Source: Alphaproteobacteria bacterium
GTDB lineage: Bacteria; Pseudomonadota; Alphaproteobacteria; UBA2966
NCBI GenBank assembly: GCA_964291395.2
Contig: OZ219856.1
Location: 352,001 to 416,000, forward strand
DNA: 64,000 bases
Direction: 5' to 3'
Each line of letters begins with the position of its first letter. The first letter of the stretch is position 1. The position numbers were made by a program, and so were the translations under genes. Shown here one piece after another: positions 1 to 64,000 of this stretch. The notes below the pieces were generated by a model. That model saw only the letters and a list, made by a program, of their open reading frames with translations, was not told the DNA's origin and ran no database searches.

Positions 1-607
1 GCGGCATGAGTCCGAGGACGTTGCGGGCCTCGTTGTAGACGCCGGCGATGCCGTTGATCGATCCGTTCGGATTGGTCTCATCCTCGACGTGACCCTCCGG
101 CGTGCAATAGCGGAAGGCGACCCGCCCCTCGCTCTCGATGCGCGCCAGGGTATCCGCGTCCGAGAAGTAATTGCCGTCGTGGTGTGCCACCGGCACCCGG
201 ATCACTTGACCCGCCGCGTAGCGGCCGGTGAACGGCGTGTCCGCGCGCTCGACCTTCAGGTGGATATCCCGGCACACGAACTTGAGGTCCCGATTGGCCA
301 TCAGCACGCCGGGCAGGAGTCCCGCCTCGGTCAGGATCTGGAATCCGTTACAGATTCCCAGAACGGCGACGCCGGCCTCTGCGCGTGCCGACACCTCGCG
401 CAGGATCGGCGACCGCGCCGCCATGGCGCCGGAACGAAGATAATCGCCGTAGGAAAATCCGCCGGGCAGGACGATGAGATCGACATCGGGGAGTTCGACA
501 TCGCGATGCCAGACGATGTCGGGCCGTTGCCCACCAACGGCGATCAGCGCGTCGATGACGTCGACGTCGCGATTGGAGCCCGGAAATGTAACGACCGCCG
601 CTCTCAT
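1..607 (-). CDS. purQ: Phosphoribosylformylglycinamidine synthase subunit PurQ (3' end runs off the window)
   Basis: Manual translation from ATG 607: [14 protein letters not shown]...[15 protein letters not shown]...GICNGFQIL; follows purS. Confidence 0.95.
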
Positions 608-624
608 CCTTGCCGGAGCGCCGG

Positions 625-870
625 TTACGCCTCCTCCAGTTCGATCTGATAGTCCTCGATCACGGTGTTGGCCAGAAGCCGTGCGCACATGGACTCCACG
701 GCGGCGCGCGCCCGTTCGGCGTCCGATTCCGTGAGATCCAGTTCCAGGTACTTACCCTGCCGGACGTCGTCGATCCCATCGAATCCCAGCGATGTCAGGG
801 CGTTGCGGACAGCCCTGCCCTGCGGATCGAGGACGCCGGATTTCAGCGTGATATGGACCCGCGCCTTCAC
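625..870 (-). CDS. purS: FGAM synthase subunit PurS
   Basis: [18 protein letters not shown]...[10 protein letters not shown]. Confidence 0.97.
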
Positions 871-876
871 GCGCCG

Positions 877-1641
877 TTACTGCATCGCTTTCGGGCCCTG
901 CAGATCGCGCGGGCCGCTCTCCGGAAGGATTCCAAGCCTCTGGGCGACCTCTTGGTACGCCTCGGCCACGTCGCCCATATCGCGGCGGAACCGGTCCTTG
1001 TCGAGCTTCTTGCCCGTCTTCAGGTCCCAAAGCCGGCAGCTGTCCGGGCTGATCTCATCGGCGAGGATGATCCGCTCCTCGTCGTTAAAATAATAGCGGC
1101 CGAACTCGATCTTGAAGTCGACCAGACGGATGCCGATGCCGCGGAACAGGCCGCTGAGGAAATCGTTGATCCTCAACGTCATGGACATCATTTCGTCCAG
1201 TTCCTGGGGCGTCGCCCAGCCGAACGCGGTGATGTGCTCCTCGGAGACGATGGGGTCGTCCAACTCGTCCGACTTGTAGCACCACTCGACGATCGAGCGG
1301 GAGAGCTGTGAGCCCTCCGTGATCCCGAGCCGCTTGGCCATGGAACCTGCGGCGACGTTCCGCACGATCACCTCAAGGGGGATGATCTCCACTTCCTTTA
1401 CGAGTTGTTCCCGCATGTTCAGACGGCGCACGAAATGGGTCGGGATACCCATTTCGGCGAGACCGGTCATCAGGTACTCGGAGATGCGGTTGTTCAGCAC
1501 CCCCTTTCCGGTGATCGTGCCGGTCTTTTTCTTGTTGTACGCCGTGGCATCGTCCTTGAAATACTGGACGACGGTTCCTGGTTCGGGCCCTTCAAAAAGA
1601 ACCTTCGCCTTGCCTTCGTAGATTTGTCTGCGACGGCTCAT
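877..1641 (-). CDS. purC: SAICAR synthetase
   Basis: [43 protein letters not shown]. Confidence 0.98.
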
Positions 1642-1794
1642 CCTCGAATCTCATGTGAGGCGCGGAGACATCACCGGGTGTCTTTAGGCTCGACCCGGAG
1701 GCACCCGCGCGGTGCTTCGGAAAGGTACCGATTGATATAAACGAATCGCGGGGCGTAAACAACGAGAAGGGTCAATCAGGCACCCGGCTTGCCA

Positions 1795-1818
1795 GATTCA
1801 CTTCTTGTGTGACACGAT
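1795..1818 (+). promoter_or_regulatory. Putative operator/promoter GATTCAC-N7-GTGAC upstream of the amidohydrolase
   Basis: Same motif and spacing recurs at 7247-7270 upstream of the paralogous remnant. Confidence 0.45.
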
Positions 1819-1838
1819 TTTCCGAGGGAGGAACGGCC

Positions 1839-3323
1839 ATGCGAACGATCATCCGCGGAGGGTGGGTCGTTGGGTTCGAGAACGATCATCACACGTTGGT
1901 CCCCAACGGCGTCGTCGTCTTCGAGGGCGACAGAATTCTTCACGTGGGACGGGAGTTCGAGGGAACCTGCGACCGCGAGATTGACGCCACCGGTAAGCTG
2001 ATCTGCCCCGGCTTCATCGATACGCACGTTCATTCGGGGCACCGCGCCACCCATCGTCTGATATCGGATGCCGGCCGTCCGGAATTCTTCGGCCAGCCCT
2101 TCCTAGAGTTCACAATTCCGAAGGAAGGCACAAAGGTCAGGGGAGACAAGCGATTCCACGACCCCGATCCCGACGACATAGACGACTCGGATTACTTTTT
2201 CGCATTGTTTACCGTCGCGGAATTGCTGCGTAACGGCACCACGACATATCTGGAGATCGCCGGGCAGGTCAGAATTCAGGAGCAGCTCGCCCGGGCGACT
2301 GAAGAACTCGGAATCAGGGCTTATCTGGGTACCGGATACCATTCCGGGCGTTGGGTTGGCGGTGATGGTGGACATCTAAAACGGGTAATCGATGAACCCG
2401 CCGGTATGAAGCTGTTCGAGATTGCCAAGGACTACATTCGGAAAATTGAAGGCACCTGCGATGGCCGAATCCGAGGGCTGCTATGCCCCGAGTCAGCCGA
2501 TATCTGCAGCTTCGAGATGATCCGCGACACACGAAAGGCCTCGGATGAGCTCGGAGTACCCATCCAAATTCATGCTTCTTACAGCGTCCTGGAGTTTACT
2601 CAGATTGTCCATGAGCATGGGCTGACGCCGATCGAATTCCTGGAGAAGGCAGGTGTCCTCGGCCCGGGCACGTCCATCGGTCACGGCAACTTCATCGGCG
2701 AGAACCGGCTGATGAACTATTCGGCCGGGCGTGACCTCGAGATTCTGGCGGAGACCGGAACGTCGGTCGCCCATTGCCCGGTCAACCTGGTACGGCGCGC
2801 GCGCTATCTGGAATGGGACCGTTTCCAGAAAGCCGGGATCAATATCGCGCTGGGAACTGATACGTATCCCCGCGACATGATCATGCAGATGCGGATGGCG
2901 TCGTATTTCGGCAAAGTCATCAGTGGCAGTTTTCTGGCCGGTACGGCGGCCGAGGCGTTCGAGGCGGCGACGCTCGGCGGGGCGCGGGCAATTCAACGCG
3001 ATGATTTGGGCCGGCTGGCGCCGGGCGCCAAGGCGGACATCCTCATCATCGACACGATGGGGCACAACAACCTTCGCTGGGGTCCGATCAAGGACCCCAT
3101 CAAGAGCCTGGTCGAATGCGGGATTTCAGATGACGTCGAGACGGTCTTCGTGGACGGGATCGCCCGAATGGAAGACCGCAAGATCGATGGCGTCGACATG
3201 TCGGAAATTACGCAACGTGCCCAGTCCGTTGCCGAAGACATATGGGACAATCTGCAGGAGTGGGATCCCCTCGGCCGTACGGCGGAGCAGATGTGTCCGT
3301 GGTCATTTCCAATAGCGGAGTGA
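1839..3323 (+). CDS. Amidohydrolase family protein (AtzA/MTA-SAH deaminase/chlorohydrolase-like)
   Basis: PGFIDTHVH metal motif, HCP, GTD, GRLAPGAKAD; GGAGG RBS before ATG 1839. Confidence 0.88.
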   Translation: MRTIIRGGWVVGFENDHHTLVPNGVVVFEGDRILHVGREFEGTCDREIDATGKLICPGFIDTHVHSGHRATHRLISDAGRPEFFGQPFLEFTIPKEGTKVRGDKRFHDPDPDDIDDSDYFFALFTVAELLRNGTTTYLEIAGQVRIQEQLARATEELGIRAYLGTGYHSGRWVGGDGGHLKRVIDEPAGMKLFEIAKDYIRKIEGTCDGRIRGLLCPESADICSFEMIRDTRKASDELGVPIQIHASYSVLEFTQIVHEHGLTPIEFLEKAGVLGPGTSIGHGNFIGENRLMNYSAGRDLEILAETGTSVAHCPVNLVRRARYLEWDRFQKAGINIALGTDTYPRDMIMQMRMASYFGKVISGSFLAGTAAEAFEAATLGGARAIQRDDLGRLAPGAKADILIIDTMGHNNLRWGPIKDPIKSLVECGISDDVETVFVDGIARMEDRKIDGVDMSEITQRAQSVAEDIWDNLQEWDPLGRTAEQMCPWSFPIAE

Positions 3324-3390
3324 GTGGTACCAAGGCGAAGAACATCTGTTCGTTCGACTCATCGGAGGCCGACAACAAGGAGGACTTGCC

Positions 3391-4398
3391 GTGAGACATT
3401 TCATTACGCGAATTGGTATCTCAGCGTTACTCGTTCTGGGCGTGGTTGGCCTATCCGCATCCACGAGCAGCGCGGCCCTTAAGGATCCGGTTCACCTGCG
3501 GATCGCCACGGCCGGAATCGGCGGCGGCTGGTACATCTACGGCGCCACGTTCGCTTCGGTGATGCGCAAGGCGCTCCCCAAGGGATCTACCATCGATGTG
3601 CTGCCCATCGCGGGCTCGGTTGGCAATCCGAAACTCGTCAACAAGGGCGATGCGGAATTCGGTCTTGCCCAGACCGTGACGGGCTACTGGGCAACCAATG
3701 GGATCGAAACCTATGACGCGCCCTTGGACAACGTCAGGGCCATCGCCGGCGGTTTCGACGAACTTTGGATGGCCTTCATCGTCGACAAGAAAAGCGGCCT
3801 CATGTCGATAGACGAGGTCAAGGAGAAGAAATATCCGCTACGACTCCTGACGGCGCAGCGCGGCGGCACGGGCGAGCTCGTGACGCGGATGATCCTGGAC
3901 GCCTACGGCATGAGCTACGGCAGTCTGGAGGAAGCTGGCGGGTCGGCAAAGCCCGTGCCGCGGCCCTCGGTGCCCGGCATCATCCGCGAAGGCAAAGCCG
4001 ATGCCTACAGCCATAGCATCATGGTCGGCCATCCGACGGTCGTAGAGCTTTCCACCAACGTCGACGTTCGGTTCCTGCCGCTCAAGAACGACGTGATCGA
4101 CAAGCTCTCCAAGACCGGCCTGGCTCCTGTCACCATTCCTGCCGGGACATTCAAGGGACTGGACAAGGACGTGCCTAGTGTGGGCTCACCGACGATCCTC
4201 ATCGTGCGGGCCGACTTGGACGAAGAGGTGGTCTACACGGTCACCAAGGCGCTGTTGGAGAACAAGGCGGCGCTGGACAAGGGCCATGCCGGCCTCAAGC
4301 CGTTCGATCCCGAAACCGCTTGGAAGCAGGAAAAGCTTAGCGTACCACTGCATCCCGGCGCGGCTCGGTACTACAAGGAGCGAGGCTGGATGAAGTAG
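3391..4398 (+). CDS. TAXI-family TRAP transporter solute-binding protein
   Basis: Signal peptide, ATAGIGGGWY, GSVGN, C-terminal PLHPGAARYYKE. Confidence 0.93.
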   Translation: MRHFITRIGISALLVLGVVGLSASTSSAALKDPVHLRIATAGIGGGWYIYGATFASVMRKALPKGSTIDVLPIAGSVGNPKLVNKGDAEFGLAQTVTGYWATNGIETYDAPLDNVRAIAGGFDELWMAFIVDKKSGLMSIDEVKEKKYPLRLLTAQRGGTGELVTRMILDAYGMSYGSLEEAGGSAKPVPRPSVPGIIREGKADAYSHSIMVGHPTVVELSTNVDVRFLPLKNDVIDKLSKTGLAPVTIPAGTFKGLDKDVPSVGSPTILIVRADLDEEVVYTVTKALLENKAALDKGHAGLKPFDPETAWKQEKLSVPLHPGAARYYKERGWMK

Positions 4399-4523
4399 AG
4401 AGGTCTATGGGCTGATCCGGATTTCCGGAGATACCGCGCGGCTTGTCGCCAAAATTCCGGGTATGCCCGAAACGCGTGTGTTCACGCCTTACCGCTAGTC
4501 CACTTGGGCCCAGTGGTAGAGGC

Positions 4524-4712
4524 GTGAGCGCCCACAAAGGATGCTTGGTACCAGCGGCCTGGGTGTCCGCATTTGCGGCCACCCAGGCCGTTTTCAAATC
4601 TAGGCCGCCTGAGATGTGCCCTAGCGCTACTGCCCCTATAGCCGTCGGGGCCTTTTCCCTGTCGCAACACACACGACTGATCGAGCGAACCGCCTACCCG
4701 GTCGAGGTCCGC
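4524..4712 (+). pseudogene. Degenerate 5' remnant of a TRAP fused permease (paralog of 7412-9334)
   Basis: Encodes SAHK..LVPAAWVSAFA and LSQHTRLIERTAY matching the N-terminus of 7412-9334, with an internal deletion. Confidence 0.85.
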
Positions 4713-4880
4713 TTCTAAGATGTGAAAACCGGGCCGCTCGGCAAAGGGCAGCATCTCTGTATTCAACCGGCTGAGATGGTCCAGGCTCCCTTCCTTCCGT
4801 TGCAGAAAGTGTCTTCCCAGCCGTGGCACGATAACTCTTGCGCGGGACTGAATTCCAACCCTCAGGAGGCCAGACCAGAT

Positions 4881-5324
4881 ATGGAACAGATGCCCTTCAT
4901 CACCCTTGCCCAATGTCAGGCCGCCATGGCTGCTATGCTCGAGGAAGCACAGAAAAAGCCCGAGCTTCCCGTTGCCATGGCCATCGTCGACAACCACGGC
5001 ATGCTCATCAACTACCAGGAGATGGATCGGCTTCGGCTGTTCACACGCCGACACGCCATCCGCAAGGCCTACACGGCAGCGATCACGGGCATGAACAGCG
5101 CTCGTTTCGCTGAAATCAACAGGGCGCGCGACCTCGGGATCCGCGAATTAGGCGGCGACCTCCAGCTAACGCCCGGCATTGGCGGTGTGGTCGTCCGCTC
5201 GAGCATCCACGACCAGGACGACTTCCACACCAATGTCATGGGCGGCATCGGCGTTGGCGGCTATTTTTCCGGCGAGGAGGATGAAGAGTTGGCCACGATC
5301 GGACTCAAGGCCATGAACGTCTAG
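4881..5324 (+). CDS. GlcG/HbpS family heme-binding protein
   Basis: PVAMAIVDNHG, AIRKAYTA, GGIGVGG...EDEELA; AGGAGG RBS. Confidence 0.85.
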   Translation: MEQMPFITLAQCQAAMAAMLEEAQKKPELPVAMAIVDNHGMLINYQEMDRLRLFTRRHAIRKAYTAAITGMNSARFAEINRARDLGIRELGGDLQLTPGIGGVVVRSSIHDQDDFHTNVMGGIGVGGYFSGEEDEELATIGLKAMNV

Positions 5325-5434
5325 CTAGCCGCAGGTCTGATCAAATGATTGATCCCGGGAAATCGACTGATGCGAAATAACTGATTCCGCACTGTTTGAA
5401 ATCTCTCGCGCGCCGGCGAAACAATGCGAATCAC

Positions 5435-6739
5435 TCAGTATTGATCCGGAGCAGACATCTGACCACGTGGATGGCCGAATCTTTCGACCAGGACCTCCTC
5501 TAGAGGGAGGCCGTCCGCGGCGTAATGACTTCCCGGGCGCCTGTGGTAGGCGTCGGCGAGCCGCGCCGCCGCTGGATCTTGGCCCTCCGCCAGGGCCCGG
5601 GCGGCATCCACAAGCGTACGCCGGAACTTGACCACCGCGGCATCGGTCGCAGTGAGATTCTCGGCCGTGCGGTCTGCGATGAAGCCCTGGCTCTGCTGGA
5701 CCATCAGGTCCTGCTCTGCCAAACCCTTCACCCCGGTGAAGGTTTGGTTCTTTTGCACAAGTCGGTCGATCTGGAAGTCGTTCGACCGGTTGCGTACCGG
5801 CACGTAGCCCGGGCCGCGTTCGGCGATGATGGCGTGACCCTTGTCCAGCTTGGCGCGCTCCTCCGGTCCAATATCGCGCTCCGTGTTCCAGGCATAGGCG
5901 AAGATCCAGCAGGCGCGGTCGGTGATCGGCGCGACGGTAAAGCCGAAGTAGGTCTCGCCGGGCAATGCCGAAGGCCCGGTGCCGTGGGCGGGCAGCATGA
6001 ACTGCGTCGTCCGCCAGTAGGTGCCCTCTTCTTCGGCATCGCGCGCCCAGCCGACGACGAAGCCGGTGTCGTGGTCCAAGATGTGGATCTTCGGGATTGG
6101 ATTCTTGCGGATCACCTGCAAACGTTGGATGTCGGCCGGCGCATACGGATTGTCCGGGGAGGTAACCGACGGCGCCGGCATGTGCAGGAACGAGAAATGG
6201 CAGGCGTCGAGATCGCCTTCAATGACCTGGGCCCAGTTGCACTCTGCGAGCTGTTTGGTGACGAAGCGCCGTTTCGGCGGCATCAACCCGAATTCCAGTT
6301 TGGGCACCTCGGGGATGTCTTCCGGGGGGCCGAGCCAGGCCCAGACGATCTCGCCGTATTCGCACGTCGGATATGAGGTCACCCGAACATTGTCGTGAAG
6401 GGGCACACCCGGCTCCACGTTGGGCAAGTCGACCGCCTTGCCGGAGGCGTCGAATTTCCAGCCATGGTAAACGCAGCGCAGGCCGCATTCCTCGTTGCGC
6501 CCGAAAAACAGATCGGCTCCCCGGTGCGGGCATCGCCGGTCGATCAGGCCGATACGGCCCTCCGTGTCGCGGAAGGCAACCAGCTCCTCGCCCATGATGG
6601 TCACCCGCACGGGCGATCCATCGGGCTCGGCCAACTCCTCCGATAAGGCCACGGGCTGCCAGAAACGCCGGAAATAGGCGCCCATCGGCGTACCCGCATC
6701 CGTTTGCGTCAGCAGGTCATTGTCTTCCGCCGAAAGCAT
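5435..6739 (-). CDS. Rieske non-heme iron oxygenase, phthalate 4,5-dioxygenase/LigX-like
   Basis: CPHRG...CVYHGWKFD Rieske motif, EGDLDACHFSFLH iron site; start at MLSAEDN. Confidence 0.92.
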   Translation of the reverse strand: MLSAEDNDLLTQTDAGTPMGAYFRRFWQPVALSEELAEPDGSPVRVTIMGEELVAFRDTEGRIGLIDRRCPHRGADLFFGRNEECGLRCVYHGWKFDASGKAVDLPNVEPGVPLHDNVRVTSYPTCEYGEIVWAWLGPPEDIPEVPKLEFGLMPPKRRFVTKQLAECNWAQVIEGDLDACHFSFLHMPAPSVTSPDNPYAPADIQRLQVIRKNPIPKIHILDHDTGFVVGWARDAEEEGTYWRTTQFMLPAHGTGPSALPGETYFGFTVAPITDRACWIFAYAWNTERDIGPEERAKLDKGHAIIAERGPGYVPVRNRSNDFQIDRLVQKNQTFTGVKGLAEQDLMVQQSQGFIADRTAENLTATDAAVVKFRRTLVDAARALAEGQDPAAARLADAYHRRPGSHYAADGLPLEEVLVERFGHPRGQMSAPDQY

Positions 6740-6821
6740 GGCGCCTCCTTGCCGTTGGGCGACACCGACCTCCACAGTATGACAAGAGTATTGAGACGAA
6801 GCCAAATGGGTTGGCCCGCCT

Positions 6822-7177
6822 TGTCGGTAACACGGGACATGTCCGGTCCATGTACCAGATGATCCGTCCGGTTTTGGCAGGCCTCCAAGCCACGGAGGGT
6901 TTGGAGGCGTCGGACGGCGCCGGCACCCCGCCCAACCCGGCGGACGAAGCGGGACAAGCCGAGACTAGGCGAGACTAGGCGAGACGAGACCGCGGCGCGG
7001 CTGTTGAGCCAAGCCGAGGCGGAGGAGATACCGGGGGTCCCGGAGCGCACCTTCCGGCGCCGGCGCGCACCGGCGCAAGCGCCGCCGCCGCGCGCTGCCC
7101 TCTTCCACGGCCCGACCACAACACAAGCGGTCAACTCATAGGGTGCATAAACCGGTCAGTTCAAAATGTTCTCGACA
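6822..7177 (+). mobile_element. Internally deleted IS (IS1202/IS481-like) with 17-bp target duplication
   Basis: TGT...ACA ends (TGTCGGTAACA / rc TGTCGAGAACA), exact flanking repeat AATGGGTTGGCCCGCCT at 6805-6821 and 7178-7194, relic HTH LSQAEAEEIPGVPERTFRR. Confidence 0.8.
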
Positions 7178-7294
7178 AATGGGTTGGCCCGCCTTCCCCG
7201 AACTGAGTCGGTCGAACAATTCAGAGTTTGGCCGCTTGACTTCCCGGATTCACTCCAAATGTGACATGATTTCATGTGGGGAGGCGCATCGACC

Positions 7295-7384
7295 ATGCGT
7301 ACGCTGATTTGCGGGGGCTGGGTGGTTGGCTTCGACAAGGATCACCACACCCTAGTCACATCTCGGACTGGTAGTGGAGGCTGA
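7295..7384 (+). pseudogene. 5' remnant of an amidohydrolase (paralog of 1839-3323)
   Basis: MRTLICGGWVVGFDKDHHTLV vs MRTIIRGGWVVGFENDHHTLV, then frameshift and stop; upstream region also conserved. Confidence 0.88.
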
Positions 7385-7411
7385 CATTAGGTCTCCGGTT
7401 GGTGGTTGGCT

Positions 7412-9334
7412 ATGAGCGACCACAAGCGAGACTTGATGCCGGCGGCGTGGGTGTCCGCGTTTGCGGTCGCCTGGGCCGTCTTCCAGATCTGGGTCGCGTT
7501 TTTCGGCCCGGTCGATAATCTGATCCTGCGGCCGGTCCACGTGTTCTGGGCCGCGGCGCTCACGTTCCTGCTGCGCCCCGGCTTCCGCAAGACTCCGAAC
7601 CCGAGGATCGGCTGGGATGACGTCGCCCTGGCGCTGTTGTCGGTCGCCGTCGGCGTCTACATCCTGTCGCAGCACACGCGACTGATTGAGCGGACCGCCT
7701 ATGTGGACTCGGTCGAGCTGGCCGATTACATCGTCGGTATCGTGGCCGTTCTGCTGGTCCTGGAGGGCTCGCGCCGTCTCGTCGGCATCAGTCTGTCGCT
7801 CGTCGCCGTAGGCTTCATAATTTACGCCTTCGCCGGACAATACATGCCCGGGATCTTCGCGCACCGCGGCATTACGCTCGACCATTTCATCGAACTGGAA
7901 ATCCTTTCGAACCCGCCGGACGGCCTGTTCGGCATGATCACCGGTGTGTCCGCCGAGATGGTGTTCTATTTCATCATGTTCGGGGCTTTCCTGGACCGCT
8001 CCGGCGGAGGACGTTTGTTCACGGACTTCGCCTACGCCATTACCGGCCGCGCGCGTGGTGGTCCCGCCAAGGCAGCGATCGTCAGCAGCTCCCTGTTCGG
8101 TACCATATCCGGCAGCGCCGTCGGAAACGTTCTCATCACGGGAACGTTCACGATTCCGCTGATGAAGCGGACCGGGTTTCCCGGCCACGTCGCAGGTGCC
8201 ATCGAGGCGGTGGCGTCGACGGGCGGCCAGCTCATGCCTCCCGTCATGGGAGCGGCGGCGTTCATCATGGCCCAGGTGATGGGCGCCCCCTACAAGGATG
8301 TCGTCGTGGCAGCCGCACTGCCGGCCGTCCTGTTCTACATTTCGCTCTTCATCAGCGTCGACCGGGAATCCCGCAAGCGGGGGATGAAAGGTGATCCTCA
8401 AGCCGCGAGCCCCGAGATCTGGAAGGGAATTCTCAAACGCCTCCACTTGATCATCCCCTTGGGTTATCTGGTGTACCTGATCTTCAGCGGCTATTCCCTC
8501 GGAACGGTTGGCATCAGGGCCACCGTGGCGGTGGCCATCGTTAGTCTGCTCAGTGCGGCGACCAGAATGGGGCCGAAGGACTGGTGGCAGGCGTTGGAAA
8601 CAACCGCCAAACAATCGATCGTCATTGCCGTGCCATCGGCCGTTGCCGGCAGCGTCGTCGGGCTGATCGTGTTCACGGGCCTCGGGCTCAAACTGACTAC
8701 TTTGCTGGTTGATTGGTCGGCCACGTCGCTATTGATCGCGCTGCTCTTCGTCGCTATCGCATGCCTCATCATGGGTATGGGAATGCCGACGGCAGCGGCC
8801 TATCTCATGGTCGCGGTGCTTATGGCGCCGGCGCTGATCGAACTCGGTATTTCAACCATGGCGGCACATATGTTCGTTTTTTATTTCGCCATCCTTTCGA
8901 TGGTGACGCCGCCCGTGGGTATGGCCGCCTATGCCGCTGGAGGGGTTGCCAAAGCCAATCTTTGGAGCACGGGCCTGACCGGATTCCGTCTGAGCCTAGT
9001 CGCCTTCATCGTGCCCTTTGCCTTCGTCACCAACGAGGCTCTGTTGTTCAACGGGACCTGGGGCGAAATCCTGTGGGTCACAGTCAGTGCCGGGCTCGGA
9101 ACACTCGGACTGGCCGGTGTCGTCACCGGGTACTGGCGGCGCGGACTCAAGTGGTTCGAACGCATTCTGCTCGGAGTAGCGGCCGTTCTCCTGATCTCAC
9201 CGGAGTTGCGTAGCGACGCGATCGGGCTGGTCATCTTGATCGGTGTGTGGGGTCTTCAGTACCTGTTGGCCGGACCACCCACATTGGCGGCGGAGTCGAT
9301 GACGACGGGCAGCACCGACGAGGACTCGCGCTAA
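7412..9334 (+). CDS. TRAP transporter fused permease (4TM/12TM, TAXI-type)
   Basis: GGPAKAAIVSSSLFGTISGSAVGN, ASTGGQLMPPVMGAAAF, GMGMPT, TPPV. Confidence 0.95.
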   Translation: MSDHKRDLMPAAWVSAFAVAWAVFQIWVAFFGPVDNLILRPVHVFWAAALTFLLRPGFRKTPNPRIGWDDVALALLSVAVGVYILSQHTRLIERTAYVDSVELADYIVGIVAVLLVLEGSRRLVGISLSLVAVGFIIYAFAGQYMPGIFAHRGITLDHFIELEILSNPPDGLFGMITGVSAEMVFYFIMFGAFLDRSGGGRLFTDFAYAITGRARGGPAKAAIVSSSLFGTISGSAVGNVLITGTFTIPLMKRTGFPGHVAGAIEAVASTGGQLMPPVMGAAAFIMAQVMGAPYKDVVVAAALPAVLFYISLFISVDRESRKRGMKGDPQAASPEIWKGILKRLHLIIPLGYLVYLIFSGYSLGTVGIRATVAVAIVSLLSAATRMGPKDWWQALETTAKQSIVIAVPSAVAGSVVGLIVFTGLGLKLTTLLVDWSATSLLIALLFVAIACLIMGMGMPTAAAYLMVAVLMAPALIELGISTMAAHMFVFYFAILSMVTPPVGMAAYAAGGVAKANLWSTGLTGFRLSLVAFIVPFAFVTNEALLFNGTWGEILWVTVSAGLGTLGLAGVVTGYWRRGLKWFERILLGVAAVLLISPELRSDAIGLVILIGVWGLQYLLAGPPTLAAESMTTGSTDEDSR

Positions 9335-9400
9335 CTCACCGTTATGAGGCCGAGGACTCCGGGCGTTTCCGTCGCTACAAGCCGATGGATGCCGTCGGCA

Positions 9401-10165
9401 TCAGTCGTGGATATAGGCGTACTTGTCGACCGTTCCGCGTTCTTCGTGCCAGGCGATGACCTCGATGGAGTGCCCCGTGCCCTCCAATTCCGTGAGAGTG
9501 TAGAGCAATGGCCCCACCATGTGATCGGGCGTCCAGCATCGGGCGCCCACGAAGTATTCCTTGGGCGACTTGGCTTGGAAGTTGGTCACGGCGAGTGCGG
9601 GACATATGGCGTTCACTCGAATACCATGCTCCTTCATCATCACGGAGAGGGTCCAATTCATCCCCTCCACCGCGAATTTGGTCGTCGTGTACGGGATGCT
9701 GCGCAAGTGCGTGAAGCCGACGCGTGCGGTCATCGATGAAATGTTGACGATGTGCCCCGCCCCTTGCGCGATCATGTGGGGCAGCACGCTTCGGCAGCAG
9801 TAGAAGACGCCGTTGATGTTGACATTGACGACCTCATCCCAATCGGGCGTCTCGATGTCGACGAAGTCACAGCTTGGACCCGAAATCCCGGCATTGTTGA
9901 CGAGGATGTCGATGCGGCCGAATCGGTCGACGGTCTCGTCCATCAAGGACTGAACCTGGGTCTCGTCGGTCACGTCGGTTTCGAGCGCAACGGCCTCCCC
10001 GCCGCCGGCGTTGATTTCTTCGGCGACGCGCTCCGCTTCGGGAAGCAGGATGTCGGCGACGACGACGACGGCACCTTCCTTGGCCACGGCCTTGGACATG
10101 TACTCACCGAATCCCATGCCCCCGCCCGTCATGATGAGAACCTGTTTCGAGAGTTTTCCCGCCAT
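9401..10165 (-). CDS. Short-chain dehydrogenase/reductase
   Basis: TGGGMGFG, NNAG, YTTTK. Confidence 0.92.
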   Translation of the reverse strand: MAGKLSKQVLIMTGGGMGFGEYMSKAVAKEGAVVVVADILLPEAERVAEEINAGGGEAVALETDVTDETQVQSLMDETVDRFGRIDILVNNAGISGPSCDFVDIETPDWDEVVNVNINGVFYCCRSVLPHMIAQGAGHIVNISSMTARVGFTHLRSIPYTTTKFAVEGMNWTLSVMMKEHGIRVNAICPALAVTNFQAKSPKEYFVGARCWTPDHMVGPLLYTLTELEGTGHSIEVIAWHEERGTVDKYAYIHD

Positions 10166-10180
10166 CGGTTCCCTCCTCCC

Positions 10181-11374
10181 CTACCGCGCAATGAGTGTAT
10201 TGCCGGCGGATACGGTTACCGTGCGATTCGTAGGATCTCTGACGATGCCCATGGGATCATCTCCATTCTGCACGGCCGCGACCGCCTCCTTGAGGAGGCG
10301 GCGAAACATGACAACACCTCGGTCCGTCGAGGCCAAGTGCTCCAGATCGTGTACGGCGATCGGCCTCTGACTTACCTGGGCTTCCTGGTCATCGGGCTCC
10401 CGCTGCGTATCCTCGTAGCTTCGCCGCGCTGCTTGAGTCCCGCTGGAGCGCCCTTCCGGTGCCTGGGCCAGGACCGACGGCACCGGAGTCCCATCTACGA
10501 CGCGCAAAGCCTCGATGTGAAACCCGATGGTGCGGGTACTGTCCACGGGCACCCACCAGCCGATCAGTCTGGACTTTTCGCTCTGCGCCTTGTCTCCGGG
10601 AAGGTACGGGTCGGCCACCGAACGCGCGTTGGGCACGAACACTTCCTGCACCCGCCGGTAGGTGAAGCCGTTCGGCAGCGTCGACGTTCTGATGTACGTC
10701 ATTCCAGTGGGCGTCTCTTCGAAATCGAGCTGCGGCAGCGCCTTGAAGAGGTCGGTGAAATGGGCCCCGCTGATGGTGGAATGCAGAAAGGCCGTATGCA
10801 CTGGATCCATGGCGTTTTCCTGGATCTGCAGCCAGTTGCATTCGGCCACGGCGCCGCGGCTGGTATTGCGGTAGGCGGTGAGGATCATGCCTTCGTCACT
10901 GAGGATGTCGTAGGCGGGAAACTCCGGCATGAGGTCGATCGGCCCCATGTAGGCGAACACCAGCCCACCGAATTCCCTGGTCGGATACCACGACTGCCGC
11001 ACCCGGTCCTTGCTCGTGCCGTCCGGAGGTTCTCCGGGCTGCTGCAGACAGCGCCCTTCCACGTCGTACAGCCAACCGTGATAGCAACAACGGATTCCTT
11101 CAGGTTCGATCCTGCCGTATTCCAGAGACGTCCCCCGGTGGGCGCAGTGCCGGTCAAGCACACCCACTCGTCCGTTCCCGTCCCGAAAGACGACCAGATC
11201 CTCGCCGAGGATACGGACTGCCCGGGGCAGGTCGGTGAGCTCCTCGGACAGGGCCACCGGCTGCCAGTAGCGCCTCAGGAGTTCACCCATCGGTGTACCG
11301 AACTCCACATGCGTGAGTTCGGCGTTCTCGTGCCGGAGCACGCCGACTTTTCCATATCCCGCTTCTTCGGTCAC
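10181..11374 (-). CDS. Rieske non-heme iron oxygenase, phthalate 4,5-dioxygenase/LigX-like
   Basis: CAHRG...CCYHGW, ENAMDPVHTAFLH; GTG start after AAGGAGGAG. Confidence 0.92.
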   Translation of the reverse strand: MTEEAGYGKVGVLRHENAELTHVEFGTPMGELLRRYWQPVALSEELTDLPRAVRILGEDLVVFRDGNGRVGVLDRHCAHRGTSLEYGRIEPEGIRCCYHGWLYDVEGRCLQQPGEPPDGTSKDRVRQSWYPTREFGGLVFAYMGPIDLMPEFPAYDILSDEGMILTAYRNTSRGAVAECNWLQIQENAMDPVHTAFLHSTISGAHFTDLFKALPQLDFEETPTGMTYIRTSTLPNGFTYRRVQEVFVPNARSVADPYLPGDKAQSEKSRLIGWWVPVDSTRTIGFHIEALRVVDGTPVPSVLAQAPEGRSSGTQAARRSYEDTQREPDDQEAQVSQRPIAVHDLEHLASTDRGVVMFRRLLKEAVAAVQNGDDPMGIVRDPTNRTVTVSAGNTLIAR

Positions 11375-11480
11375 CGGCTCCTCCTTGCCCCGACGCCGGG
11401 GCGCATATCGTCCAGATACGAAACCAAGAACCTTGCCGGACCTCCGCGGATCCCCGGGCGCCGTATTGTAGCTGCAACGG

Positions 11481-11906
11481 TCACGCGGTATCGGCGGCCT
11501 CGACCGCTGCCTTGCCCGCCACCGCGCACTCGTGGTCTTCGTCGGCGCTTCCGCCGCCGCATCCGATGGCACCTATGACGCGCCCGTCCCGCTCGATCGG
11601 CACGGCGCCGGTGCTCGGCAGCACTTGACCGGGAAGGAGACTCGGCAGGGCGTTCCAGAAAGCGGGCTGCGTTTGAAGCAGCTCGACCAGATCCTTGGAA
11701 GGGCGCTTGAAAGCCACTGCCGCCACTGCCTTGCCCTGGGAGGTATTGGTATTGAAAATCCCTGCCCCGTCCGCCCGCGCCGTCAGAACAAGGCGACCCG
11801 CTTCGTCGACGACCGAAACGGTGATGGGTGGCGCGTTCAGGCTCTTGGCTTTTTCCTGCACCGCCCGCAGAGCGGTCAATGCCATGTCGAGAGTCATTTC
11901 GATCAT
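11481..11906 (-). CDS. GlcG/HbpS family heme-binding protein
   Basis: ITVSVVDEAG, GKAVAA, IGAIGCGGGSADEDHECA. Confidence 0.88.
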   Translation of the reverse strand: MIEMTLDMALTALRAVQEKAKSLNAPPITVSVVDEAGRLVLTARADGAGIFNTNTSQGKAVAAVAFKRPSKDLVELLQTQPAFWNALPSLLPGQVLPSTGAVPIERDGRVIGAIGCGGGSADEDHECAVAGKAAVEAADTA

Positions 11907-12221
11907 CGGGTTTGCTTCCTCGCGTCGGGTGGATGCCGAGCGGCACGATCTGACAAGAAGAACGAAGTGCCGGAACGCAGGATGAGCCGCCCGCAGGCGT
12001 CGAAAAATCATAGGAAGCGGTTTCGAAACCTGTCAACAACGCGCCCGATTCGGGCTCTCAACCCCCAATCGTTCGGTACGGGACGAGAGAACCGGCAACG
12101 ACCCTCGCGGTACTTGGTTTGTCTGCCGCAATCGGACGCCGCCAAGCGTGGGACAGGTTGATTTACCCCTGTCCGGCCGCTATGTCATAGCGGCAAACAA
12201 TAGGGAGAAGGCGGGAAGATC

Positions 12222-12548
12222 ATGACGGCATTCAACGATCGGGAAAAGGCCGCCGAGGCCAAGTTCAGCCGCGACCAGGAGACCGCCTTCAAGATCATGG
12301 CGCGGCGCAACAAGCTGCTCGGGTTGTGGGTGGCCGAGCATCTCGGGATCGATGGCGGCGAGGCGGAGGCCTATGCGCGCGAGGTCGTCAAGGCGGACTT
12401 CGAGCGCCCGGGTGAAGAGGACGTGTTCGAAAAGATTTGGGAGGATCTTCAGAGCAGGAGCATCGATCTCTCCGAGCATCGCGTCCGGCGCCAGATGGCC
12501 GACCTCATGGAAGAGGCGGAGCGCCAGATCGTCGAGGAAGGTACTTAG
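12222..12548 (+). CDS. DUF1476 protein (F1Fo-ATPase inhibitor zeta subunit family)
   Basis: MTAFNDREKAAEAKF...ARRNKLLGLW; usual position next to purB/purC. Confidence 0.9.
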   Translation: MTAFNDREKAAEAKFSRDQETAFKIMARRNKLLGLWVAEHLGIDGGEAEAYAREVVKADFERPGEEDVFEKIWEDLQSRSIDLSEHRVRRQMADLMEEAERQIVEEGT

Positions 12549-12565
12549 GGCTTTCCTTTCGTCGC

Positions 12566-12592
12566 CTCTCCCGCCGTCCGGCGGAGGGAGAG
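12566..12592. terminator. GC-rich REP-like hairpin between convergent DUF1476 and purB
   Basis: CTCTCCCGCC-GTCC-GGCGGAGGGAGAG stem-loop. Confidence 0.5.
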
Positions 12593-12623
12593 TTTGGTTG
12601 GAGCAGCTCGTGCTCCTTCCCGG

Positions 12624-13919
12624 CTACTCTCCGAACACGCGCTTGAAGATCGTATCCACGTGCTTGGTGTGATACCCGACGTCGAACAGCGCCTCGAGCT
12701 CGCCGTCGCTGAGCGCGTCCGTCACCCGTTTGTCCCTCTTCAGCAACTCGAGGAATCCGGTGCCGCTCTCGACGGCCTTCATCGCGTTGTCCTGAACCGC
12801 GGCGTAGGCGTCCTCGCGGCTGACATCCGCCTGCGTGAGCGCCAGCAGTACGCGCTGCGAATGGATCACCCCGCCGAGCGCCTCGAGGTTGCGCCGCATG
12901 TTCTCCGGATAGACGATCAGCCGGTCGACGACGGAGGTCAGGCGCGCCAGCGCGAAATCCAGCGTGACCGTGGCATCGGGGCCGATCATCCGCTCCACGG
13001 ACGAGTGTGAGATGTCGCGCTCGTGCCACAGCGCCACGTTCTCGAGCGCGGGGGTCACGGCGCCTCGGACCAGGCGGGCGAGGCCGGTCAGGTTCTCGGT
13101 CAGGATGGGGTTCTTCTTGTGCGGCATCGAGGAGGAGCCCTTCTGGCCTTCCGAGAAGAACTCCTGGGCCTCGCGCACCTCGGTCCGCTGCAGATGCCGG
13201 ACCTCCGTCGCCAACCGCTCCACGGAGCTCGCGACGACGCCGAGCGCCGCGAAGAACGCGGCATGGCGGTCGCGCGGGATGATCTGCGTCGACACGGGTT
13301 CCGGCGCCAATCCGAGGTTCTCCGCGACGTAGGCCTCGACCCGCGGGTCGACATTGGCGAACGTGCCCACCGATCCCGAGAGCTTGCACGTCGCCACCTC
13401 GCGCCGCGCCGTCTCCATCCGCTCCCGATTGCGCCGGAACTCGGCGTAAAAGCCCGCGAGCTTCAGGCCGAAGGTGGTCGGTTCGGCATGGATGCCGTGA
13501 CTGCGGCCGATGCACACCGTCTCCCTGTGCTCATGGGCCCGGCGCTCGAGCGCCTCGAGCAATCCATCGATGTCGGCGATGAGAATATCGGCGGCGCGCG
13601 CGAGCTGGACGGAGAGACAGGTGTCCAGCACGTCCGAAGACGTCATCCCCTGGTGCACGAACCGCGAAGGCTCGCCGACATGCTCCGCGACGTTGGTCAG
13701 GAAGGCGATCACGTCGTGGCGTGTCTCCTTCTCCAACTCGTCGATCCGCTCGATTTCGAAGGCCCCGCGCTTCCGGACCTCCCGGGCCGCCTCCCGCGGG
13801 ATGACGCCGAGGTCGGCCTGGGCCTCGCAGGCCAGGATTTCGATGTCGAGCCAGATCCGGAACCGGGCCTCGGGCTCCCAGATCGCGGCCATCTCCGGGC
13901 GGGAGTAGCGGGGGATCAT
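12624..13919 (-). CDS. purB: Adenylosuccinate lyase
   Basis: MIPRYSRPEM, TSSD, GRSHGIHAEP, GSSSMPHKKNP. Confidence 0.98.
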   Translation of the reverse strand: MIPRYSRPEMAAIWEPEARFRIWLDIEILACEAQADLGVIPREAAREVRKRGAFEIERIDELEKETRHDVIAFLTNVAEHVGEPSRFVHQGMTSSDVLDTCLSVQLARAADILIADIDGLLEALERRAHEHRETVCIGRSHGIHAEPTTFGLKLAGFYAEFRRNRERMETARREVATCKLSGSVGTFANVDPRVEAYVAENLGLAPEPVSTQIIPRDRHAAFFAALGVVASSVERLATEVRHLQRTEVREAQEFFSEGQKGSSSMPHKKNPILTENLTGLARLVRGAVTPALENVALWHERDISHSSVERMIGPDATVTLDFALARLTSVVDRLIVYPENMRRNLEALGGVIHSQRVLLALTQADVSREDAYAAVQDNAMKAVESGTGFLELLKRDKRVTDALSDGELEALFDVGYHTKHVDTIFKRVFGE

Positions 13920-14004
13920 CGGGCGAAACGTGTCCTTCCTGTTCTAGTTAGGCCTTCCGGGTGACACTGGCAAGGAATCCGTGGTCGGTCGGCGGGGAAA
14001 CCTG

Positions 14005-14170
14005 GTGATGACGCCGGCCCCTACCGAGTACGGGAACCTCGGGGCGTCTCCGGCGTTTTCAGGCGTCACCAGTTTCTGAGAGGTGTTCCGGCCGGTCGTG
14101 ATGTCGGGGTTGTGGCGGCCCGTCTTGATACGCGCCTGCATCGCGGGCGTAAGCACGTATCCCGGCGCAG
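14005..14170 (-). pseudogene. Degenerate C-terminal fragment of an SDR paralog
   Basis: APGYVLTPAMQARIKTG...LVTPENAGDAPRFPYSVGAGVIT aligns with SPGYVHTPMMQGRFDAG...VAEAFWFLCSDKAKAIT of the adjacent SDR. Confidence 0.65.
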
Positions 14171-14944
14171 CTAACGTGGAAAGGCGTTGTAGGAATTCGC
14201 GACGAGGACGCCGCAGTCGACCGGCAGATTGACGCCGGTGATCGCCTTGGCCTTGTCCGAGCACAGGAACCAGAACGCCTCTGCCACGTCCAGCATCTCG
14301 GTCATGGCGCCGAGCGCGGAATCCCGCTCCATTCTTTCCTTGTTGCGGATTCCCGCGTCGAAGCGGCCTTGCATCATGGGCGTGTGCACGTAGCCCGGCG
14401 AGACGGAATTCACCCGCACGTTGTGCGGCCCGCACTCGGCCGCCAGAATCTCCGTGAGGGAAATCACGGCGGTCTTGGCGGGGGAATACGCGGTCACCAT
14501 GTAGGGCGCGATGCCGAACATGGAGGCGACGTTGCCGATGACGCCGCGTTTCCGCTCCTTCATGCGAGGTACGATGGCCCGGCAACAGAGATAGACGCCG
14601 CGGTAGTCGACGTCCCAGACGCGGTCGTGCTCCGCCATCGGCAGCTCTTCGATGGCGAGGCCATCCTGCATGATACCGGCGTTGTTGACGAACACGTCGA
14701 TCGGGCCGTGGTCCCGCTCGACCTGCTCGACGAAGCCGTTGACCGAGTCTTCGTCGGTCACGTCGAGCGGGTAGTAGGCGGCGCTGCCGCCGTCCGCTTC
14801 GATCGAGGCCACGGTCTCGGCGCCGGCGTCGTCCAGCACGTCGCCGATGACGACTTTGTCGCCGCCCTTGGAGAACCGCCGGGCCGTGGTCTCGCCGATC
14901 CCGCGCGCCGCGCCGGTGATGACCGTGAGACGTCGTTCGCTCAT
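14171..14944 (-). CDS. Short-chain dehydrogenase/reductase
   Basis: TGAARGIG, NNAG, YSPAK; ATGA overlap with the TauD gene. Confidence 0.92.
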   Translation of the reverse strand: MSERRLTVITGAARGIGETTARRFSKGGDKVVIGDVLDDAGAETVASIEADGGSAAYYPLDVTDEDSVNGFVEQVERDHGPIDVFVNNAGIMQDGLAIEELPMAEHDRVWDVDYRGVYLCCRAIVPRMKERKRGVIGNVASMFGIAPYMVTAYSPAKTAVISLTEILAAECGPHNVRVNSVSPGYVHTPMMQGRFDAGIRNKERMERDSALGAMTEMLDVAEAFWFLCSDKAKAITGVNLPVDCGVLVANSYNAFPR

Positions 14945-15831
14945 GCCGCCTTGTCGGCCTCGTCGGACAACGGCGCCAGATAGGGGCGGTCGCCTTTCAG
15001 CGTGGTCCGGTGCATGCGGCGGCGATGCCGCTCTTCGTCGAAGGGCAGAACGCGGTGCATGGAGGAGCGGTTGTCCCAGAAGATCACGTCGCCGGACCGC
15101 CACTCGTGGGTGTAGACGAACCGCGATTCCGTCGCGAAGGAGACGATCTCCTCGATGATCTCCTGGCTTTCCTCGAATTCCATGCCCTCGAAGTGGGAGA
15201 CCACCTGGTGGGCGAGGTAGAGCGCCCGGCGGCCGCTGACGGGATGCGTACGCAACGCCGGGTGCGCCACGGGCGGGACCTGGCGCCTCTGCTCCTCGGT
15301 CAGGGGCTCGCGGTGAGGCGTGTAATTGGTCCAGTAGTAGTTGTAGTCGTGGACCGCCCGTGCCCCCGCGAGGAACTCCTTCCTTTCGTCCGGCAGCGCC
15401 TCGTAGGCCGTGTACATGCTGGCGAACTGGGTCTGTCCCCCTTCGGGCGGGCATTCCAGGCAATGGAACAGGGAGCCGAGCGAGGGGCGCTCGCGATATG
15501 AATAATCGGAGTGCCAATGCCTGGCTCCGCCGCGCGCGCCGATCTCGCGCCCGTTCTCCACGACATTCGACACGATGAAGATTTCCGGATGTCCCGGCAT
15601 GTTGTACTGATCCGCGACGTGCGGCTCGAGCTCTCCGAAATATCGGCTGAACGCGATGTGCCGCTCGGGCGTAAGATCCTGATCGCGGAACAGGAGGATC
15701 GAGTTGTGGCTCAGCACCTCGTTGAGGCGGGCTATGGTGTCGGGCGGCGCGGGCCGCGACATGTCGATGCCATGGACTTCCATGCCGATGGCCGGCGACA
15801 GTGGGGTGAAGGTCGGTGAATCGTCGGTCAT
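14941..15831 (-). CDS. TauD/TfdA family 2-oxoglutarate dioxygenase
   Basis: WHSD, GGQTQF, WDNRSSMHR. Confidence 0.93.
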   Translation of the reverse strand: MTDDSPTFTPLSPAIGMEVHGIDMSRPAPPDTIARLNEVLSHNSILLFRDQDLTPERHIAFSRYFGELEPHVADQYNMPGHPEIFIVSNVVENGREIGARGGARHWHSDYSYRERPSLGSLFHCLECPPEGGQTQFASMYTAYEALPDERKEFLAGARAVHDYNYYWTNYTPHREPLTEEQRRQVPPVAHPALRTHPVSGRRALYLAHQVVSHFEGMEFEESQEIIEEIVSFATESRFVYTHEWRSGDVIFWDNRSSMHRVLPFDEERHRRRMHRTTLKGDRPYLAPLSDEADKAA

Positions 15832-15917
15832 GGGTCGCCGCACCCGTGGCGGTTCGTGGGAATCGCCCCTTCGCAGTAGGTCAGCGACGGAACCCTGTCA
15901 AGTCGCGGGAGACCGGA

Positions 15918-16535
15918 ATGGCCAAGCTTCGTCCCTCCATGTCGGTCGAGGAATTCGACGACGGCTATTTCTATGCTGCGGACCTCAAGGCCTTCGCCCG
16001 CCGACTCGGCATCGCCGTCGGCGGGCGGCGCAAGCTCGAGCTCGAGACGCTCATCCGCTGCTTTCTTCGAACGGGAACTGTTCCGACCGGCAGACCGGTA
16101 CTTGGTCGGAGATCCGGCGAAGAGCGCGACAGGCTCGCGGCCGAAACGATCGTCCGGGCCTATGTCGACGACAAGAGGACCAAAGCCTTCCTGCGCGGCC
16201 TCGTCCATGCGCGCGCGCCGTCGCTCAAGGACAAGTCGGGGCAGTGGTACTGGCTCAACGACTGGCGCCGCACGCAGCTTCAGGCGGGCAATCGCATAAC
16301 CTACGCGGATCTCGGCAACCGATTGCTGGAGCTCATGCGCAGCGAGAAACGCCTGCCCCGGATCCCTGCCGCCCGGTTCAACAATTTCATCACGGATTTC
16401 AGGGCGGACCCCGCGAACGAGGGCAAAAGCCGCGCCGATGCCCTGGCCGCCTGGGAGCACGTCAAGTCCGTTCCCGGCCCGAAAACCTACGAGGCCTACG
16501 CGACCCTCAAGCCCAGCCGCCGGCGAAAGGCATGA
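15918..16535 (+). CDS. Hypothetical protein, SAP-like/DUF6434-like
   Basis: RPSMSVEEFDDGYFYAADLKAFAR, FNNFITDF, AWEHVKSVPGPKTY. Confidence 0.7.
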   Translation: MAKLRPSMSVEEFDDGYFYAADLKAFARRLGIAVGGRRKLELETLIRCFLRTGTVPTGRPVLGRRSGEERDRLAAETIVRAYVDDKRTKAFLRGLVHARAPSLKDKSGQWYWLNDWRRTQLQAGNRITYADLGNRLLELMRSEKRLPRIPAARFNNFITDFRADPANEGKSRADALAAWEHVKSVPGPKTYEAYATLKPSRRRKA

Positions 16536-17238
16536 CGTGGCCGGTGATGAAATCGCTTTTGTGCGAGGCGAAAAACGCCACCAGCGCGGCCACCTCTTCA
16601 GGCTTGCCGAGGCGCTTCAGCGGGATGTTCCGCGTCATCTTGGCCAGGGCTTCCGGATCGCCGACCAGTTCGGGCGGGAAATAGGTCGGGCTCTCGACAT
16701 AGTTGGGCGCGATCGCGTTGACCTGGATGTTGTCTCGGCCGAGTTCCTGAGCGAGCGACACGGTGAGCGCATTGGTGGCGCCGCGCGCCGTCACGTACAT
16801 CGAGTAATTCGGCAGTCCCCGCAACGGCGTCGCCGAGGTGATGAACAGGATCTTGCCCCGCTTCCGCTCCTTCATCTGCGGTACGACGGCACTGGCCATC
16901 TCGAACGGAAAGACCACCATTTCGTCGAGCGCCGAACGCATGTCGTCCGGGCTCGCCGTCTCGACGGGCGCGCGGACCGCGGCGCCGGCATCGTTGCAGA
17001 TGACCACGTCGACCCGGCCCTCGGTCTCGGTCGCGGCCGCGACGATCTGGGCCGGCGTCTGAGCCCGGATGACGGTGAGCTTTGGATTGGCCGCGGCGAA
17101 TCTTTCCGCCGTTGCGGCATCCGCGAAGCTCTTGTCGTGACAGACCACCGTTGCCTCCTGGGCGGCGAGCTCGGCCGCGACGGGCCGGCCCACGAAATGT
17201 TCCACGTTGGTGATCAGGACGATGCGGTCTTTGAGCAT
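16507..17238 (-). CDS. Halohydrin dehalogenase (SDR fold)
   Basis: T-X4-F-X-G (TNVEHFVG) and S-X12-Y-X3-R (SATPLRGLPNYSMYVTAR) motifs, APNYVESPTYFP. Confidence 0.88.
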   Translation of the reverse strand: MLKDRIVLITNVEHFVGRPVAAELAAQEATVVCHDKSFADAATAERFAAANPKLTVIRAQTPAQIVAAATETEGRVDVVICNDAGAAVRAPVETASPDDMRSALDEMVVFPFEMASAVVPQMKERKRGKILFITSATPLRGLPNYSMYVTARGATNALTVSLAQELGRDNIQVNAIAPNYVESPTYFPPELVGDPEALAKMTRNIPLKRLGKPEEVAALVAFFASHKSDFITGHVMPFAGGWA

Positions 17239-17253
17239 CCAAGCTCCCATCCT

Positions 17254-17934
17254 CTACAGGAGTCCCAGCTCGCGGAAGCTGGCGTGGCCCCTCTTGGCGA
17301 CGATGACGTGGTCATGCACCGCGATGCCGAGCTTGTCGGCCGCGTCCGCCACGTGTCGGGTGATCTCGATGTCGGCCTTCGACGGCGTGGGATCGCCGCT
17401 CGGGTGATTGTGGACCAGGATCACCGCCGAGGCCGCGACCTCGAGCGCCCGCTTCACCACTTCACGGGCGTAGACGGGCGTATGGTCGACCGTGCCGCGC
17501 CCTTGGACCTCGTCCGCGATCAGCCCGTTCTTGCGGTCGAGGTAAAGAACGCGGAACTGTTCCGTCGTCTCGAACGCCATGACGGTCCGGCAGTAATCGA
17601 CCAGCGTGTCCCAGGAACCGATGGTCGCGCGGTCTCCGACCGGCCCCCGTGTCAGGCGTTGGGCCGAAGCCTGGACCGTCTTCAGGGCGACCACCGCGGC
17701 CTCGCCGATTCCCTCGACTTCCAAGAGGCGCGCGGGCTCCGCGGAGATCACCTCGGCGAAGCTGCCGAAGGTGTCGATCAGTCGTTTCGCGACGGGCTTC
17801 ACGTCCCGCCGCGGGATGGCCAGGAACAAGAGGAGTTCCAGAAGCTCGTAGTCTGGAAGGGCGTCCGCGCCCGCGTCCATGAACCGCGCGCGCAGGCGCT
17901 GGCGGTGTTCGTGATAGTGCGGCTTATCCGCCAC
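17254..17934 (-). CDS. radC: RadC/JAB-domain protein
   Basis: HRQRLRARF, Hh[20 protein letters not shown]. Confidence 0.95.
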
Positions 17935-18763
17935 CGTCCGTGTCGTAAGGCGGGTGGTGGAAGCCCTTGGGCGATTGCGTGAAGATTTCGTACCCGGTCT
18001 CCGTCACGCCGATGGTGTGCTCGAACTGGGCCGACAGCGAGCGGTCCTTGGTCACCGCCGTCCAGCCGTCGGAGAGCAGTTTCACCTGCCATTTGCCGAG
18101 GTTGATCATCGGCTCGACGGTGAAGAACATGCCGGCCTTCAGCTCGACGCCCGTGCGGGGTTCGCCGAAATGCAGGATGTTCGGCGAATCGTGGAAGACC
18201 CGGCCGATGCCGTGGCCGCAGAAATCCCGCACCACCGAGCACCGGTGCGACTCCGCATGGGTCTGGATGGCGTGACCGATGTCCCCCGTGGTCGCTCCGG
18301 GGCGGACGGCCCCGATGCCGAGCATCATGGAGTCGTAGGTGACGTCGCACAGGCGCTGGGCCTTCCGGCCGACCTTGCCGACCGTGAACATGCGGCTCGA
18401 GTCCCCATGCCAGCCGTCGACGATCACGGTCACGTCGAGGTTCATGATGTCGCCGTCCTTGAGGAGGCGCTCGCCGGGGATGCCGTGACAGACGACGTGG
18501 TTGAGCGACGTGCAGATCGACTTTGGGAACCCGCGGTAGTGGAGCGGTGCCGGCACGGCACCGTGGTCGAGCACGAATTCGCCGCACAGCCGGTCGAGTT
18601 TCCCGGTGGTGATCCCGGGAACCACGAACGGCGTGATGTAGTCGAGGGTCTCCGCTGCCAGGCGGCCGGCCTTGCGCATGCCCTCGAACGCCTCGGGGCC
18701 GTGACGCTTCACTTCGGCCGTCCGGCGCGGGAGTACTTGCGTCTGGGTGGCGGTGCCGGTCAT
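17924..18763 (-). CDS. map: Type I methionine aminopeptidase
   Basis: CHGIP, DVTV, HGDSSR, GHGIG, EPM, SAQFEHT. Confidence 0.97.
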
Positions 18764-18784
18764 GAAACCTGCGGTTCTCCCGGG

Positions 18785-19486
18785 CTATGGCCGCGCGAGC
18801 GGCACGGCGTTCTCCACGGTGATCGCCTCCGGCGTGAGTTTACAGGAATAGGCGACGGCCTCAACGCCGCTCTCCAGCGCCCGGGTCAGCCCCTCGTCGT
18901 AGTTGGGATCGATGTCGGCGGCGATCGAGAGATGGTCGCAATCGTCCCGCTGGATCAGGTACACCATGACCGCGCGGTGGCCCTGGGCCACCATGTCGGT
19001 CATCTCCACCAGGTGCTTGGCGCCCCGGGCCGTGACCGAATCGGGAAACTCGGCGGTTCCGGGCTCGCGGCTCAAGTGAACGTTCTTGACCTCGACGTAG
19101 CAGGCGGGCCCGTTCCCTTCGAGAAGGATGTCGATGCGCGAGTTCCTGCCGTACTTGACCTCGCGCCGCCGCGACCCGTAGCCCCGCAGTTCGGTGATGG
19201 TTCCCGCTTCGATGGCCTCGGCGACGAGGCCGTTCGGGTGTGCCGTGTTGATCCCGACGAGCGCCCGGCCGTCGTGCACCATCTCCCAGGTGTAGCGGAG
19301 CTTGCGTTCCGGGTTGGCGGCCGGCGACAGCCATACCTCGAGACCCGGATCCGTGAGGCCCAGCATCGAGCCGGGATTCGCGCAATGGGCCGTGACCACG
19401 TCGCCCGATTCGAGCTCCACGTCGGTCAGGAACCGCTTGTAGCGCTTGATCAGGGTGCCCTTGACGAGGGGATTGGGAAACCGCAT
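18785..19486 (-). CDS. sfsA: DNA/RNA nuclease SfsA
   Basis: KRYKRFL, HCANPGSM, SRID, VEVK, FPDSVTARGAKH. Confidence 0.97.
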   Translation of the reverse strand: MRFPNPLVKGTLIKRYKRFLTDVELESGDVVTAHCANPGSMLGLTDPGLEVWLSPAANPERKLRYTWEMVHDGRALVGINTAHPNGLVAEAIEAGTITELRGYGSRRREVKYGRNSRIDILLEGNGPACYVEVKNVHLSREPGTAEFPDSVTARGAKHLVEMTDMVAQGHRAVMVYLIQRDDCDHLSIAADIDPNYDEGLTRALESGVEAVAYSCKLTPEAITVENAVPLARP

Positions 19487-19608
19487 GGCTCAAGAGTAGT
19501 GGTGCCGGTGCCGGACTTCAAACGGCTCCGCGGCCAAGGCCCTCTTGCACGGGCGGCGCCGAGGGTTGAGGATTGCTCCTCGCGTCGTGTGATCGGGGAA
19601 AGCGCGCC

Positions 19609-20370
19609 GTGGCCGAGACCGAAACCGGGACAACCGCCTGCGCCGTCATTATCGGCAACGAGATTCTTTCGGGTCGCGTGCAGGACCGGAACCTCGCCTA
19701 TATCGCCGAGCGGTTGAACGACTTCGGAGTCCGGTTGCGCGAGGCCCGGGTCGTCCCGGATGATCCGGACGCCATCATCGCCGCCATCAACGAATGCCGG
19801 CGGAAATTCGATTACGTGCTCACGACCGGCGGCATCGGGCCGACGCATGACGACATCACGGCCGAGTGCGTGGCTAGGGCGTTCGATGTCCCGCTCGAGG
19901 TCAACGAAGAGGCAGCGGAGGCCATGCAGGCCCGTGCCGGCGGCAAGGCCGACGAGGCGCGTCTCCGCATGGCGCGCGTCCCCGTGGGCGGCAAGCTGAT
20001 CAAGAATGCCGTCTCCGCAGCCCCCGGCTTCCAGATGGAGAACGTCTTCGTCATGGCGGGCGTGCCTTCGGTGGCCCACGCCATGGTCGATGCGCTGGGA
20101 CCGCGGATCGCTGGCGGCGCGCCCGTGCACTCGCGGGGGATCGTGGCGCATTTGTCCGAGGGGGTCGTCGCGGCGCCGCTCGCCGGCATCCAGAAGCGGT
20201 TTCCGGACACCGATATCGGCAGCTACCCGTTCTACCGCTCGGGCCGCTTCGGCACCACGCTGGTGGTTCGCTCGACCGACGCCGGCCGCATCGATGCTGC
20301 CGTCGATGAGATCAAGGCGATGATCCGCCGTCTGGGTGCTGAGCCCGAAGAGGAGCTGGAGGCGGTCTGA
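19609..20370 (+). CDS. CinA-like/molybdopterin-binding domain protein
   Basis: IIGNEILSG, TGGIGPTHDDIT, AGVP, IGSYP. Confidence 0.92.
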   Translation: MAETETGTTACAVIIGNEILSGRVQDRNLAYIAERLNDFGVRLREARVVPDDPDAIIAAINECRRKFDYVLTTGGIGPTHDDITAECVARAFDVPLEVNEEAAEAMQARAGGKADEARLRMARVPVGGKLIKNAVSAAPGFQMENVFVMAGVPSVAHAMVDALGPRIAGGAPVHSRGIVAHLSEGVVAAPLAGIQKRFPDTDIGSYPFYRSGRFGTTLVVRSTDAGRIDAAVDEIKAMIRRLGAEPEEELEAV

Positions 20371-20915
20371 TGGGCAGTGCGGCCATCACGTTGCGCCGCG
20401 CCAGTCCCGCCGATGCCTCGGCGATCGCCCACGTTTACGTCAGCTCCTGGCGCACGACCTACAAGGGCCTCATTCCGAGACAGGTGCTCGCGGCCCTCGA
20501 CGAGCTCAAGCAGACGGGCTATTGGTGGAACGCGCTCTGCGAGTCGAGGCGGGGCTGCGGCGCCGTCGTGGCCGAGGGCGGATCCCGTGTCATAGGCTTC
20601 TCCGCCTTCGGGCCGGCGCGGGAGGAAGGGTTTTCACGGCGCGGCGAGATTTACACGCTCTACCTGCTTGATGCCTACCAGCGGTGCGGCCTCGGCCGGC
20701 GCCTGCTGTCGGCGAGCGCCGACGACATGGTCCAGGCGGGCTTCACGTCGATGTGTGTCTGGGTGCTGGCCCGCAACCCGGCGCGCGAATTCTATGAGCA
20801 CCTGGGCGGGGTAGAGCTGTCGTCGCGCGATATCGGCCTCGGCGGCCGGCAGCTCGAAGAGATCTGTTACCTCTGGCCGGACCTTCGCCGTCTTGAGGCG
20901 CTGGAGGAGCATTGA
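20370..20915 (+). CDS. GNAT family N-acetyltransferase
   Basis: WRTTYKG, QRCGLGRRL, FYEHLGG. Confidence 0.9.
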   Translation: MGSAAITLRRASPADASAIAHVYVSSWRTTYKGLIPRQVLAALDELKQTGYWWNALCESRRGCGAVVAEGGSRVIGFSAFGPAREEGFSRRGEIYTLYLLDAYQRCGLGRRLLSASADDMVQAGFTSMCVWVLARNPAREFYEHLGGVELSSRDIGLGGRQLEEICYLWPDLRRLEALEEH

Positions 20916-21024
20916 GCGGTTTCTCCCAGCCATCGTTGCCCTGGAGACATTTCTCGATTGCTCTGAGCCGTTCCGGAGCGGAGATTCCGCGCCGGCAAGT
21001 AGAAGACGCAGATCGGGACCGGTT

Positions 21025-21110
21025 GCGGGCGTGGCGGAATGGTAGACGCAACGGACTTAAAATCCGTAGGGCGCAAGCCCGTGCTGGTTCGAGTCCAGCC
21101 GCCCGCACCA
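21025..21110 (+). tRNA. trnL: tRNA-Leu (anticodon TAA)
   Basis: GCGGGCG/CGCCCGC acceptor stem, ACGGA-CTTAAAA-TCCGT anticodon arm, long variable arm, GGTTCGAGTCC, CCA end. Confidence 0.97.
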
Positions 21111-21115
21111 ATTTT

Positions 21116-21258
21116 ATGGGAATTATATACCAAAGTTGCCAGACTCCGGCTAACCGCCCGTCTCCCCTAGCGTTTCTCACCTTTTGATATATCGTATCAA
21201 AATTGACTCCCGCGGAGCTATGCCCTGAGGGCTGACAACTTTGGTATATAATTCCCAT
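21116..21258. mobile_element. 143-bp MITE-like element with 27-bp terminal inverted repeats
   Basis: ATGGGAATTATATACCAAAGTTGCCAG (21116-21142) vs rc of 21232-21258, one mismatch; AT-rich. Confidence 0.65.
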
Positions 21259-21321
21259 TTATTATCGTTAGAACAGTCGTTATTATCGTTAGGACAGTCG
21301 TTATTATCGTTAGGACGGTCG
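21259..21321. repeat. 3 x 21-bp tandem repeat
   Basis: TTATTATCGTTAG(A/G)AC(A/G)GTCG at 21259, 21280 and 21301. Confidence 0.92.
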
Positions 21322-21383
21322 CCACGGACACGGAGCTTCCAATGTCGTCCGGCCAGCGAGCGAGCCCAGAAGCGAGTTGCTGA

Positions 21384-22487
21384 ATGGCTGAGACAAGCCA
21401 AGGCGTCGTCAGGTTCGACCGTGTTCAGAAGAGTTACGACGGCGTCACGCTGGTCGTGAAGAATCTCAACCTTTCCATAGCCAACGGCGAGTTCCTGACC
21501 ATGTTGGGGCCGTCGGGCTCAGGCAAGACGACCTGCCTGTTGATGCTTGCCGGGTTCGAGACAGCGACGCACGGCCAGATCTATCTGGATGAACAACCAA
21601 TCAACAACGTTCCGCCGCACAAGCGCGGCATCGGCATGGTGTTCCAGAACTACGCACTGTTCCCTCACATGACCGTTGCGGAGAACCTCGCATTTCCGCT
21701 CAAGGTTCGCAGAATAGGTGCCGCGGAGGTACAGGAGCGTGTGCAGCGCGCGCTCGACATGGTGCAGCTTTCCGACTTCGGCGGGCGCCGCCCGGCGCAG
21801 CTTTCGGGGGGGCAGCAGCAACGGGTCGCGGTTGCCCGCGCGCTGGTGTTCGGCCCCAAGCTCGTCCTGATGGACGAGCCTCTGGGCGCGCTCGACAAGC
21901 AACTACGCGAAGAAATGCAGTACGAGATCAAGCATATTCACGAGAATCTCGGCATCACGGTCGTCTATGTGACGCACGACCAGTCCGAAGCGTTGACCAT
22001 GTCCAACCGCATCGCGGTCTTCAACGACGGGATCATTCAGCAGCTTGCATCGCCGTCGGACCTCTACGAGCGTCCGGAGAATTCCTTCGTCGCGCAATTC
22101 ATCGGCGAGAACAACAAGCTGACCGGCATGGTCGTCGAGGCCACCGACGGCTCGTGCACGGTCGCGCTAGATTCCGGCGAGCGAGTCAAGGCGTTGCCGG
22201 TCAATATCGACGGCTCCAACATCCCGACCATGTTGTCGCTGCGGCCGGAGAGGGTGGTGCTCAACCCGGGCGACGGCGAATGCGACACTACGGTGTCGGG
22301 CCGGATCGAGGAACTCATATACCTGGGCGACCACATCCGCACGCGCATGTCGGTCTGCGGTCGAGACGATTTCATCGTCAAGGTACCCAACGCGGCGCGG
22401 CGATGGGAGTTGCGGCCCGGCGTTTCGGTCTCGCTGGGATGGAAGAAGGAGGATTGCCGTGCCCTGGACCTGCCGGAAGCGGCCTAG
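21384..22487 (+). CDS. Polyamine-type ABC transporter ATP-binding protein (PotA-like)
   Basis: GPSGSGKT, LSGGQQQR, DEPLGALD, TOBE-like C-terminus. Confidence 0.95.
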   Translation: MAETSQGVVRFDRVQKSYDGVTLVVKNLNLSIANGEFLTMLGPSGSGKTTCLLMLAGFETATHGQIYLDEQPINNVPPHKRGIGMVFQNYALFPHMTVAENLAFPLKVRRIGAAEVQERVQRALDMVQLSDFGGRRPAQLSGGQQQRVAVARALVFGPKLVLMDEPLGALDKQLREEMQYEIKHIHENLGITVVYVTHDQSEALTMSNRIAVFNDGIIQQLASPSDLYERPENSFVAQFIGENNKLTGMVVEATDGSCTVALDSGERVKALPVNIDGSNIPTMLSLRPERVVLNPGDGECDTTVSGRIEELIYLGDHIRTRMSVCGRDDFIVKVPNAARRWELRPGVSVSLGWKKEDCRALDLPEAA

Positions 22488-22535
22488 GCGTGGTGCCGTA
22501 GTCGTGTGTGGAATTCAATCAAGAGGGAGGACGTC

Positions 22536-23732
22536 ATGAGATTGACTAGCAGTTTGGCCGTCGCCGTGATCGGCGCGGCCTCCTTCGCCGCCGCGGGATC
22601 GGCGGCGGCGGAGACGGAACTGGTGGTGGTGTCCTGGGGCGGCGCCTATTCCGCCAGTCAGCAGAACGCCTATCACGAGCCCTATATGGAAGCGAACCCG
22701 GACATCAAGATCATCAACGACGACTCGGCGCCGGAAGCCGTCGCCAAGCTGCGAGCGATGAACGAGGTCGGCAAGGTGACCTGGGATCTGGTGGACGCGG
22801 TCGCCTCGGACGCGATGCGGCTTTGCGACGAAGGTCTGGCAATTCCGATCGACGCGGACAAGGATCTGGCGCCGGCACCGGACGGCATGTCGGCCTCAGA
22901 GGATTTCGGTGACCTGCTTGTCTCCGAGTGTTTCATCCCGCAGATTGTCTATTCGACCACCTTCGGCTATCGCACTGACAAGGTGAAGACCGCGCCGACC
23001 AGCGTCTGCGACGTCTTCGACCTGGAGAAGTTCCCGGGCAAGCGCTCGCTCGAGAAGAAGCCGATCAACAACTTCGAATGGGCGCTGCTCTGCGATGGTG
23101 TGGCGCCGGACGAGATTTACGAAGTGATGGGCGCTCCGGGCGGTGTCGAGCGGGCCTTGAAGAAGCTCGACTCCATCAAGGATCAGGTTATCTGGTGGAC
23201 CAAGGGGGCTCAGACGCCGCAGCTTCTGGCCGACGGCGAGGTCGTGATGGGCTCGACCTACAACGGCCGCCTGTTCTCGCTGATCGAGGAGGAGAAGCAG
23301 CCCGTCGCCATGCTGTGGGACTGGCAGGTCTTCGACTTGGACGGCTGGATCATCCCGAAGGGCACGCAGAACCTGGAGGCGGTGAAGAAGTTCGTGCGCT
23401 TCGCGACCGACACGCAGCGTCTTGCCGACCAGGCCAAGTTCATCTCCTACGGTCCTGCGCGGAAATCGTCGGCGCCGCTGGTGAGCATGCATGCCACACT
23501 CGGAATCGACATGAAGCCGCACATGCCGACCGACCCGAACAACTCCAAGACCACGCTGCTCTTCAACTACGAATTCTGGGCTGACAACCAGGACGACTTC
23601 ACGGAGCGGTTCGAGGCGTGGCTGCCGACCGACCCGAACAACTCCAAGACCACGCTGCTCTTCAACTACGAATTCTGGGCTGACAACCAGGACGACTTCA
23701 CGGAGCGGTTCGAGGCGTGGCTCGTCAATTAG
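22536..23732 (+). CDS. Polyamine-type ABC solute-binding protein with a duplicated C-terminal 33 aa
   Basis: Signal peptide, VVSWGGAY, YNGR, EFWADN twice. Confidence 0.92.
   Translation: MRLTSSLAVAVIGAASFAAAGSAAAETELVVVSWGGAYSASQQNAYHEPYMEANPDIKIINDDSAPEAVAKLRAMNEVGKVTWDLVDAVASDAMRLCDEGLAIPIDADKDLAPAPDGMSASEDFGDLLVSECFIPQIVYSTTFGYRTDKVKTAPTSVCDVFDLEKFPGKRSLEKKPINNFEWALLCDGVAPDEIYEVMGAPGGVERALKKLDSIKDQVIWWTKGAQTPQLLADGEVVMGSTYNGRLFSLIEEEKQPVAMLWDWQVFDLDGWIIPKGTQNLEAVKKFVRFATDTQRLADQAKFISYGPARKSSAPLVSMHATLGIDMKPHMPTDPNNSKTTLLFNYEFWADNQDDFTERFEAWLPTDPNNSKTTLLFNYEFWADNQDDFTERFEAWLVN
23524..23722 (+). repeat. Perfect 2 x 99-bp in-frame tandem duplication
   Basis: PTDPNNSKTTLLFNYEFWADNQDDFTERFEAWL encoded twice by identical DNA. 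Confidence 0.95.
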
Positions 23733-23741
23733 TGGCGGTCT

Positions 23742-23781
23742 AGCCGGTCCGGGGCGGCCCTTGTGCCGCCCCGGACCGGCT
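23742..23781 (+). terminator. Intra-operonic 17-bp stem-loop after the solute-binding gene
   Basis: AGCCGGTCCGGGGCGGC-ccttgt-GCCGCCCCGGACCGGCT; no U-tract, so possibly an mRNA stabiliser. Confidence 0.7.
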
Positions 23782-23806
23782 GGGACACTTATTTCTGGGC
23801 GGGCCC

Positions 23807-25069
23807 ATGGCGGATGCGCACGCACAAGAGATCTTTACCGCAGACGGGACACCGCTCCGGGTAAGCCTGGCGCGCGCGCTGCGGCGGCAGAAGCTGCGGG
23901 CGATGATGCTCGTGGGCCCACTCTTTCTGTTCATCCTTGTCACGTTCTTCATCCCGATCGGCGACATGCTGTTCCGGTCCGTGGAGAATTCCATCGTCGT
24001 TGACATTCTGCCGCGCAGCACGCAGCTGCTGGCTGGCTGGGACGAGTCGAAGGACGAACTGCCCTCCGAAGAGATCTATGCCGCCATGGTCGAGGACATC
24101 CGGGAGGGCCGCGCGAACCGCACGATCACGCGGGTCGGGCAGCGCCTGAACTACGAGGCGCCCGGCATGTCGAGCCTGTTCCGCTCGTCCGCGCGCAAGG
24201 TCAAACGCATCGAGGAAGGACCGTACAAGCCGGCCCTCATCAAGGCGCACCGGAAATGGGGTGAGGTCGACACCTGGAAGCTGATCAAGCAATTCGCGCC
24301 GACATATACCGTCGGCTACTTCCTCGCCGCGGTCGATGCGAAGCAGCAACCCGGCGGCGGCATCGTACGGGTCGGCGAGGAAAAGCGGATCTATGTCGAC
24401 CTGTTTTGGCGCACCCTGAGACTGAGCCTCATCATCACGGTGATGACGCTCCTGCTCGGCTTCCCGATCGCCTACCTGATGGCGATATTACCGACGCGCA
24501 CCTCGAACCTGTTGCTGATTTTCGTGCTGTTGCCCTTCTGGACCTCACTGCTGGTGCGCACCACAGCCTGGATTGCGCTCCTGCAGCAGCAGGGAGTGAT
24601 CAACGAGTTCCTGGTCCTGGTCGGGCTGGTCGACACGGAGAGCCGGCTGCAGATGATTCACAATGCCCTCGGCAGCATCATCGCCATGACGCATATCCTG
24701 TTGCCCTTCATGGTGCTGCCGCTGTTCAGCGTGATGAAGACTATACCGAAGAGCTATGTGCGGGCCGCGATATCGCTGGGCGCCCATCCTTGGCTGGCGT
24801 TCTGGAGGGTCTATTTCCCGAATACGGTGCCCGGGATCGGGGCGGGCGCGATCCTCGTCTTCATCCTGGCGATCGGATACTACATCACGCCCGAGTTGGT
24901 CGGCGGCACGGAGGGGACTTTCATCTCCAACCGCATCGCCCACCACATCTCCTCCTCGCTGAACTGGGGGTTGGCGGCGGCGCTCGGCGTCATCCTGTTG
25001 GGCCTGGTGACCGCGCTCTACCTGCTGTACGACAAGATCGTCGGCATCGACAACATGAAGCTCGGCTAG
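23807..25069 (+). CDS. ABC transporter permease (PotB-like, long form)
   Basis: LLPFWTSLLVR, AAISLGA EAA loop, GYYITP. Confidence 0.94.
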   Translation: MADAHAQEIFTADGTPLRVSLARALRRQKLRAMMLVGPLFLFILVTFFIPIGDMLFRSVENSIVVDILPRSTQLLAGWDESKDELPSEEIYAAMVEDIREGRANRTITRVGQRLNYEAPGMSSLFRSSARKVKRIEEGPYKPALIKAHRKWGEVDTWKLIKQFAPTYTVGYFLAAVDAKQQPGGGIVRVGEEKRIYVDLFWRTLRLSLIITVMTLLLGFPIAYLMAILPTRTSNLLLIFVLLPFWTSLLVRTTAWIALLQQQGVINEFLVLVGLVDTESRLQMIHNALGSIIAMTHILLPFMVLPLFSVMKTIPKSYVRAAISLGAHPWLAFWRVYFPNTVPGIGAGAILVFILAIGYYITPELVGGTEGTFISNRIAHHISSSLNWGLAAALGVILLGLVTALYLLYDKIVGIDNMKLG

Positions 25070-25073
25070 GACC

Positions 25074-25928
25074 GTGGGCGGACTGCCGCCATATCTCTCG
25101 ATGCCGGAACGGCTGTGGCATTACGGCTTTCGGCTGATATGCGGGCTGATCTTCTTCTTCCTCATTTTTCCACTGGTGGTCGTCATCCCGCTTTCGTTCA
25201 ACGCGGTGCCCTTCTTCACCTTTACGAAGGAGATGCTGGCTCTCGACCCGGCGGGCTACTCGCTGAAGTGGTACGAGGATTTCTTTACTAACCTCAATTG
25301 GCAGGGCGCGGTGCGCAACAGCGTGATCATCGCCTTCTTCGCGACGCTGCTGTCGACCACGCTGGGCACGCTCGCGGCGCTTGGCCTGTCGCGGCCGAAC
25401 ATGCCGGCCAAGACCCTGGTGATGAGCATCTTGATCTCGCCCATGATCGTCCCATTGATCATCTCGGCGGCGGGCATGTTCTTCTTCTATTCCCGCGTCG
25501 GGTTGCAGGGAACCCACATCGGCGTGATATTGGCGCATGCGGCGCTCGGCACCCCGTTCGTGGTGATCACCGTGACCGCGACCCTGGTGGGCTTCGACAA
25601 TAGCTTGATCCGTGCAGCCGCCAGCCTGGGCGCATCGCCCGCAACGACCTTCTTCAAGGTTATCGTGCCGCTGATTTTGCCTGGCGTCATCTCCGGCGCC
25701 CTTTTCGCCTTCATCACCTCGTTCGACGAGGTCGTCGTCGTGCTCTTCGTGGGGAGCTTCAAGCAGAGGACGATCCCGTGGCAGATGTTCTCCGGCATCC
25801 GCGAGCACATCAGTCCGACCATATTGGCGGTTGCGACGATCCTGGTCCTGGTCTCGATGGCCTTGCTGATCTCGGTGGAGTTGCTGCGCCGTCGCGGCGA
25901 GCGTCTGCGCGGCATACAGCAGACATAG
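25074..25928 (+). CDS. ABC transporter permease (PotC-like)
   Basis: SLKWY, SPMIVP, AAASLGA, TSFDEVV. Confidence 0.94.
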   Translation: MGGLPPYLSMPERLWHYGFRLICGLIFFFLIFPLVVVIPLSFNAVPFFTFTKEMLALDPAGYSLKWYEDFFTNLNWQGAVRNSVIIAFFATLLSTTLGTLAALGLSRPNMPAKTLVMSILISPMIVPLIISAAGMFFFYSRVGLQGTHIGVILAHAALGTPFVVITVTATLVGFDNSLIRAAASLGASPATTFFKVIVPLILPGVISGALFAFITSFDEVVVVLFVGSFKQRTIPWQMFSGIREHISPTILAVATILVLVSMALLISVELLRRRGERLRGIQQT

Positions 25929-25974
25929 GCACTTGCCGGCAATATGGACCGACCCGTCGGTCCGGGAGCGCTAC

Positions 25975-26139
25975 ATGAGCGACATGGTTTGTTTTTTGCT
26001 GGCGTTCGGCACCGCCGCGCTCGGGGGCCTCGCTCTTTATGTCGGTGTCCGCAGCGACAGCGTGTCGGCCAAGGTCGGCGGCAGTTTCATTACCGTTGTG
26101 GGAATCCTGGGCATCGTGGCGTGTTTCGCGACCGGTTGA
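25975..26139 (+). CDS. Small hypothetical membrane protein (2 TM)
   Basis: GGGAG RBS, two hydrophobic stretches. Confidence 0.45.
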   Translation: MSDMVCFLLAFGTAALGGLALYVGVRSDSVSAKVGGSFITVVGILGIVACFATG

Positions 26140-26243
26140 CGACTCGAACGTGAAGGGTCACAGGCCGCCGCCATCCCATTCCTGCGCTTGGCTGATCGTG
26201 GAACGGCTCCCTTGCCCTGCGGCGGTTCGAGCAGCCGATCTAG

Positions 26244-26390
26244 CAGGCTGCTGAAAACCTGGTCGAGAGCTCAACTCGCGAAACAAAAGAATCAACGGAA
26301 GCGCTTTTGCGAAAGAAAGGAATCGGAAACAAGCCCCATACGAAACGAAATTACCAAAATGATTGATCCAAATCGTTTTTCAGCAGCCTG
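26244..26390. mobile_element. 147-bp MITE with IS5/IS1182-type ends
   Basis: CAGGCTGCTGAAAA...TTTTCAGCAGCCTG perfect 14-bp IR, flanked by CTAG/CTAA; AT-rich interior. Confidence 0.78.
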
Positions 26391-26428
26391 CTAAAGGGTG
26401 GGAAAAGCCGGGCACCTCATTTGCGACG

Positions 26429-27631
26429 TCATTTGCGTATGATGTTGTGCTCCGGTCCGTACGGAAAGCCGGTGATGTCCTCTGCGCCGTCCTCGGTCAC
26501 GACCAGGATGTCGTGCTCCCTGTAGCCCCCTGCGCCGGGCTCGCCTTCGGGAATCATGATCATCGGCTCCATGGACACGACCATGTTCGGCTCAAGGACG
26601 GTCGTCACGTCCTCGCGAAGCTCGAGGCCGGCCTCGCGGCCGTAGTAGTGGCTCAGGACGCCGAAGCTGTGGCCGTAGCCGAACGTGCGATTTTGGAGCA
26701 GGCCGTAGCGCTCGTAGATAGCGTTGAGTTTGGCCGCGATGTCACAGCAGCGCACCCCGGGCTTGATGAGATCGATTCCGGCTTCGTGCACCTCGATGTT
26801 GATCTTCCACAGGCGCAGGTGCTCGTCGGAGCACTCCTCGGCGAAGAGGGTGCGTTCGAGCGCCGTGTAGTAGCCCGCCGGCATCGGGAAGCAGTTGAGG
26901 CTCAGGATGTCGCCGCGCTCGATTTTCCGCGAGGTGACGGGGTTGTGAGCGCCGTCGGTGTTGATACCGGACTGGAACCAGGTCCAGGTATCCATCAGCT
27001 CCACGTGAGGGTGACTCTTGCCGATCTCGCGCACCATGGCCTGGGTTGCGTGCAGTGCCACCTCGTACTCCGGTGCTCCGATCTCGATCGCCTCCACGCC
27101 GGCCGCGCCGCCGATGTCAGCTATGCGCGCGCTCTCGCGGATCCAAGCGATTTCTTCGCCGGACTTGACCATGCGCATGCGCATGGTCGGCTTGCCCACG
27201 TCGACTAAATCTGCGGTCGGTAATGCGCCACGAACCTTGCGCAGGTTCTCGAGCGTCATGTGGTCGAACTCGATGCCGACCCGGCAGCCGTCCGGGATCA
27301 GTCTCTTCACCGCCACGAGATAGTTGTCCCGGTGCCAGTCGGTATAGACCAGGTTGTCGCCGAATGTGCGCCTCCACGGCTGGCCCGCGTCGATGTTGGC
27401 CGAGATCGTGGTCTGGCCCTCCAGCGTCACCACCAGGCCGTAGGCGCGCCCAAAGGAGCAGTAAAGGAAGTCGCTGAAGTAATGGATGTTGTGCACCGAG
27501 GTAAACAGGCACGCATCGATCCCCTTTTCGGCCATGTAGGTACGCAAGGCGCCGAGCCGCCGGTTCATCTCGGCTGGGGAGAAGGTCGACTTGACCTTCT
27601 CGCCGTTGTGGATCGTCTTGAGCTGTTCCAT
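26429..27631 (-). CDS. Creatinase (creatine amidinohydrolase, M24 fold)
   Basis: HNGEKVK.TFS, WTWFQSGINTDGAHNP, FGYGHSFGVLSHYYGREAGLELRED, GGYREHDIL. Confidence 0.95.
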   Translation of the reverse strand: MEQLKTIHNGEKVKSTFSPAEMNRRLGALRTYMAEKGIDACLFTSVHNIHYFSDFLYCSFGRAYGLVVTLEGQTTISANIDAGQPWRRTFGDNLVYTDWHRDNYLVAVKRLIPDGCRVGIEFDHMTLENLRKVRGALPTADLVDVGKPTMRMRMVKSGEEIAWIRESARIADIGGAAGVEAIEIGAPEYEVALHATQAMVREIGKSHPHVELMDTWTWFQSGINTDGAHNPVTSRKIERGDILSLNCFPMPAGYYTALERTLFAEECSDEHLRLWKINIEVHEAGIDLIKPGVRCCDIAAKLNAIYERYGLLQNRTFGYGHSFGVLSHYYGREAGLELREDVTTVLEPNMVVSMEPMIMIPEGEPGAGGYREHDILVVTEDGAEDITGFPYGPEHNIIRK

Positions 27632-28033
27632 CGCCGTCATCCTAGTTGTCGGCGATGCCAGTGTCGACGGCAGGGTCTCGCGGGCCTTGGCTCCGACCGG
27701 CTGTCCGCCTCGTCCTGCGGGACCTCCACGATGATCTTCCAGAATTGCCGTGATCCCGCCGCTCCGCCACGCGTTCAATGTCGGGGAGGGCCTCGGCCAT
27801 GTTCTCTGATATCGCAGTCATCGGGTGTTCGCTCCCGTTCAAGAACGATGGGTGTGGATCAGGAATTCGTACACCAATTCATAGTGAGGAATTCATAAAC
27901 CACTTCAGTCCACATATGCAGTTCGTAAATTCAGGTTGTTCATGTCTTGCGGAATTGGTGAAATAGAATTCATGGGAATGCAAAATCCGCAATTTTAATC
28001 GTACGCGGTGTAGCCGAACCACGAGCCGAGCAC

Positions 28034-28576
28034 ATGCCCCGATCCAAGGCCCATGAGTTGCAGGTAGTAGCCGTTCACGGCGACGGAGAGCCCGCCGGCA
28101 GGGTCTCACCACTGTCCTCTCCCTACGACGACCTCAACCAGCAGATCATCCGTCTGCTCCAGGAGGACGGGCGGGCAGCCTATGACGTCATCGGGCAGAA
28201 GCTCGGCGTTTCGGCCGGAACGATCCGCAACCGGGTGACCAGGATGCGTGACGCGGGGATGCTCCGCATCGTGGCCGTGGTCGACCCGGTGGCCGTCGAC
28301 TACGAGTCGGACGCGATGCTCGGCATCAAGACCGCCCCGGGTACCGCCCCGGCCGTGCTGGCGCAACGCCTCGAGCCCCTCCCGGCCGTCGTCTACATCA
28401 TGTGGGTCAGCGGCCGCTTCGACCTGCTGGTCGAGGTCGTGTGCGACGAGGAGAGCGAGCTCACGAACTTCCTCGACGAACACATCTACTCACAGCCCGA
28501 CATCGCGCACGTCGAGGTCATGACTCGGCTCGGCATGTTCAAGAACCAGTTCCTGCTGAAGCACCACGTGCCCTAG
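28034..28576 (+). CDS. Lrp/AsnC family transcriptional regulator
   Basis: LQEDGRAAY..IG..LGVSAGTIRNRV HTH, SGRFDLLVEV. Confidence 0.92.
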   Translation: MPRSKAHELQVVAVHGDGEPAGRVSPLSSPYDDLNQQIIRLLQEDGRAAYDVIGQKLGVSAGTIRNRVTRMRDAGMLRIVAVVDPVAVDYESDAMLGIKTAPGTAPAVLAQRLEPLPAVVYIMWVSGRFDLLVEVVCDEESELTNFLDEHIYSQPDIAHVEVMTRLGMFKNQFLLKHHVP

Positions 28577-28599
28577 TTCGCCCGGAGTTCCACAGGGGG

Positions 28600-29739
28600 A
28601 TGGCCATGAGCTCATCGCTGCAGTCGATCCTGGGGGCCGAGACCCTCGCCGCGTTCGAGAATCCAGGGCCGGTGGCGCGCGGACTGCCGGGCAAGGCCTA
28701 CACGAGCGAGGCATTCTTCGCCCTCGAGAACGAGCGGCTCTTCTCCGCCTCGTGGGTGTTCGCGGGGTTTGCGCACGAGCTCGGCCGGGCCGGCGATGCG
28801 GCGCCGGTCACCGTCGCCGGTCAGCCGGTCCTGCTGCTGCGGGACGCCGAGGGGAGGATCCGGGCCTTCCACAACGTATGCCGCCACCGGTGCCTCAAGC
28901 TCGTGGATGCGCCCGGCAACGTCGGGCGGGCGGTTCGCTGCCCCTACCACTCCTGGGCGTACGGACTGGACGGCGCCCTGCTCGCAGCGCCGTATTTCGG
29001 CGGCCCCGAACCGCGTGCGGTGCCGCCCGGCTTCGACCGCGAGCAGCACGGTCTCGTGCCGGCGCGGTCGGCGGTTTGGCACGACTGGATTTTCGTCGAC
29101 CTGAACGGCGCCGCACCGCCGCTCGAGGACTTCGTCGCCCCGCTCCAGGACCGGCTCGAAGGGATTGACCTTACCCCCATGCGCCACCTCGTCACCATCG
29201 ACCTTGGCGAGGTGGCCGCGAACTGGAAGCTCTTGATGGAGAACTTCATCGAGCCCTACCACGTCCAGTTCGTGCACCCGACGACCACCGAGCAACCCCT
29301 GAAGGATCACTACACGGTGAACGACCCGGGCTGCCTGGGGGCCGCCGTCGACGTCTCCGGAGACGCGAAGCGGGAGGACACGCTGTCGGCGGACTCCCGC
29401 TACCTCACCCTGTTTCCCAACTTCGTGTTCGGTCTCTATCTCCCGGACCAGATCGGCGTGCACTTGAATGTCCCGCTGGCGCCGGACCGCACCCTCCAGC
29501 GCCGCGCGATCTACAGCCTCGATCCCGAGCACCTGCCGACTGACCGCGCCGAGCAGCTTGCAAAGCTCTGGCGCGACGTGCACCTGGAGGACCACGCGAT
29601 CTGCGAACGGCTCCAGAAGGGACGCGTCTCCGATGCGGCCGCCGCGGGCGGGGTGCTTTCCCCGGTCTGGGAGGACTCCGTGCGGAGCTTCCAGGAACTC
29701 GTCATAAGGCGCTTGCAGAAGGCGCCGCCGGCTCCCTAA
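28600..29739 (+). CDS. Rieske/SRPBCC oxygenase alpha subunit (choline monooxygenase/betaine demethylase-like)
   Basis: NVCRHR...CPYHSW, NWKLLMENFIEPYHVQFVH, EDHAICERLQ. Confidence 0.9.
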   Translation: MAMSSSLQSILGAETLAAFENPGPVARGLPGKAYTSEAFFALENERLFSASWVFAGFAHELGRAGDAAPVTVAGQPVLLLRDAEGRIRAFHNVCRHRCLKLVDAPGNVGRAVRCPYHSWAYGLDGALLAAPYFGGPEPRAVPPGFDREQHGLVPARSAVWHDWIFVDLNGAAPPLEDFVAPLQDRLEGIDLTPMRHLVTIDLGEVAANWKLLMENFIEPYHVQFVHPTTTEQPLKDHYTVNDPGCLGAAVDVSGDAKREDTLSADSRYLTLFPNFVFGLYLPDQIGVHLNVPLAPDRTLQRRAIYSLDPEHLPTDRAEQLAKLWRDVHLEDHAICERLQKGRVSDAAAAGGVLSPVWEDSVRSFQELVIRRLQKAPPAP

Positions 29740-29768
29740 ACCCGACAAGTGTCCCGGAGGCCGGGTTT

Positions 29769-30060
29769 TGTTGGCGACGGTTCCGGCGGCATCGGAACGA
29801 CCAGTGCAACGTTTCTTGTGCGTGTTCGATCGGCTTGTGTCGCCAAATGCAGGCCGGGTCTCCCGTGACGACTCCTTACGCTACGAATTCGTGGTCGATG
29901 GAACGGGTCATGCGTTCGCTGACGGGGGTAACGTGTATCCCGTGCAAGTAATCACAGGAGACCAGGGCATCACCTTGCTGGAAGTACTGAAAACAGGTGC
30001 GGTGCAGACCATCACCATTCACATGACTGGCGGCGCGGGAAACGATAGGCACCAATCCGG
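29769..30060 (+). pseudogene. Fragment of a hypothetical beta-rich protein, no convincing start
   Basis: Protein-like segment YEFVVDGTG...GITLLEVLKTGAVQTITI, no RBS/ATG, lower GC. Confidence 0.35.
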
Positions 30061-30062
30061 CT

Positions 30063-30416
30063 CTATTCCCCATCCCGGCGCCGGTACCGTCCCAACCGGT
30101 TCACGCAATTCAGAACTCGCGCCGCCGTGACGGGAAAGACCGCCACTGACGCGATGCGCGTTACGATCAAGGCATGGCGCGAGCTATTCGGCCAGACGAT
30201 GATCTCCCGAATCTCATCAAGCGGCACAGCGTGCTTCACCAGACGGTCATCCGCGCCCCGGAAGCCCATGAACCATACGGTGTCCTCCGTGCACTCAAAC
30301 GGCCGAATGTGCTTGCTCCGGTCCTCGGATGCGGAAGCGAGCGCCGCCACAAGACAGGCGAACGCAACTCCGAATATCGCTGTCTCGAAGGTGTGCCGCT
30401 TAATCCAGGTCCGCAT
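30063..30416 (-). CDS. Hypothetical exported protein
   Basis: GAGGGAAG RBS, hydrophobic N-terminus with ALA-SA cleavage-like site. Confidence 0.55.
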   Translation of the reverse strand: MRTWIKRHTFETAIFGVAFACLVAALASASEDRSKHIRPFECTEDTVWFMGFRGADDRLVKHAVPLDEIREIIVWPNSSRHALIVTRIASVAVFPVTAARVLNCVNRLGRYRRRDGE

Positions 30417-30614
30417 ACCGCTTCCCTCTGGATAGCTGCCGGGGGTGCGAACACCCCCCGAACGCCCGGCTTGTCATCAAAACGGAGTCTCTCGTCCATC
30501 TGAGCACGAAACGCGCGAGCAATCACCCGTGAGCGCGACGAGAGACGCCTGGAGGGAAAGGCCGTCAGGCCGCACTCGGCGCTGAACGGAAACACGCCCA
30601 CAGATGCGCGCCGT

Positions 30615-30654
30615 GCGCAAGGCCGTGCTGGTTCGAGTCCAGCCGCCTGCAGCA
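30615..30654 (+). repeat. Degenerate copy of the tRNA-Leu 3' end (attR-like)
   Basis: 37/40 identical to 21071-21110. Confidence 0.85.
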
Positions 30655-30741
30655 AACCGTTCGAACGACATCCTCCTCGGTTGAGAGCGTGCGGCCCGCT
30701 CGTGTAGACAGGATGGAGACACAGGAGAGGAGGAGGCGTCG

Positions 30742-32253
30742 ATGACCGAGCTGTCCAAATCGGAGATCGCCGAGATTGCCGCGAAGCTGCCCATCCGGAC
30801 CCGGGCCTTCATCGACGGCGAGTACCATCCGGCCGCGTCGGGCCAGACCTTCGCGACCGTCAATCCGGCGACCGGCGAGCACATCGCCGATGTCGCGCAC
30901 TGCGGCGGCGAGGACGTCGACCGGGCCGTCCGAGCGGCCCGCCGCGCCTTCGACGGCGGCGCATGGTCGCGCGCGGCCCCCGAACACCGCAAGGAAGTGC
31001 TGCTCAAGCTCGCCGACCTCGTGCGCGCCAATGCCGCGGAAATCGCGGTGATGGAAAGCACCGACGTCGGCAAGACGATCAGCGATGCGATGGACGAGAT
31101 CGGCGGCGAGGCCGTCAGCTACTTCCAATGGTACGCGGAACTCGCCGACAAGACCTTCGGCAAGGTCGCGACGACGGGCGAGGACGCCCTGGCCCTCATC
31201 GTCAAGGAGCCCGCCGGTGTCGCCGCGGCGGTCCTGCCCTGGAACTTCCCGTTCCTGATGGCCGTGTGGAAGGTGGCGACCGCGCTGGCGGCCGGCTGTT
31301 CCGTCATCCTCAAGCCGGCCGAGCAGACGCCGCTGACGACGATCTACCTCGCCGAACTGGCGACGGAGGCGGGCGTGCCTCCCGGCGTGATCAACGCCCT
31401 GCCGGGCCTCGGCGAGACCACGGGCCAGGCGCTGGGCCGGCACGGCGATATCGACGTCATCTCCTTCACCGGATCGACCGAGGTCGGCGGTTACTTCATG
31501 CGCTACGCGGGTGAGAGCAATCTCAAGTCCGTGGGCCTCGAGATGGGCGGGAAGAGCCCGTTCATCGTGCTGGACGACGCCGACCTCGACGATGACCTCA
31601 TCGAGCACGCGGCGCTCTCGGCCTTCTGGAACGCGGGCCAGAACTGCTCGGCGAACATGCGGCAGATCGTCGACGCCAGGCGAGCCGGGGAGTACGTCGA
31701 GCGCGTGACGGCCCGCGCCAATGCCTACAAGGTCGGCGATCCCCTGGATCCCGAGACCGAGATCGGCGCCATGATCACGTCCGAGCACCGGGACGTCGTC
31801 ATGGGCTACATCGAAAAGGGTCGGGCCGAGGGCGCGCGCCTTGTGGCCGGCGGCGCGACCCTGGATGCGCCGGGCTATTTCGTGCGGCCCACGGTGTTCG
31901 ACGGCCTGACCCCCGACATGACCATCTCGCGCGAGGAGATCTTCGGGCCGGTCCTCGGCGTCCTGCCGGTCAGGAGTTTCGACGAGGCCCTCGCCGTCGC
32001 CAACGACACCGACTACGGCCTGCACGCCACGGTGTTCACCCGGGACATCGACCGCGCCATCCACATGGCCCGCCGCCTGCCGTGCGGTACGGTCGCCGTG
32101 AACGGGTTCACGGAAGGCGACGTCAAGACGCCCTTCGGCGGCTACAAGCGGTCGGGGTCCATGGCGCGCGAGAACGGCGTGGAAGCCTTGGACCAGTACG
32201 TCCAAACCAAGACCATCTGGATCTCCGTCGGCGCGATGGACGCCGTCTCATGA
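30742..32253 (+). CDS. Aldehyde dehydrogenase (PuuC-like)
   Basis: PWNFP, KPAEQ, FTGSTEVG, LEMGGKSP, GQNC, EEIFGP. Confidence 0.94.
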   Translation: MTELSKSEIAEIAAKLPIRTRAFIDGEYHPAASGQTFATVNPATGEHIADVAHCGGEDVDRAVRAARRAFDGGAWSRAAPEHRKEVLLKLADLVRANAAEIAVMESTDVGKTISDAMDEIGGEAVSYFQWYAELADKTFGKVATTGEDALALIVKEPAGVAAAVLPWNFPFLMAVWKVATALAAGCSVILKPAEQTPLTTIYLAELATEAGVPPGVINALPGLGETTGQALGRHGDIDVISFTGSTEVGGYFMRYAGESNLKSVGLEMGGKSPFIVLDDADLDDDLIEHAALSAFWNAGQNCSANMRQIVDARRAGEYVERVTARANAYKVGDPLDPETEIGAMITSEHRDVVMGYIEKGRAEGARLVAGGATLDAPGYFVRPTVFDGLTPDMTISREEIFGPVLGVLPVRSFDEALAVANDTDYGLHATVFTRDIDRAIHMARRLPCGTVAVNGFTEGDVKTPFGGYKRSGSMARENGVEALDQYVQTKTIWISVGAMDAVS

Positions 32254-32292
32254 CCGCCAAGACCCCGATCCTTTCCGTCACGGCCGGGTGCC

Positions 32293-33120
32293 TCATTCCA
32301 CCGGCGCCGTGTCGTTGAATACCTGGGTGCGTTTCATGAGACGCCGCTGATCCGGCGGGAATTTTCCGCGGCCGTGCATGGTCGGCCTGTTGTCCCACAT
32401 CACGAGGTCGCCCACCCGCCACCGGTGTGTCCAAATGAACTCCGGGCGCGCGACGTGGTCGGTGAGGAATTCGACCAATTCCCGACTCTCGCTTTCGTCG
32501 AGTCCCACCACGGAGCGGGTGAACAGCGGCGTCACGTAGAGCGTCTTCCGCCCGGTCTCGGGATGGGTGCACACGATAGGATGATCGATGATCTGCGGCG
32601 GATTGAGCGGGGTGTCCGGATGGCGGTGGGTCGCCCTGAGGCCTTTCAACCGTTCCTTCATCGCGGCGTCGAGCGCGTCGTAAGCGGCGTAGCCGCTGCC
32701 CCAGCGTGTCTCGCCGCCGGTGTCGGGGATTTCCACGGCATAGAGGGCCGAGATGGTGCCGGGCTTCGGCATGTAGGCGAGGTCCGAGTGAAAGCCGATC
32801 TCGCCGTCGCCGAGGGCCCCGATTTCTTTGCCGTTCTTCCTGATGTTGGAGACGAAGAGGATCTCCTTCACGGGCCTGTCCGGCATGTCGCGCACGTGGA
32901 CCTCGGCCTTTCCAAAGTAATTGGTGAACCGGACCTGATCCTCGTCGCCGAGGTCCTGCTCCCGAAAGAAGATCACGCAATGATCCAGCAGCGTCCGACG
33001 GACCGCGGCGGCCGTCTCCCGGGGAAGCGGGTTCGACAGGTCGAGTCCCCGGACCTCGGCGCCGAGCGCCGCCCCCGTCGGAATGACGGTCATTCCCTCC
33101 ACGGCGTTGGGCTTGCTCAC
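32293..33120 (-). CDS. TauD/TfdA family dioxygenase
   Basis: FHSD, GGET, WDNRPTMH. Confidence 0.92.
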   Translation of the reverse strand: MSKPNAVEGMTVIPTGAALGAEVRGLDLSNPLPRETAAAVRRTLLDHCVIFFREQDLGDEDQVRFTNYFGKAEVHVRDMPDRPVKEILFVSNIRKNGKEIGALGDGEIGFHSDLAYMPKPGTISALYAVEIPDTGGETRWGSGYAAYDALDAAMKERLKGLRATHRHPDTPLNPPQIIDHPIVCTHPETGRKTLYVTPLFTRSVVGLDESESRELVEFLTDHVARPEFIWTHRWRVGDLVMWDNRPTMHGRGKFPPDQRRLMKRTQVFNDTAPVE

Positions 33121-33444
33121 TTTCCGGTTCCGCGGCCGACGAAGGTGCCGATGCTCATGGCCTCGATACGGCGACGGCCACGCCGCGGGCCGCCGTCATT
33201 CCGGCCGCAGACATCCGGAACGCGGGCGTCATTTGTCCCGTTTCACGGTATCGCGCGATTTCTTCCGGTGTCGGCACGGCCTGAGTTTATTTTTCGAGAC
33301 GGCGGCGAACAAGCGTATCGGCGCTCGCTCGGGCGCGCCGGAGGTTCCAACCCGCGGCGGTTCCAGTTTGACCGGAACCGCCCTAGAGTCTGAAGGGCCC
33401 GTTCGTGCACCGGCGGGAGAGGATCAAGAAAGGGGAGACGCACC

Positions 33445-34107
33445 GTGACCAGGCAATCCGGCGACAGTACCACGCCCTGGCGGATCAAGGGTGATTGGTG
33501 GGATCTCTGCAATTGCGCGATCGGTTGTCCCTGCCTGTTCGGGGAGAATCCCACCCTTGGCTACTGCCAGGGGGTGCTGACCTACATCATCCGGGAGGGG
33601 CGCCACGGAGACGTTGATCTCGGCGGGCTCACCGTCATCCTGATCGTTCATTTCGAGGGCGAGCTCTTCGACAGGAACCGTGAGATCGGCATTCTCATCG
33701 ACGAGCGCGCCGATGCCGCGCAGCGGGAGGCGCTGGAGATCATCTTCAGCGGGCGCTCGGGCAGCGTGTTCGGCGCGATGCGTGACCTGAGAAAAAGCCT
33801 CGACGGAATAGAATACGTGCCGATCGACGCCAGTCAGGACGAGGAGGAATGGAGGGTGCAGGTCGCGGGCTTGATCGAGGGTCTCGGCGGCCCGTTCCGC
33901 AAGTTCCTCGTACCGGAGGGCGAGGCCTGTCGCATCCACAACCCGCCGCGGCCGGAAGTCGTCCCCGGGATCGTCACCGTCGGTCACGCCCTGCGCAATA
34001 TCATCACGGGACCGTTCGGACGCGATTGGGACTGGACCGGGCGCTCGGCCAAGCACATCGGTTTCGATCTCAGCGGCCCGGACGACTTCAGCTGGAAGAA
34101 CGCATAA
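33445..34107 (+). CDS. DUF1326 family Cys-rich protein
   Basis: W.IKG.W...CNC.IGCPC...PT.GYC, G.HGDVDL.GL, IDERA..AQREAL. Confidence 0.85.
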   Translation: MTRQSGDSTTPWRIKGDWWDLCNCAIGCPCLFGENPTLGYCQGVLTYIIREGRHGDVDLGGLTVILIVHFEGELFDRNREIGILIDERADAAQREALEIIFSGRSGSVFGAMRDLRKSLDGIEYVPIDASQDEEEWRVQVAGLIEGLGGPFRKFLVPEGEACRIHNPPRPEVVPGIVTVGHALRNIITGPFGRDWDWTGRSAKHIGFDLSGPDDFSWKNA

Positions 34108-34111
34108 CCTC

Positions 34112-35788
34112 ATGGCCAGCAACGAGATCACCGGCGCGCGCTATATCGCGGAAGCTCTCAAGCACCTCGGCGTGACCCACGTCTTCTTCATGGACGCGGT
34201 CCTGAGGCGCACCCTCGTCGAGATGGAGCAGGTCGGGATCACCCGCGTGCTGGCGCACTCGGAAAAGGCGGCGGCCTATATGGCCGACGCCTACGCGCGG
34301 GTGACCGGCCGCGTGGGCGTCTGCATGGCGCAATCGGTCGGCGCCGCCAACCTTGCCGCGGGCCTGCAGGATGCCTGGCTGCACCGGGCGCCGGTCCTTG
34401 CGATCACCGGCCGCAAGCCGCCCTTCGCCCGGGACCGCAACGCCTATCAGGAGGTCGAGCACGCGCCCCTTTACGCACCCGTTACCAAGATGCATGCCGA
34501 CGTCGACGTGATCGACGAGCTGCCGCGCTATCTCGAGCAGGCCTTTCGCGAGGCGACGGACGGCACGCCCCGTCCGGTGCATCTTGATCTCAACGGCCTC
34601 GGTGGCCAGGAGATCGAGAACGCAACGCTGCCGGGCGCCGACTTGCCGAACGCCGCGTATGGATCGCATCCCGTCCGGCGCCTGCGGCCGGATCCCGCGG
34701 AAATCGAGGCGGCCGCGGCGCGCCTCGCCAAGGCCAGGAAGCCAGTCCTGGTGGCGGGAGCGGGCGCCGTGCAGGCCGCTGCGCACGCCTCGGTGCGGTC
34801 GCTGGCGGAAACACTGTCGATTCCCATCGCCACGTCCCTCGGCGGCCGCGGCATCGTGCCCACGACCCATGCGCTCCACGTCGGCGTGGTCGGCACCTAT
34901 TCCGCGCCGGTCACCAACCAGCTCGTCCACGAGGCCGATCTCGTCATCTACGTGGGTTGTCACACGGGCGATCAGGTGACCAACGACTGGACCGTTCCGG
35001 CCCCCGGTACGGCGGTGATCCAAATCGACGTCGACGGCCGCGAGGTGGGGCGCAGCTATTCCGGCGTCAGCGGAATCGTCGGTGATCCGGGGATGGCGCT
35101 GGATGATCTGGCAGTGGCCGTCGATGGCGCGGGGGACCGCATTGACTGGGCCAGGGATGCGGGTGCCCGCTTCGATGAGTGGCGCGACTCCATGGCCGAG
35201 CATCGGGCGTCGGATGCGGTGCCGATGCGCGTCGAGCGTCTCTGTCATGAATTGAGCGAGGTGCTGCCCGAAGATGCCATCCTGGTGGCCGACACCGGCT
35301 ATTCGGGCATCTGGACGGGCACCGTGCTGGAACTGAGGCACCCGGACCAGACCTACCTGCGCGCCGCCGGGTCGCTGGGCTGGTCATTGCCGGCCGCGCT
35401 CGGGGCCAAGGCCGGGGCGCCCGGCCGGCCCGTCGTCTGCTTCACCGGCGACGGCGGCATCTACTACCACGTGCCGGAACTGGAAACCGCGCAGCGCCGC
35501 GGCCTCCCGGTCGTGGTTGTCGTCAACAACAACTCGGGCTTCGGCCAGGGGGTCGACAAGGTCCGGGACATCTACGGGGATACGCCCGGCAATCCGGACG
35601 ACCTCAACCGCTTCAACGACACGAACTTCGCCGACGTCGCCCGCGCGTTCGGCGTCGAGGGCATCCGGGTCGAGCGGCCCGGCGAAATCCGATCGGCCCT
35701 CGAGCGTGCACTGTCCCTCGACGCGCCCGTGCTGGTTGACGTCGTGACCGACCGCGAACCCCGCGCACCCGCGCCCTGGACACCGTGA
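34112..35788 (+). CDS. Thiamine pyrophosphate-binding enzyme (acetolactate synthase-like)
   Basis: HSEKAAAYMADAYAR, GDGG...NN ThDP motif. Confidence 0.92.
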   Translation: MASNEITGARYIAEALKHLGVTHVFFMDAVLRRTLVEMEQVGITRVLAHSEKAAAYMADAYARVTGRVGVCMAQSVGAANLAAGLQDAWLHRAPVLAITGRKPPFARDRNAYQEVEHAPLYAPVTKMHADVDVIDELPRYLEQAFREATDGTPRPVHLDLNGLGGQEIENATLPGADLPNAAYGSHPVRRLRPDPAEIEAAAARLAKARKPVLVAGAGAVQAAAHASVRSLAETLSIPIATSLGGRGIVPTTHALHVGVVGTYSAPVTNQLVHEADLVIYVGCHTGDQVTNDWTVPAPGTAVIQIDVDGREVGRSYSGVSGIVGDPGMALDDLAVAVDGAGDRIDWARDAGARFDEWRDSMAEHRASDAVPMRVERLCHELSEVLPEDAILVADTGYSGIWTGTVLELRHPDQTYLRAAGSLGWSLPAALGAKAGAPGRPVVCFTGDGGIYYHVPELETAQRRGLPVVVVVNNNSGFGQGVDKVRDIYGDTPGNPDDLNRFNDTNFADVARAFGVEGIRVERPGEIRSALERALSLDAPVLVDVVTDREPRAPAPWTP

Positions 35789-36594
35789 CCGGAACGAGCG
35801 TCGCCTTGATCGGCTACGGCGGCATCGCCCGCACGGTAGCCGCACATCTGCCCGAGCTGGTGCCCGATTCGGGAGTCCGGGCGGTCCTGGTGCGTCCGGC
35901 CTACGTCGCGGCGACGCGTTCGGCTGTCGACGACTCGATCGCCGTCGTGGACACCATCGGGGCGCTGCTGGAATTCGATCCCGACGTCGTCGCGGAATGC
36001 GCCAGCCAATCGGCAGTCGGCGAATTCGGCGAGGCCGTGTTGGCGGGCGGGTGCGACTTGATGATCGCTTCGGTCGGTGCCCTGGCGGACGGCGCTTTGT
36101 GGGGACGCCTACGGACGGCGGCGTCGGCCAACGACGTTCAGGTATTCGCCCCCGCCGGGGCGGTCGGCGGTATGGACGCCCTGTCGGCGGCGAAGACGGC
36201 CGGACTCTCCCGGGTGCGCTACCGCTCGCGCAAACCGCCCGCGGCCTGGCGCGGATCGCCCGCCGAGGAGATCTGCGACCTCGAGGACGTGGTCGAGCCA
36301 ATCGTGTTCTACACCGGATCGGCCCGTGACGCGGCGCGGGACTACGCCAAGAACGCCAATGTTGCGGCGACGGTGGCGCTGGCCGGGATCGGGTTCGAGA
36401 AGACCGAGGTGGAGCTCTGCGCGGATCCGAGTATTTCGTCGAACGTCCACGACGTGACGGTGGAGGGTGCCGCCGGCAGCTTCCGGTTCGAGATCGCGGC
36501 CAAGCCGTTTCCGGACAACCCCAAGACCTCCATGCTGGCGGCCTTCAGCGTCGTGCGAGCGCTGGCCAACCGCGACTCCGCCCTCGTCGTGTGA
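35785..36594 (+). CDS. nadX: L-aspartate dehydrogenase (NadX-like)
   Basis: GYGGIA, ECAS, SVGAL, GAVGGMD, KNANVAATVALAG, NPKTS. Confidence 0.85.
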   Translation: MTGTSVALIGYGGIARTVAAHLPELVPDSGVRAVLVRPAYVAATRSAVDDSIAVVDTIGALLEFDPDVVAECASQSAVGEFGEAVLAGGCDLMIASVGALADGALWGRLRTAASANDVQVFAPAGAVGGMDALSAAKTAGLSRVRYRSRKPPAAWRGSPAEEICDLEDVVEPIVFYTGSARDAARDYAKNANVAATVALAGIGFEKTEVELCADPSISSNVHDVTVEGAAGSFRFEIAAKPFPDNPKTSMLAAFSVVRALANRDSALVV

Positions 36595-36619
36595 AGTTCG
36601 GTGTGGCTGCGCTCGTGAT

Positions 36620-38038
36620 CTACCGTTCGTAGAGCGGGGCCTTGCCCTTGTACCCACTCCAGGCGAACCAGTAGGCGATGTGGCCCGGCAACCTGGCCAA
36701 GGTCTGGCCATCGTTGCCGACAAGAGACTCCTCCTCGACCCGCCAGCTCTGACCGCCAGACTCCAGCGTATCGAAGCCTCGAGACCCCGCCGTGAAGTCG
36801 CGCCCGCGGGCGTCATAGGCCCGCACGGTGCGCGAGGCCGCGTCTCCGATGAGCACGATGTCGAGCGTCCCGATGCGGTCGTTGATCACGCGCCCACCCT
36901 CGAACTCCGAAAGGGGCCAGGCCTTCTCGTGGACGCCGCTGCGCAACGCGAAGACATAGTCCTTCGGCTTGAGCCGCGTGTCCCTGACCAGTGCCGGGAA
37001 CATCAGGTGGGGGCTCGCGAAGTAGCCGGCGTAGGGACGTCCGGGCGTGTAGTCGCGCGAATATCCTGTATCCAGAGACAGCACCCTGGTGTCGGGGTGG
37101 CGGGCCAGCCAGCGCTTCCACGTCGTGATGGCAACCGGACGCACCTTGAGTTCGATGCCCGAGCCGGTGAGCGGCCCGACCACCGGCCGGCCGGTGAACT
37201 GGTTCCACAGCGAGTGGGTCTCCCGGTCGTACATCAGCTTGTTCGAGCGGTAGAGAAACCCGGACGAGCCGAAGACGAAGCGGTCCGGCCGTCCGTGCAC
37301 ACGGGTCTCGAACAGGATGCCCGAACCGCACAAGGTGCAGTAGGCCAGGGCGACGGGCACGCCGCCGATGACGTCGTTGAACATCTCGTGCCAGTCGAGA
37401 ATGCGCAGCGGGTAGGCTCGCGCATCCCCGGCGATTTCCACGCCGAACACCAGCTCCTCGTCGGTAATGTAGGTCGCCGCCTCCGGCGAGACATGCTTCG
37501 GGTCGTTCAGCGCCGGGATCCCGTCCTTCCGTACCCCGCCCCAGACGATCTCTTCGAGGCGAATTTCGTGCTTCACGCCTCGTTTCAGGAACAGGCGGAA
37601 ACTCGGGTCGATCAGAGCGAAGAGATCGGCCTTGAAGGCGTCGTACCCCTCGAACGGCACGATCTCTGGGTGTGCTTCCTGCCACAGGATCCAGGCGTGC
37701 CAGTCACCGCCCAGAGTTTCGTCCGTCAAGGCTTCCAAGGTGTCGGCGAGGGATCGATCGTGGTCCCGGAAATAGCGGAGGATCTGGATCAGCGCCGGCA
37801 CGACGTCGGCATTTCCCCGCTCCTGCAAGCTTCGCAACACCTGGCGTCGTCCATTGACGTCCGCCGAAAGGATTTGGCGAACCGATTCCTCGACGTTCGT
37901 CGCGGAGTCGACGGCACGATCCTGCGCTGCCGCACAAATCGAGAGCGCAAGGACCGCCACGGCGACGCTGACGGTGCCGGCGGCGGCGGGAAAGGGAGTG
38001 ATGAACGGGAGGCGCATGGCAAGGGGCTTGGGTTTCAT
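36620..38038 (-). CDS. DUF3179 domain protein, exported (start uncertain)
   Basis: WGGVRKDGIPAL, ARAYP, WHEMFND, YCTLCGSG, SLWNQFTG, YWFAW. Confidence 0.88.
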   Translation of the reverse strand: MKPKPLAMRLPFITPFPAAAGTVSVAVAVLALSICAAAQDRAVDSATNVEESVRQILSADVNGRRQVLRSLQERGNADVVPALIQILRYFRDHDRSLADTLEALTDETLGGDWHAWILWQEAHPEIVPFEGYDAFKADLFALIDPSFRLFLKRGVKHEIRLEEIVWGGVRKDGIPALNDPKHVSPEAATYITDEELVFGVEIAGDARAYPLRILDWHEMFNDVIGGVPVALAYCTLCGSGILFETRVHGRPDRFVFGSSGFLYRSNKLMYDRETHSLWNQFTGRPVVGPLTGSGIELKVRPVAITTWKRWLARHPDTRVLSLDTGYSRDYTPGRPYAGYFASPHLMFPALVRDTRLKPKDYVFALRSGVHEKAWPLSEFEGGRVINDRIGTLDIVLIGDAASRTVRAYDARGRDFTAGSRGFDTLESGGQSWRVEEESLVGNDGQTLARLPGHIAYWFAWSGYKGKAPLYER

Positions 38039-38127
38039 GCGGGCATGGCATTTCGGGTGCTGCTACTGTTCCGGTTGCTTGATGCAACCCCACCACCTTC
38101 GGAAACGCTGCACAAGGGAGACAGTTC

Positions 38128-38511
38128 ATGAACCGCTATTTCAACCCGCCCGACCTGGCCCCGCCATTCGGGAACTACAGCCAAGGCGTCGAGATCACGG
38201 AGGCCGAGAAGATCGTCTACGTCGCCGGGCAGGTCGGTGTGGCATCTGACGGAACGGTGCCTAGAGACTTCGAGCAGCAGGCCGAGCAGGCCTTTCGCAA
38301 CGTTCAGGGCGTCTTGCGTGCCGCCGACCTGGACGTCGAGAACATCGTGTCGATGCGAACGTATCTTCTGAGTCGCGACGATATTCCCGGATTTCGAGCC
38401 GCGCGAGATCGCGTATTCGGGGAGGTCAAGCCGGCGGGTACGCTGCTGATCGTTGCCGGATTGGCGGCACCGGAGTGGCGGATCGAGATCGATGCCTTCG
38501 CCTACGGGTAG
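38128..38511 (+). CDS. RidA/YjgF family protein
   Basis: YSQG, AGQVG, PAGTL, IEIDA. Confidence 0.9.
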   Translation: MNRYFNPPDLAPPFGNYSQGVEITEAEKIVYVAGQVGVASDGTVPRDFEQQAEQAFRNVQGVLRAADLDVENIVSMRTYLLSRDDIPGFRAARDRVFGEVKPAGTLLIVAGLAAPEWRIEIDAFAYG

Positions 38512-38533
38512 GGGCGAAGGCATCCCGCGCTGA

Positions 38534-38821
38534 TCAATTCCCTTTGACCTCGACGAGGACGTTGCGGAATCGGGTGTCGCCGATGTTGCGGGCGTCGTGC
38601 CTGGAGCCTTCCTTGCCGCTCACGACATCTCCCGGCGCCATCGCCACGGTATCCACCGCACCGTCCTCGCGATGGATCTCGAGTTCGGAGCCCTCGACCA
38701 CGTAGTAGAAATAATCGTGGTTGTGCGTGTGCATGCCCGAGGCCTCGCCCGGGTCGAGAATGAGATTCCACACCTTGATCTCGTCATCCTCGAAAATGAC
38801 CTTGGTGCCGATTTCCGCCAT
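38534..38821 (-). CDS. Cupin domain protein
   Basis: LDPGE..GMHTH, H.ARNIG. Confidence 0.85.
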   Translation of the reverse strand: MAEIGTKVIFEDDEIKVWNLILDPGEASGMHTHNHDYFYYVVEGSELEIHREDGAVDTVAMAPGDVVSGKEGSRHDARNIGDTRFRNVLVEVKGN

Positions 38822-38873
38822 GGGATCCTCCCGCCCTTTGTCCCGATTCCATACGCCATGCGATCCGTTTTGA

Positions 38874-39620
38874 CTAGCGCCCGCCGGCAACGTCCAGGCA
38901 CGTCGCGGTGACGTAGCTTGCCTCGTCGGAGCAGGCCCACACCACGAGATTCGCTACCTCCTCGGGCTCACCCAGCCGCCGCAACGGTGCATCCCGGTTG
39001 ACGGCCTCGGCCGCCACCGCAAGATCGACCTGATTGCCCTCCCAGATCTCCGTGCGCGTCGCTCCCGGCCGTACCGAGACCACGCGGATGCCTTCGGGCC
39101 CCACTTCCTTGGCGAGGCCCAACGTAAATGAATCGAGGGCGCCCTTGCTCGCGGCATAGGGAACGTCGCGCGGCCAGCCTCCGGTCCGGGAGGAAATCGA
39201 CGAGACGTTGACGATCACGCCGCCGCGGCCGCCCAGACGGTTCGACATGCGGCCGATGGCTTCCCTCGAGACGAGCGCCGGTCCGAAGACGTTCACGGCG
39301 AACGTTCTCTTGAACCTTTCCGGTTCGAAATCCGCGATCAACGTGTCGTAGTCGACTCCTGCATTGTTGATCACCGCTCCGGGCGCGCCCAGGCCATCGT
39401 CAAGCTCCTGGAACATGCGCAGGACGTCTTCTTCGACGCCCACGTCGGCCTGTACGGTGATCGCGCGCCGGCCCGCCGCCCGGACGTCCTCCGCGACGGC
39501 CTCAGCCTTGTCCTTCGACCGGCTGTAGTTCACCGCGACGTCCCAACCCCGCCGTCCGGCGAGGCGTGCGGTCGCCGCGCCGATGCCGCGGCTGGCTCCG
39601 GTGATCAGCATGACACTCAT
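38874..39620 (-). CDS. Short-chain dehydrogenase/reductase
   Basis: TGASRGIG, NNAG, YAASK. Confidence 0.93.
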   Translation of the reverse strand: MSVMLITGASRGIGAATARLAGRRGWDVAVNYSRSKDKAEAVAEDVRAAGRRAITVQADVGVEEDVLRMFQELDDGLGAPGAVINNAGVDYDTLIADFEPERFKRTFAVNVFGPALVSREAIGRMSNRLGGRGGVIVNVSSISSRTGGWPRDVPYAASKGALDSFTLGLAKEVGPEGIRVVSVRPGATRTEIWEGNQVDLAVAAEAVNRDAPLRRLGEPEEVANLVVWACSDEASYVTATCLDVAGGR

Positions 39621-39652
39621 GTCGGTCCTTTCCGATCGGCTCTCACGACACG

Positions 39653-40939
39653 TTACGCCCCGGCCGTCGGCAACGTATTCTTGCATACCCGCCCGTCCTG
39701 CATGATCAGGACAATCCGATCCTTGTCCCTGAGGACACGGACGTCCCGGGACGGATCGCCGTCCACGATCAGCAGATCGGCCGCCTTTCCCACCTCCAGC
39801 GTGCCCCACGACCCGCTCCGGCCGATCGCGCGAGCCGAGGTCCGGGTCGCCGCCTGGAGGACCTCCATTGCGGACAGTCCCAGATCCTGCAGATATTCCA
39901 TTTCGGAGACGAGGTCGTAAGGCGGGAAGACGTGCGCCGCGTCGGAGCCGACGCCGATCGGGGTTCCCGCGCGTCGGGCACGCTGGACGGTGTCCGCGCA
40001 GGCTTCGTAGGCCACCCGGCAGCGGTCGATGAACGTCTGCACGTCCGAGGGTTCCGTGCCGCCCGATCGGAGGAACGCCCGAGCGTAATCCTCGTTCACG
40101 CGGAAGTGCAGCCAGGAAATGGTCGGCACGAACACGCAGCCCGCCTCGGCCATCAGATCGAGGCCTTCGTCATCCGCGAATTCCCCGGAGTGAAGGGAGA
40201 TAACGCCGGCGCGGACCGCGTCCTTGATCCCGTCGGCATCGTGCGCGTGCGCGTGCACCGACTTGCCGAACTTCGCTGCTTCCTTCACGGCCGCGTCGAT
40301 CTCCTCGAAGGAAAGGTCCTGCGTGTCCCCGTCGATCCACGGGTTGCCCGGTGTCCCGCTGGCGGTCACCTTGACCCAATCGACACCGGATCGGATCTGC
40401 TTGCGCACGGCGGTCTGCATTTCCTCGGTGCCGTTCACGGCGACGCCGAGATAGGTCTCGTTCTCGTGGTAACCCCAGGCGCCGGTGTGATCTCCGATAC
40501 CGCCCGACCCCGACAGCATCTGGCCCGCCGCCACGACCTTGGGTCCCCTGATCACACCCTTGGCGACCGCATCCCGAACCGCCGTGCCGATGCGGCCCCG
40601 GCAGGCGCCGTCGCCCACCGCCGTGCAACCCGTCTCCAGGACCAGAGCCGCGTTCTCCGCGGCCTTGAGAACGTTGAACTCCAGGCTCTCGTTCATCTGC
40701 TGAAGGATGAGCGCGTATTCCTTGGCGTGATAGGTCAGGTGGGTATGCGCATCGATCAGTCCGGGCATGACCGTGCGGCCCTCCGCGTCGATGACCTCCA
40801 TGTCCGGGGTGGTCTCGAGCGAGGCACCCTCTCCGGACCGGCTGATCCGCCCCTGCTCGACGACCAAGGTCCAGCCGTGGCGGACGTCGATGTCCGTCCC
40901 GTCGACGAGACGTGCATTGACGATGGCGGTCGCCGCCAT
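39653..40939 (-). CDS. Metal-dependent amidohydrolase (Xaa-Pro dipeptidase-like subfamily)
   Basis: PGLIDAHTH, WVK, HAH, GSD, GKAADL. Confidence 0.88.
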   Translation of the reverse strand: MAATAIVNARLVDGTDIDVRHGWTLVVEQGRISRSGEGASLETTPDMEVIDAEGRTVMPGLIDAHTHLTYHAKEYALILQQMNESLEFNVLKAAENAALVLETGCTAVGDGACRGRIGTAVRDAVAKGVIRGPKVVAAGQMLSGSGGIGDHTGAWGYHENETYLGVAVNGTEEMQTAVRKQIRSGVDWVKVTASGTPGNPWIDGDTQDLSFEEIDAAVKEAAKFGKSVHAHAHDADGIKDAVRAGVISLHSGEFADDEGLDLMAEAGCVFVPTISWLHFRVNEDYARAFLRSGGTEPSDVQTFIDRCRVAYEACADTVQRARRAGTPIGVGSDAAHVFPPYDLVSEMEYLQDLGLSAMEVLQAATRTSARAIGRSGSWGTLEVGKAADLLIVDGDPSRDVRVLRDKDRIVLIMQDGRVCKNTLPTAGA

Positions 40940-40942
40940 CGG

Positions 40943-42391
40943 CTAGCCCTGCGGCACGCCCGCGTCGTCGAGGAAACTCCGGTCGTTGACCGGATTGGGC
41001 CGGTCGCAGGGCAGGAACTCGCCCCGGCCCGCCTTGCCCACGAACTCTCCGTCATGCCAGATGATTTCGCCGCGAGACACGGTCACTTCGGGCCAGCCCT
41101 GGACGTCGAGTCCGTCATAGGGCGTGTAGTCCATGCCGTCGTGCAGACCGGCGATGGAAATGGTCGTTCGACGATCGGCATCCCACACCGCGAAATCCGC
41201 GTCCGAGCCGACGCCGATCGTGCCCTTGCGCGGGTAGAGGCCATAGATCTTGGCGGGATTCGTGGCGGAGACGGCAACCACCTGGTTGAGGTCGATGCCG
41301 CCCGCCGTCACGGCGCGGGAGAACAGCAGCGGCAGGCGCGTCTCCACCCCGGGCACGCCGTTGGTGATCCGGTTGAACGGCGGGTTCGGTCCGTGCACCA
41401 GCTTGCCCTGGGGGTCGTCATAGCGGAATGCCGCGTGATCCGACGAATAGACGTGGAAAACGCCGGTCTCCATGGCGTGCCATAGGGCGGCTTGGTTCTC
41501 GGGCGTTCCGGGCGGCGGCGCGCAGATGCACTTGGCGCCCTCCATGCCGTCCTTATCGAGATCGTTCTCGTTCAGGAACAGGTACTGGGGACAGGTTTCA
41601 CCGTACACCTTGAGACCGCGGCTCTGCGCCCACCGGATCGTCTCCGCCGCCTCGCCGGTGGCGACATGGACGATCAGGATCGGCACGTCGGCGATCTCGC
41701 CCAGGGTGATCGCCCGGTGCGCCGCCTCGCGTTCCACCGGCGGCTGGTGCGCGATGCCCTTGAACTTCGGCGCCACGCGGCCGCTCTCCAACAGCTTTCC
41801 GGTCAGCCAGACGATGCAGTCCGCGTTCTCGGCGTGAATCATCATCATGGCGCCGTGACGGCGCGCGACCGACATGACTTCCAGGATCTCATGGTCGCTC
41901 AGCATCAGGGCCTTGTAGGTCATGTAGACCTTGATCGAGGTGTAACCCTCCTCGATCAGCGACGGCACTTCCTGGCCGAGCACCTGAGCCGTGGGGTCGG
42001 CGACGATCAGGTGTATGGCGTAGTCGATGACCGCCTTGCCGACGGGCTTCCGGCGATACGCCTCGACGGCGGCGCGCAGCGATTCGCCCTTGATCTGCCG
42101 CGCGAAGGGAATCAGGGTCGTCGTCCCGCCGCAGGCCGCGGAAACCGTGGTCGTGTAGAAGTCCGTGCCGGGCCGGGCGCCCGTCTCCGGGGAGTCCTGC
42201 TCGATGTGAACGTGGGCGTCGATCCCGCCGGGCAGGACGTACTTACCGGTCGCGTCGACGGTTCGCGCAGCATCGCGCAGCCCGTCGCCCAGTGCGGCGA
42301 TCTTGCCGTTCCTGACTCCCACGTCGCAAACCCAGGTGTCGGCGGCCGTCACCACCGTGCCACCCCGGACCACGAGATCGAATTCCGTCAT
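40943..42391 (-). CDS. hydA: Dihydropyrimidinase/D-hydantoinase
   Basis: PGGIDAHVH, KVYMTY, HAEN, ETCPQYL, SDH, NGVPGVE, NPAK. Confidence 0.93.
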   Translation of the reverse strand: MTEFDLVVRGGTVVTAADTWVCDVGVRNGKIAALGDGLRDAARTVDATGKYVLPGGIDAHVHIEQDSPETGARPGTDFYTTTVSAACGGTTTLIPFARQIKGESLRAAVEAYRRKPVGKAVIDYAIHLIVADPTAQVLGQEVPSLIEEGYTSIKVYMTYKALMLSDHEILEVMSVARRHGAMMMIHAENADCIVWLTGKLLESGRVAPKFKGIAHQPPVEREAAHRAITLGEIADVPILIVHVATGEAAETIRWAQSRGLKVYGETCPQYLFLNENDLDKDGMEGAKCICAPPPGTPENQAALWHAMETGVFHVYSSDHAAFRYDDPQGKLVHGPNPPFNRITNGVPGVETRLPLLFSRAVTAGGIDLNQVVAVSATNPAKIYGLYPRKGTIGVGSDADFAVWDADRRTTISIAGLHDGMDYTPYDGLDVQGWPEVTVSRGEIIWHDGEFVGKAGRGEFLPCDRPNPVNDRSFLDDAGVPQG

Positions 42392-42482
42392 GCGCGTCCC
42401 CCCTGTCCTGTCCATCACAGACTACGCTTTGCGGCGGGATGGTGCCAGGCACGGCGCCTGTCACCGAGGGCCTCGAGCCGCA

Positions 42483-42595
42483 TTGACACGCCGTATGCCG
42501 CCTTTCATCGTGACGGAAACGGGTTCGATGCTCGGCTCGTCCCGCGAGAGGGGGTCACCCGCGCATCGATCCGTTCTCAATGGACGGGTGACATC
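42483..42595 (+). promoter_or_regulatory. Sigma70-like promoter and structured 5' leader of the ure cluster
   Basis: TTGACA (42483) - 17 bp - CATCGT (42506); alternative hairpins 42518-42575 and 42554-42592. Confidence 0.5.
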
Positions 42596-43045
42596 ATGCT
42601 CCGCCTGACCGGCATTGTGGGCCACGCGAGCGACGCCGAAATCGCGGACAGATTGCATGACCTCGGTCACCACGGACGCGTCGAGAGCATCGTCCTGAGG
42701 CGTGCCGATACTCTGCGCCATCGACTCAGGATCAATACGGACCGGGGCACCGAATGCGCGATCGCGCTCGCCCGGGACCAGCATCTGTCCCAGGGGGCCG
42801 TCCTTCTTCTCGAGGACGATCGGGCCATCGTCGTGCGCATGGAAGAGGAATCCTGGCTGCCGCTGGAACCGCGGGACGCCGCCACGGCGCTGGAACTCGG
42901 CTATTTCGCAGGCAACCTGCACTGGCGCGTCCGCTTCGACGGTGAAGTCCTCAAGGTGGCCCTGGAAGGTCCCGAGGCCGACTACATCGCCCGCATCGAG
43001 CCGTTTCTCGCCGACGGTCGGGTGAGGCGGGTTTACGATGGCTGA
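42596..43045 (+). CDS. ureE: Urease accessory protein UreE
   Basis: RHRLRINTDRG, GAVL, LGYFAGNLHW. Confidence 0.88.
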   Translation: MLRLTGIVGHASDAEIADRLHDLGHHGRVESIVLRRADTLRHRLRINTDRGTECAIALARDQHLSQGAVLLLEDDRAIVVRMEEESWLPLEPRDAATALELGYFAGNLHWRVRFDGEVLKVALEGPEADYIARIEPFLADGRVRRVYDG

Positions 43046-43718
43046 GCCGGCGCGCCTCCTCGCCGCGCTGCAGCACGGCGACAGCTTCTTTCCGAGTGGG
43101 GGCGTTTCCTTCTCCTGGGGCCTCGAATCGCTATGCGCGGAGGGTCTGGTCGCCGACGAGACGGATGTTTGCCGGTTCGTCCAAGGTCAGCTCAGCCATC
43201 GTTGGGCGACGTGCGACCGTCCTGCCTTGATCGCTGCCCATCGGGCAGGAAGGAATCTTGAGAGCGTTGCCCTCGTTGACGCGGAACTCGAGGCCCTGGC
43301 GCTGCCCCAGGGATTGCGCGTCGGCAGCCGGCGCGCCGGTGGGGCGCTCCTCAACGCCCATGAGCGATTGGAGACCCGACACGCCAAAGAGTATCGGCGG
43401 ATGGTCAAGACCGGATCGGCGTTCGGGCATCTCCCGGTGGTGCAGGGACTGGCATGGGGCGCCGTCGGGCTCGCCGAAGAAGTGGCGGCGGCCGTATCGG
43501 CCCACACCCTTTGCGTGGCCCTCCTGGGTGCGGCGCTTCGGCTCGGCGTCATCGGCCATGTGGGGGCGCAGCGGATTCTCGATGACATGCGGCCCGAAAT
43601 GACTCGCTTGCTGTCGTTGCCGGTCCCGCCGCCCGGCAACTTCAGCGCCTGCACCCCGGCCGCCGATATCGCCGTGATGCGCCACGAGACGGCGGAGGTT
43701 CGACTTTTCGCGAATTGA
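43038..43718 (+). CDS. ureF: Urease accessory protein UreF
   Basis: DSFFPSGG.SFSWGLE, AALRL, RHETAEVRLFAN. Confidence 0.92.
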   Translation: MAEPARLLAALQHGDSFFPSGGVSFSWGLESLCAEGLVADETDVCRFVQGQLSHRWATCDRPALIAAHRAGRNLESVALVDAELEALALPQGLRVGSRRAGGALLNAHERLETRHAKEYRRMVKTGSAFGHLPVVQGLAWGAVGLAEEVAAAVSAHTLCVALLGAALRLGVIGHVGAQRILDDMRPEMTRLLSLPVPPPGNFSACTPAADIAVMRHETAEVRLFAN

Positions 43719-43745
43719 AATCGACACCAGTCAGGGAGGAAGAGG

Positions 43746-44447
43746 ATGCTTCTGACACCCACCGAGATGGAGCGGTTGACCATCTTCACCGCGGCCGAGC
43801 TCGCGCGCCGGCATCAGGCCAAGGGGCTTCAACTCAATCATCCCGAGGCCGTCGCCATCATCGTCGATGAAATTCTCGAGCGCGCTCGCGAGGGCCAGAG
43901 CGTGGCGGAGCTGATCAGCTTGGGGTCAACCCTGCTCACGACGGATGATGTGCTGCCCGGCGTGGCGGACCTCATGCCGATGATCCAGGTGGAGGCGACC
44001 TTTCCTGACGGGACCAAGCTCGTCACGGTCCACGACCCGATCCGCCCGGGCAAGAAACCTATCGCCAAGAAGGACCGGATCGCGCCAGGTGAAATCATCG
44101 CGGCGGAAGGCGACATCGAGCTCAATGCCGGCCGTCGCACCGCGACGGTCAAGGCCGTGAATACCGGCGATCGGCCGATCCAGGTGGGCAGCCACTACCA
44201 CTTCTTCGAGGTGAACAAGGCGCTGGACTTCGATCGCGCAGCCGCATTCGGCATGCATCTCGACATTCCGGCGGGAACCGCCGTTCGCTTCGAGCCGGGC
44301 GAAAGCAAGGAGGTCACGCTGGTCGCCTTCGGCGGCACCGGCGAGGTCCATGGTCTCAATTCATTGACCGACGGGGCGACGCGCAGCGACAACCGCCGGG
44401 AAGAGGCGCTGCGGCTCGCCCGTGATGCCGGATTCAAGGGAGCCTGA
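43746..44447 (+). CDS. ureAB: Fused urease gamma-beta subunit
   Basis: [44 protein letters not shown]. Confidence 0.95.
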
Positions 44448-44450
44448 GCC

Positions 44451-46163
44451 ATGGCCACGATCACACGCAAGGAATACGCCGAGCTCTACGGCCCGACCAC
44501 CGGTGACGCGATCCGCCTCGGCGATACCTCGTTGCTCGCCGAAGTCGAGCACGACTTTGCCTTCCCGGGCGACGAATGCCTGCATGGCGGTGGCAAGACG
44601 CTCCGCGACGGGCTAGGTCTCACGGCCGGTTACGACAGCGCCGCGGGGTCGCTCGACATGCTGCTCTGCAATGCCCTGGTGATCGATCCCGTCCTCGGTG
44701 TCGTGAAGGCCGATATCGGCATCAAGGATGGCGTCCTCTCGGGCGTTGGCAAGGCCGGGAACCCGGCGGTGATGGATAACGTCGACCCGGCGCTGGTCTG
44801 CGGCGCGGCGACCACGGTCCGGGACGCCGAAGGCCTCATCGCAACACCGGGCGGCATCGACGTCCACGTCCACTTCGACAGCGCCCAGCTCTGCGAGCAC
44901 GCCATCGCCTCGGGGATCACCACCATGATCGGCGGCTCGCTCGGCCCCATCACCGTGGGCATCGACTGCGGCGGGGCCTGGAACGTTGGCAAGATGCTGC
45001 AGGCCGCCGAGCAGTGGCCGATCAATTTCGGCTTCCTCGGACGCGGCAACTCATCCAAGCCGCGGTCGCTACTCGATCAGATATCCGGCGGTTGCCTCGG
45101 CCTCAAGATCCATGAGGACTGGGGTGCCATGCCGGCGGTGATCGACACCTGCCTGTCGGTCGCCGACGACCTCGACTTCCAGGTTCAACTGCATACGGAC
45201 ACGCTCAACGAGAGCGGATTCCTGGAAGACACGCTGGCCGCGATCAACGGTCGCACCATCCACATGTACCACACCGAGGGAGCGGGCGGCGGCCACGCAC
45301 CCGACATCATCCGCGTGGCGGGAGAGGCCAACTGCCTGCCGTCTTCGACCAATCCCACCAATCCCTACACGGTCAACACCTTCGACGAGCACCTCGACAT
45401 GACGATGGTGTGTCATCACCTGAACCCGGCCATACCCGAGGACGTGGCTTTTGCGGAAAGCCGAATCCGGGCGCAGACCATCGCCGCCGAGGACGTGCTC
45501 CACGATATCGGCGCAATCTCGATGCTGGGCTCCGACAGTCAGGGCATGGGCCGGATCAACGAGGTGATCTGCCGGACCTGGCAGCTCGCCAGTAAGATGA
45601 AGGATCAGCGGGGGCGTTTGGACGAGGAACAGACCCGCATCGGGGACAACGAGCGCATCCGCCGGTATATCGCGAAGTACACCATCAACGCGGCCCGTAC
45701 GTTCGGGATCGATGATCACGTGGGATCTCTGGAACGTGGCAAGCTCGCCGACGTGGTGCTCTGGCGGCCGGGATTCTTCGGCATCAAGCCCGAGCTCGTG
45801 GTCAAGGGCGGTTTCATCGTCTGGGGTGCGATGGGCGACAGCGCCGCGTCGTTGATGACCTGCGAGCCGCTGATGATGCGTCCCCAGTGGGGAGCCTTTG
45901 GCGAGGCCCGCAAGGCGCTGAGCGCGAGCTTCGTCAACCAGGGCGCCGTGGACGCCGGCATCGCCGAGGGGCTCGGACTCAGGAAACGCGTGCTGCCGGC
46001 GCGGGGGACCCGCAAGCTCAACAAGCAGCACATGCTGCGCAACGACGCGTGCCCCGACATTCGCGTCAATCCGCAGACCTTCGACGTCTTCGTCGACGAC
46101 GAGCTGGCGACCTGCGAGCCGGCCTCGACGTTGCCGTTGACGCAGAGATACATGCTGCGATGA
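44451..46163 (+). CDS. ureC: Urease alpha subunit, divergent
   Basis: [41 protein letters not shown]; substrate loops altered. Confidence 0.93.
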
Positions 46164-46795
46164 ACGCCGCCGTCACACAGGACTCTCCCTCGGCTGCCCG
46201 GGTCGGCATCGGCGGGCCCGTCGGGTCGGGCAAGACCGCGCTGCTCGAGCAGTTGATCCCCCGGTTCGAGGCACGGGGCACCGAGATCGCGGTCGTGACC
46301 AACGATCTCGTGACAAAGGAGGACGCGGAGCGGCTACGCCGCAGCGGGTTGATCGCGCCGGACCGCGTCATGGCCGTCGAAGCCGGCGCCTGTCCCCACA
46401 CGGTCATCCGCGAGGACCCCACGCTCAACATCGAGGTCGCGGATCTGTTGGAAGACACGTTCGATCCGCTCGATCTCATCATCATCGAGAGCGGCGGGGA
46501 CAATCTCGCCTCCACGTTCTCCCTGGACCTCGTCGATTACTGGCTGTTCGTGATCGACGTGGCCGGCGGCGACGACATCCCCCGCAAGCGGGGCCCGGGT
46601 GTCGTGCAGAGCGACATCCTGGTGATCAACAAGGCGGACCTCGCACCCTACGTCGGTGTCGATCTCGACCGGATGATCGCCGAGGCCGCCGACGTGCGCT
46701 CGGGCCGTCCCGTGCTCGTGACCAACTGTGCCACCGGCGAGGGAGTCGACGCGGTCGTCGAGCGGCTGGTCCACGACGTGTTGTTCGATGAATAG
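46160..46795 (+). CDS. ureG: Urease accessory GTPase UreG
   Basis: [22 protein letters not shown]. Confidence 0.96.
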
Positions 46796-47660
46796 CATCG
46801 CCCCGCTGCCGCTCGCGGGAGAGGGACAGGGCGAGGGCCCTGGCCGCCTGTCCCTGACGTTTTCCCGTGACGGCGACGGCCGGACCTACTTGGACCGCCA
46901 ATTCGCGGGCTATCCGTTCCACGTCTGCCGGCCGCATTATTTCCCGCACGATGTACCGGGGATGGCAACGCTCTACGTTCAGTCGAGCGCAGGGGGCCTC
47001 TACCAGGAGGATGCGCACGACATCGAGATCGTTGCGAATGACTGGACGCGTGCTCACGTCACGACTCAGGCGTCGACCATCGTGCACGGCATGGAGCGCG
47101 GAGCCGCCGTGCAACGGACGACCGTCACCGCTGGTCCCGGAAGCCACGTGGAAGTGGTTCCGGATCCCCTGATCCTGTTCCCCGCCGCGAGTCTGTCGAC
47201 GACGCTGATGGCTCGCATCCACGATACGGCCACGGCCGTCATCGCGGAAGCGTTCCTGATGCACGACCCGGACTCGGCAGACGCGGCATTCGATTCCTTT
47301 CAGGCCGAAGCGGTCATCGGGGATTGGGACGGTACGACCCTTGCCGTTGACCGTTTTCGTATTTCGGGCCGCGACGTCTTTGCGGCGACGCCCGGAATTA
47401 CCGGGGCAGCGCGGGCGCAGGGCCTGCTCATGATCGTGGGGCGCGGAACGGACCAATCCGGCCTCATCGCAGCTCTGCGCGCAGATCTGGGCGTGCAGGA
47501 AGACGCATTCGGCGGCGTATCCGAATTGCCCAACGGTGCCGGCGTCTCGGTGCGGCTGCTGGCGCCTGACGGAGCCGCGCTCCGCGCCGCCATGCTCGCC
47601 GCCTGGGCGTCGGCCAGTGAGACTCTGACCGGTGTGCGGCCATTGCTGCGGCGCAAGTGA
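46788..47660 (+). CDS. ureD: Urease accessory protein UreD
   Basis: YPFH, SSAGG, TTQAST, PDPLILF, terminal RRK. Confidence 0.9.
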
Positions 47661-47751
47661 ACGTGCTCTGCATTGGCGAGAGAATCTGGTGAGGTGCGCG
47701 AGAGATGTGGCGACGTCTTCGGGGATTCATTTGGAAGGTGGATAGGAAGCC

Positions 47752-48525
47752 ATGGAACCAGGCGTGAAGGGATTCGACCTGATCGATCGCGTGGCCGTCA
47801 TAACCGGCGGCAACGGTCGGATGGGGCGTGCCAGTGCCTTGAGGCTGGCGGCCGCCGGAGCCGAAGTGGTGGTCACCGACGTGACGCTCGACGGCGCGCA
47901 GGACATCGTCTCGGAGGTCGGGGAAGCCGGACGAAAAGCCCTTCCTGTGATCATGGTCGTCACCGACGGCGACGCTGTCCGGCTGACCGCCGATCGGATC
48001 GTCGCCGAGTTTGGCTCCGTCGACATCTTGGTCAATGCCGCCGGCGTGACCAAACGCCAACCCGCCGAAGAGTTTCCCGAGGCAGATTGGGACCGGATTA
48101 TCGGCATCAATCTCAAGGGCACCTTCCTGTGCTGCCAGCTTTCGGGCGCCCGATGATCGCTTCGGGCCGCGGCACCATCGTCAACCTGGCCTCGATCGGC
48201 GGGGTCATCGCTCTCCCCAACAGCGTTGCCTATTGTGCCAGCAAGGGCGGCGTCGTTCAGGTGACTCGCACGCTCGCGGTCGAATGGGCGCCGCACGGGG
48301 TGCGGTCAATGCCATTGCGCCGTCGCCTATTGACACGCCGCTCGTCCGAGCCGTGTTGGACGCGCCGAGCCCGAATATCGGCAGCGCATGTTGGAGAACG
48401 TTCCCCTGGGCCGCATGGGCAAGCCCGAGGAAGTCGCCGATGCGGTGCTGTATCCGGCATCCGACGCCTCGGCCCTGGCGACCGGGACCGTCCTGCCGGT
48501 GGATGGCGGCTACATGGCGCGGTAG
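47752..48525 (+). pseudogene. Frameshifted SDR (gluconate 5-dehydrogenase-like)
   Basis: TGGNGRMG/NAAG, YCASK, NAIAP and PLGR...VDGG fall in successive frames; shifts near 48138, 48305 and 48363. Confidence 0.85.
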
Positions 48526-48603
48526 GCGGTCGATTGTTGACTCGTCTCTGGCTCGGGCTCATCGTGAGACCTCGCCGCGCGAGATGCTGGCCGGGCTGGT
48601 TGC

Positions 48604-49425
48604 ATGCTGACTGCCGAGGAAAAGCAGACATTCGACGAAGAGGGGCTGGTCGTGCCCGGCTACCGGCTCCCCGACGACTTGATGAGCGACCTTCGCGCGC
48701 TGACGGATCGGGTCATCGCGGAAACACCGCAGATACCGCCGGATTTCCTGTTCAGTCCGCATTTGCCCTGGGCCGGACAGAAGGACACGAGCCTGAGCGA
48801 CGGCTTCATGGCCATCTGCCATCGCCCCGAGATCCTCGACGCGGTCGAGGCCCTCATCGGTCCCGACATCATCTTGTGGGCGAGTCGAATCTTCTGCAAG
48901 CCGGCGCGCACCGGCCTGGAGATCCCCTGGCACCAGGACGGCACATCGGGCTGGCCGATGCGGCCGCTGGCGTCCGTCGCGGTCTGGATTGCCGTGGATG
49001 ATTCCACGGCCGAGAACGGCTGCATGCGCTACATCCCGGGGTCCCACAAGCTGGGCGAGCTGCCGTTTGAGTTCTCCTCGCGTACGGACCTGGCGGTCAA
49101 CGTCGAGATCGACAACAGGGAATTCGATGCTTCGACCTCCCGCGACAACGTACTCGAGTCAGGACAATTCTCGATCCACCACATGTTCCTGGTGCACAGC
49201 TCGCAGCCCAACCTGTCCGGCAAGCGCCGCGCCGGGTTCGCGATGCGGGTCATGCCCGCGACCTCCCATTACGACCGCTCGAACGTCGTGGAGAGCCCGT
49301 CGAACCGGTACGACTTCGACCTCGCCAACGCGCCGCTCTTCCTGCTGCGCGGGGTTGACGCCTGTGGCCGGAACGACATCGTCACCGGACCCGTCGAGCC
49401 GCTGGATCTGAAGAAAGTCGGCTGA
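48604..49425 (+). CDS. Phytanoyl-CoA dioxygenase (PhyH) family protein
   Basis: PWHQD, WIAVDD, NGCMRYIPGSH, HSS.PN. Confidence 0.92.
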   Translation: MLTAEEKQTFDEEGLVVPGYRLPDDLMSDLRALTDRVIAETPQIPPDFLFSPHLPWAGQKDTSLSDGFMAICHRPEILDAVEALIGPDIILWASRIFCKPARTGLEIPWHQDGTSGWPMRPLASVAVWIAVDDSTAENGCMRYIPGSHKLGELPFEFSSRTDLAVNVEIDNREFDASTSRDNVLESGQFSIHHMFLVHSSQPNLSGKRRAGFAMRVMPATSHYDRSNVVESPSNRYDFDLANAPLFLLRGVDACGRNDIVTGPVEPLDLKKVG

Positions 49426-49512
49426 CGGGCGCGGCGGCCTTGAGCTGCGCGGCAAGAGCGTCGACAAACTTCAACCAGAGGTTGCAATCGGAAATGCGCT
49501 CTGCACCGCTGC

Positions 49513-50424
49513 TCAGGCAGCCGTCGATGCGGCCTGTTTCTGCTGAGGTATGCCCAGCATCTCGCGCGCTTCCTCCGGCGTCGCCACCTCGCGGCCGAGC
49601 TCGCGGCAGATGCGCGCGGCACGTTCCACCAGCTGGGCGTTCGACGTCGCGAGTTCGCCGGGACCGTAGTAGACGTTGTCCTCCATGCCGACGCGTATGT
49701 TGCCGCCCATGGCGACCGCCATGGTCGACAACGGCAACTGGTGCTTGCCGACGGAGACGATCTGCCAGCTCGATCCCTCGGGAACCGCGTCGAGCATGGC
49801 CAGCAGGTTCGCCGGCGAGGCCGGGATGCCGCCCTGGATGCCCATCACGAAACTGAAGTGCATGGGATCTTCCAGGACGCCCTTCTTCTTGAGATCGAGC
49901 ATGTTGGCGATGTGAGAGAGATCGTAGACCTCGAGCTCGTTGTGGATTCCCCGGTACTTGCAGCCTTCGACGAACTCCGTGTTCCACGCCTTGGAGTTGG
50001 AGAAGAGGAATTCGTCGCCCTTGTGGTCGAAATGGAAGGTCCCGCAGTTCACGGTCAACATGTCCGGCTGGGGCGCCAGTTCGAGGAGGTTCATCCGCTC
50101 CTCGAGCGAGAAGTTGTGGCCGGTCCCCTTTTCGTCGAACCAGATGCCGATGCCGCTGCCGACCTGGGTGATCATGCTGGAACAGCGGCCCATGACGCCG
50201 TCGACCACGTCGTTATAGATGTCGAGATCGGCGGACGTCCTTCCTTCCTTGTCCCGCACGTGGATGTGCGCGACCGAGGCGCCGGCGTTGTAGCAATCGT
50301 AGAAGTCGCTCACGATCTCGTCCGGCTGTTCGGGCAGGGCCGGGTTGGCTTCCCGTCCGTGCAGGCCGCCCGTGGTGGCGATGGTGATGATCACCTTGTC
50401 CTGATGTGTGAGGTTCGGTTTCAT
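49513..50424 (-). CDS. Beta-keto acid cleavage enzyme (BKACE/Kce, DUF849)
   Basis: NPALP, AHIHVR, ELEVYD, GGNIRVGMED. Confidence 0.93.
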   Translation of the reverse strand: MKPNLTHQDKVIITIATTGGLHGREANPALPEQPDEIVSDFYDCYNAGASVAHIHVRDKEGRTSADLDIYNDVVDGVMGRCSSMITQVGSGIGIWFDEKGTGHNFSLEERMNLLELAPQPDMLTVNCGTFHFDHKGDEFLFSNSKAWNTEFVEGCKYRGIHNELEVYDLSHIANMLDLKKKGVLEDPMHFSFVMGIQGGIPASPANLLAMLDAVPEGSSWQIVSVGKHQLPLSTMAVAMGGNIRVGMEDNVYYGPGELATSNAQLVERAARICRELGREVATPEEAREMLGIPQQKQAASTAA

Positions 50425-50493
50425 GGCGTCCTCCCGATGAATTCAATGGCCTTGCCGGATTACGGCACTTTACGTTGCCGGTGGTCCATGTCC

Positions 50494-51261
50494 TCAAGAC
50501 GCTTCTCTGTGGAACAGCCGCGGTCCGAACGCCTGCATGATGGGCATGACCTCGATCTCGTTGACGTTCAGGTTCGGCGGCAGCGTGACCACGGCGTGGA
50601 CGACTTCCGCCATGTCCGAAGGCTTCACGGTCTCGAAGCCGGTGTAGTGGGCCCGGCCCTTCTCCTCGTCCCGCATCTGCACGTAGGCGAACTCGGACTC
50701 GACGTTGCCGGGGACCAGCAAGGTCACGTGGACGTGGCTGCCGAGCAGGTCGGAACGCAGGTTGTAGGTGAAGTAGTGGACGAAGGACTTGGTTCCCGCG
50801 TAGACGGATGATCCCGCCGGCCCTTTGTGATTGGCCGTTGAGGAACCGACGTTGATGATGTGGCCGCGGTCGCGGGCAAGCATCCCAGGGAGTGCCGCGT
50901 GCGTGCAATACATGACGCCTTTGCAGTTGATGTCGACCATGCGTTCCCAATCGTCGAGGGATGCCTGTTGGGCCACGTCGGCCCCGAGGGCATTGCCGGC
51001 GTTGTTGACGAGTACGGTAATCTCCGAGAATTCGGCCGGTAGGTTCGCGAACGCCGATTCCACCGCGGCCCGGTCCGAGACGTCGAAAGGCGCAACGTGG
51101 CAACGGTCGCCGATCTCCGCCTGAATTTGCTCCAGCCGCTCCTTCCGGCGGCCATTGAGGATGACGCGGGCGCCTGCGGCGGCGAATTTCTGTCCGACCG
51201 CACGGCCGATACCCGAGGTTGCGCCGGTGATGAATACGACTTGGTCCGACAGATCAGCCAT
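50494..51261 (-). CDS. YdfG-like NADP-dependent SDR
   Basis: TGATSGIG, NNAGNALG, YAGTK, NEIEVMP. Confidence 0.9.
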   Translation of the reverse strand: MADLSDQVVFITGATSGIGRAVGQKFAAAGARVILNGRRKERLEQIQAEIGDRCHVAPFDVSDRAAVESAFANLPAEFSEITVLVNNAGNALGADVAQQASLDDWERMVDINCKGVMYCTHAALPGMLARDRGHIINVGSSTANHKGPAGSSVYAGTKSFVHYFTYNLRSDLLGSHVHVTLLVPGNVESEFAYVQMRDEEKGRAHYTGFETVKPSDMAEVVHAVVTLPPNLNVNEIEVMPIMQAFGPRLFHREAS

Positions 51262-51466
51262 CAGGGGCGTCCTCCTTCGCATGCCATTGTCCACGGTTCG
51301 CACATGTTACCCTGTGTGTAAATGACGGTTCGGGCACAAGACAAGGCTCCGGCGAGTGAGGTCGGGGTGGGATTCGGAGATGACTCGCCTCCGCCGGACC
51401 TTCGAGCTTGACCGCCTTGTGTCCGGTCCCATACGTGTCGCGGGAGCGACAGGCCGGTAGGGGAGG

Positions 51467-51982
51467 ATGATGTCGGAAGAAGCTCGAACGCGTGTGGAAT
51501 TCGACGAGCACGGTAAGCGGACGACCTATGACGAGATCGAGGTCGGCAAGGATCTCGGATCGCTCGAGTGGGTGGTCGGCGGGAACGACATCGAGAAACA
51601 GTGTGCCATCGATGAAGACTTCCATCCGTGGTTTGCCCTGGATTCGGAATGGAACGGCGTCATCGCGCCGCCGCAGATTCAGTACCGTCCGCCGCGCTGG
51701 CTTCTGTCGCGCACCTACAACATCCGCGGCGTGTTCTACAGATGGGACTTCGAGAATCTGAAGCCCATCCGGCCCGGGGAGAAGATCACGGTAACCGGCC
51801 GCATTCTCGACAAGTGGATTGACCGCGACCGCGAATTCATGAGCTACGAGGCCGAGGGCCGCGACGCGGGGGGCGAGCTCGTGTTCCGGACGACGCGCGT
51901 GCACGCGCTCGACGTCGTCAGGCGCACGGCTCCGCGGAAGGGCGTCGGACAGGACAGCGGCGTCAAGCAGGAAAAAATCTGA
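51467..51982 (+). CDS. MaoC/hotdog-fold protein (HadA-like)
   Basis: IAPP, FENLKPIRPGE.ITVTGRI. Confidence 0.75.
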   Translation: MMSEEARTRVEFDEHGKRTTYDEIEVGKDLGSLEWVVGGNDIEKQCAIDEDFHPWFALDSEWNGVIAPPQIQYRPPRWLLSRTYNIRGVFYRWDFENLKPIRPGEKITVTGRILDKWIDRDREFMSYEAEGRDAGGELVFRTTRVHALDVVRRTAPRKGVGQDSGVKQEKI

Positions 51983-51985
51983 GCG

Positions 51986-52396
51986 ATGGCTATCATCGGC
52001 AAGGATACGCCCGTCGGCACCGAACTGCCGGTCTTCGCCCGCCGGTTCCGCAACGAGATGTTCGCCATGGGCGACATCAAGACCATCCATAATGACGATG
52101 CGGCCGCCCAACGGGAGGGCCTGCCCCGCGCCGTTGCCGTCGGCCCACAGGTCGCCGCGCTGATCTTCCGCATGATGCGTTCCTGCTTCGAGGAAGGCTG
52201 GATCGTCGGCGGCAGGGTCGCGCTGACCTTCCGCCGTCCCGTCTGGTCGAACGACTTCGCCACGGCGCACGGCGTGATCAAGGACAAGGAAGTGGAAAGC
52301 GACAAGGTGCGCGTGGTTTGCGACGTCTGGGTCGAGCGCGGCGACGGCGAGAAGGCGATCGTCGGAACCTGCAGCGCCTTGGTGCCGGGCGCGTAA
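51986..52396 (+). CDS. MaoC-like dehydratase (HadB-like)
   Basis: GD..TIHND.AAAQ.EGL, FRRPV. Confidence 0.8.
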   Translation: MAIIGKDTPVGTELPVFARRFRNEMFAMGDIKTIHNDDAAAQREGLPRAVAVGPQVAALIFRMMRSCFEEGWIVGGRVALTFRRPVWSNDFATAHGVIKDKEVESDKVRVVCDVWVERGDGEKAIVGTCSALVPGA

Positions 52397-52419
52397 GGCG
52401 GCGGACCGGTCGTCTCCGA

Positions 52420-54483
52420 ATGGACATTCACGTCGGCATCGACGTCGGGGGCACGTTCACGGATGTCGCCGTCAATGTGCCGGAGGCAAATCGATTCATT
52501 CATTTCAAGCTGCCCAGCACGCCGGGTGAGCCCGATCGCGCGATCGTCGAGGGTGTCGCCCGGGCACTGGCCGAGAATGATCTGAATGCGCGGGACGTCA
52601 TGCGGCTCTCCCACGGCACCACGGTGGGCACCAACGCCCTGATCCAGCGTCGCTGCGGCCGTGTCGCCGTCGTGACCACGGAAGGCTTCCGCGACTTGAT
52701 CGAGATCGGGCGTCAGGTCCGACCCCGCATGTACGACATTCATCTCGATTACCCATCGCCCATCGTGCCCCGTCAGCTTCGCTTCGAGGTACGTGAGCGG
52801 CGCCGCGCCGATGGGACGGTACACCTCCCCCTCGACGAGGCCGGACTGAGGGATCTGGCCCGCACGTTGGTCGATGCGGAGGTGGAGTGTGTCGTGGTGT
52901 GCTTCCTCAATTCTTACGCTTGGCCGGAACACGAGGAACGGGCCGTGGCGCTTCTGAGAGCGACGCTGCCGCCGGCCGTTCACGTCCTCTCCTCGACGTC
53001 CGTCTATCCGGAATTCCGAGAGTACGAGCGGTTCTCGACCGCAGTCCTCAACGGTGCCCTGCTTACCGTCATGAATGCATACCTGAATCGGTTCACGGTG
53101 GGTCTCGAAGGCATCGGCGTACGGGCTGACCCGAAGGTCAGCCAAAGCGCGGGTGGATTGATGTCGCTCGGGATGGCGCGGCGGCTGCCCATTCGCGCGT
53201 CATTGTCGGGGCCGGCCGCCGGTGTGTCCGGTGCCGCGGTCCGGGCCGCCGCTGCGGGCTTCGAGGATATCATCACGCTCGATGTCGGCGGGACGAGCAC
53301 GGATGTTAGCCTGATGAAGGGTGGAATCCCCGGCGAGGTGTACGAACATGAGATCGCCGGCTTTCCGCTGAGGTTGCCTGCGATCGACGTGAACGCGGTC
53401 GGCGCGGGCGGTGGCTCCATCGCCTGGATCGACTCGGATGACCTGTTGAAGGTAGGTCCCATGAGCGCAGGGGCAGATCCGGGGCCGGCTTGTTATGCGC
53501 TCGGCGGCGGCCAGGCCACGGTGACGGACGCCAATGTTGTGCTGGGGCGCCTCAATGGGGACGCCTTGCTGGGTGGGGGCATGCCCATCGCCAAGCCCCT
53601 TGCTGTCGAGGCGGTTCGGCGATTGGCGGCATGCCTGGATCTGGAATTGGAGGAAACGGCCCTCGGGATCGTCCGGGTGTCGGCGGCAACGGTGGTCAAA
53701 GCCATCCGTGCGATCTCCGTGGAGCGAGGTCACGATCCGTCCGGATTCGCCCTCTATGCCTTCGGCGGCGCGGGTCCCCTGTTCGCCGTTGACGTCGCCC
53801 GCCAGCTCGATATCGCCCGGGTCATCGTCCCGCCGCATCCCGGTATCTTGTGCGCCGAAGGCTTGCTCAACTGCGACATGGCGAGCGATTTCGTGAAATC
53901 GGCGCTGGTGGCCGCGGGCACGGATGCACCGCCCGCCCTGAATTCGGCGCGTAGAGAGCTCCTGGCGCGCTCGGGGAGCTGGCTCGACGAGGAAGGCGTG
54001 CCTCCGGATAGAAGATCACTATCGTGGTCTGTCGATATGCGTTACCGCGGCCAGAACTTCGAGATCGGCGTCGCGAGCGACGGGGAGGAATTCGACGCGG
54101 CGGCCTGCGAATGCCTCGTCCAGGCCTTTCATGCTGCGCACGAGGCCAACTATGGGTTCGCGTCGCCGGACGAGCCCGTGGAATTCGTCAATCTCAAGCT
54201 CAAGGGGATGGCGAACCTCGATCAGCCGGACCCGGCGGTCTGGGTCGTGTCGACCGAAGGCAAGCCTCATGCGTCGCGGGACGTCGTCTTCGGGGGCGCG
54301 GAACGCATCACCGCCCCGCTGTATAGGCGTGAAGAACTGGGACGCGATCAGGTCATCGAGGGGCCGGCGGTGGTTGAGCAGTTCGACTCGACCCTGCTCG
54401 TCTTTCCGGGCGATCACGGCCGGGTCGACGACTGGGGGAACATCGTGATCACGCTCGCGGAGGGTGGCCCGTCATGGAACTGA
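52420..54483 (+). CDS. Hydantoinase A/oxoprolinase family subunit
   Basis: GIDVGGTFTD, HGTT, SGPAAG, DVGGTSTD, GAGGGSIA, AFGGAGP. Confidence 0.94.
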   Translation: MDIHVGIDVGGTFTDVAVNVPEANRFIHFKLPSTPGEPDRAIVEGVARALAENDLNARDVMRLSHGTTVGTNALIQRRCGRVAVVTTEGFRDLIEIGRQVRPRMYDIHLDYPSPIVPRQLRFEVRERRRADGTVHLPLDEAGLRDLARTLVDAEVECVVVCFLNSYAWPEHEERAVALLRATLPPAVHVLSSTSVYPEFREYERFSTAVLNGALLTVMNAYLNRFTVGLEGIGVRADPKVSQSAGGLMSLGMARRLPIRASLSGPAAGVSGAAVRAAAAGFEDIITLDVGGTSTDVSLMKGGIPGEVYEHEIAGFPLRLPAIDVNAVGAGGGSIAWIDSDDLLKVGPMSAGADPGPACYALGGGQATVTDANVVLGRLNGDALLGGGMPIAKPLAVEAVRRLAACLDLELEETALGIVRVSAATVVKAIRAISVERGHDPSGFALYAFGGAGPLFAVDVARQLDIARVIVPPHPGILCAEGLLNCDMASDFVKSALVAAGTDAPPALNSARRELLARSGSWLDEEGVPPDRRSLSWSVDMRYRGQNFEIGVASDGEEFDAAACECLVQAFHAAHEANYGFASPDEPVEFVNLKLKGMANLDQPDPAVWVVSTEGKPHASRDVVFGGAERITAPLYRREELGRDQVIEGPAVVEQFDSTLLVFPGDHGRVDDWGNIVITLAEGGPSWN

Positions 54484-56198
54484 CCGCCATCCAGGTCGAG
54501 CTGCTGCGTAACGCGCTCGGCAGCATCGTCGACGAGATGTACGTGGCGCTGATGAAAAGCGCCTACTCGACCAATATCAAGGAGCGCCGCGACCACTCAA
54601 CGGCGATCTTCGACACCAAGGGGCGTGTCGTGGTTCAGGGTGAAAGCCTGCCGCTTCACTTGGCATCCATGCTCGGTCTCGTGGAGGTCGTTCTCGAGCG
54701 GAGCCGCGACGATCCCTTGCGGCCGGGCGACATGATCGTCTCCAACGACCCCTTCGTCGGCCGGGGCTCGCACCTGCCGGACGTGGCCTTTGTGGCGCCG
54801 GTGTTCGTCGGTGAGCGGCTCGCCTGCTTCGTCGCCAACATCGCCCATCACGCGGATATCGGAGGCATGGCCCCTGGCAGCATGGCGGGCGGTATGACGG
54901 AGATCTACCAGGAAGGGTTGCGGATCCCGCCCGTGCGGTTGGTCCGTGCTGGCGAGATCGTCGACGATCTGTTCGATCTCATCCTGCTGAACGTTCGCGT
55001 GCCCGAGGAGCGCCGCGGGGACTATCTGGCGCAGGTTGCCGCCAACCGGCTGGGCGAGCGGCGCTGTCACGAGCTGCTCGAACGCTGGTCCCTGGAACGG
55101 TTCCGGGCCGGAACGGACGCCATCATCGACGCCGTCGCCAAGCGGACCCGCGCCGCCCTAATCGAAGTGCCCGACGGCACCTACACCTTCAACGACGTCA
55201 TGGATGACGACGGTCTCGGCACCCGGGACATTCCCGTTGCCGTGCGCATTGACGTTGTGGGAGACGAGATCCATTTCGATTTCTCGGGATCGGCGCCCCA
55301 GGTGCGCGGCAACATCAACGTCAGCCGGTCCGCGCTCGAAGCAAGCGTGCTCTATGCCGTCAAGGCGCTCGTCGACCCGGACGGACCGACGAACCACGGT
55401 ATGCTCGATGCCATCCACATCGAGGCTCCCGAAGGCTCCGTGGTCAATGCCGTCTTCCCGGCGGCGACGGCGGCGCGTTCCCAGGTCAGCCAGCGCCTGA
55501 TCGACGTCATCCTGGGGGCGCTGGCGCCGGCATTGCCCGACCGGGTGATCGCCGCGGGCAACGGGGCGAACACCCTGGCCACGTTCTCGGGCGATGACGC
55601 CAATGGAAACTTCTACGTCTACATGGAAGCGATGGGCGGCGGAGCGGGTGCCCGCTCCTACAAGGACGGAACCGACGGCGTGCAGGTCCATTCGACCAAC
55701 ACCTCGAACCTGCCGATCGAATCGCTCGAGCGGGAATACCCCATTCTGATCGAACGTTACGAACTGGTGCCGGACACGGGCGGCGCCGGCACATGGCGAG
55801 GGGGACTTGCCCTTCGCCGCGCCTATCGCCCGATCGGCCACGCGGCGGTCTTCAGTGGACAGGGCGAGCGCATTCTGAACAAGCCCTGGGGGCTCTTCGG
55901 CGGCGGCGAGGGAGCGACCGGCTCCTTCCACTTGGTTCACGACGATGGCCGCAGCGAAACGCTCGCCGTCAAGCCGCATACGGTGGAAATACCGCCAGAC
56001 GCCACCCTCTGCATCACGACGCCGGGCGCTGGTGGCTATGGCCCGCCCGAGGGACGCAGCAAGCGCCGCTTGGCCCTGGACGTAGCCAGCGGAAAACTGT
56101 CGCCTGGACGGCTTGAGGAGCAATACGGTTGCGACGTATCTGAATTGCCTGATGTAGTGGATTCCACCGATACTGTTCGCGTCGTTCGGGACGACTAG
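54474..56198 (+). CDS. Hydantoinase B/oxoprolinase family subunit
   Basis: NIKERRDHS, NDPF..GSHLPD, HHADIGG, TPGAGGYG. Confidence 0.94.
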   Translation: MELTAIQVELLRNALGSIVDEMYVALMKSAYSTNIKERRDHSTAIFDTKGRVVVQGESLPLHLASMLGLVEVVLERSRDDPLRPGDMIVSNDPFVGRGSHLPDVAFVAPVFVGERLACFVANIAHHADIGGMAPGSMAGGMTEIYQEGLRIPPVRLVRAGEIVDDLFDLILLNVRVPEERRGDYLAQVAANRLGERRCHELLERWSLERFRAGTDAIIDAVAKRTRAALIEVPDGTYTFNDVMDDDGLGTRDIPVAVRIDVVGDEIHFDFSGSAPQVRGNINVSRSALEASVLYAVKALVDPDGPTNHGMLDAIHIEAPEGSVVNAVFPAATAARSQVSQRLIDVILGALAPALPDRVIAAGNGANTLATFSGDDANGNFYVYMEAMGGGAGARSYKDGTDGVQVHSTNTSNLPIESLEREYPILIERYELVPDTGGAGTWRGGLALRRAYRPIGHAAVFSGQGERILNKPWGLFGGGEGATGSFHLVHDDGRSETLAVKPHTVEIPPDATLCITTPGAGGYGPPEGRSKRRLALDVASGKLSPGRLEEQYGCDVSELPDVVDSTDTVRVVRDD

Positions 56199-56233
56199 CG
56201 TTCCGGCCGGCTCGGCCTTGCGGAGGATGGAGC

Positions 56234-56623
56234 ATGACGATGGTGACACGGGGGATCAAGCAACTGATCGCGGAAGCGAATGCCGCAATCGACACGGTTT
56301 CCGTTGCCGACGCGATGGTGATGCATGGGGACTCCGATGTCGTCTTCGTGGACGTTCGCGAGACGGTCGAACTTCGGCAGGCGGGCTCCGTCGCGGGAGC
56401 GGTGCACGCGCCGCGCGGATTTCTCGAGTTCATGGCGGATCCGGAAAGCCCTCTGCACAAACCGGAGCTCGCGAGCGGTGCCCGGCTGCTGCTCTACTGC
56501 GCCTCGGGCGGACGCTCGGCGCTGGCCGCCAAGGCTTTGGTGGATATGGGGTTCGAGAACGTCGCCCACATCTTGGGCGGATTCGCTGCTTGGCAGGAGG
56601 CCCACGGACCAGTCGAGTCCTGA
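56234..56623 (+). CDS. Rhodanese-like domain protein
   Basis: DVRE, RGFLEF, YCASGGRS, GGFAAW. Confidence 0.9.
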   Translation: MTMVTRGIKQLIAEANAAIDTVSVADAMVMHGDSDVVFVDVRETVELRQAGSVAGAVHAPRGFLEFMADPESPLHKPELASGARLLLYCASGGRSALAAKALVDMGFENVAHILGGFAAWQEAHGPVES

Positions 56624-56839
56624 TGGGTCCTGCGCCGCGGCGCGGTGAAGGAACGTTTGGGAGCGAATCTCAAAAAATGGGACTCGAGGCGAGACCCGCT
56701 CCCCTGTGGTGTGCTATGAAGCCGCAAGGCGCGGGGTACGAATTCGCTGGGCCCGGCGGATATCGCACAGTTTGTTCATAACCGTTTGCAAAATAAAGAT
56801 AACCCCGCCAATCAACATCAAAATCACAAGGAGGACTCG

Positions 56840-57985
56840 ATGCGTGTAACGCTATCCGTGATCAAGGCTGACGTGGGCTCCATTGGCGGTCATACGCAGC
56901 CCTCGGATCGGATGATGGAGGCGGTCCGCGAGGAAGTCGCCGGAGCGATCGGTCGGGGCCTGATCGTCGATGGATACGTCTCCCACACTGGAGACGACAT
57001 CGCCATCATCATGAGCCACACCCGTGGCGAGAACGACACGGACATCCATCAATTCGCCTGGAACGCCTTCCTTAAGGCGACCGACATCGCCCGGGAGTAC
57101 GGTCTCTATGGAGCCGGACAGGATCTGCTCGTCGATGCGCCCTCGGGAAATGTCCGCGGTGCCGGACCGGCAGTCGCCGAGATCGAATTCGAGCACACGC
57201 TGGAGAAACCGCGGCCAGCCGAGTCGTTCATGGTGTTCGCGGCCGACAAGTGCGGTCCCGGTGCGTACAACCTGCCGTTGTTTCTCGGCTTTGCCGATCC
57301 CATGTTCTGCGCCGGATTGATGCTGCCGCAGATGATAAAGGGATTCACGTTCCACGTGATCGACATGGACAACACGGCCGGCGATTCGCTCATCGAACTC
57401 AACACGCCGGAGGACTATTACCACCTCACGGCGCTGCTCCGGGACAACGAACGCTTCGGCATCGACTCGATCTATTCTCGGACCTACGACACCAAAGCCG
57501 CGGCAGTTTCCGCGCAGCGCCTGCACTCCATCGCGGGTACCTACACCGGCAAGGACGATCCTGTAGCGATCATCCGCAACCAAGGTGTCTTTCCGGCACC
57601 CGAAGAACTCGTTTCGCCGTTCGCCAAGGCGCACTATGTCGGCGGCGATGCGCGAGGGTCCCACAACATGCCGCTCATGCCGGTGGCGATCAACACCGCC
57701 GTGGCCGGCGTCTACTGCCTGCCCATCGTGAGTTGCCTGGGCTTCTCGCTGGGTCGCGACGGGCATTTCTCCGATGCCGTGACGGACTTCTTCGACAACG
57801 TGGCTTGGGACGAGGTTCGTCGGCGCGCCCAGAACAAGGGCAACGAGATGCGCCTCCAGGGCTGGTCGGGGCCCGCCATGCTGCCTTACACCGAGCTTGA
57901 GTATGGCGGATTCCGCGATACGGTCACGGGGCTGGTCGACCGTTTCCAAATTCGCGGGAGTACGGAGGCCGAGGCGGCCGAATAA
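56840..57985 (+). CDS. fbp: Bifunctional fructose-1,6-bisphosphate aldolase/phosphatase (class V FBPase)
   Basis: IKADVGS.GGH, GDD, YGAGQDLL, ADK, YTGKDDP, RGSH; AAGGAGG RBS. Confidence 0.93.
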   Translation: MRVTLSVIKADVGSIGGHTQPSDRMMEAVREEVAGAIGRGLIVDGYVSHTGDDIAIIMSHTRGENDTDIHQFAWNAFLKATDIAREYGLYGAGQDLLVDAPSGNVRGAGPAVAEIEFEHTLEKPRPAESFMVFAADKCGPGAYNLPLFLGFADPMFCAGLMLPQMIKGFTFHVIDMDNTAGDSLIELNTPEDYYHLTALLRDNERFGIDSIYSRTYDTKAAAVSAQRLHSIAGTYTGKDDPVAIIRNQGVFPAPEELVSPFAKAHYVGGDARGSHNMPLMPVAINTAVAGVYCLPIVSCLGFSLGRDGHFSDAVTDFFDNVAWDEVRRRAQNKGNEMRLQGWSGPAMLPYTELEYGGFRDTVTGLVDRFQIRGSTEAEAAE

Positions 57986-58137
57986 CCGGCGATGCATCAC
58001 GTAGAGCCATACGGCCGCTTCGCGGATTATCCGCGTTACGGTCGTCTTGCATCGGTGACGGGGCGCAGCTCAAGCGCCACGCGCGAGCGCAATATCCCGG
58101 AAAATGTCTCGGAAAGCGACGGACCGGCCGCCAGGAA

Positions 58138-58359
58138 CTAGAGCCAGCCCGAGCGCCAGGACGCCTTGGCCTTACAGCTCCGGCAGATACGCTCGCCGGA
58201 CCATGCGCTTTCGAACTGCTCTCCACACGCCAGACAACGACGCACTCTGCTTTCATAAACCGGTGTGGAAGCCTCGTCTTCGCCCCACACATCCCCGGAA
58301 TCGTCTGCTGAATGCGAAACGAGATCCAAGGGATTCGAAGATTCTGTGCCGTGATCCAT
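58138..58359 (-). CDS. Small C4 zinc-finger protein
   Basis: RRCLACGEQFESAWSGERICRSCK, acidic N-terminus. Confidence 0.7.
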   Translation of the reverse strand: MDHGTESSNPLDLVSHSADDSGDVWGEDEASTPVYESRVRRCLACGEQFESAWSGERICRSCKAKASWRSGWL

Positions 58360-58711
58360 TCCTTAGTCCGCACCCCGATTGTGGTTCAGGCCGTCCCATA
58401 CCGTCCGGAACCATGGTCATATGTCAAAAGTCATAAGCGCCACCAGCAAGTCTGGCGCACCAAACCTACCAAGAAACGGCCGCAACAACTCCGTTTGCAC
58501 GTTGCAACCGGGAGGCACTCGGTACGCCATACCAGCGGCTTGTCGGCCTTAATGGAAGGTGGACCATAGCACGGATGGCGCCTGGTTCCTACTAAAATTT
58601 CGAACCGAAGAAGCCGGATTAGCCTCTAATCAATTGAAGTAAGGAAATTTTTTCGTTAATGCCGCACAAGGTTTCGAACGATCGTTCTGCTGCCTCGATC
58701 CGGCGGATCCG

Positions 58712-59743
58712 CTACTCGGCTGCCTTCCGGATCGCTCCGAGTTCTCGGCATCTGGGCATGACCTCCTCGACGAACAGATTCATGGATGCTTTGACCATGT
58801 CGAGCGGCAGACCGCCGAAATTCATCCAGCAGATGAGGTTGTTGATGCCGGCAACTTCGTTGAGTTCCTGGATCTTTTCGATGCAGGTTTCCGGGCCGCC
58901 GAAGATCATCTGGCCCCGTTCGTGATCGCCGATCGGGCGGAATTGGGCCGTAGACTTCATGTAATAGTCGACGTAGTCGGTGCCTTTACGCTTGGCTTCG
59001 GCATCCGACTCCGCGACGAACACGTGGCGCACGCACGTGAACGGAAAGTCGAGATCGTCGAGACCTTGGTTCGCCCGTGCCTCCCGCATGAGGTTGTGCG
59101 CCTGTCCCAGTTGATCCGGCGGCGCCCACGCCGACAGCATGTGGTAGCCGTGCTTGGCGACATAGTTGATCACCTCGTGCGTGCCCAGCCGCGTAGCGAC
59201 CCAGACCGGCGGGTGAGGCTTTTGAATCGGTCGGGGCACGAGGCTGAGCCTCGGGACATTCCAGTACTTTCCTTCATAGGTGAACTCATCCGTCGTCCAG
59301 ACGCCAAGGATGATCTCCAGGGCCTCGTTGAAGCGCTCTAGCTTCTCCTCGATGGGAACCCTCAATCCTTCGAACTCATATTTCCTGTACCCGAGCCCGA
59401 CCCCGAAATCGATGCGTCCGCCCGACAGGATGTCCGCCATCGCAACCTCTTCCGCCGTGAGCAGTGGATGTTCCAGCGGCAGAATCTTGACCGCCGTCGC
59501 GATGCGGACATTTTCGGTGATCATGGCCACGGCACAGGCCATGGCGTAGGGCGAGGCACAGACGCAGTACTCGCCGTCGACGTCCGGCACGTAAGGAACC
59601 GAGGAGAAGTGGTGCTCCGTCAGCCATACGGAGTCGAAACCGAGCCTGTCCGCCAGCTTGAACTGCTCGATATGCTCCGCGTAGACCTGGACCTCCGACT
59701 TGGTAAACGGCTGTTCCATCAGGTGAAAAGTGCCGAACTTCAT
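58712..59743 (-). CDS. LLM-class flavin-dependent oxidoreductase
   Basis: WLTEHHF, HPL..AEE, GRIDFGVG.GY, PRPIQKPHPP. Confidence 0.93.
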   Translation of the reverse strand: MKFGTFHLMEQPFTKSEVQVYAEHIEQFKLADRLGFDSVWLTEHHFSSVPYVPDVDGEYCVCASPYAMACAVAMITENVRIATAVKILPLEHPLLTAEEVAMADILSGGRIDFGVGLGYRKYEFEGLRVPIEEKLERFNEALEIILGVWTTDEFTYEGKYWNVPRLSLVPRPIQKPHPPVWVATRLGTHEVINYVAKHGYHMLSAWAPPDQLGQAHNLMREARANQGLDDLDFPFTCVRHVFVAESDAEAKRKGTDYVDYYMKSTAQFRPIGDHERGQMIFGGPETCIEKIQELNEVAGINNLICWMNFGGLPLDMVKASMNLFVEEVMPRCRELGAIRKAAE

Positions 59744-59870
59744 ATGCTTTTCCTCTACCACTGCAAGGAGCGTCGTAAATTCTGCCGTCCACTATAGACC
59801 ACGCACACCCTCCTTCGCCAAGGCCGCGGCGGGTATGCCCTCAGGAGTTGCGCAGGCTGTGACGGACGGG

Positions 59871-61037
59871 TCAGTACGACTTGGGCAGCCCCAGTTCCCG
59901 CTCGCTGATGTAATTGAGAATCATCTCGCGGCTCACCGGGGCGATGCGGGCGACGAAAATCTCGCGCAGGTAGCGTTCGACGTGGAACTCCTTGGCGTAT
60001 CCCATGCCTCCGTGAGTCATCACGGCCCGCTCGCACGCGCGGAACGCGGATTCCGCGCCGAGATACTTGGCGGCGTTGGCTTCGGCACCGCAGGGCCGTC
60101 CCTCGTCGTAGAGCTGGGCCGCCTTGAAGGCGAGCAGATTCGCGGCTTCGAGCTCGCACCAGCTCATCGCCAAGGGATGCTGGATGGCCTGGTTCTGGCC
60201 AATAGGGCGGTCGAAGACGATGCGTTCGCAGGCGTACTCCGCAGCCCGCCGAATGGCGACGCGCCCGATACCGACGGCCTCCGCCGCCACCAGGATGCGT
60301 TCCGGGTTGAGGCCGTCGAGGAGATATCGGAATCCCTTGCCCTCATCTCCAATCAAATCCTGGCTCGGCACCGGCAATCCATCGATGAATACCGAATTCG
60401 AATCGACGGCCTTCCGGCCCATCTTGTCGATCACTCGGGCCTCGATGTAGTCGCGGTCGAAGTCGGTATAGAACAGCGACATGCCGTCGGTGGGCTTGGC
60501 ACACTTTTCGATGGGTGTCGTACGGGCCAACAGCATGATTTTGGTCGCCGTCTGGGCGACGGAGGTCCAAATCTTGCGGCCGTTCACGATGTACTGGTTG
60601 CCCGACCGTTCGGCGCGCGTCTCGATCTTGGTCGTATCGAGGCCCGCGTTGGGTTCGGTGACCCCGAAGCAGATCCGATCCTCGCCCCCGATCAGGGGAG
60701 TCAGCATGCGTTCCTTTTGCTCGTCGGTGCCGTGCTTGGCGATGGGTTTCGGACTGAAAATGTTCATGTGAATGGCGGAAGCGCCCGAAAAGCACGCGCC
60801 CGATTCGGCGATGGTCTGCATCATGACCGCCGCTTCGACGACACCGAGGCCGGACCCGCCGTACTCCTCCGGCAGCGAAATCCCGAGCCATCCGCCATCC
60901 GCCACGTCCTTGGCGAACGCCTCTGGAAATCCGCCTTCCCGGTCGAGCTTCAGCCAGTAATCGTCGTCATACTTCGCGCACAGTTTCGCCACTGCGGCGC
61001 GGATGTCGTTTTGCTCTGGCGTGAGACTGGAGTCCAT
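59871..61037 (-). CDS. Acyl-CoA dehydrogenase
   Basis: FGVTEPNAG, GRKIWTS, LNPERI, HGGMGY. Confidence 0.94.
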   Translation of the reverse strand: MDSSLTPEQNDIRAAVAKLCAKYDDDYWLKLDREGGFPEAFAKDVADGGWLGISLPEEYGGSGLGVVEAAVMMQTIAESGACFSGASAIHMNIFSPKPIAKHGTDEQKERMLTPLIGGEDRICFGVTEPNAGLDTTKIETRAERSGNQYIVNGRKIWTSVAQTATKIMLLARTTPIEKCAKPTDGMSLFYTDFDRDYIEARVIDKMGRKAVDSNSVFIDGLPVPSQDLIGDEGKGFRYLLDGLNPERILVAAEAVGIGRVAIRRAAEYACERIVFDRPIGQNQAIQHPLAMSWCELEAANLLAFKAAQLYDEGRPCGAEANAAKYLGAESAFRACERAVMTHGGMGYAKEFHVERYLREIFVARIAPVSREMILNYISERELGLPKSY

Positions 61038-61138
61038 GGCTGGTATGTGGTTCGCATTCGAGTTTCCGCGAAACGGTGGCTCCGATTGTTCACGGGATCG
61101 GCTAAATTGCAAATCGAGTCGAGTGAGAGGAGCTTGTG

Positions 61139-62272
61139 ATGAAAATGCGCGCCGCCGTCCTGCACGAACAAGGCCGGGCGCGGCCGTTCGCCGACAGCAG
61201 GCCTATGACCATCGAGGAGCTCGACATCGAAGGGCCGCGCGCGGACGAAGTGCTGATCGAGATGGTGGCCGCGGGACTATGCCATTCCGATCTCTCCACT
61301 CTGCAAGGCCACCGTCCCCGCAGGCTGCCGACGGTGCTTGGCCATGAAGGCGGCGGGATCGTTCGCGAAGTCGGTCCGGGTGTCGGCGAGGTCAAGGTCG
61401 GAGACCACGTCGTGCTGGGGCCGGTGCTCGCCTGCGGCGAGTGCCGGGACTGTCTCACCGGTCATCCGGCGTTGTGCACGGCGTCGCAAGCCGCGAAATC
61501 GCACGGAACGATGCTGGACGGGACGTCCCGGTTGAGTTGGGATGGGCGGGAGATCTTCCATACCAGCGGCGTGTCCTGCTTTGCTGAATACTCCGTCGCG
61601 TCCCGCTTTTCCCTGGTGGTAATCGACCCGGATCTGCCCTTGGCGGAATCGGCTCTGTTCGGCTGTGCCGTGATGACGGGCGTGGGTGCCGTGGTGAACA
61701 CGGCGCGGGTCCCGGCCGGTGCCGCCATCGCTGTCGTGGGTCTCGGCGGCGTCGGTCTTTCGGCGATTCTCGGAGGCACCCTGGCGGGTGCCGAAAAGAT
61801 CGTCGCCGTAGATGTCCACGACGAGAAGCTGTTGCTGGCCCGGGAAATCGGCGCGACGCATTCCTTTCGGGCTTCCGACGAGGACTGCGCGGAAGCCGTC
61901 CGGGAATTGACCGACGGGGGAGTCGACTTCGCCTTCGAGATGTCCGGCGTCACGCGAGGCATGAAGACGGCCTACGACCTGGTACGACGGGGCGGCGTGA
62001 TGGTGACCGCGAGCCTGCCCGCGGCCGCCGAGGAGTTCGCCTTCAATGCTTACGATCTGGTCTCGGGTGAAAAGACCGTGCGCGGCTGTTACATGGGAAG
62101 CTGTGTGCCCAAGCGAGACATCCCCCGGTTCCTGCGCATGTACAAGCGCGGGCGGCTGCCGGTCGAGAAACTCATGAGCGCGATGATTTCCCTCGACGAC
62201 GTCAACCTTGGCTTTGACCGCTTGGCGGAAGGTAGGATGGCACGGCAGGTCATCGGCTTCACAGGAGGTTGA
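61139..62272 (+). CDS. Zn-dependent alcohol dehydrogenase
   Basis: CHSD, GHE, CxxCxxC...C, GCAV.TG, GLGGVG. Confidence 0.94.
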   Translation: MKMRAAVLHEQGRARPFADSRPMTIEELDIEGPRADEVLIEMVAAGLCHSDLSTLQGHRPRRLPTVLGHEGGGIVREVGPGVGEVKVGDHVVLGPVLACGECRDCLTGHPALCTASQAAKSHGTMLDGTSRLSWDGREIFHTSGVSCFAEYSVASRFSLVVIDPDLPLAESALFGCAVMTGVGAVVNTARVPAGAAIAVVGLGGVGLSAILGGTLAGAEKIVAVDVHDEKLLLAREIGATHSFRASDEDCAEAVRELTDGGVDFAFEMSGVTRGMKTAYDLVRRGGVMVTASLPAAAEEFAFNAYDLVSGEKTVRGCYMGSCVPKRDIPRFLRMYKRGRLPVEKLMSAMISLDDVNLGFDRLAEGRMARQVIGFTGG

Positions 62273-62293
62273 TCCCTGTTCTGGCGTGCGCTC

Positions 62294-62791
62294 ATGTCCA
62301 TTACCGTTCTGCCGGGAACGGCGCTGGTGATCGTACCGGGCGTGTTGCTTTGGGCCGGTTCCAGAACGTCCTGGGCGGCGGAACCCGGCGCAGCGTCGGC
62401 GCTCGGCCTCGCGTTTGGCGTGTTCTGCGGTGCCGTCGGGCTGGCACTCGCAGGGTGGACCGTCGTGGACTTCGCGCGCCGCGGGCGGGGAACCCTCGCG
62501 CCCTGGGATCCGCCGGTGAAACTGCTGGTGACCGGGCCCTATAGGTACGTCCGGAACCCCATGATTATCGGCGTTGCCCTGGTGCTCGTGTCGGAAGCCC
62601 TCCTGCTGCATGCCGCCTGGATCGCGGCGTGGGCCGTGATCTTTTTCCTGATCAACGCCGCGTACATCCCCAAAAGCGAGGAGCCGGGGCTCGCGCGGCG
62701 GTTTGGCGGCGACTACCAGCGCTATCGGGAAAACGTGCCCCGCTGGATTCCGAGATTGACGCCATGGCGGCCTCGCGGAGAGCCGCATTGA
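62294..62791 (+). CDS. ICMT/phospholipid methyltransferase family membrane protein
   Basis: GRGTLAPWDPP, GPYRYVRNPM, EE..L..RFG..Y..Y...VPRW. Confidence 0.88.
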   Translation: MSITVLPGTALVIVPGVLLWAGSRTSWAAEPGAASALGLAFGVFCGAVGLALAGWTVVDFARRGRGTLAPWDPPVKLLVTGPYRYVRNPMIIGVALVLVSEALLLHAAWIAAWAVIFFLINAAYIPKSEEPGLARRFGGDYQRYRENVPRWIPRLTPWRPRGEPH

Positions 62792-62804
62792 GGCTCACTC
62801 CGCG

Positions 62805-63983
62805 CTACGGCCCGCCGTAAAGCCAGTCCAGTCCTTCCAGGGCTTTCTCCTGGGTCCGGGCGCCGAGCAGTTGGTTTCGGAGATCCCGCCGAACACCGTC
62901 CGCGTGGTAGACGTCGCCGAGAAACCGCGCCATGAGCTGCACCCGCCCGGTCCTCAGGTAGCGGTCTTTCTGATAGGCTTTGAAGGCTCTTTCCGGATCG
63001 CCGCCGGACTCGGCGATCTTGTCCGCCACGCAAAGGCCGTCCTCGATGGCCATGGCGGCACCTTGTGCGAAGTACTGCAGCATCGGATGGGCGGCATCGC
63101 CGATCAGCGTGATCCGGCCTCGGGACCACACGTCCGTGGGTTCCCGGTCGCACAAAACCCACATGCGCCAGTCCGCGACCTTCTCGATGAGACTCATCGG
63201 TAGCGGCCCGACGTCGGCGAAATGTCGCATCAGCTCATCCCGGTCGCCGGGCTCGTTCCATCCCTCGACGTACGTGTCGCTGTGGAAGACGGCGACGACA
63301 TTGAACAGCTCCCAATCGCGGATCGGGTAGTGGATGAGATGGTTGCGCGGAGCGGCCCAAAGGAGGGCGGCGTTCTGCCTGAGCCCTTCGGGAACTTGGT
63401 CCATGGATAGCACGGCCCGGTAGGCGACGTGCCCCGAGACCTGTGGCATCTCTTCGCCGAATAGACAGGCACGCACGACGGACCAGAGGCCGTCGGCGCC
63501 GATCAGCGCGCGTCCTCGGTATTTGCTGCCGTCTTCGGTCTCGACGGTCACCTGTTCGCCGTCGTCACGAACCTGCACCACCCGGCGCGACGTCTCGAGC
63601 GTGATATGCTCCGAGGCCCGGCACGCTTCGACCAGCACGTCGAGCATGTCGGCCCGATGGTGGATGGCGTAGGGATAGCCGTAACGTTCCTGGCAGGCGT
63701 CCTTGACCCGCACCCGCGTGATCTCCTGGCCAGTGAGGCCGTCCATCATCGACAGATGATCGACGAACACCGCTTTCTCCTTCATTTGTTCCATGACCCC
63801 GAGACGATCGCAGGCGCGAAACACGTTTGGGGCCAGATGGATGCCGGCGCCGATCTCGCGAAACTCGGACGATTGCTCCAGCACGCGGCTCGGAATACCC
63901 CGTCGGGACAATGCCAGCGCGGTGGCGAGTCCTCCGAGGCCGCCGCCCGCGATCAGGACTTCCGCGCCGTTGGTGTTGTTCAC
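62805..63983 (-). CDS. FAD-dependent aromatic monooxygenase (3-hydroxybenzoate 6-hydroxylase-like)
   Basis: GGGLGG, IGAGI, GADG, GDAAHPMLQYFAQGAAMAIED. Confidence 0.9.
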   Translation of the reverse strand: MNNTNGAEVLIAGGGLGGLATALALSRRGIPSRVLEQSSEFREIGAGIHLAPNVFRACDRLGVMEQMKEKAVFVDHLSMMDGLTGQEITRVRVKDACQERYGYPYAIHHRADMLDVLVEACRASEHITLETSRRVVQVRDDGEQVTVETEDGSKYRGRALIGADGLWSVVRACLFGEEMPQVSGHVAYRAVLSMDQVPEGLRQNAALLWAAPRNHLIHYPIRDWELFNVVAVFHSDTYVEGWNEPGDRDELMRHFADVGPLPMSLIEKVADWRMWVLCDREPTDVWSRGRITLIGDAAHPMLQYFAQGAAMAIEDGLCVADKIAESGGDPERAFKAYQKDRYLRTGRVQLMARFLGDVYHADGVRRDLRNQLLGARTQEKALEGLDWLYGGP

Positions 63984-64000
63984 GCTCTCTCCGCTCGAGG

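Follow-up and report, generated by a model that had tools for sequence, protein, structure and literature searches.

The window (the whole stretch of 64,000 nucleotides of DNA that was analysed) carries a six-gene cassette that probably specifies a true urease: a horizontally acquired, self-contained unit for a two-chain dinickel enzyme, of a lineage that keeps the whole catalytic machinery and most likely splits urea. The genes are co-directional, closely packed or overlapping, and run in the order ureE-ureF-ureAB-ureC-ureG-ureD (42596-47660):

42575-47664, plus strand: the mobile six-gene urease cassette, as delimited by nucleotide similarity to the closest other genome
42596-43045, plus strand: ureE, nickel chaperone, 149 aa; Pfam UreE_N 39.5 bits, NCBIfam NF009752 195.2 bits (cut-off 162)
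43038-43718, plus strand: ureF, 226 aa, overlapping the end of ureE by 8 nt; Pfam UreF 99.6 bits
43746-44447, plus strand: ureAB, fused gamma-beta subunit, 233 aa; Pfam Urease_gamma 142.6 bits, Urease_beta 152.6 bits
44451-46163, plus strand: ureC, catalytic alpha subunit, 570 aa; TIGR01792 823.3 bits (cut-off 680)
46160-46795, plus strand: ureG, GTPase, 211 aa; TIGR00101 234.7 bits (cut-off 204.2)
46788-47660, plus strand: ureD, 290 aa, its ATG overlapping the end of ureG (alternative start GTG 46728); Pfam UreD 109.4 bits

All six proteins pass Pfam urease models, and the gamma, beta and alpha modules are present together with UreD, UreE, UreF and UreG. Open reading frames and Pfam/NCBIfam profiles thus confirm what a sequence-only reading of this DNA had proposed: the gene set, the gamma-beta fusion, the E-F-AB-C-G-D order and a dedicated maturation set. 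UreC passes the NCBI equivalog cut-off for urease alpha and scores 151 bits on PF00449 (in Pfam, urease alpha is represented by PF00449 and PF01979). In UreAB, gamma occupies residues 1-100 and beta residues 113-211; the protein scores 358.6 bits on the 'bifunctional gamma/beta' model NF009671 (cut-off 243), with residues 1-232 of 233 covered, and 265.4 bits, below the cut-off of 353, on the Helicobacter-type fused UreA model NF010592. UreF has no match among the NCBIfam models. The ureG ATG overlaps the ureC stop (ATGA); none of the six frames is interrupted, and they are translationally coupled.

The active site of UreC retains every nickel ligand (H139, H141, K219, H248, H274 and D362, aligning with Klebsiella aerogenes H134, H136, K217, H246, H272 and D360). 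The other catalytic and substrate-contacting residues are also kept: H221, D223, G279, flap C321-H322, R338 and M366, whose K. aerogenes counterparts we take to be His219, Asp221, Gly277, Cys319-His320, Arg336 and Met364, a numbering that matches the alignment. The intact ligands and CHH flap had been read from the sequence, and alignment confirms each residue. The relevant segments are:

44865-44888, plus strand: HVHFDSAQ (residues 139-146), Ni ligands H139 and H141, then lineage-specific D143-S-A for canonical I-C-P
44931-44981, plus strand: the short pocket loop (residues 161-177, from alignments), closing with AW; its 15-residue part is 44931-44975
45102-45125, plus strand: LKIHEDWG, with the carbamylated-lysine position K219, substrate-binding H221, and D223
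45405-45419, plus strand: mobile-flap MVCHH, with C321 and general-acid H322 both kept
45531-45554, plus strand: SDSQGMGR (residues 361-368), Ni ligand D362, and G365 at the second pocket Ala position

The pocket around these residues differs from that of canonical ureases. The loop from GG to W is 17 residues long in the window's UreC and 20 in 23 of 26 canonical sequences examined, where it reads GGGTGPxxGTxATTCTPGPW (the remaining three comprise one 19-residue match and two without a match to the search pattern); SDSQAMGR is present in all 26, and neither motif occurs in the window's UreC. Within the short loop, position 170 is Gly where canonical ureases have a urea-contacting Ala, and D172 is new. 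A different 10-residue motif, at residues 45-54, takes the place of FGGGKVIRDG. The short loop, SDSQGMGR, HFDSAQ and this last replacement had all been noticed beforehand, and all lie where they were said to lie. Overall, 48 alignment columns are fixed differently in the lineage and in canonical ureases, and 242 are conserved and identical in both.

What these replacements imply for substrate binding depends on how urea is held. According to the available portion of a review (PMC7433671), the backbone oxygens of alphaAla170 and alphaAla366 hydrogen-bond the Ni(2)-bound urea nitrogen, which bears out the backbone-carbonyl contacts given in the sequence-only reading, and the C-beta of Ala366 makes a van der Waals contact. 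Since the contacts with urea are made by backbone carbonyls, Gly at both positions does not alone exclude urea as the substrate. Catalysis would then follow the canonical mechanism: the urea oxygen would bind Ni(1) and one urea nitrogen Ni(2), the backbone carbonyls of G170 and G365, unaffected by an Ala-to-Gly change, would hold that nitrogen; the bridging hydroxide would attack, with flap H322 as the general acid. The fused gamma-beta and alpha chains would together form the two-chain dinickel urease, and the four accessory proteins would load it with nickel and CO2.

The Ala-to-Gly changes, the loop shortened by three residues, the conserved D172 and the 48 differently fixed columns are nevertheless points against a urease. 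The glycines and the shorter loop could make room beside Ni(2), giving a shifted or broadened substrate range: a nickel amidohydrolase within the urease superfamily that prefers something other than plain urea (candidates are an N-substituted urea, hydroxyurea, semicarbazide and formamide/acetamide). Such an enzyme seems rather unlikely. Both C-beta groups lining the Ni(2) side are gone, including the one that would make the contact described for Ala366, and the shorter loop brings a new conserved Asp; but the urea-binding carbonyls are kept with Gly and the catalytic residues are all unchanged.

A different metal, or a different maturation, is a further alternative; the second urease of Helicobacter mustelae contains iron. 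For the window's enzyme this is highly improbable. Pocket and second-shell residues do differ (HVHFDSAQ for HIHFICPQ), UreE has no His-rich tail, and a search of the genome for a HupE/UreJ nickel permease gave none. On the other hand, the full UreE/F/G/D set accompanies the enzyme, the P-loop and CPH motif of UreG are intact, the cassette on an Aminobacter plasmid is followed by a HupE/UreJ gene, and the window's own genome has a NicO-family metal transporter gene. Nickel remains the predicted metal.

The pocket features are not peculiar to this genome. Among the 120 best database homologues, HVHFDSAQ is found in 118, the exact short loop in 116 (a C-to-S variant accounts for two more; the last two are off-target matches of the loop pattern, probably with a different closing W), and SDSQGMGR and the motif at residues 45-54 in all 120. 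The CHH flap is present in all 17 aligned rows of the lineage. Motifs common to 116-120 of the 120 closest proteins are traits of the lineage, as opposed to chance or private changes. Relatives are encoded in at least 541 species genomes, and in a sample of 400 genomes from the window's class 13 are carriers. Across the 80 loci fetched, which span several proteobacterial classes, protein identity is 82-95%, and this implies purifying selection. The lineage is distinct, widespread and strongly conserved.

Its position was examined in a quick IQ-TREE tree of 49 rows, only 7 of them canonical. There it pairs with urease-like families lacking the flap histidine as its sister group (branch support 99), apart from the canonical clade (97), and an AU test rejects a single group of the lineage and canonical ureases (p 6.2e-5, for a group named after the tree had been seen and with those 7 canonical rows). 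Thus, by tree and AU test, UreC does not nest among canonical ureases, in line with the sequence-only reading. The sister families (loci L115-L126, L130 and L134) also have a fused AB, 59-67% identical to the window's, together with SDSQGMGR and a short loop of the type GGxxGPxFAIDCGGPW; identity is 62-68% (55-56% for L130 and L134). Their flap reads CHL, AHR, AHN, SHL, CHS or AHF instead of CHH, and most of their loci have no ureE/F/G alongside. Having lost the flap histidine, they are unlikely to be efficient ureases. The short loop with Gly is common to all non-canonical families sampled, so the long loop with Ala may be a derived state of canonical ureases. The pocket had been called remodelled; the differences are real and lineage-wide, but the direction of change may have been the reverse.

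That the nearest relatives are families without the flap histidine, and not canonical ureases, is an observation against the urease assignment, and kinship with families showing a further active-site change favours a shifted substrate range. A wider version of that idea, which is also unlikely, envisages a large radiation of short-loop, fused gamma-beta nickel amidohydrolases, with up to three paralogues per genome dividing small amide and ureido substrates among them; the window's lineage would be the flap-keeping branch and would prefer a substituted urea or short amide over urea. If this were true, a share of 'urease' annotations in environmental genomes would be misassigned.

The 5.1-kb cassette is a horizontal insertion, and a recent one. 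In a blastn comparison with locus L003 only window positions 42575-47664 match (80% identity) and the flanks differ; a genome of the same genus (G055) is collinear on both sides and is without window positions 42437-49505; and urease was found in none of 12 same-family genomes searched. UreC is also the sole urease alpha homologue of its own genome, which is 98.1% complete: the proposed check for a canonical urease elsewhere found none, and an inserted only copy, with no urease in the 12 same-family genomes searched, does not fit the description as a paralog.

Recent insertion, absence from all 12 same-family genomes searched and the lack of a dedicated urea transporter among the genes found would suit an inactive or decaying hitch-hiker with no current function in this genome. 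That is hardly credible, however, with six open and translationally coupled frames, purifying selection across classes, and the same DHPase-ureE junction on a contig from another study's sponge metagenome at ~2.6% divergence (57 differences in 2191 nt). Sponge metagenomes from several studies contain near-identical contigs, and so does one RNA library from a sponge (RNA libraries can contain DNA, so the latter is no proof of transcription).

Copy number was counted in 50 genomes from among the 80 fetched related loci. The lineage supplies the only urease alpha homologue in 22 of these and stands beside one or two further homologues in the other 28; of the 13 carriers in the unbiased class sample, 7 have a canonical-range copy as well. 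Co-occurrence within one genome suggests some functional difference between the copies, and counts in favour of a shifted range; sole occurrence, in the window's own genome and in the 22, counts against it.

Neighbouring genes point mainly to urea. Where full 8-kb flanks are available, 22 of 41 loci have at least two Urt-like ABC transporter genes, mostly upstream and co-directional, as do 13 of the 22 sole-urease genomes within 8 kb. Single representatives pass the equivalog cut-offs for UrtB (333 against 250), UrtC (410 against 296) and UrtD (304.5 against 304.1), and two neighbouring substrate-binding proteins pass that for UrtA (511.9 and 538.9 against 492.75), so that bona fide UrtA/UrtBCDE adjoin many cassettes. 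An arginase/agmatinase-like ORF cluster (one representative tested) is found in 12 loci and a type III glutamine synthetase cluster (identified by its representative) in 9, and purine-catabolism genes lie near the cassette on Aminobacter and Methylobacterium plasmids. The amidohydrolase, dihydropyrimidinase, PhyH and BKACE neighbours of the window's cassette recur in none of the 80 related loci, and no conserved neighbour indicates another substrate. The substituted urea, carbamate or similar compound proposed from the sequence accordingly finds no support in context, with urea-type ABC transporters at roughly half of the related loci, genes of purine catabolism, glutamine synthetase and the ureohydrolase family nearby, and the cassette the sole urease of many genomes.

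Other features of these neighbourhoods weigh against a urease or in favour of a shifted range. Many neighbouring substrate-binding proteins score 328-461 bits, below the UrtA cut-off; an ANTAR regulator is present in 8 of 80 loci; and an AmiC-like query, which cross-matches UrtA-like proteins, matched 25 of 80, AmiC-like/ANTAR pairs lying upstream of some cassettes. In the window's own genome no UrtA exceeds the cut-off (best 79.3 bits), and HupE/UreJ is missing from the genes found. In favour of a urease, the same genome has an arginase-family gene, a possible internal source of urea.

Canonical ureases of solved structure (K. aerogenes UreABC, Sporosarcina pasteurii, jack bean, Helicobacter pylori UreAB) share the fold, the domain set and the four accessory proteins, with identical Ni ligands, carbamylated-Lys position, substrate His, flap Cys-His, Arg and Met; their chains score 666-689 bits with UreC and are its best solved relatives (about 688). 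The window's UreC is only about 52-61% identical to canonical ureases, from which its lineage is set apart by the fused gamma-beta subunit, the E-F-AB-C-G-D order, HFDSAQ for HFICPQ and its placement outside the canonical clade.

Closer counterparts are in print, and NCBI models name the proteins, so that the earlier description as an undescribed system was overstated. Acidithiobacillus ferrianus MG has a 'urease 2' with the order ureEF(A/B)CGD, which its authors judged horizontally acquired and treat as a urease for acid resistance; the available portion of that paper (Front Microbiol 2022, PMC8886135) reports no enzyme data and has no mention of the pocket differences. Gene order and fused A/B are as in the window; its UreC (locus L053) is 83% identical to the window's, has the same motifs and falls inside the same clade. 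That genome also has a canonical urease 1 (58% identity), whereas the window's copy is its genome's only urease. NCBI also annotates as urease the copies on plasmids of cultured Aminobacter, Shinella, Ancylobacter, Methylobacterium radiotolerans and Acinetobacter, which have the same six-gene order and UreC 77-80% identical; those of Aminobacter aminovorans and M. radiotolerans share the motifs and are placed within the clade. The plasmid cassettes are set among urt-like transporter genes, an AmiC-like/ANTAR pair, HupE/UreJ and purine-catabolism genes, and the window's copy arrived without these. Mycobacterium smegmatis, a culturable model organism, has a second urease cluster 'ureEFABCGD' besides ureABCFG, likened to the window's by its written gene order alone, not by sequence; bulk urease activity only, and no growth on urea, are noted in the accessible part of that paper (BMC Res Notes 2013, PMC4222082). 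A literature search found no published assay or measured activity of any member of the lineage. By analogy, kinship not being assumed, the ure2 cluster of Brucella suis, complete and transcribed but with no detectable urease activity according to the accessible part of PMC1983905, may be a precedent against a urease and for a shifted range.

Urease genes serve to indicate where urea is used, whether in soils, oceans, sponges or guts, and this lineage, a 5-kb unit that is transferred between classes, goes by the annotation of an ordinary urease. Often its carrier has no other urease, and the pocket departs from the canonical one at precisely those two positions where urea's reacting nitrogen is held. 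Should the enzyme prove to be a normal urease, neither the alanines nor the long loop would be indispensable, which would help in designing inhibitors and in understanding the mechanism; should it prove otherwise, conclusions about the nitrogen cycle drawn from such genes would have to be revised. The sister families without the flap histidine are candidates for new nickel enzymes. For the host, a sponge-associated alphaproteobacterium, the cassette would provide the sole means of turning urea into ammonia.

The cassette consists of six co-directional genes whose ends overlap or nearly abut (window 42596-47660), each of which matches a Pfam urease family:

42596-43045, plus strand: ureE (NCBIfam NF009752, 195.2 bits against a cut-off of 162)
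43038-43718, plus strand: ureF (no NCBIfam model matched)
43746-44447, plus strand: ureAB, fused gamma-beta (NF009671, 'bifunctional gamma/beta', 358.6 bits against a cut-off of 243)
44451-46163, plus strand: ureC (TIGR01792, 823.3 bits against a cut-off of 680)
46160-46795, plus strand: ureG, its ATG overlapping the ureC stop (TIGR00101, 234.7 bits against a cut-off of 204.2)
46788 (or GTG 46728)-47660, plus strand: ureD (no NCBIfam model matched)

The curated NCBI cut-offs are thus exceeded by four of the six products (UreC, UreAB, UreE and UreG); UreAB does not pass the model of the Helicobacter-type fused subunit (265.4 against a cut-off of 353). Between 42300 and 48700 there are no promoter-like sites, and terminator-like sites number three (3.4 are expected by chance). 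An Rfam scan of the whole 64-kb window detected no riboswitch or known RNA upstream of the cassette, its only match being a tRNA (21025-21107).

All nickel ligands of UreC (H139, H141, K219, H248, H274 and D362) and all catalytic residues (H221, D223, G279, the flap pair C321-H322, R338 and M366) are retained, in alignment with the K. aerogenes enzyme as well as in a 55-row alignment. The four divergent motifs singled out by the sequence-only reading are each present exactly where it placed them. The pocket loop, [17 protein letters not shown], is 17 residues long, as against 20 in canonical (textbook, long-loop) ureases, both pocket alanine positions are occupied by glycine (G170 and G365), HFICPQ becomes HFDSAQ, and LH replaces KF ahead of GGGK. 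Contact of the two alanines with urea, as stated in that reading, is confirmed by PMC7433671: alphaAla170 and alphaAla366 hold the Ni(2)-bound urea nitrogen through their backbone carbonyls, and the C-beta of Ala366 makes a van der Waals contact within the pocket. Column-by-column comparison of 122 sequences of the cassette's lineage with 26 canonical ones yields 242 columns with one and the same conserved residue in the two groups and 48 that are conserved within each group but differ between them. (The latter cluster at residues 44-45, 140-145, 163-174, 220-227, 365 and 465-480.) The two Ala-to-Gly changes and the shorter, Asp-bearing pocket loop speak for a shifted or broadened substrate range, a reading that we consider unlikely; preservation of all the catalytic residues and carbonyl donors argues for urea.

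The pocket motifs are the trait of a lineage and no one-off. Drawn from 5.8 billion proteins, the 120 best matches have 85-99% identity to the window's UreC and share its motifs: HVHFDSAQ is found in 118, the exact pocket loop in 116 (with a C-to-S variant in two more), and SDSQGMGR and [10 protein letters not shown] in all 120; the source name, where given, is 'urease subunit alpha'. When one genome was scanned for each prokaryotic species, at least 541 encoding stretches emerged; the best 80 of these (81-95% identity) belong to Alpha-, Beta- and Gammaproteobacteria, to Acidithiobacillus ferrianus and to a small number of MAGs with other labels. Of the 80 loci, 50 have the full E-F-AB-C-G-D order; the remaining 30 have only part of it, in many cases at a contig end. 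Matches on plasmids are split: among the matches listed, the top ones, at 77-80%, come from Aminobacter, Shinella, Ancylobacter, Methylobacterium and Acinetobacter, including the copies on pAA01 of Aminobacter aminovorans and pMRAD01 of Methylobacterium radiotolerans, and all others are at 61% or below. Because ureases are so conserved, the lineage is not separable among 50%-identity representatives, all falling under two representatives at 57-58% identity.

In a quick IQ-TREE analysis (LG+C20+F+G4; 49 rows and 569 columns, six ligand-less and very divergent rows being left out), the window's lineage forms one group of 17 rows (SH-aLRT 88), which is joined on a branch supported at 99 by families at 62-68% identity, plus two (L130 and L134) at 55-56%. 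Canonical long-loop ureases, joined by two degenerate families, form a group of their own (97). Holding the lineage and the canonical enzymes together is rejected by the AU test (delta lnL 90.7, p 6.2e-5), in which the group was named after the tree had been seen and the canonical side comprised 7 rows. The UreC phylogeny for which the sequence-only reading had called thus places the lineage outside the canonical group. Its description of the pocket as remodelled fares less evenly: the differences are real, but the direction of change is doubtful, since distant families that keep the nickel ligands (P0124, P0127, P0129, P0131, P0132 and P0148) likewise combine a short loop with Gly ahead of MGR. 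(In another, P0135, the loop is shorter still.) For this reason the long loop and the alanine may be innovations of the canonical clade, if the midpoint root of the tree is accepted, and the window's enzyme would then not be remodelled.

The sister families (L115-L126, L130 and L134) have the fused AB, the short loop and SDSQG in common with the lineage but no longer have the flap histidine (CHL, AHR, AHN, SHL, CHS and AHF). They are likely to be nickel amidohydrolases, and their flap-less state is a further point in favor of a shifted range for the lineage. The surroundings of two of them (L118 and L115) give no pointer to a substrate: the only genes identified there encode a two-component regulator, a dehydrogenase of the zinc type and ABC permeases. 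Most sister families have, beside UreC, only AB-C or AB-C-D gene sets, and there are up to three urease-alpha homologues per genome. Full-length urease-like families at 36-54% identity also came out of the all-protein search (P0124, P0127, P0129, P0131, P0132, P0135, P0148, P0137, P0163 and P0165-P0196); some of these keep the nickel ligands and not the flap, and others are ligand-less and look like pseudo-enzymes. A further class (loci L131 and L132; 52-54% identity) has HPHFDSVQ, the flap CHN, GGGN for GGGH and the order C-E-F-G(-D); a match to the inactive ure2 type reported for Brucella is only a guess.

The cassette had been taken for a paralog, which it is not: in its own genome (4.16 Mb, 98.1% complete) its UreC is the sole urease alpha homologue, and none was found in the 12 related genomes searched (5 of the same genus and 7 of the same family). 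To either side of 42437-49505 the window is collinear with one same-genus genome (G055), from which that segment is missing. In the closest other copy of the cassette (L003; UreC 95% identical), nucleotide similarity, at 80%, extends only over window 42575-47664, and the flanks are unrelated. The mobile unit is therefore the six genes. Composition is unremarkable (GC 0.65-0.67 across cassette and flanks), and a search of the cassette flanks for insertion scars in the form of repeats, direct or inverted, gave only short matches, of a kind often due to chance. The segment missing from G055 comprises an SDR gene and a PhyH-like dioxygenase gene in addition to the cassette, and a 1.4-kb piece (window 36600-38031) is a second extra segment. 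In another genome (G053), from which the cassette is absent, the PhyH gene directly adjoins the dihydropyrimidinase gene.

The window's own neighbors of the cassette are as follows:

39653-40939, minus strand: a second amidohydrolase, divergent and upstream of the cassette
40943-42418, minus strand: dihydropyrimidinase/hydantoinase (NF009941, 723 bits against a cut-off of 647), divergent and upstream of the cassette
48604-49425: PhyH
49513-50424: BKACE

None of these four accompanies the cassette at a single one of the 80 related loci, and collinearity of the flanking genes extends to same-genus genomes without the cassette; the four are therefore incidental, and were rejected as a clue to substrate. 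(Neither the dihydropyrimidinase nor the amidohydrolase, both conserved within the genus, is related to the cassette.) The genome also encodes one arginase-family protein and one NicO-family transporter, with no UrtA above cut-off and no HupE/UreJ.

In other genomes the recurrent neighbor is an Urt-type ABC transporter. The ORF caller is crude and undercounts genes in GC-rich loci (UreC itself was recovered in 61 of 80), and transporter genes were therefore counted by tblastn: UrtE-like matches occur in 45 of the 80 loci, UrtD-like in 40, and UrtB-like and UrtC-like in 25 each. Two or more Urt-like genes, the majority upstream and on the same strand, accompany 22 of the 41 loci that have full 8-kb flanks. 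NCBI equivalog cut-offs are passed by the one representative tested for each of UrtB (333 against 250), UrtC (410 against 296) and UrtD (304.5 against 304.1). The substrate-binding proteins nearby are of three kinds: true UrtA (511.9 and 538.9 against a cut-off of 492.75, with one more, cut by the locus edge, at 486.1), UrtA relatives under the cut-off (398-461 bits), and AmiC-like proteins without a signal (328-361 bits). ANTAR-like matches are present in 8 of the 80 loci. On an Aminobacter plasmid (L083, 2947-4723), two genes lie upstream of the transporter-plus-urease string, first one for an AmiC-like binding protein without a signal and then one for an ANTAR regulator; the pair suggests that urea or a small amide controls antitermination. 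One ORF cluster, found in 12 loci, is arginase/agmatinase-like in its one tested representative (under the agmatinase cut-off), and the representative of another, in 9 loci, is a type III glutamine synthetase. Purine-catabolism genes and HupE/UreJ also neighbor the cassette on Aminobacter and Methylobacterium plasmids.

The lineage provides the only urease alpha homologue (E <= 1e-50) in 22 of 50 carrier genomes, and Urt-like genes adjoin the cassette in 13 of those 22; one or two more homologues are present in the other 28. In 400 genomes drawn evenly from the window's class (at most three candidates scored per genome), some urease alpha homologue occurs in 112 and the lineage in 13, at 77-88% identity and with one partial. 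Five of these 13 carry the lineage alone, seven have an additional copy at 60% identity or less, and one has only a 70% copy in addition. Frequent company of canonical ureases in the same genomes is the remaining point for a shifted range. Cultured carriers of both types include Ancylobacter polymorphus, Aminobacter sp. SR38 and A. ferrianus MG.

Acidithiobacillus ferrianus MG has been described (PMC8886135) as carrying a horizontally acquired 'urease 2, ureEF(A/B)CGD' with fused A/B as well as a canonical urease 1; the urease 2 locus falls inside the window's clade and is alike in gene order and fused A/B. M. smegmatis is said to have two clusters, ureABCFG and ureEFABCGD (PMC4222082), and the likeness of the second is one of written gene order; that of a 'urease-like operon' entered in a table for a Methylobacterium genomic island (PMC2680597) is one of name. 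A caution for the window's cassette, rather than an established relative, comes from Brucella suis: its second cluster, ure2, is complete and is transcribed, yet gives no detectable urease activity (PMC1983905). No biochemical work on such a lineage was found in main texts of the open literature.

In 20 public runs from 12 studies, at least half of the words sampled from the cassette are present; several of the runs are labelled sponge metagenome and one sponge metatranscriptome. The contigs of one run, possibly the source sample itself, show 0-2 differences from the window over the region. A contig from a sponge metagenome of a different study spans the junction between the dihydropyrimidinase gene and ureE, with 57 differences over 2191 nt. 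An RNA-library run, in which DNA is possible, contains near-identical contigs over parts of ureE/F, ureAB-C, ureG and ureD. The host is probably a sponge-associated alphaproteobacterium, because DNA near-identical to window 41500-49500 occurs in sponge-metagenome runs of several studies.

The observation that started this analysis, of a divergent urease-like system, holds as a whole. Urea is probably the substrate, on account not only of the conserved active site but also of the genuine urea transporters and urea-yielding enzymes that travel with the cassette, and of the lineage often being a genome's only urease. The cassette is a complete, mobile nickel-urease set of a distinct and widespread lineage, for which nickel use and activity are predicted.
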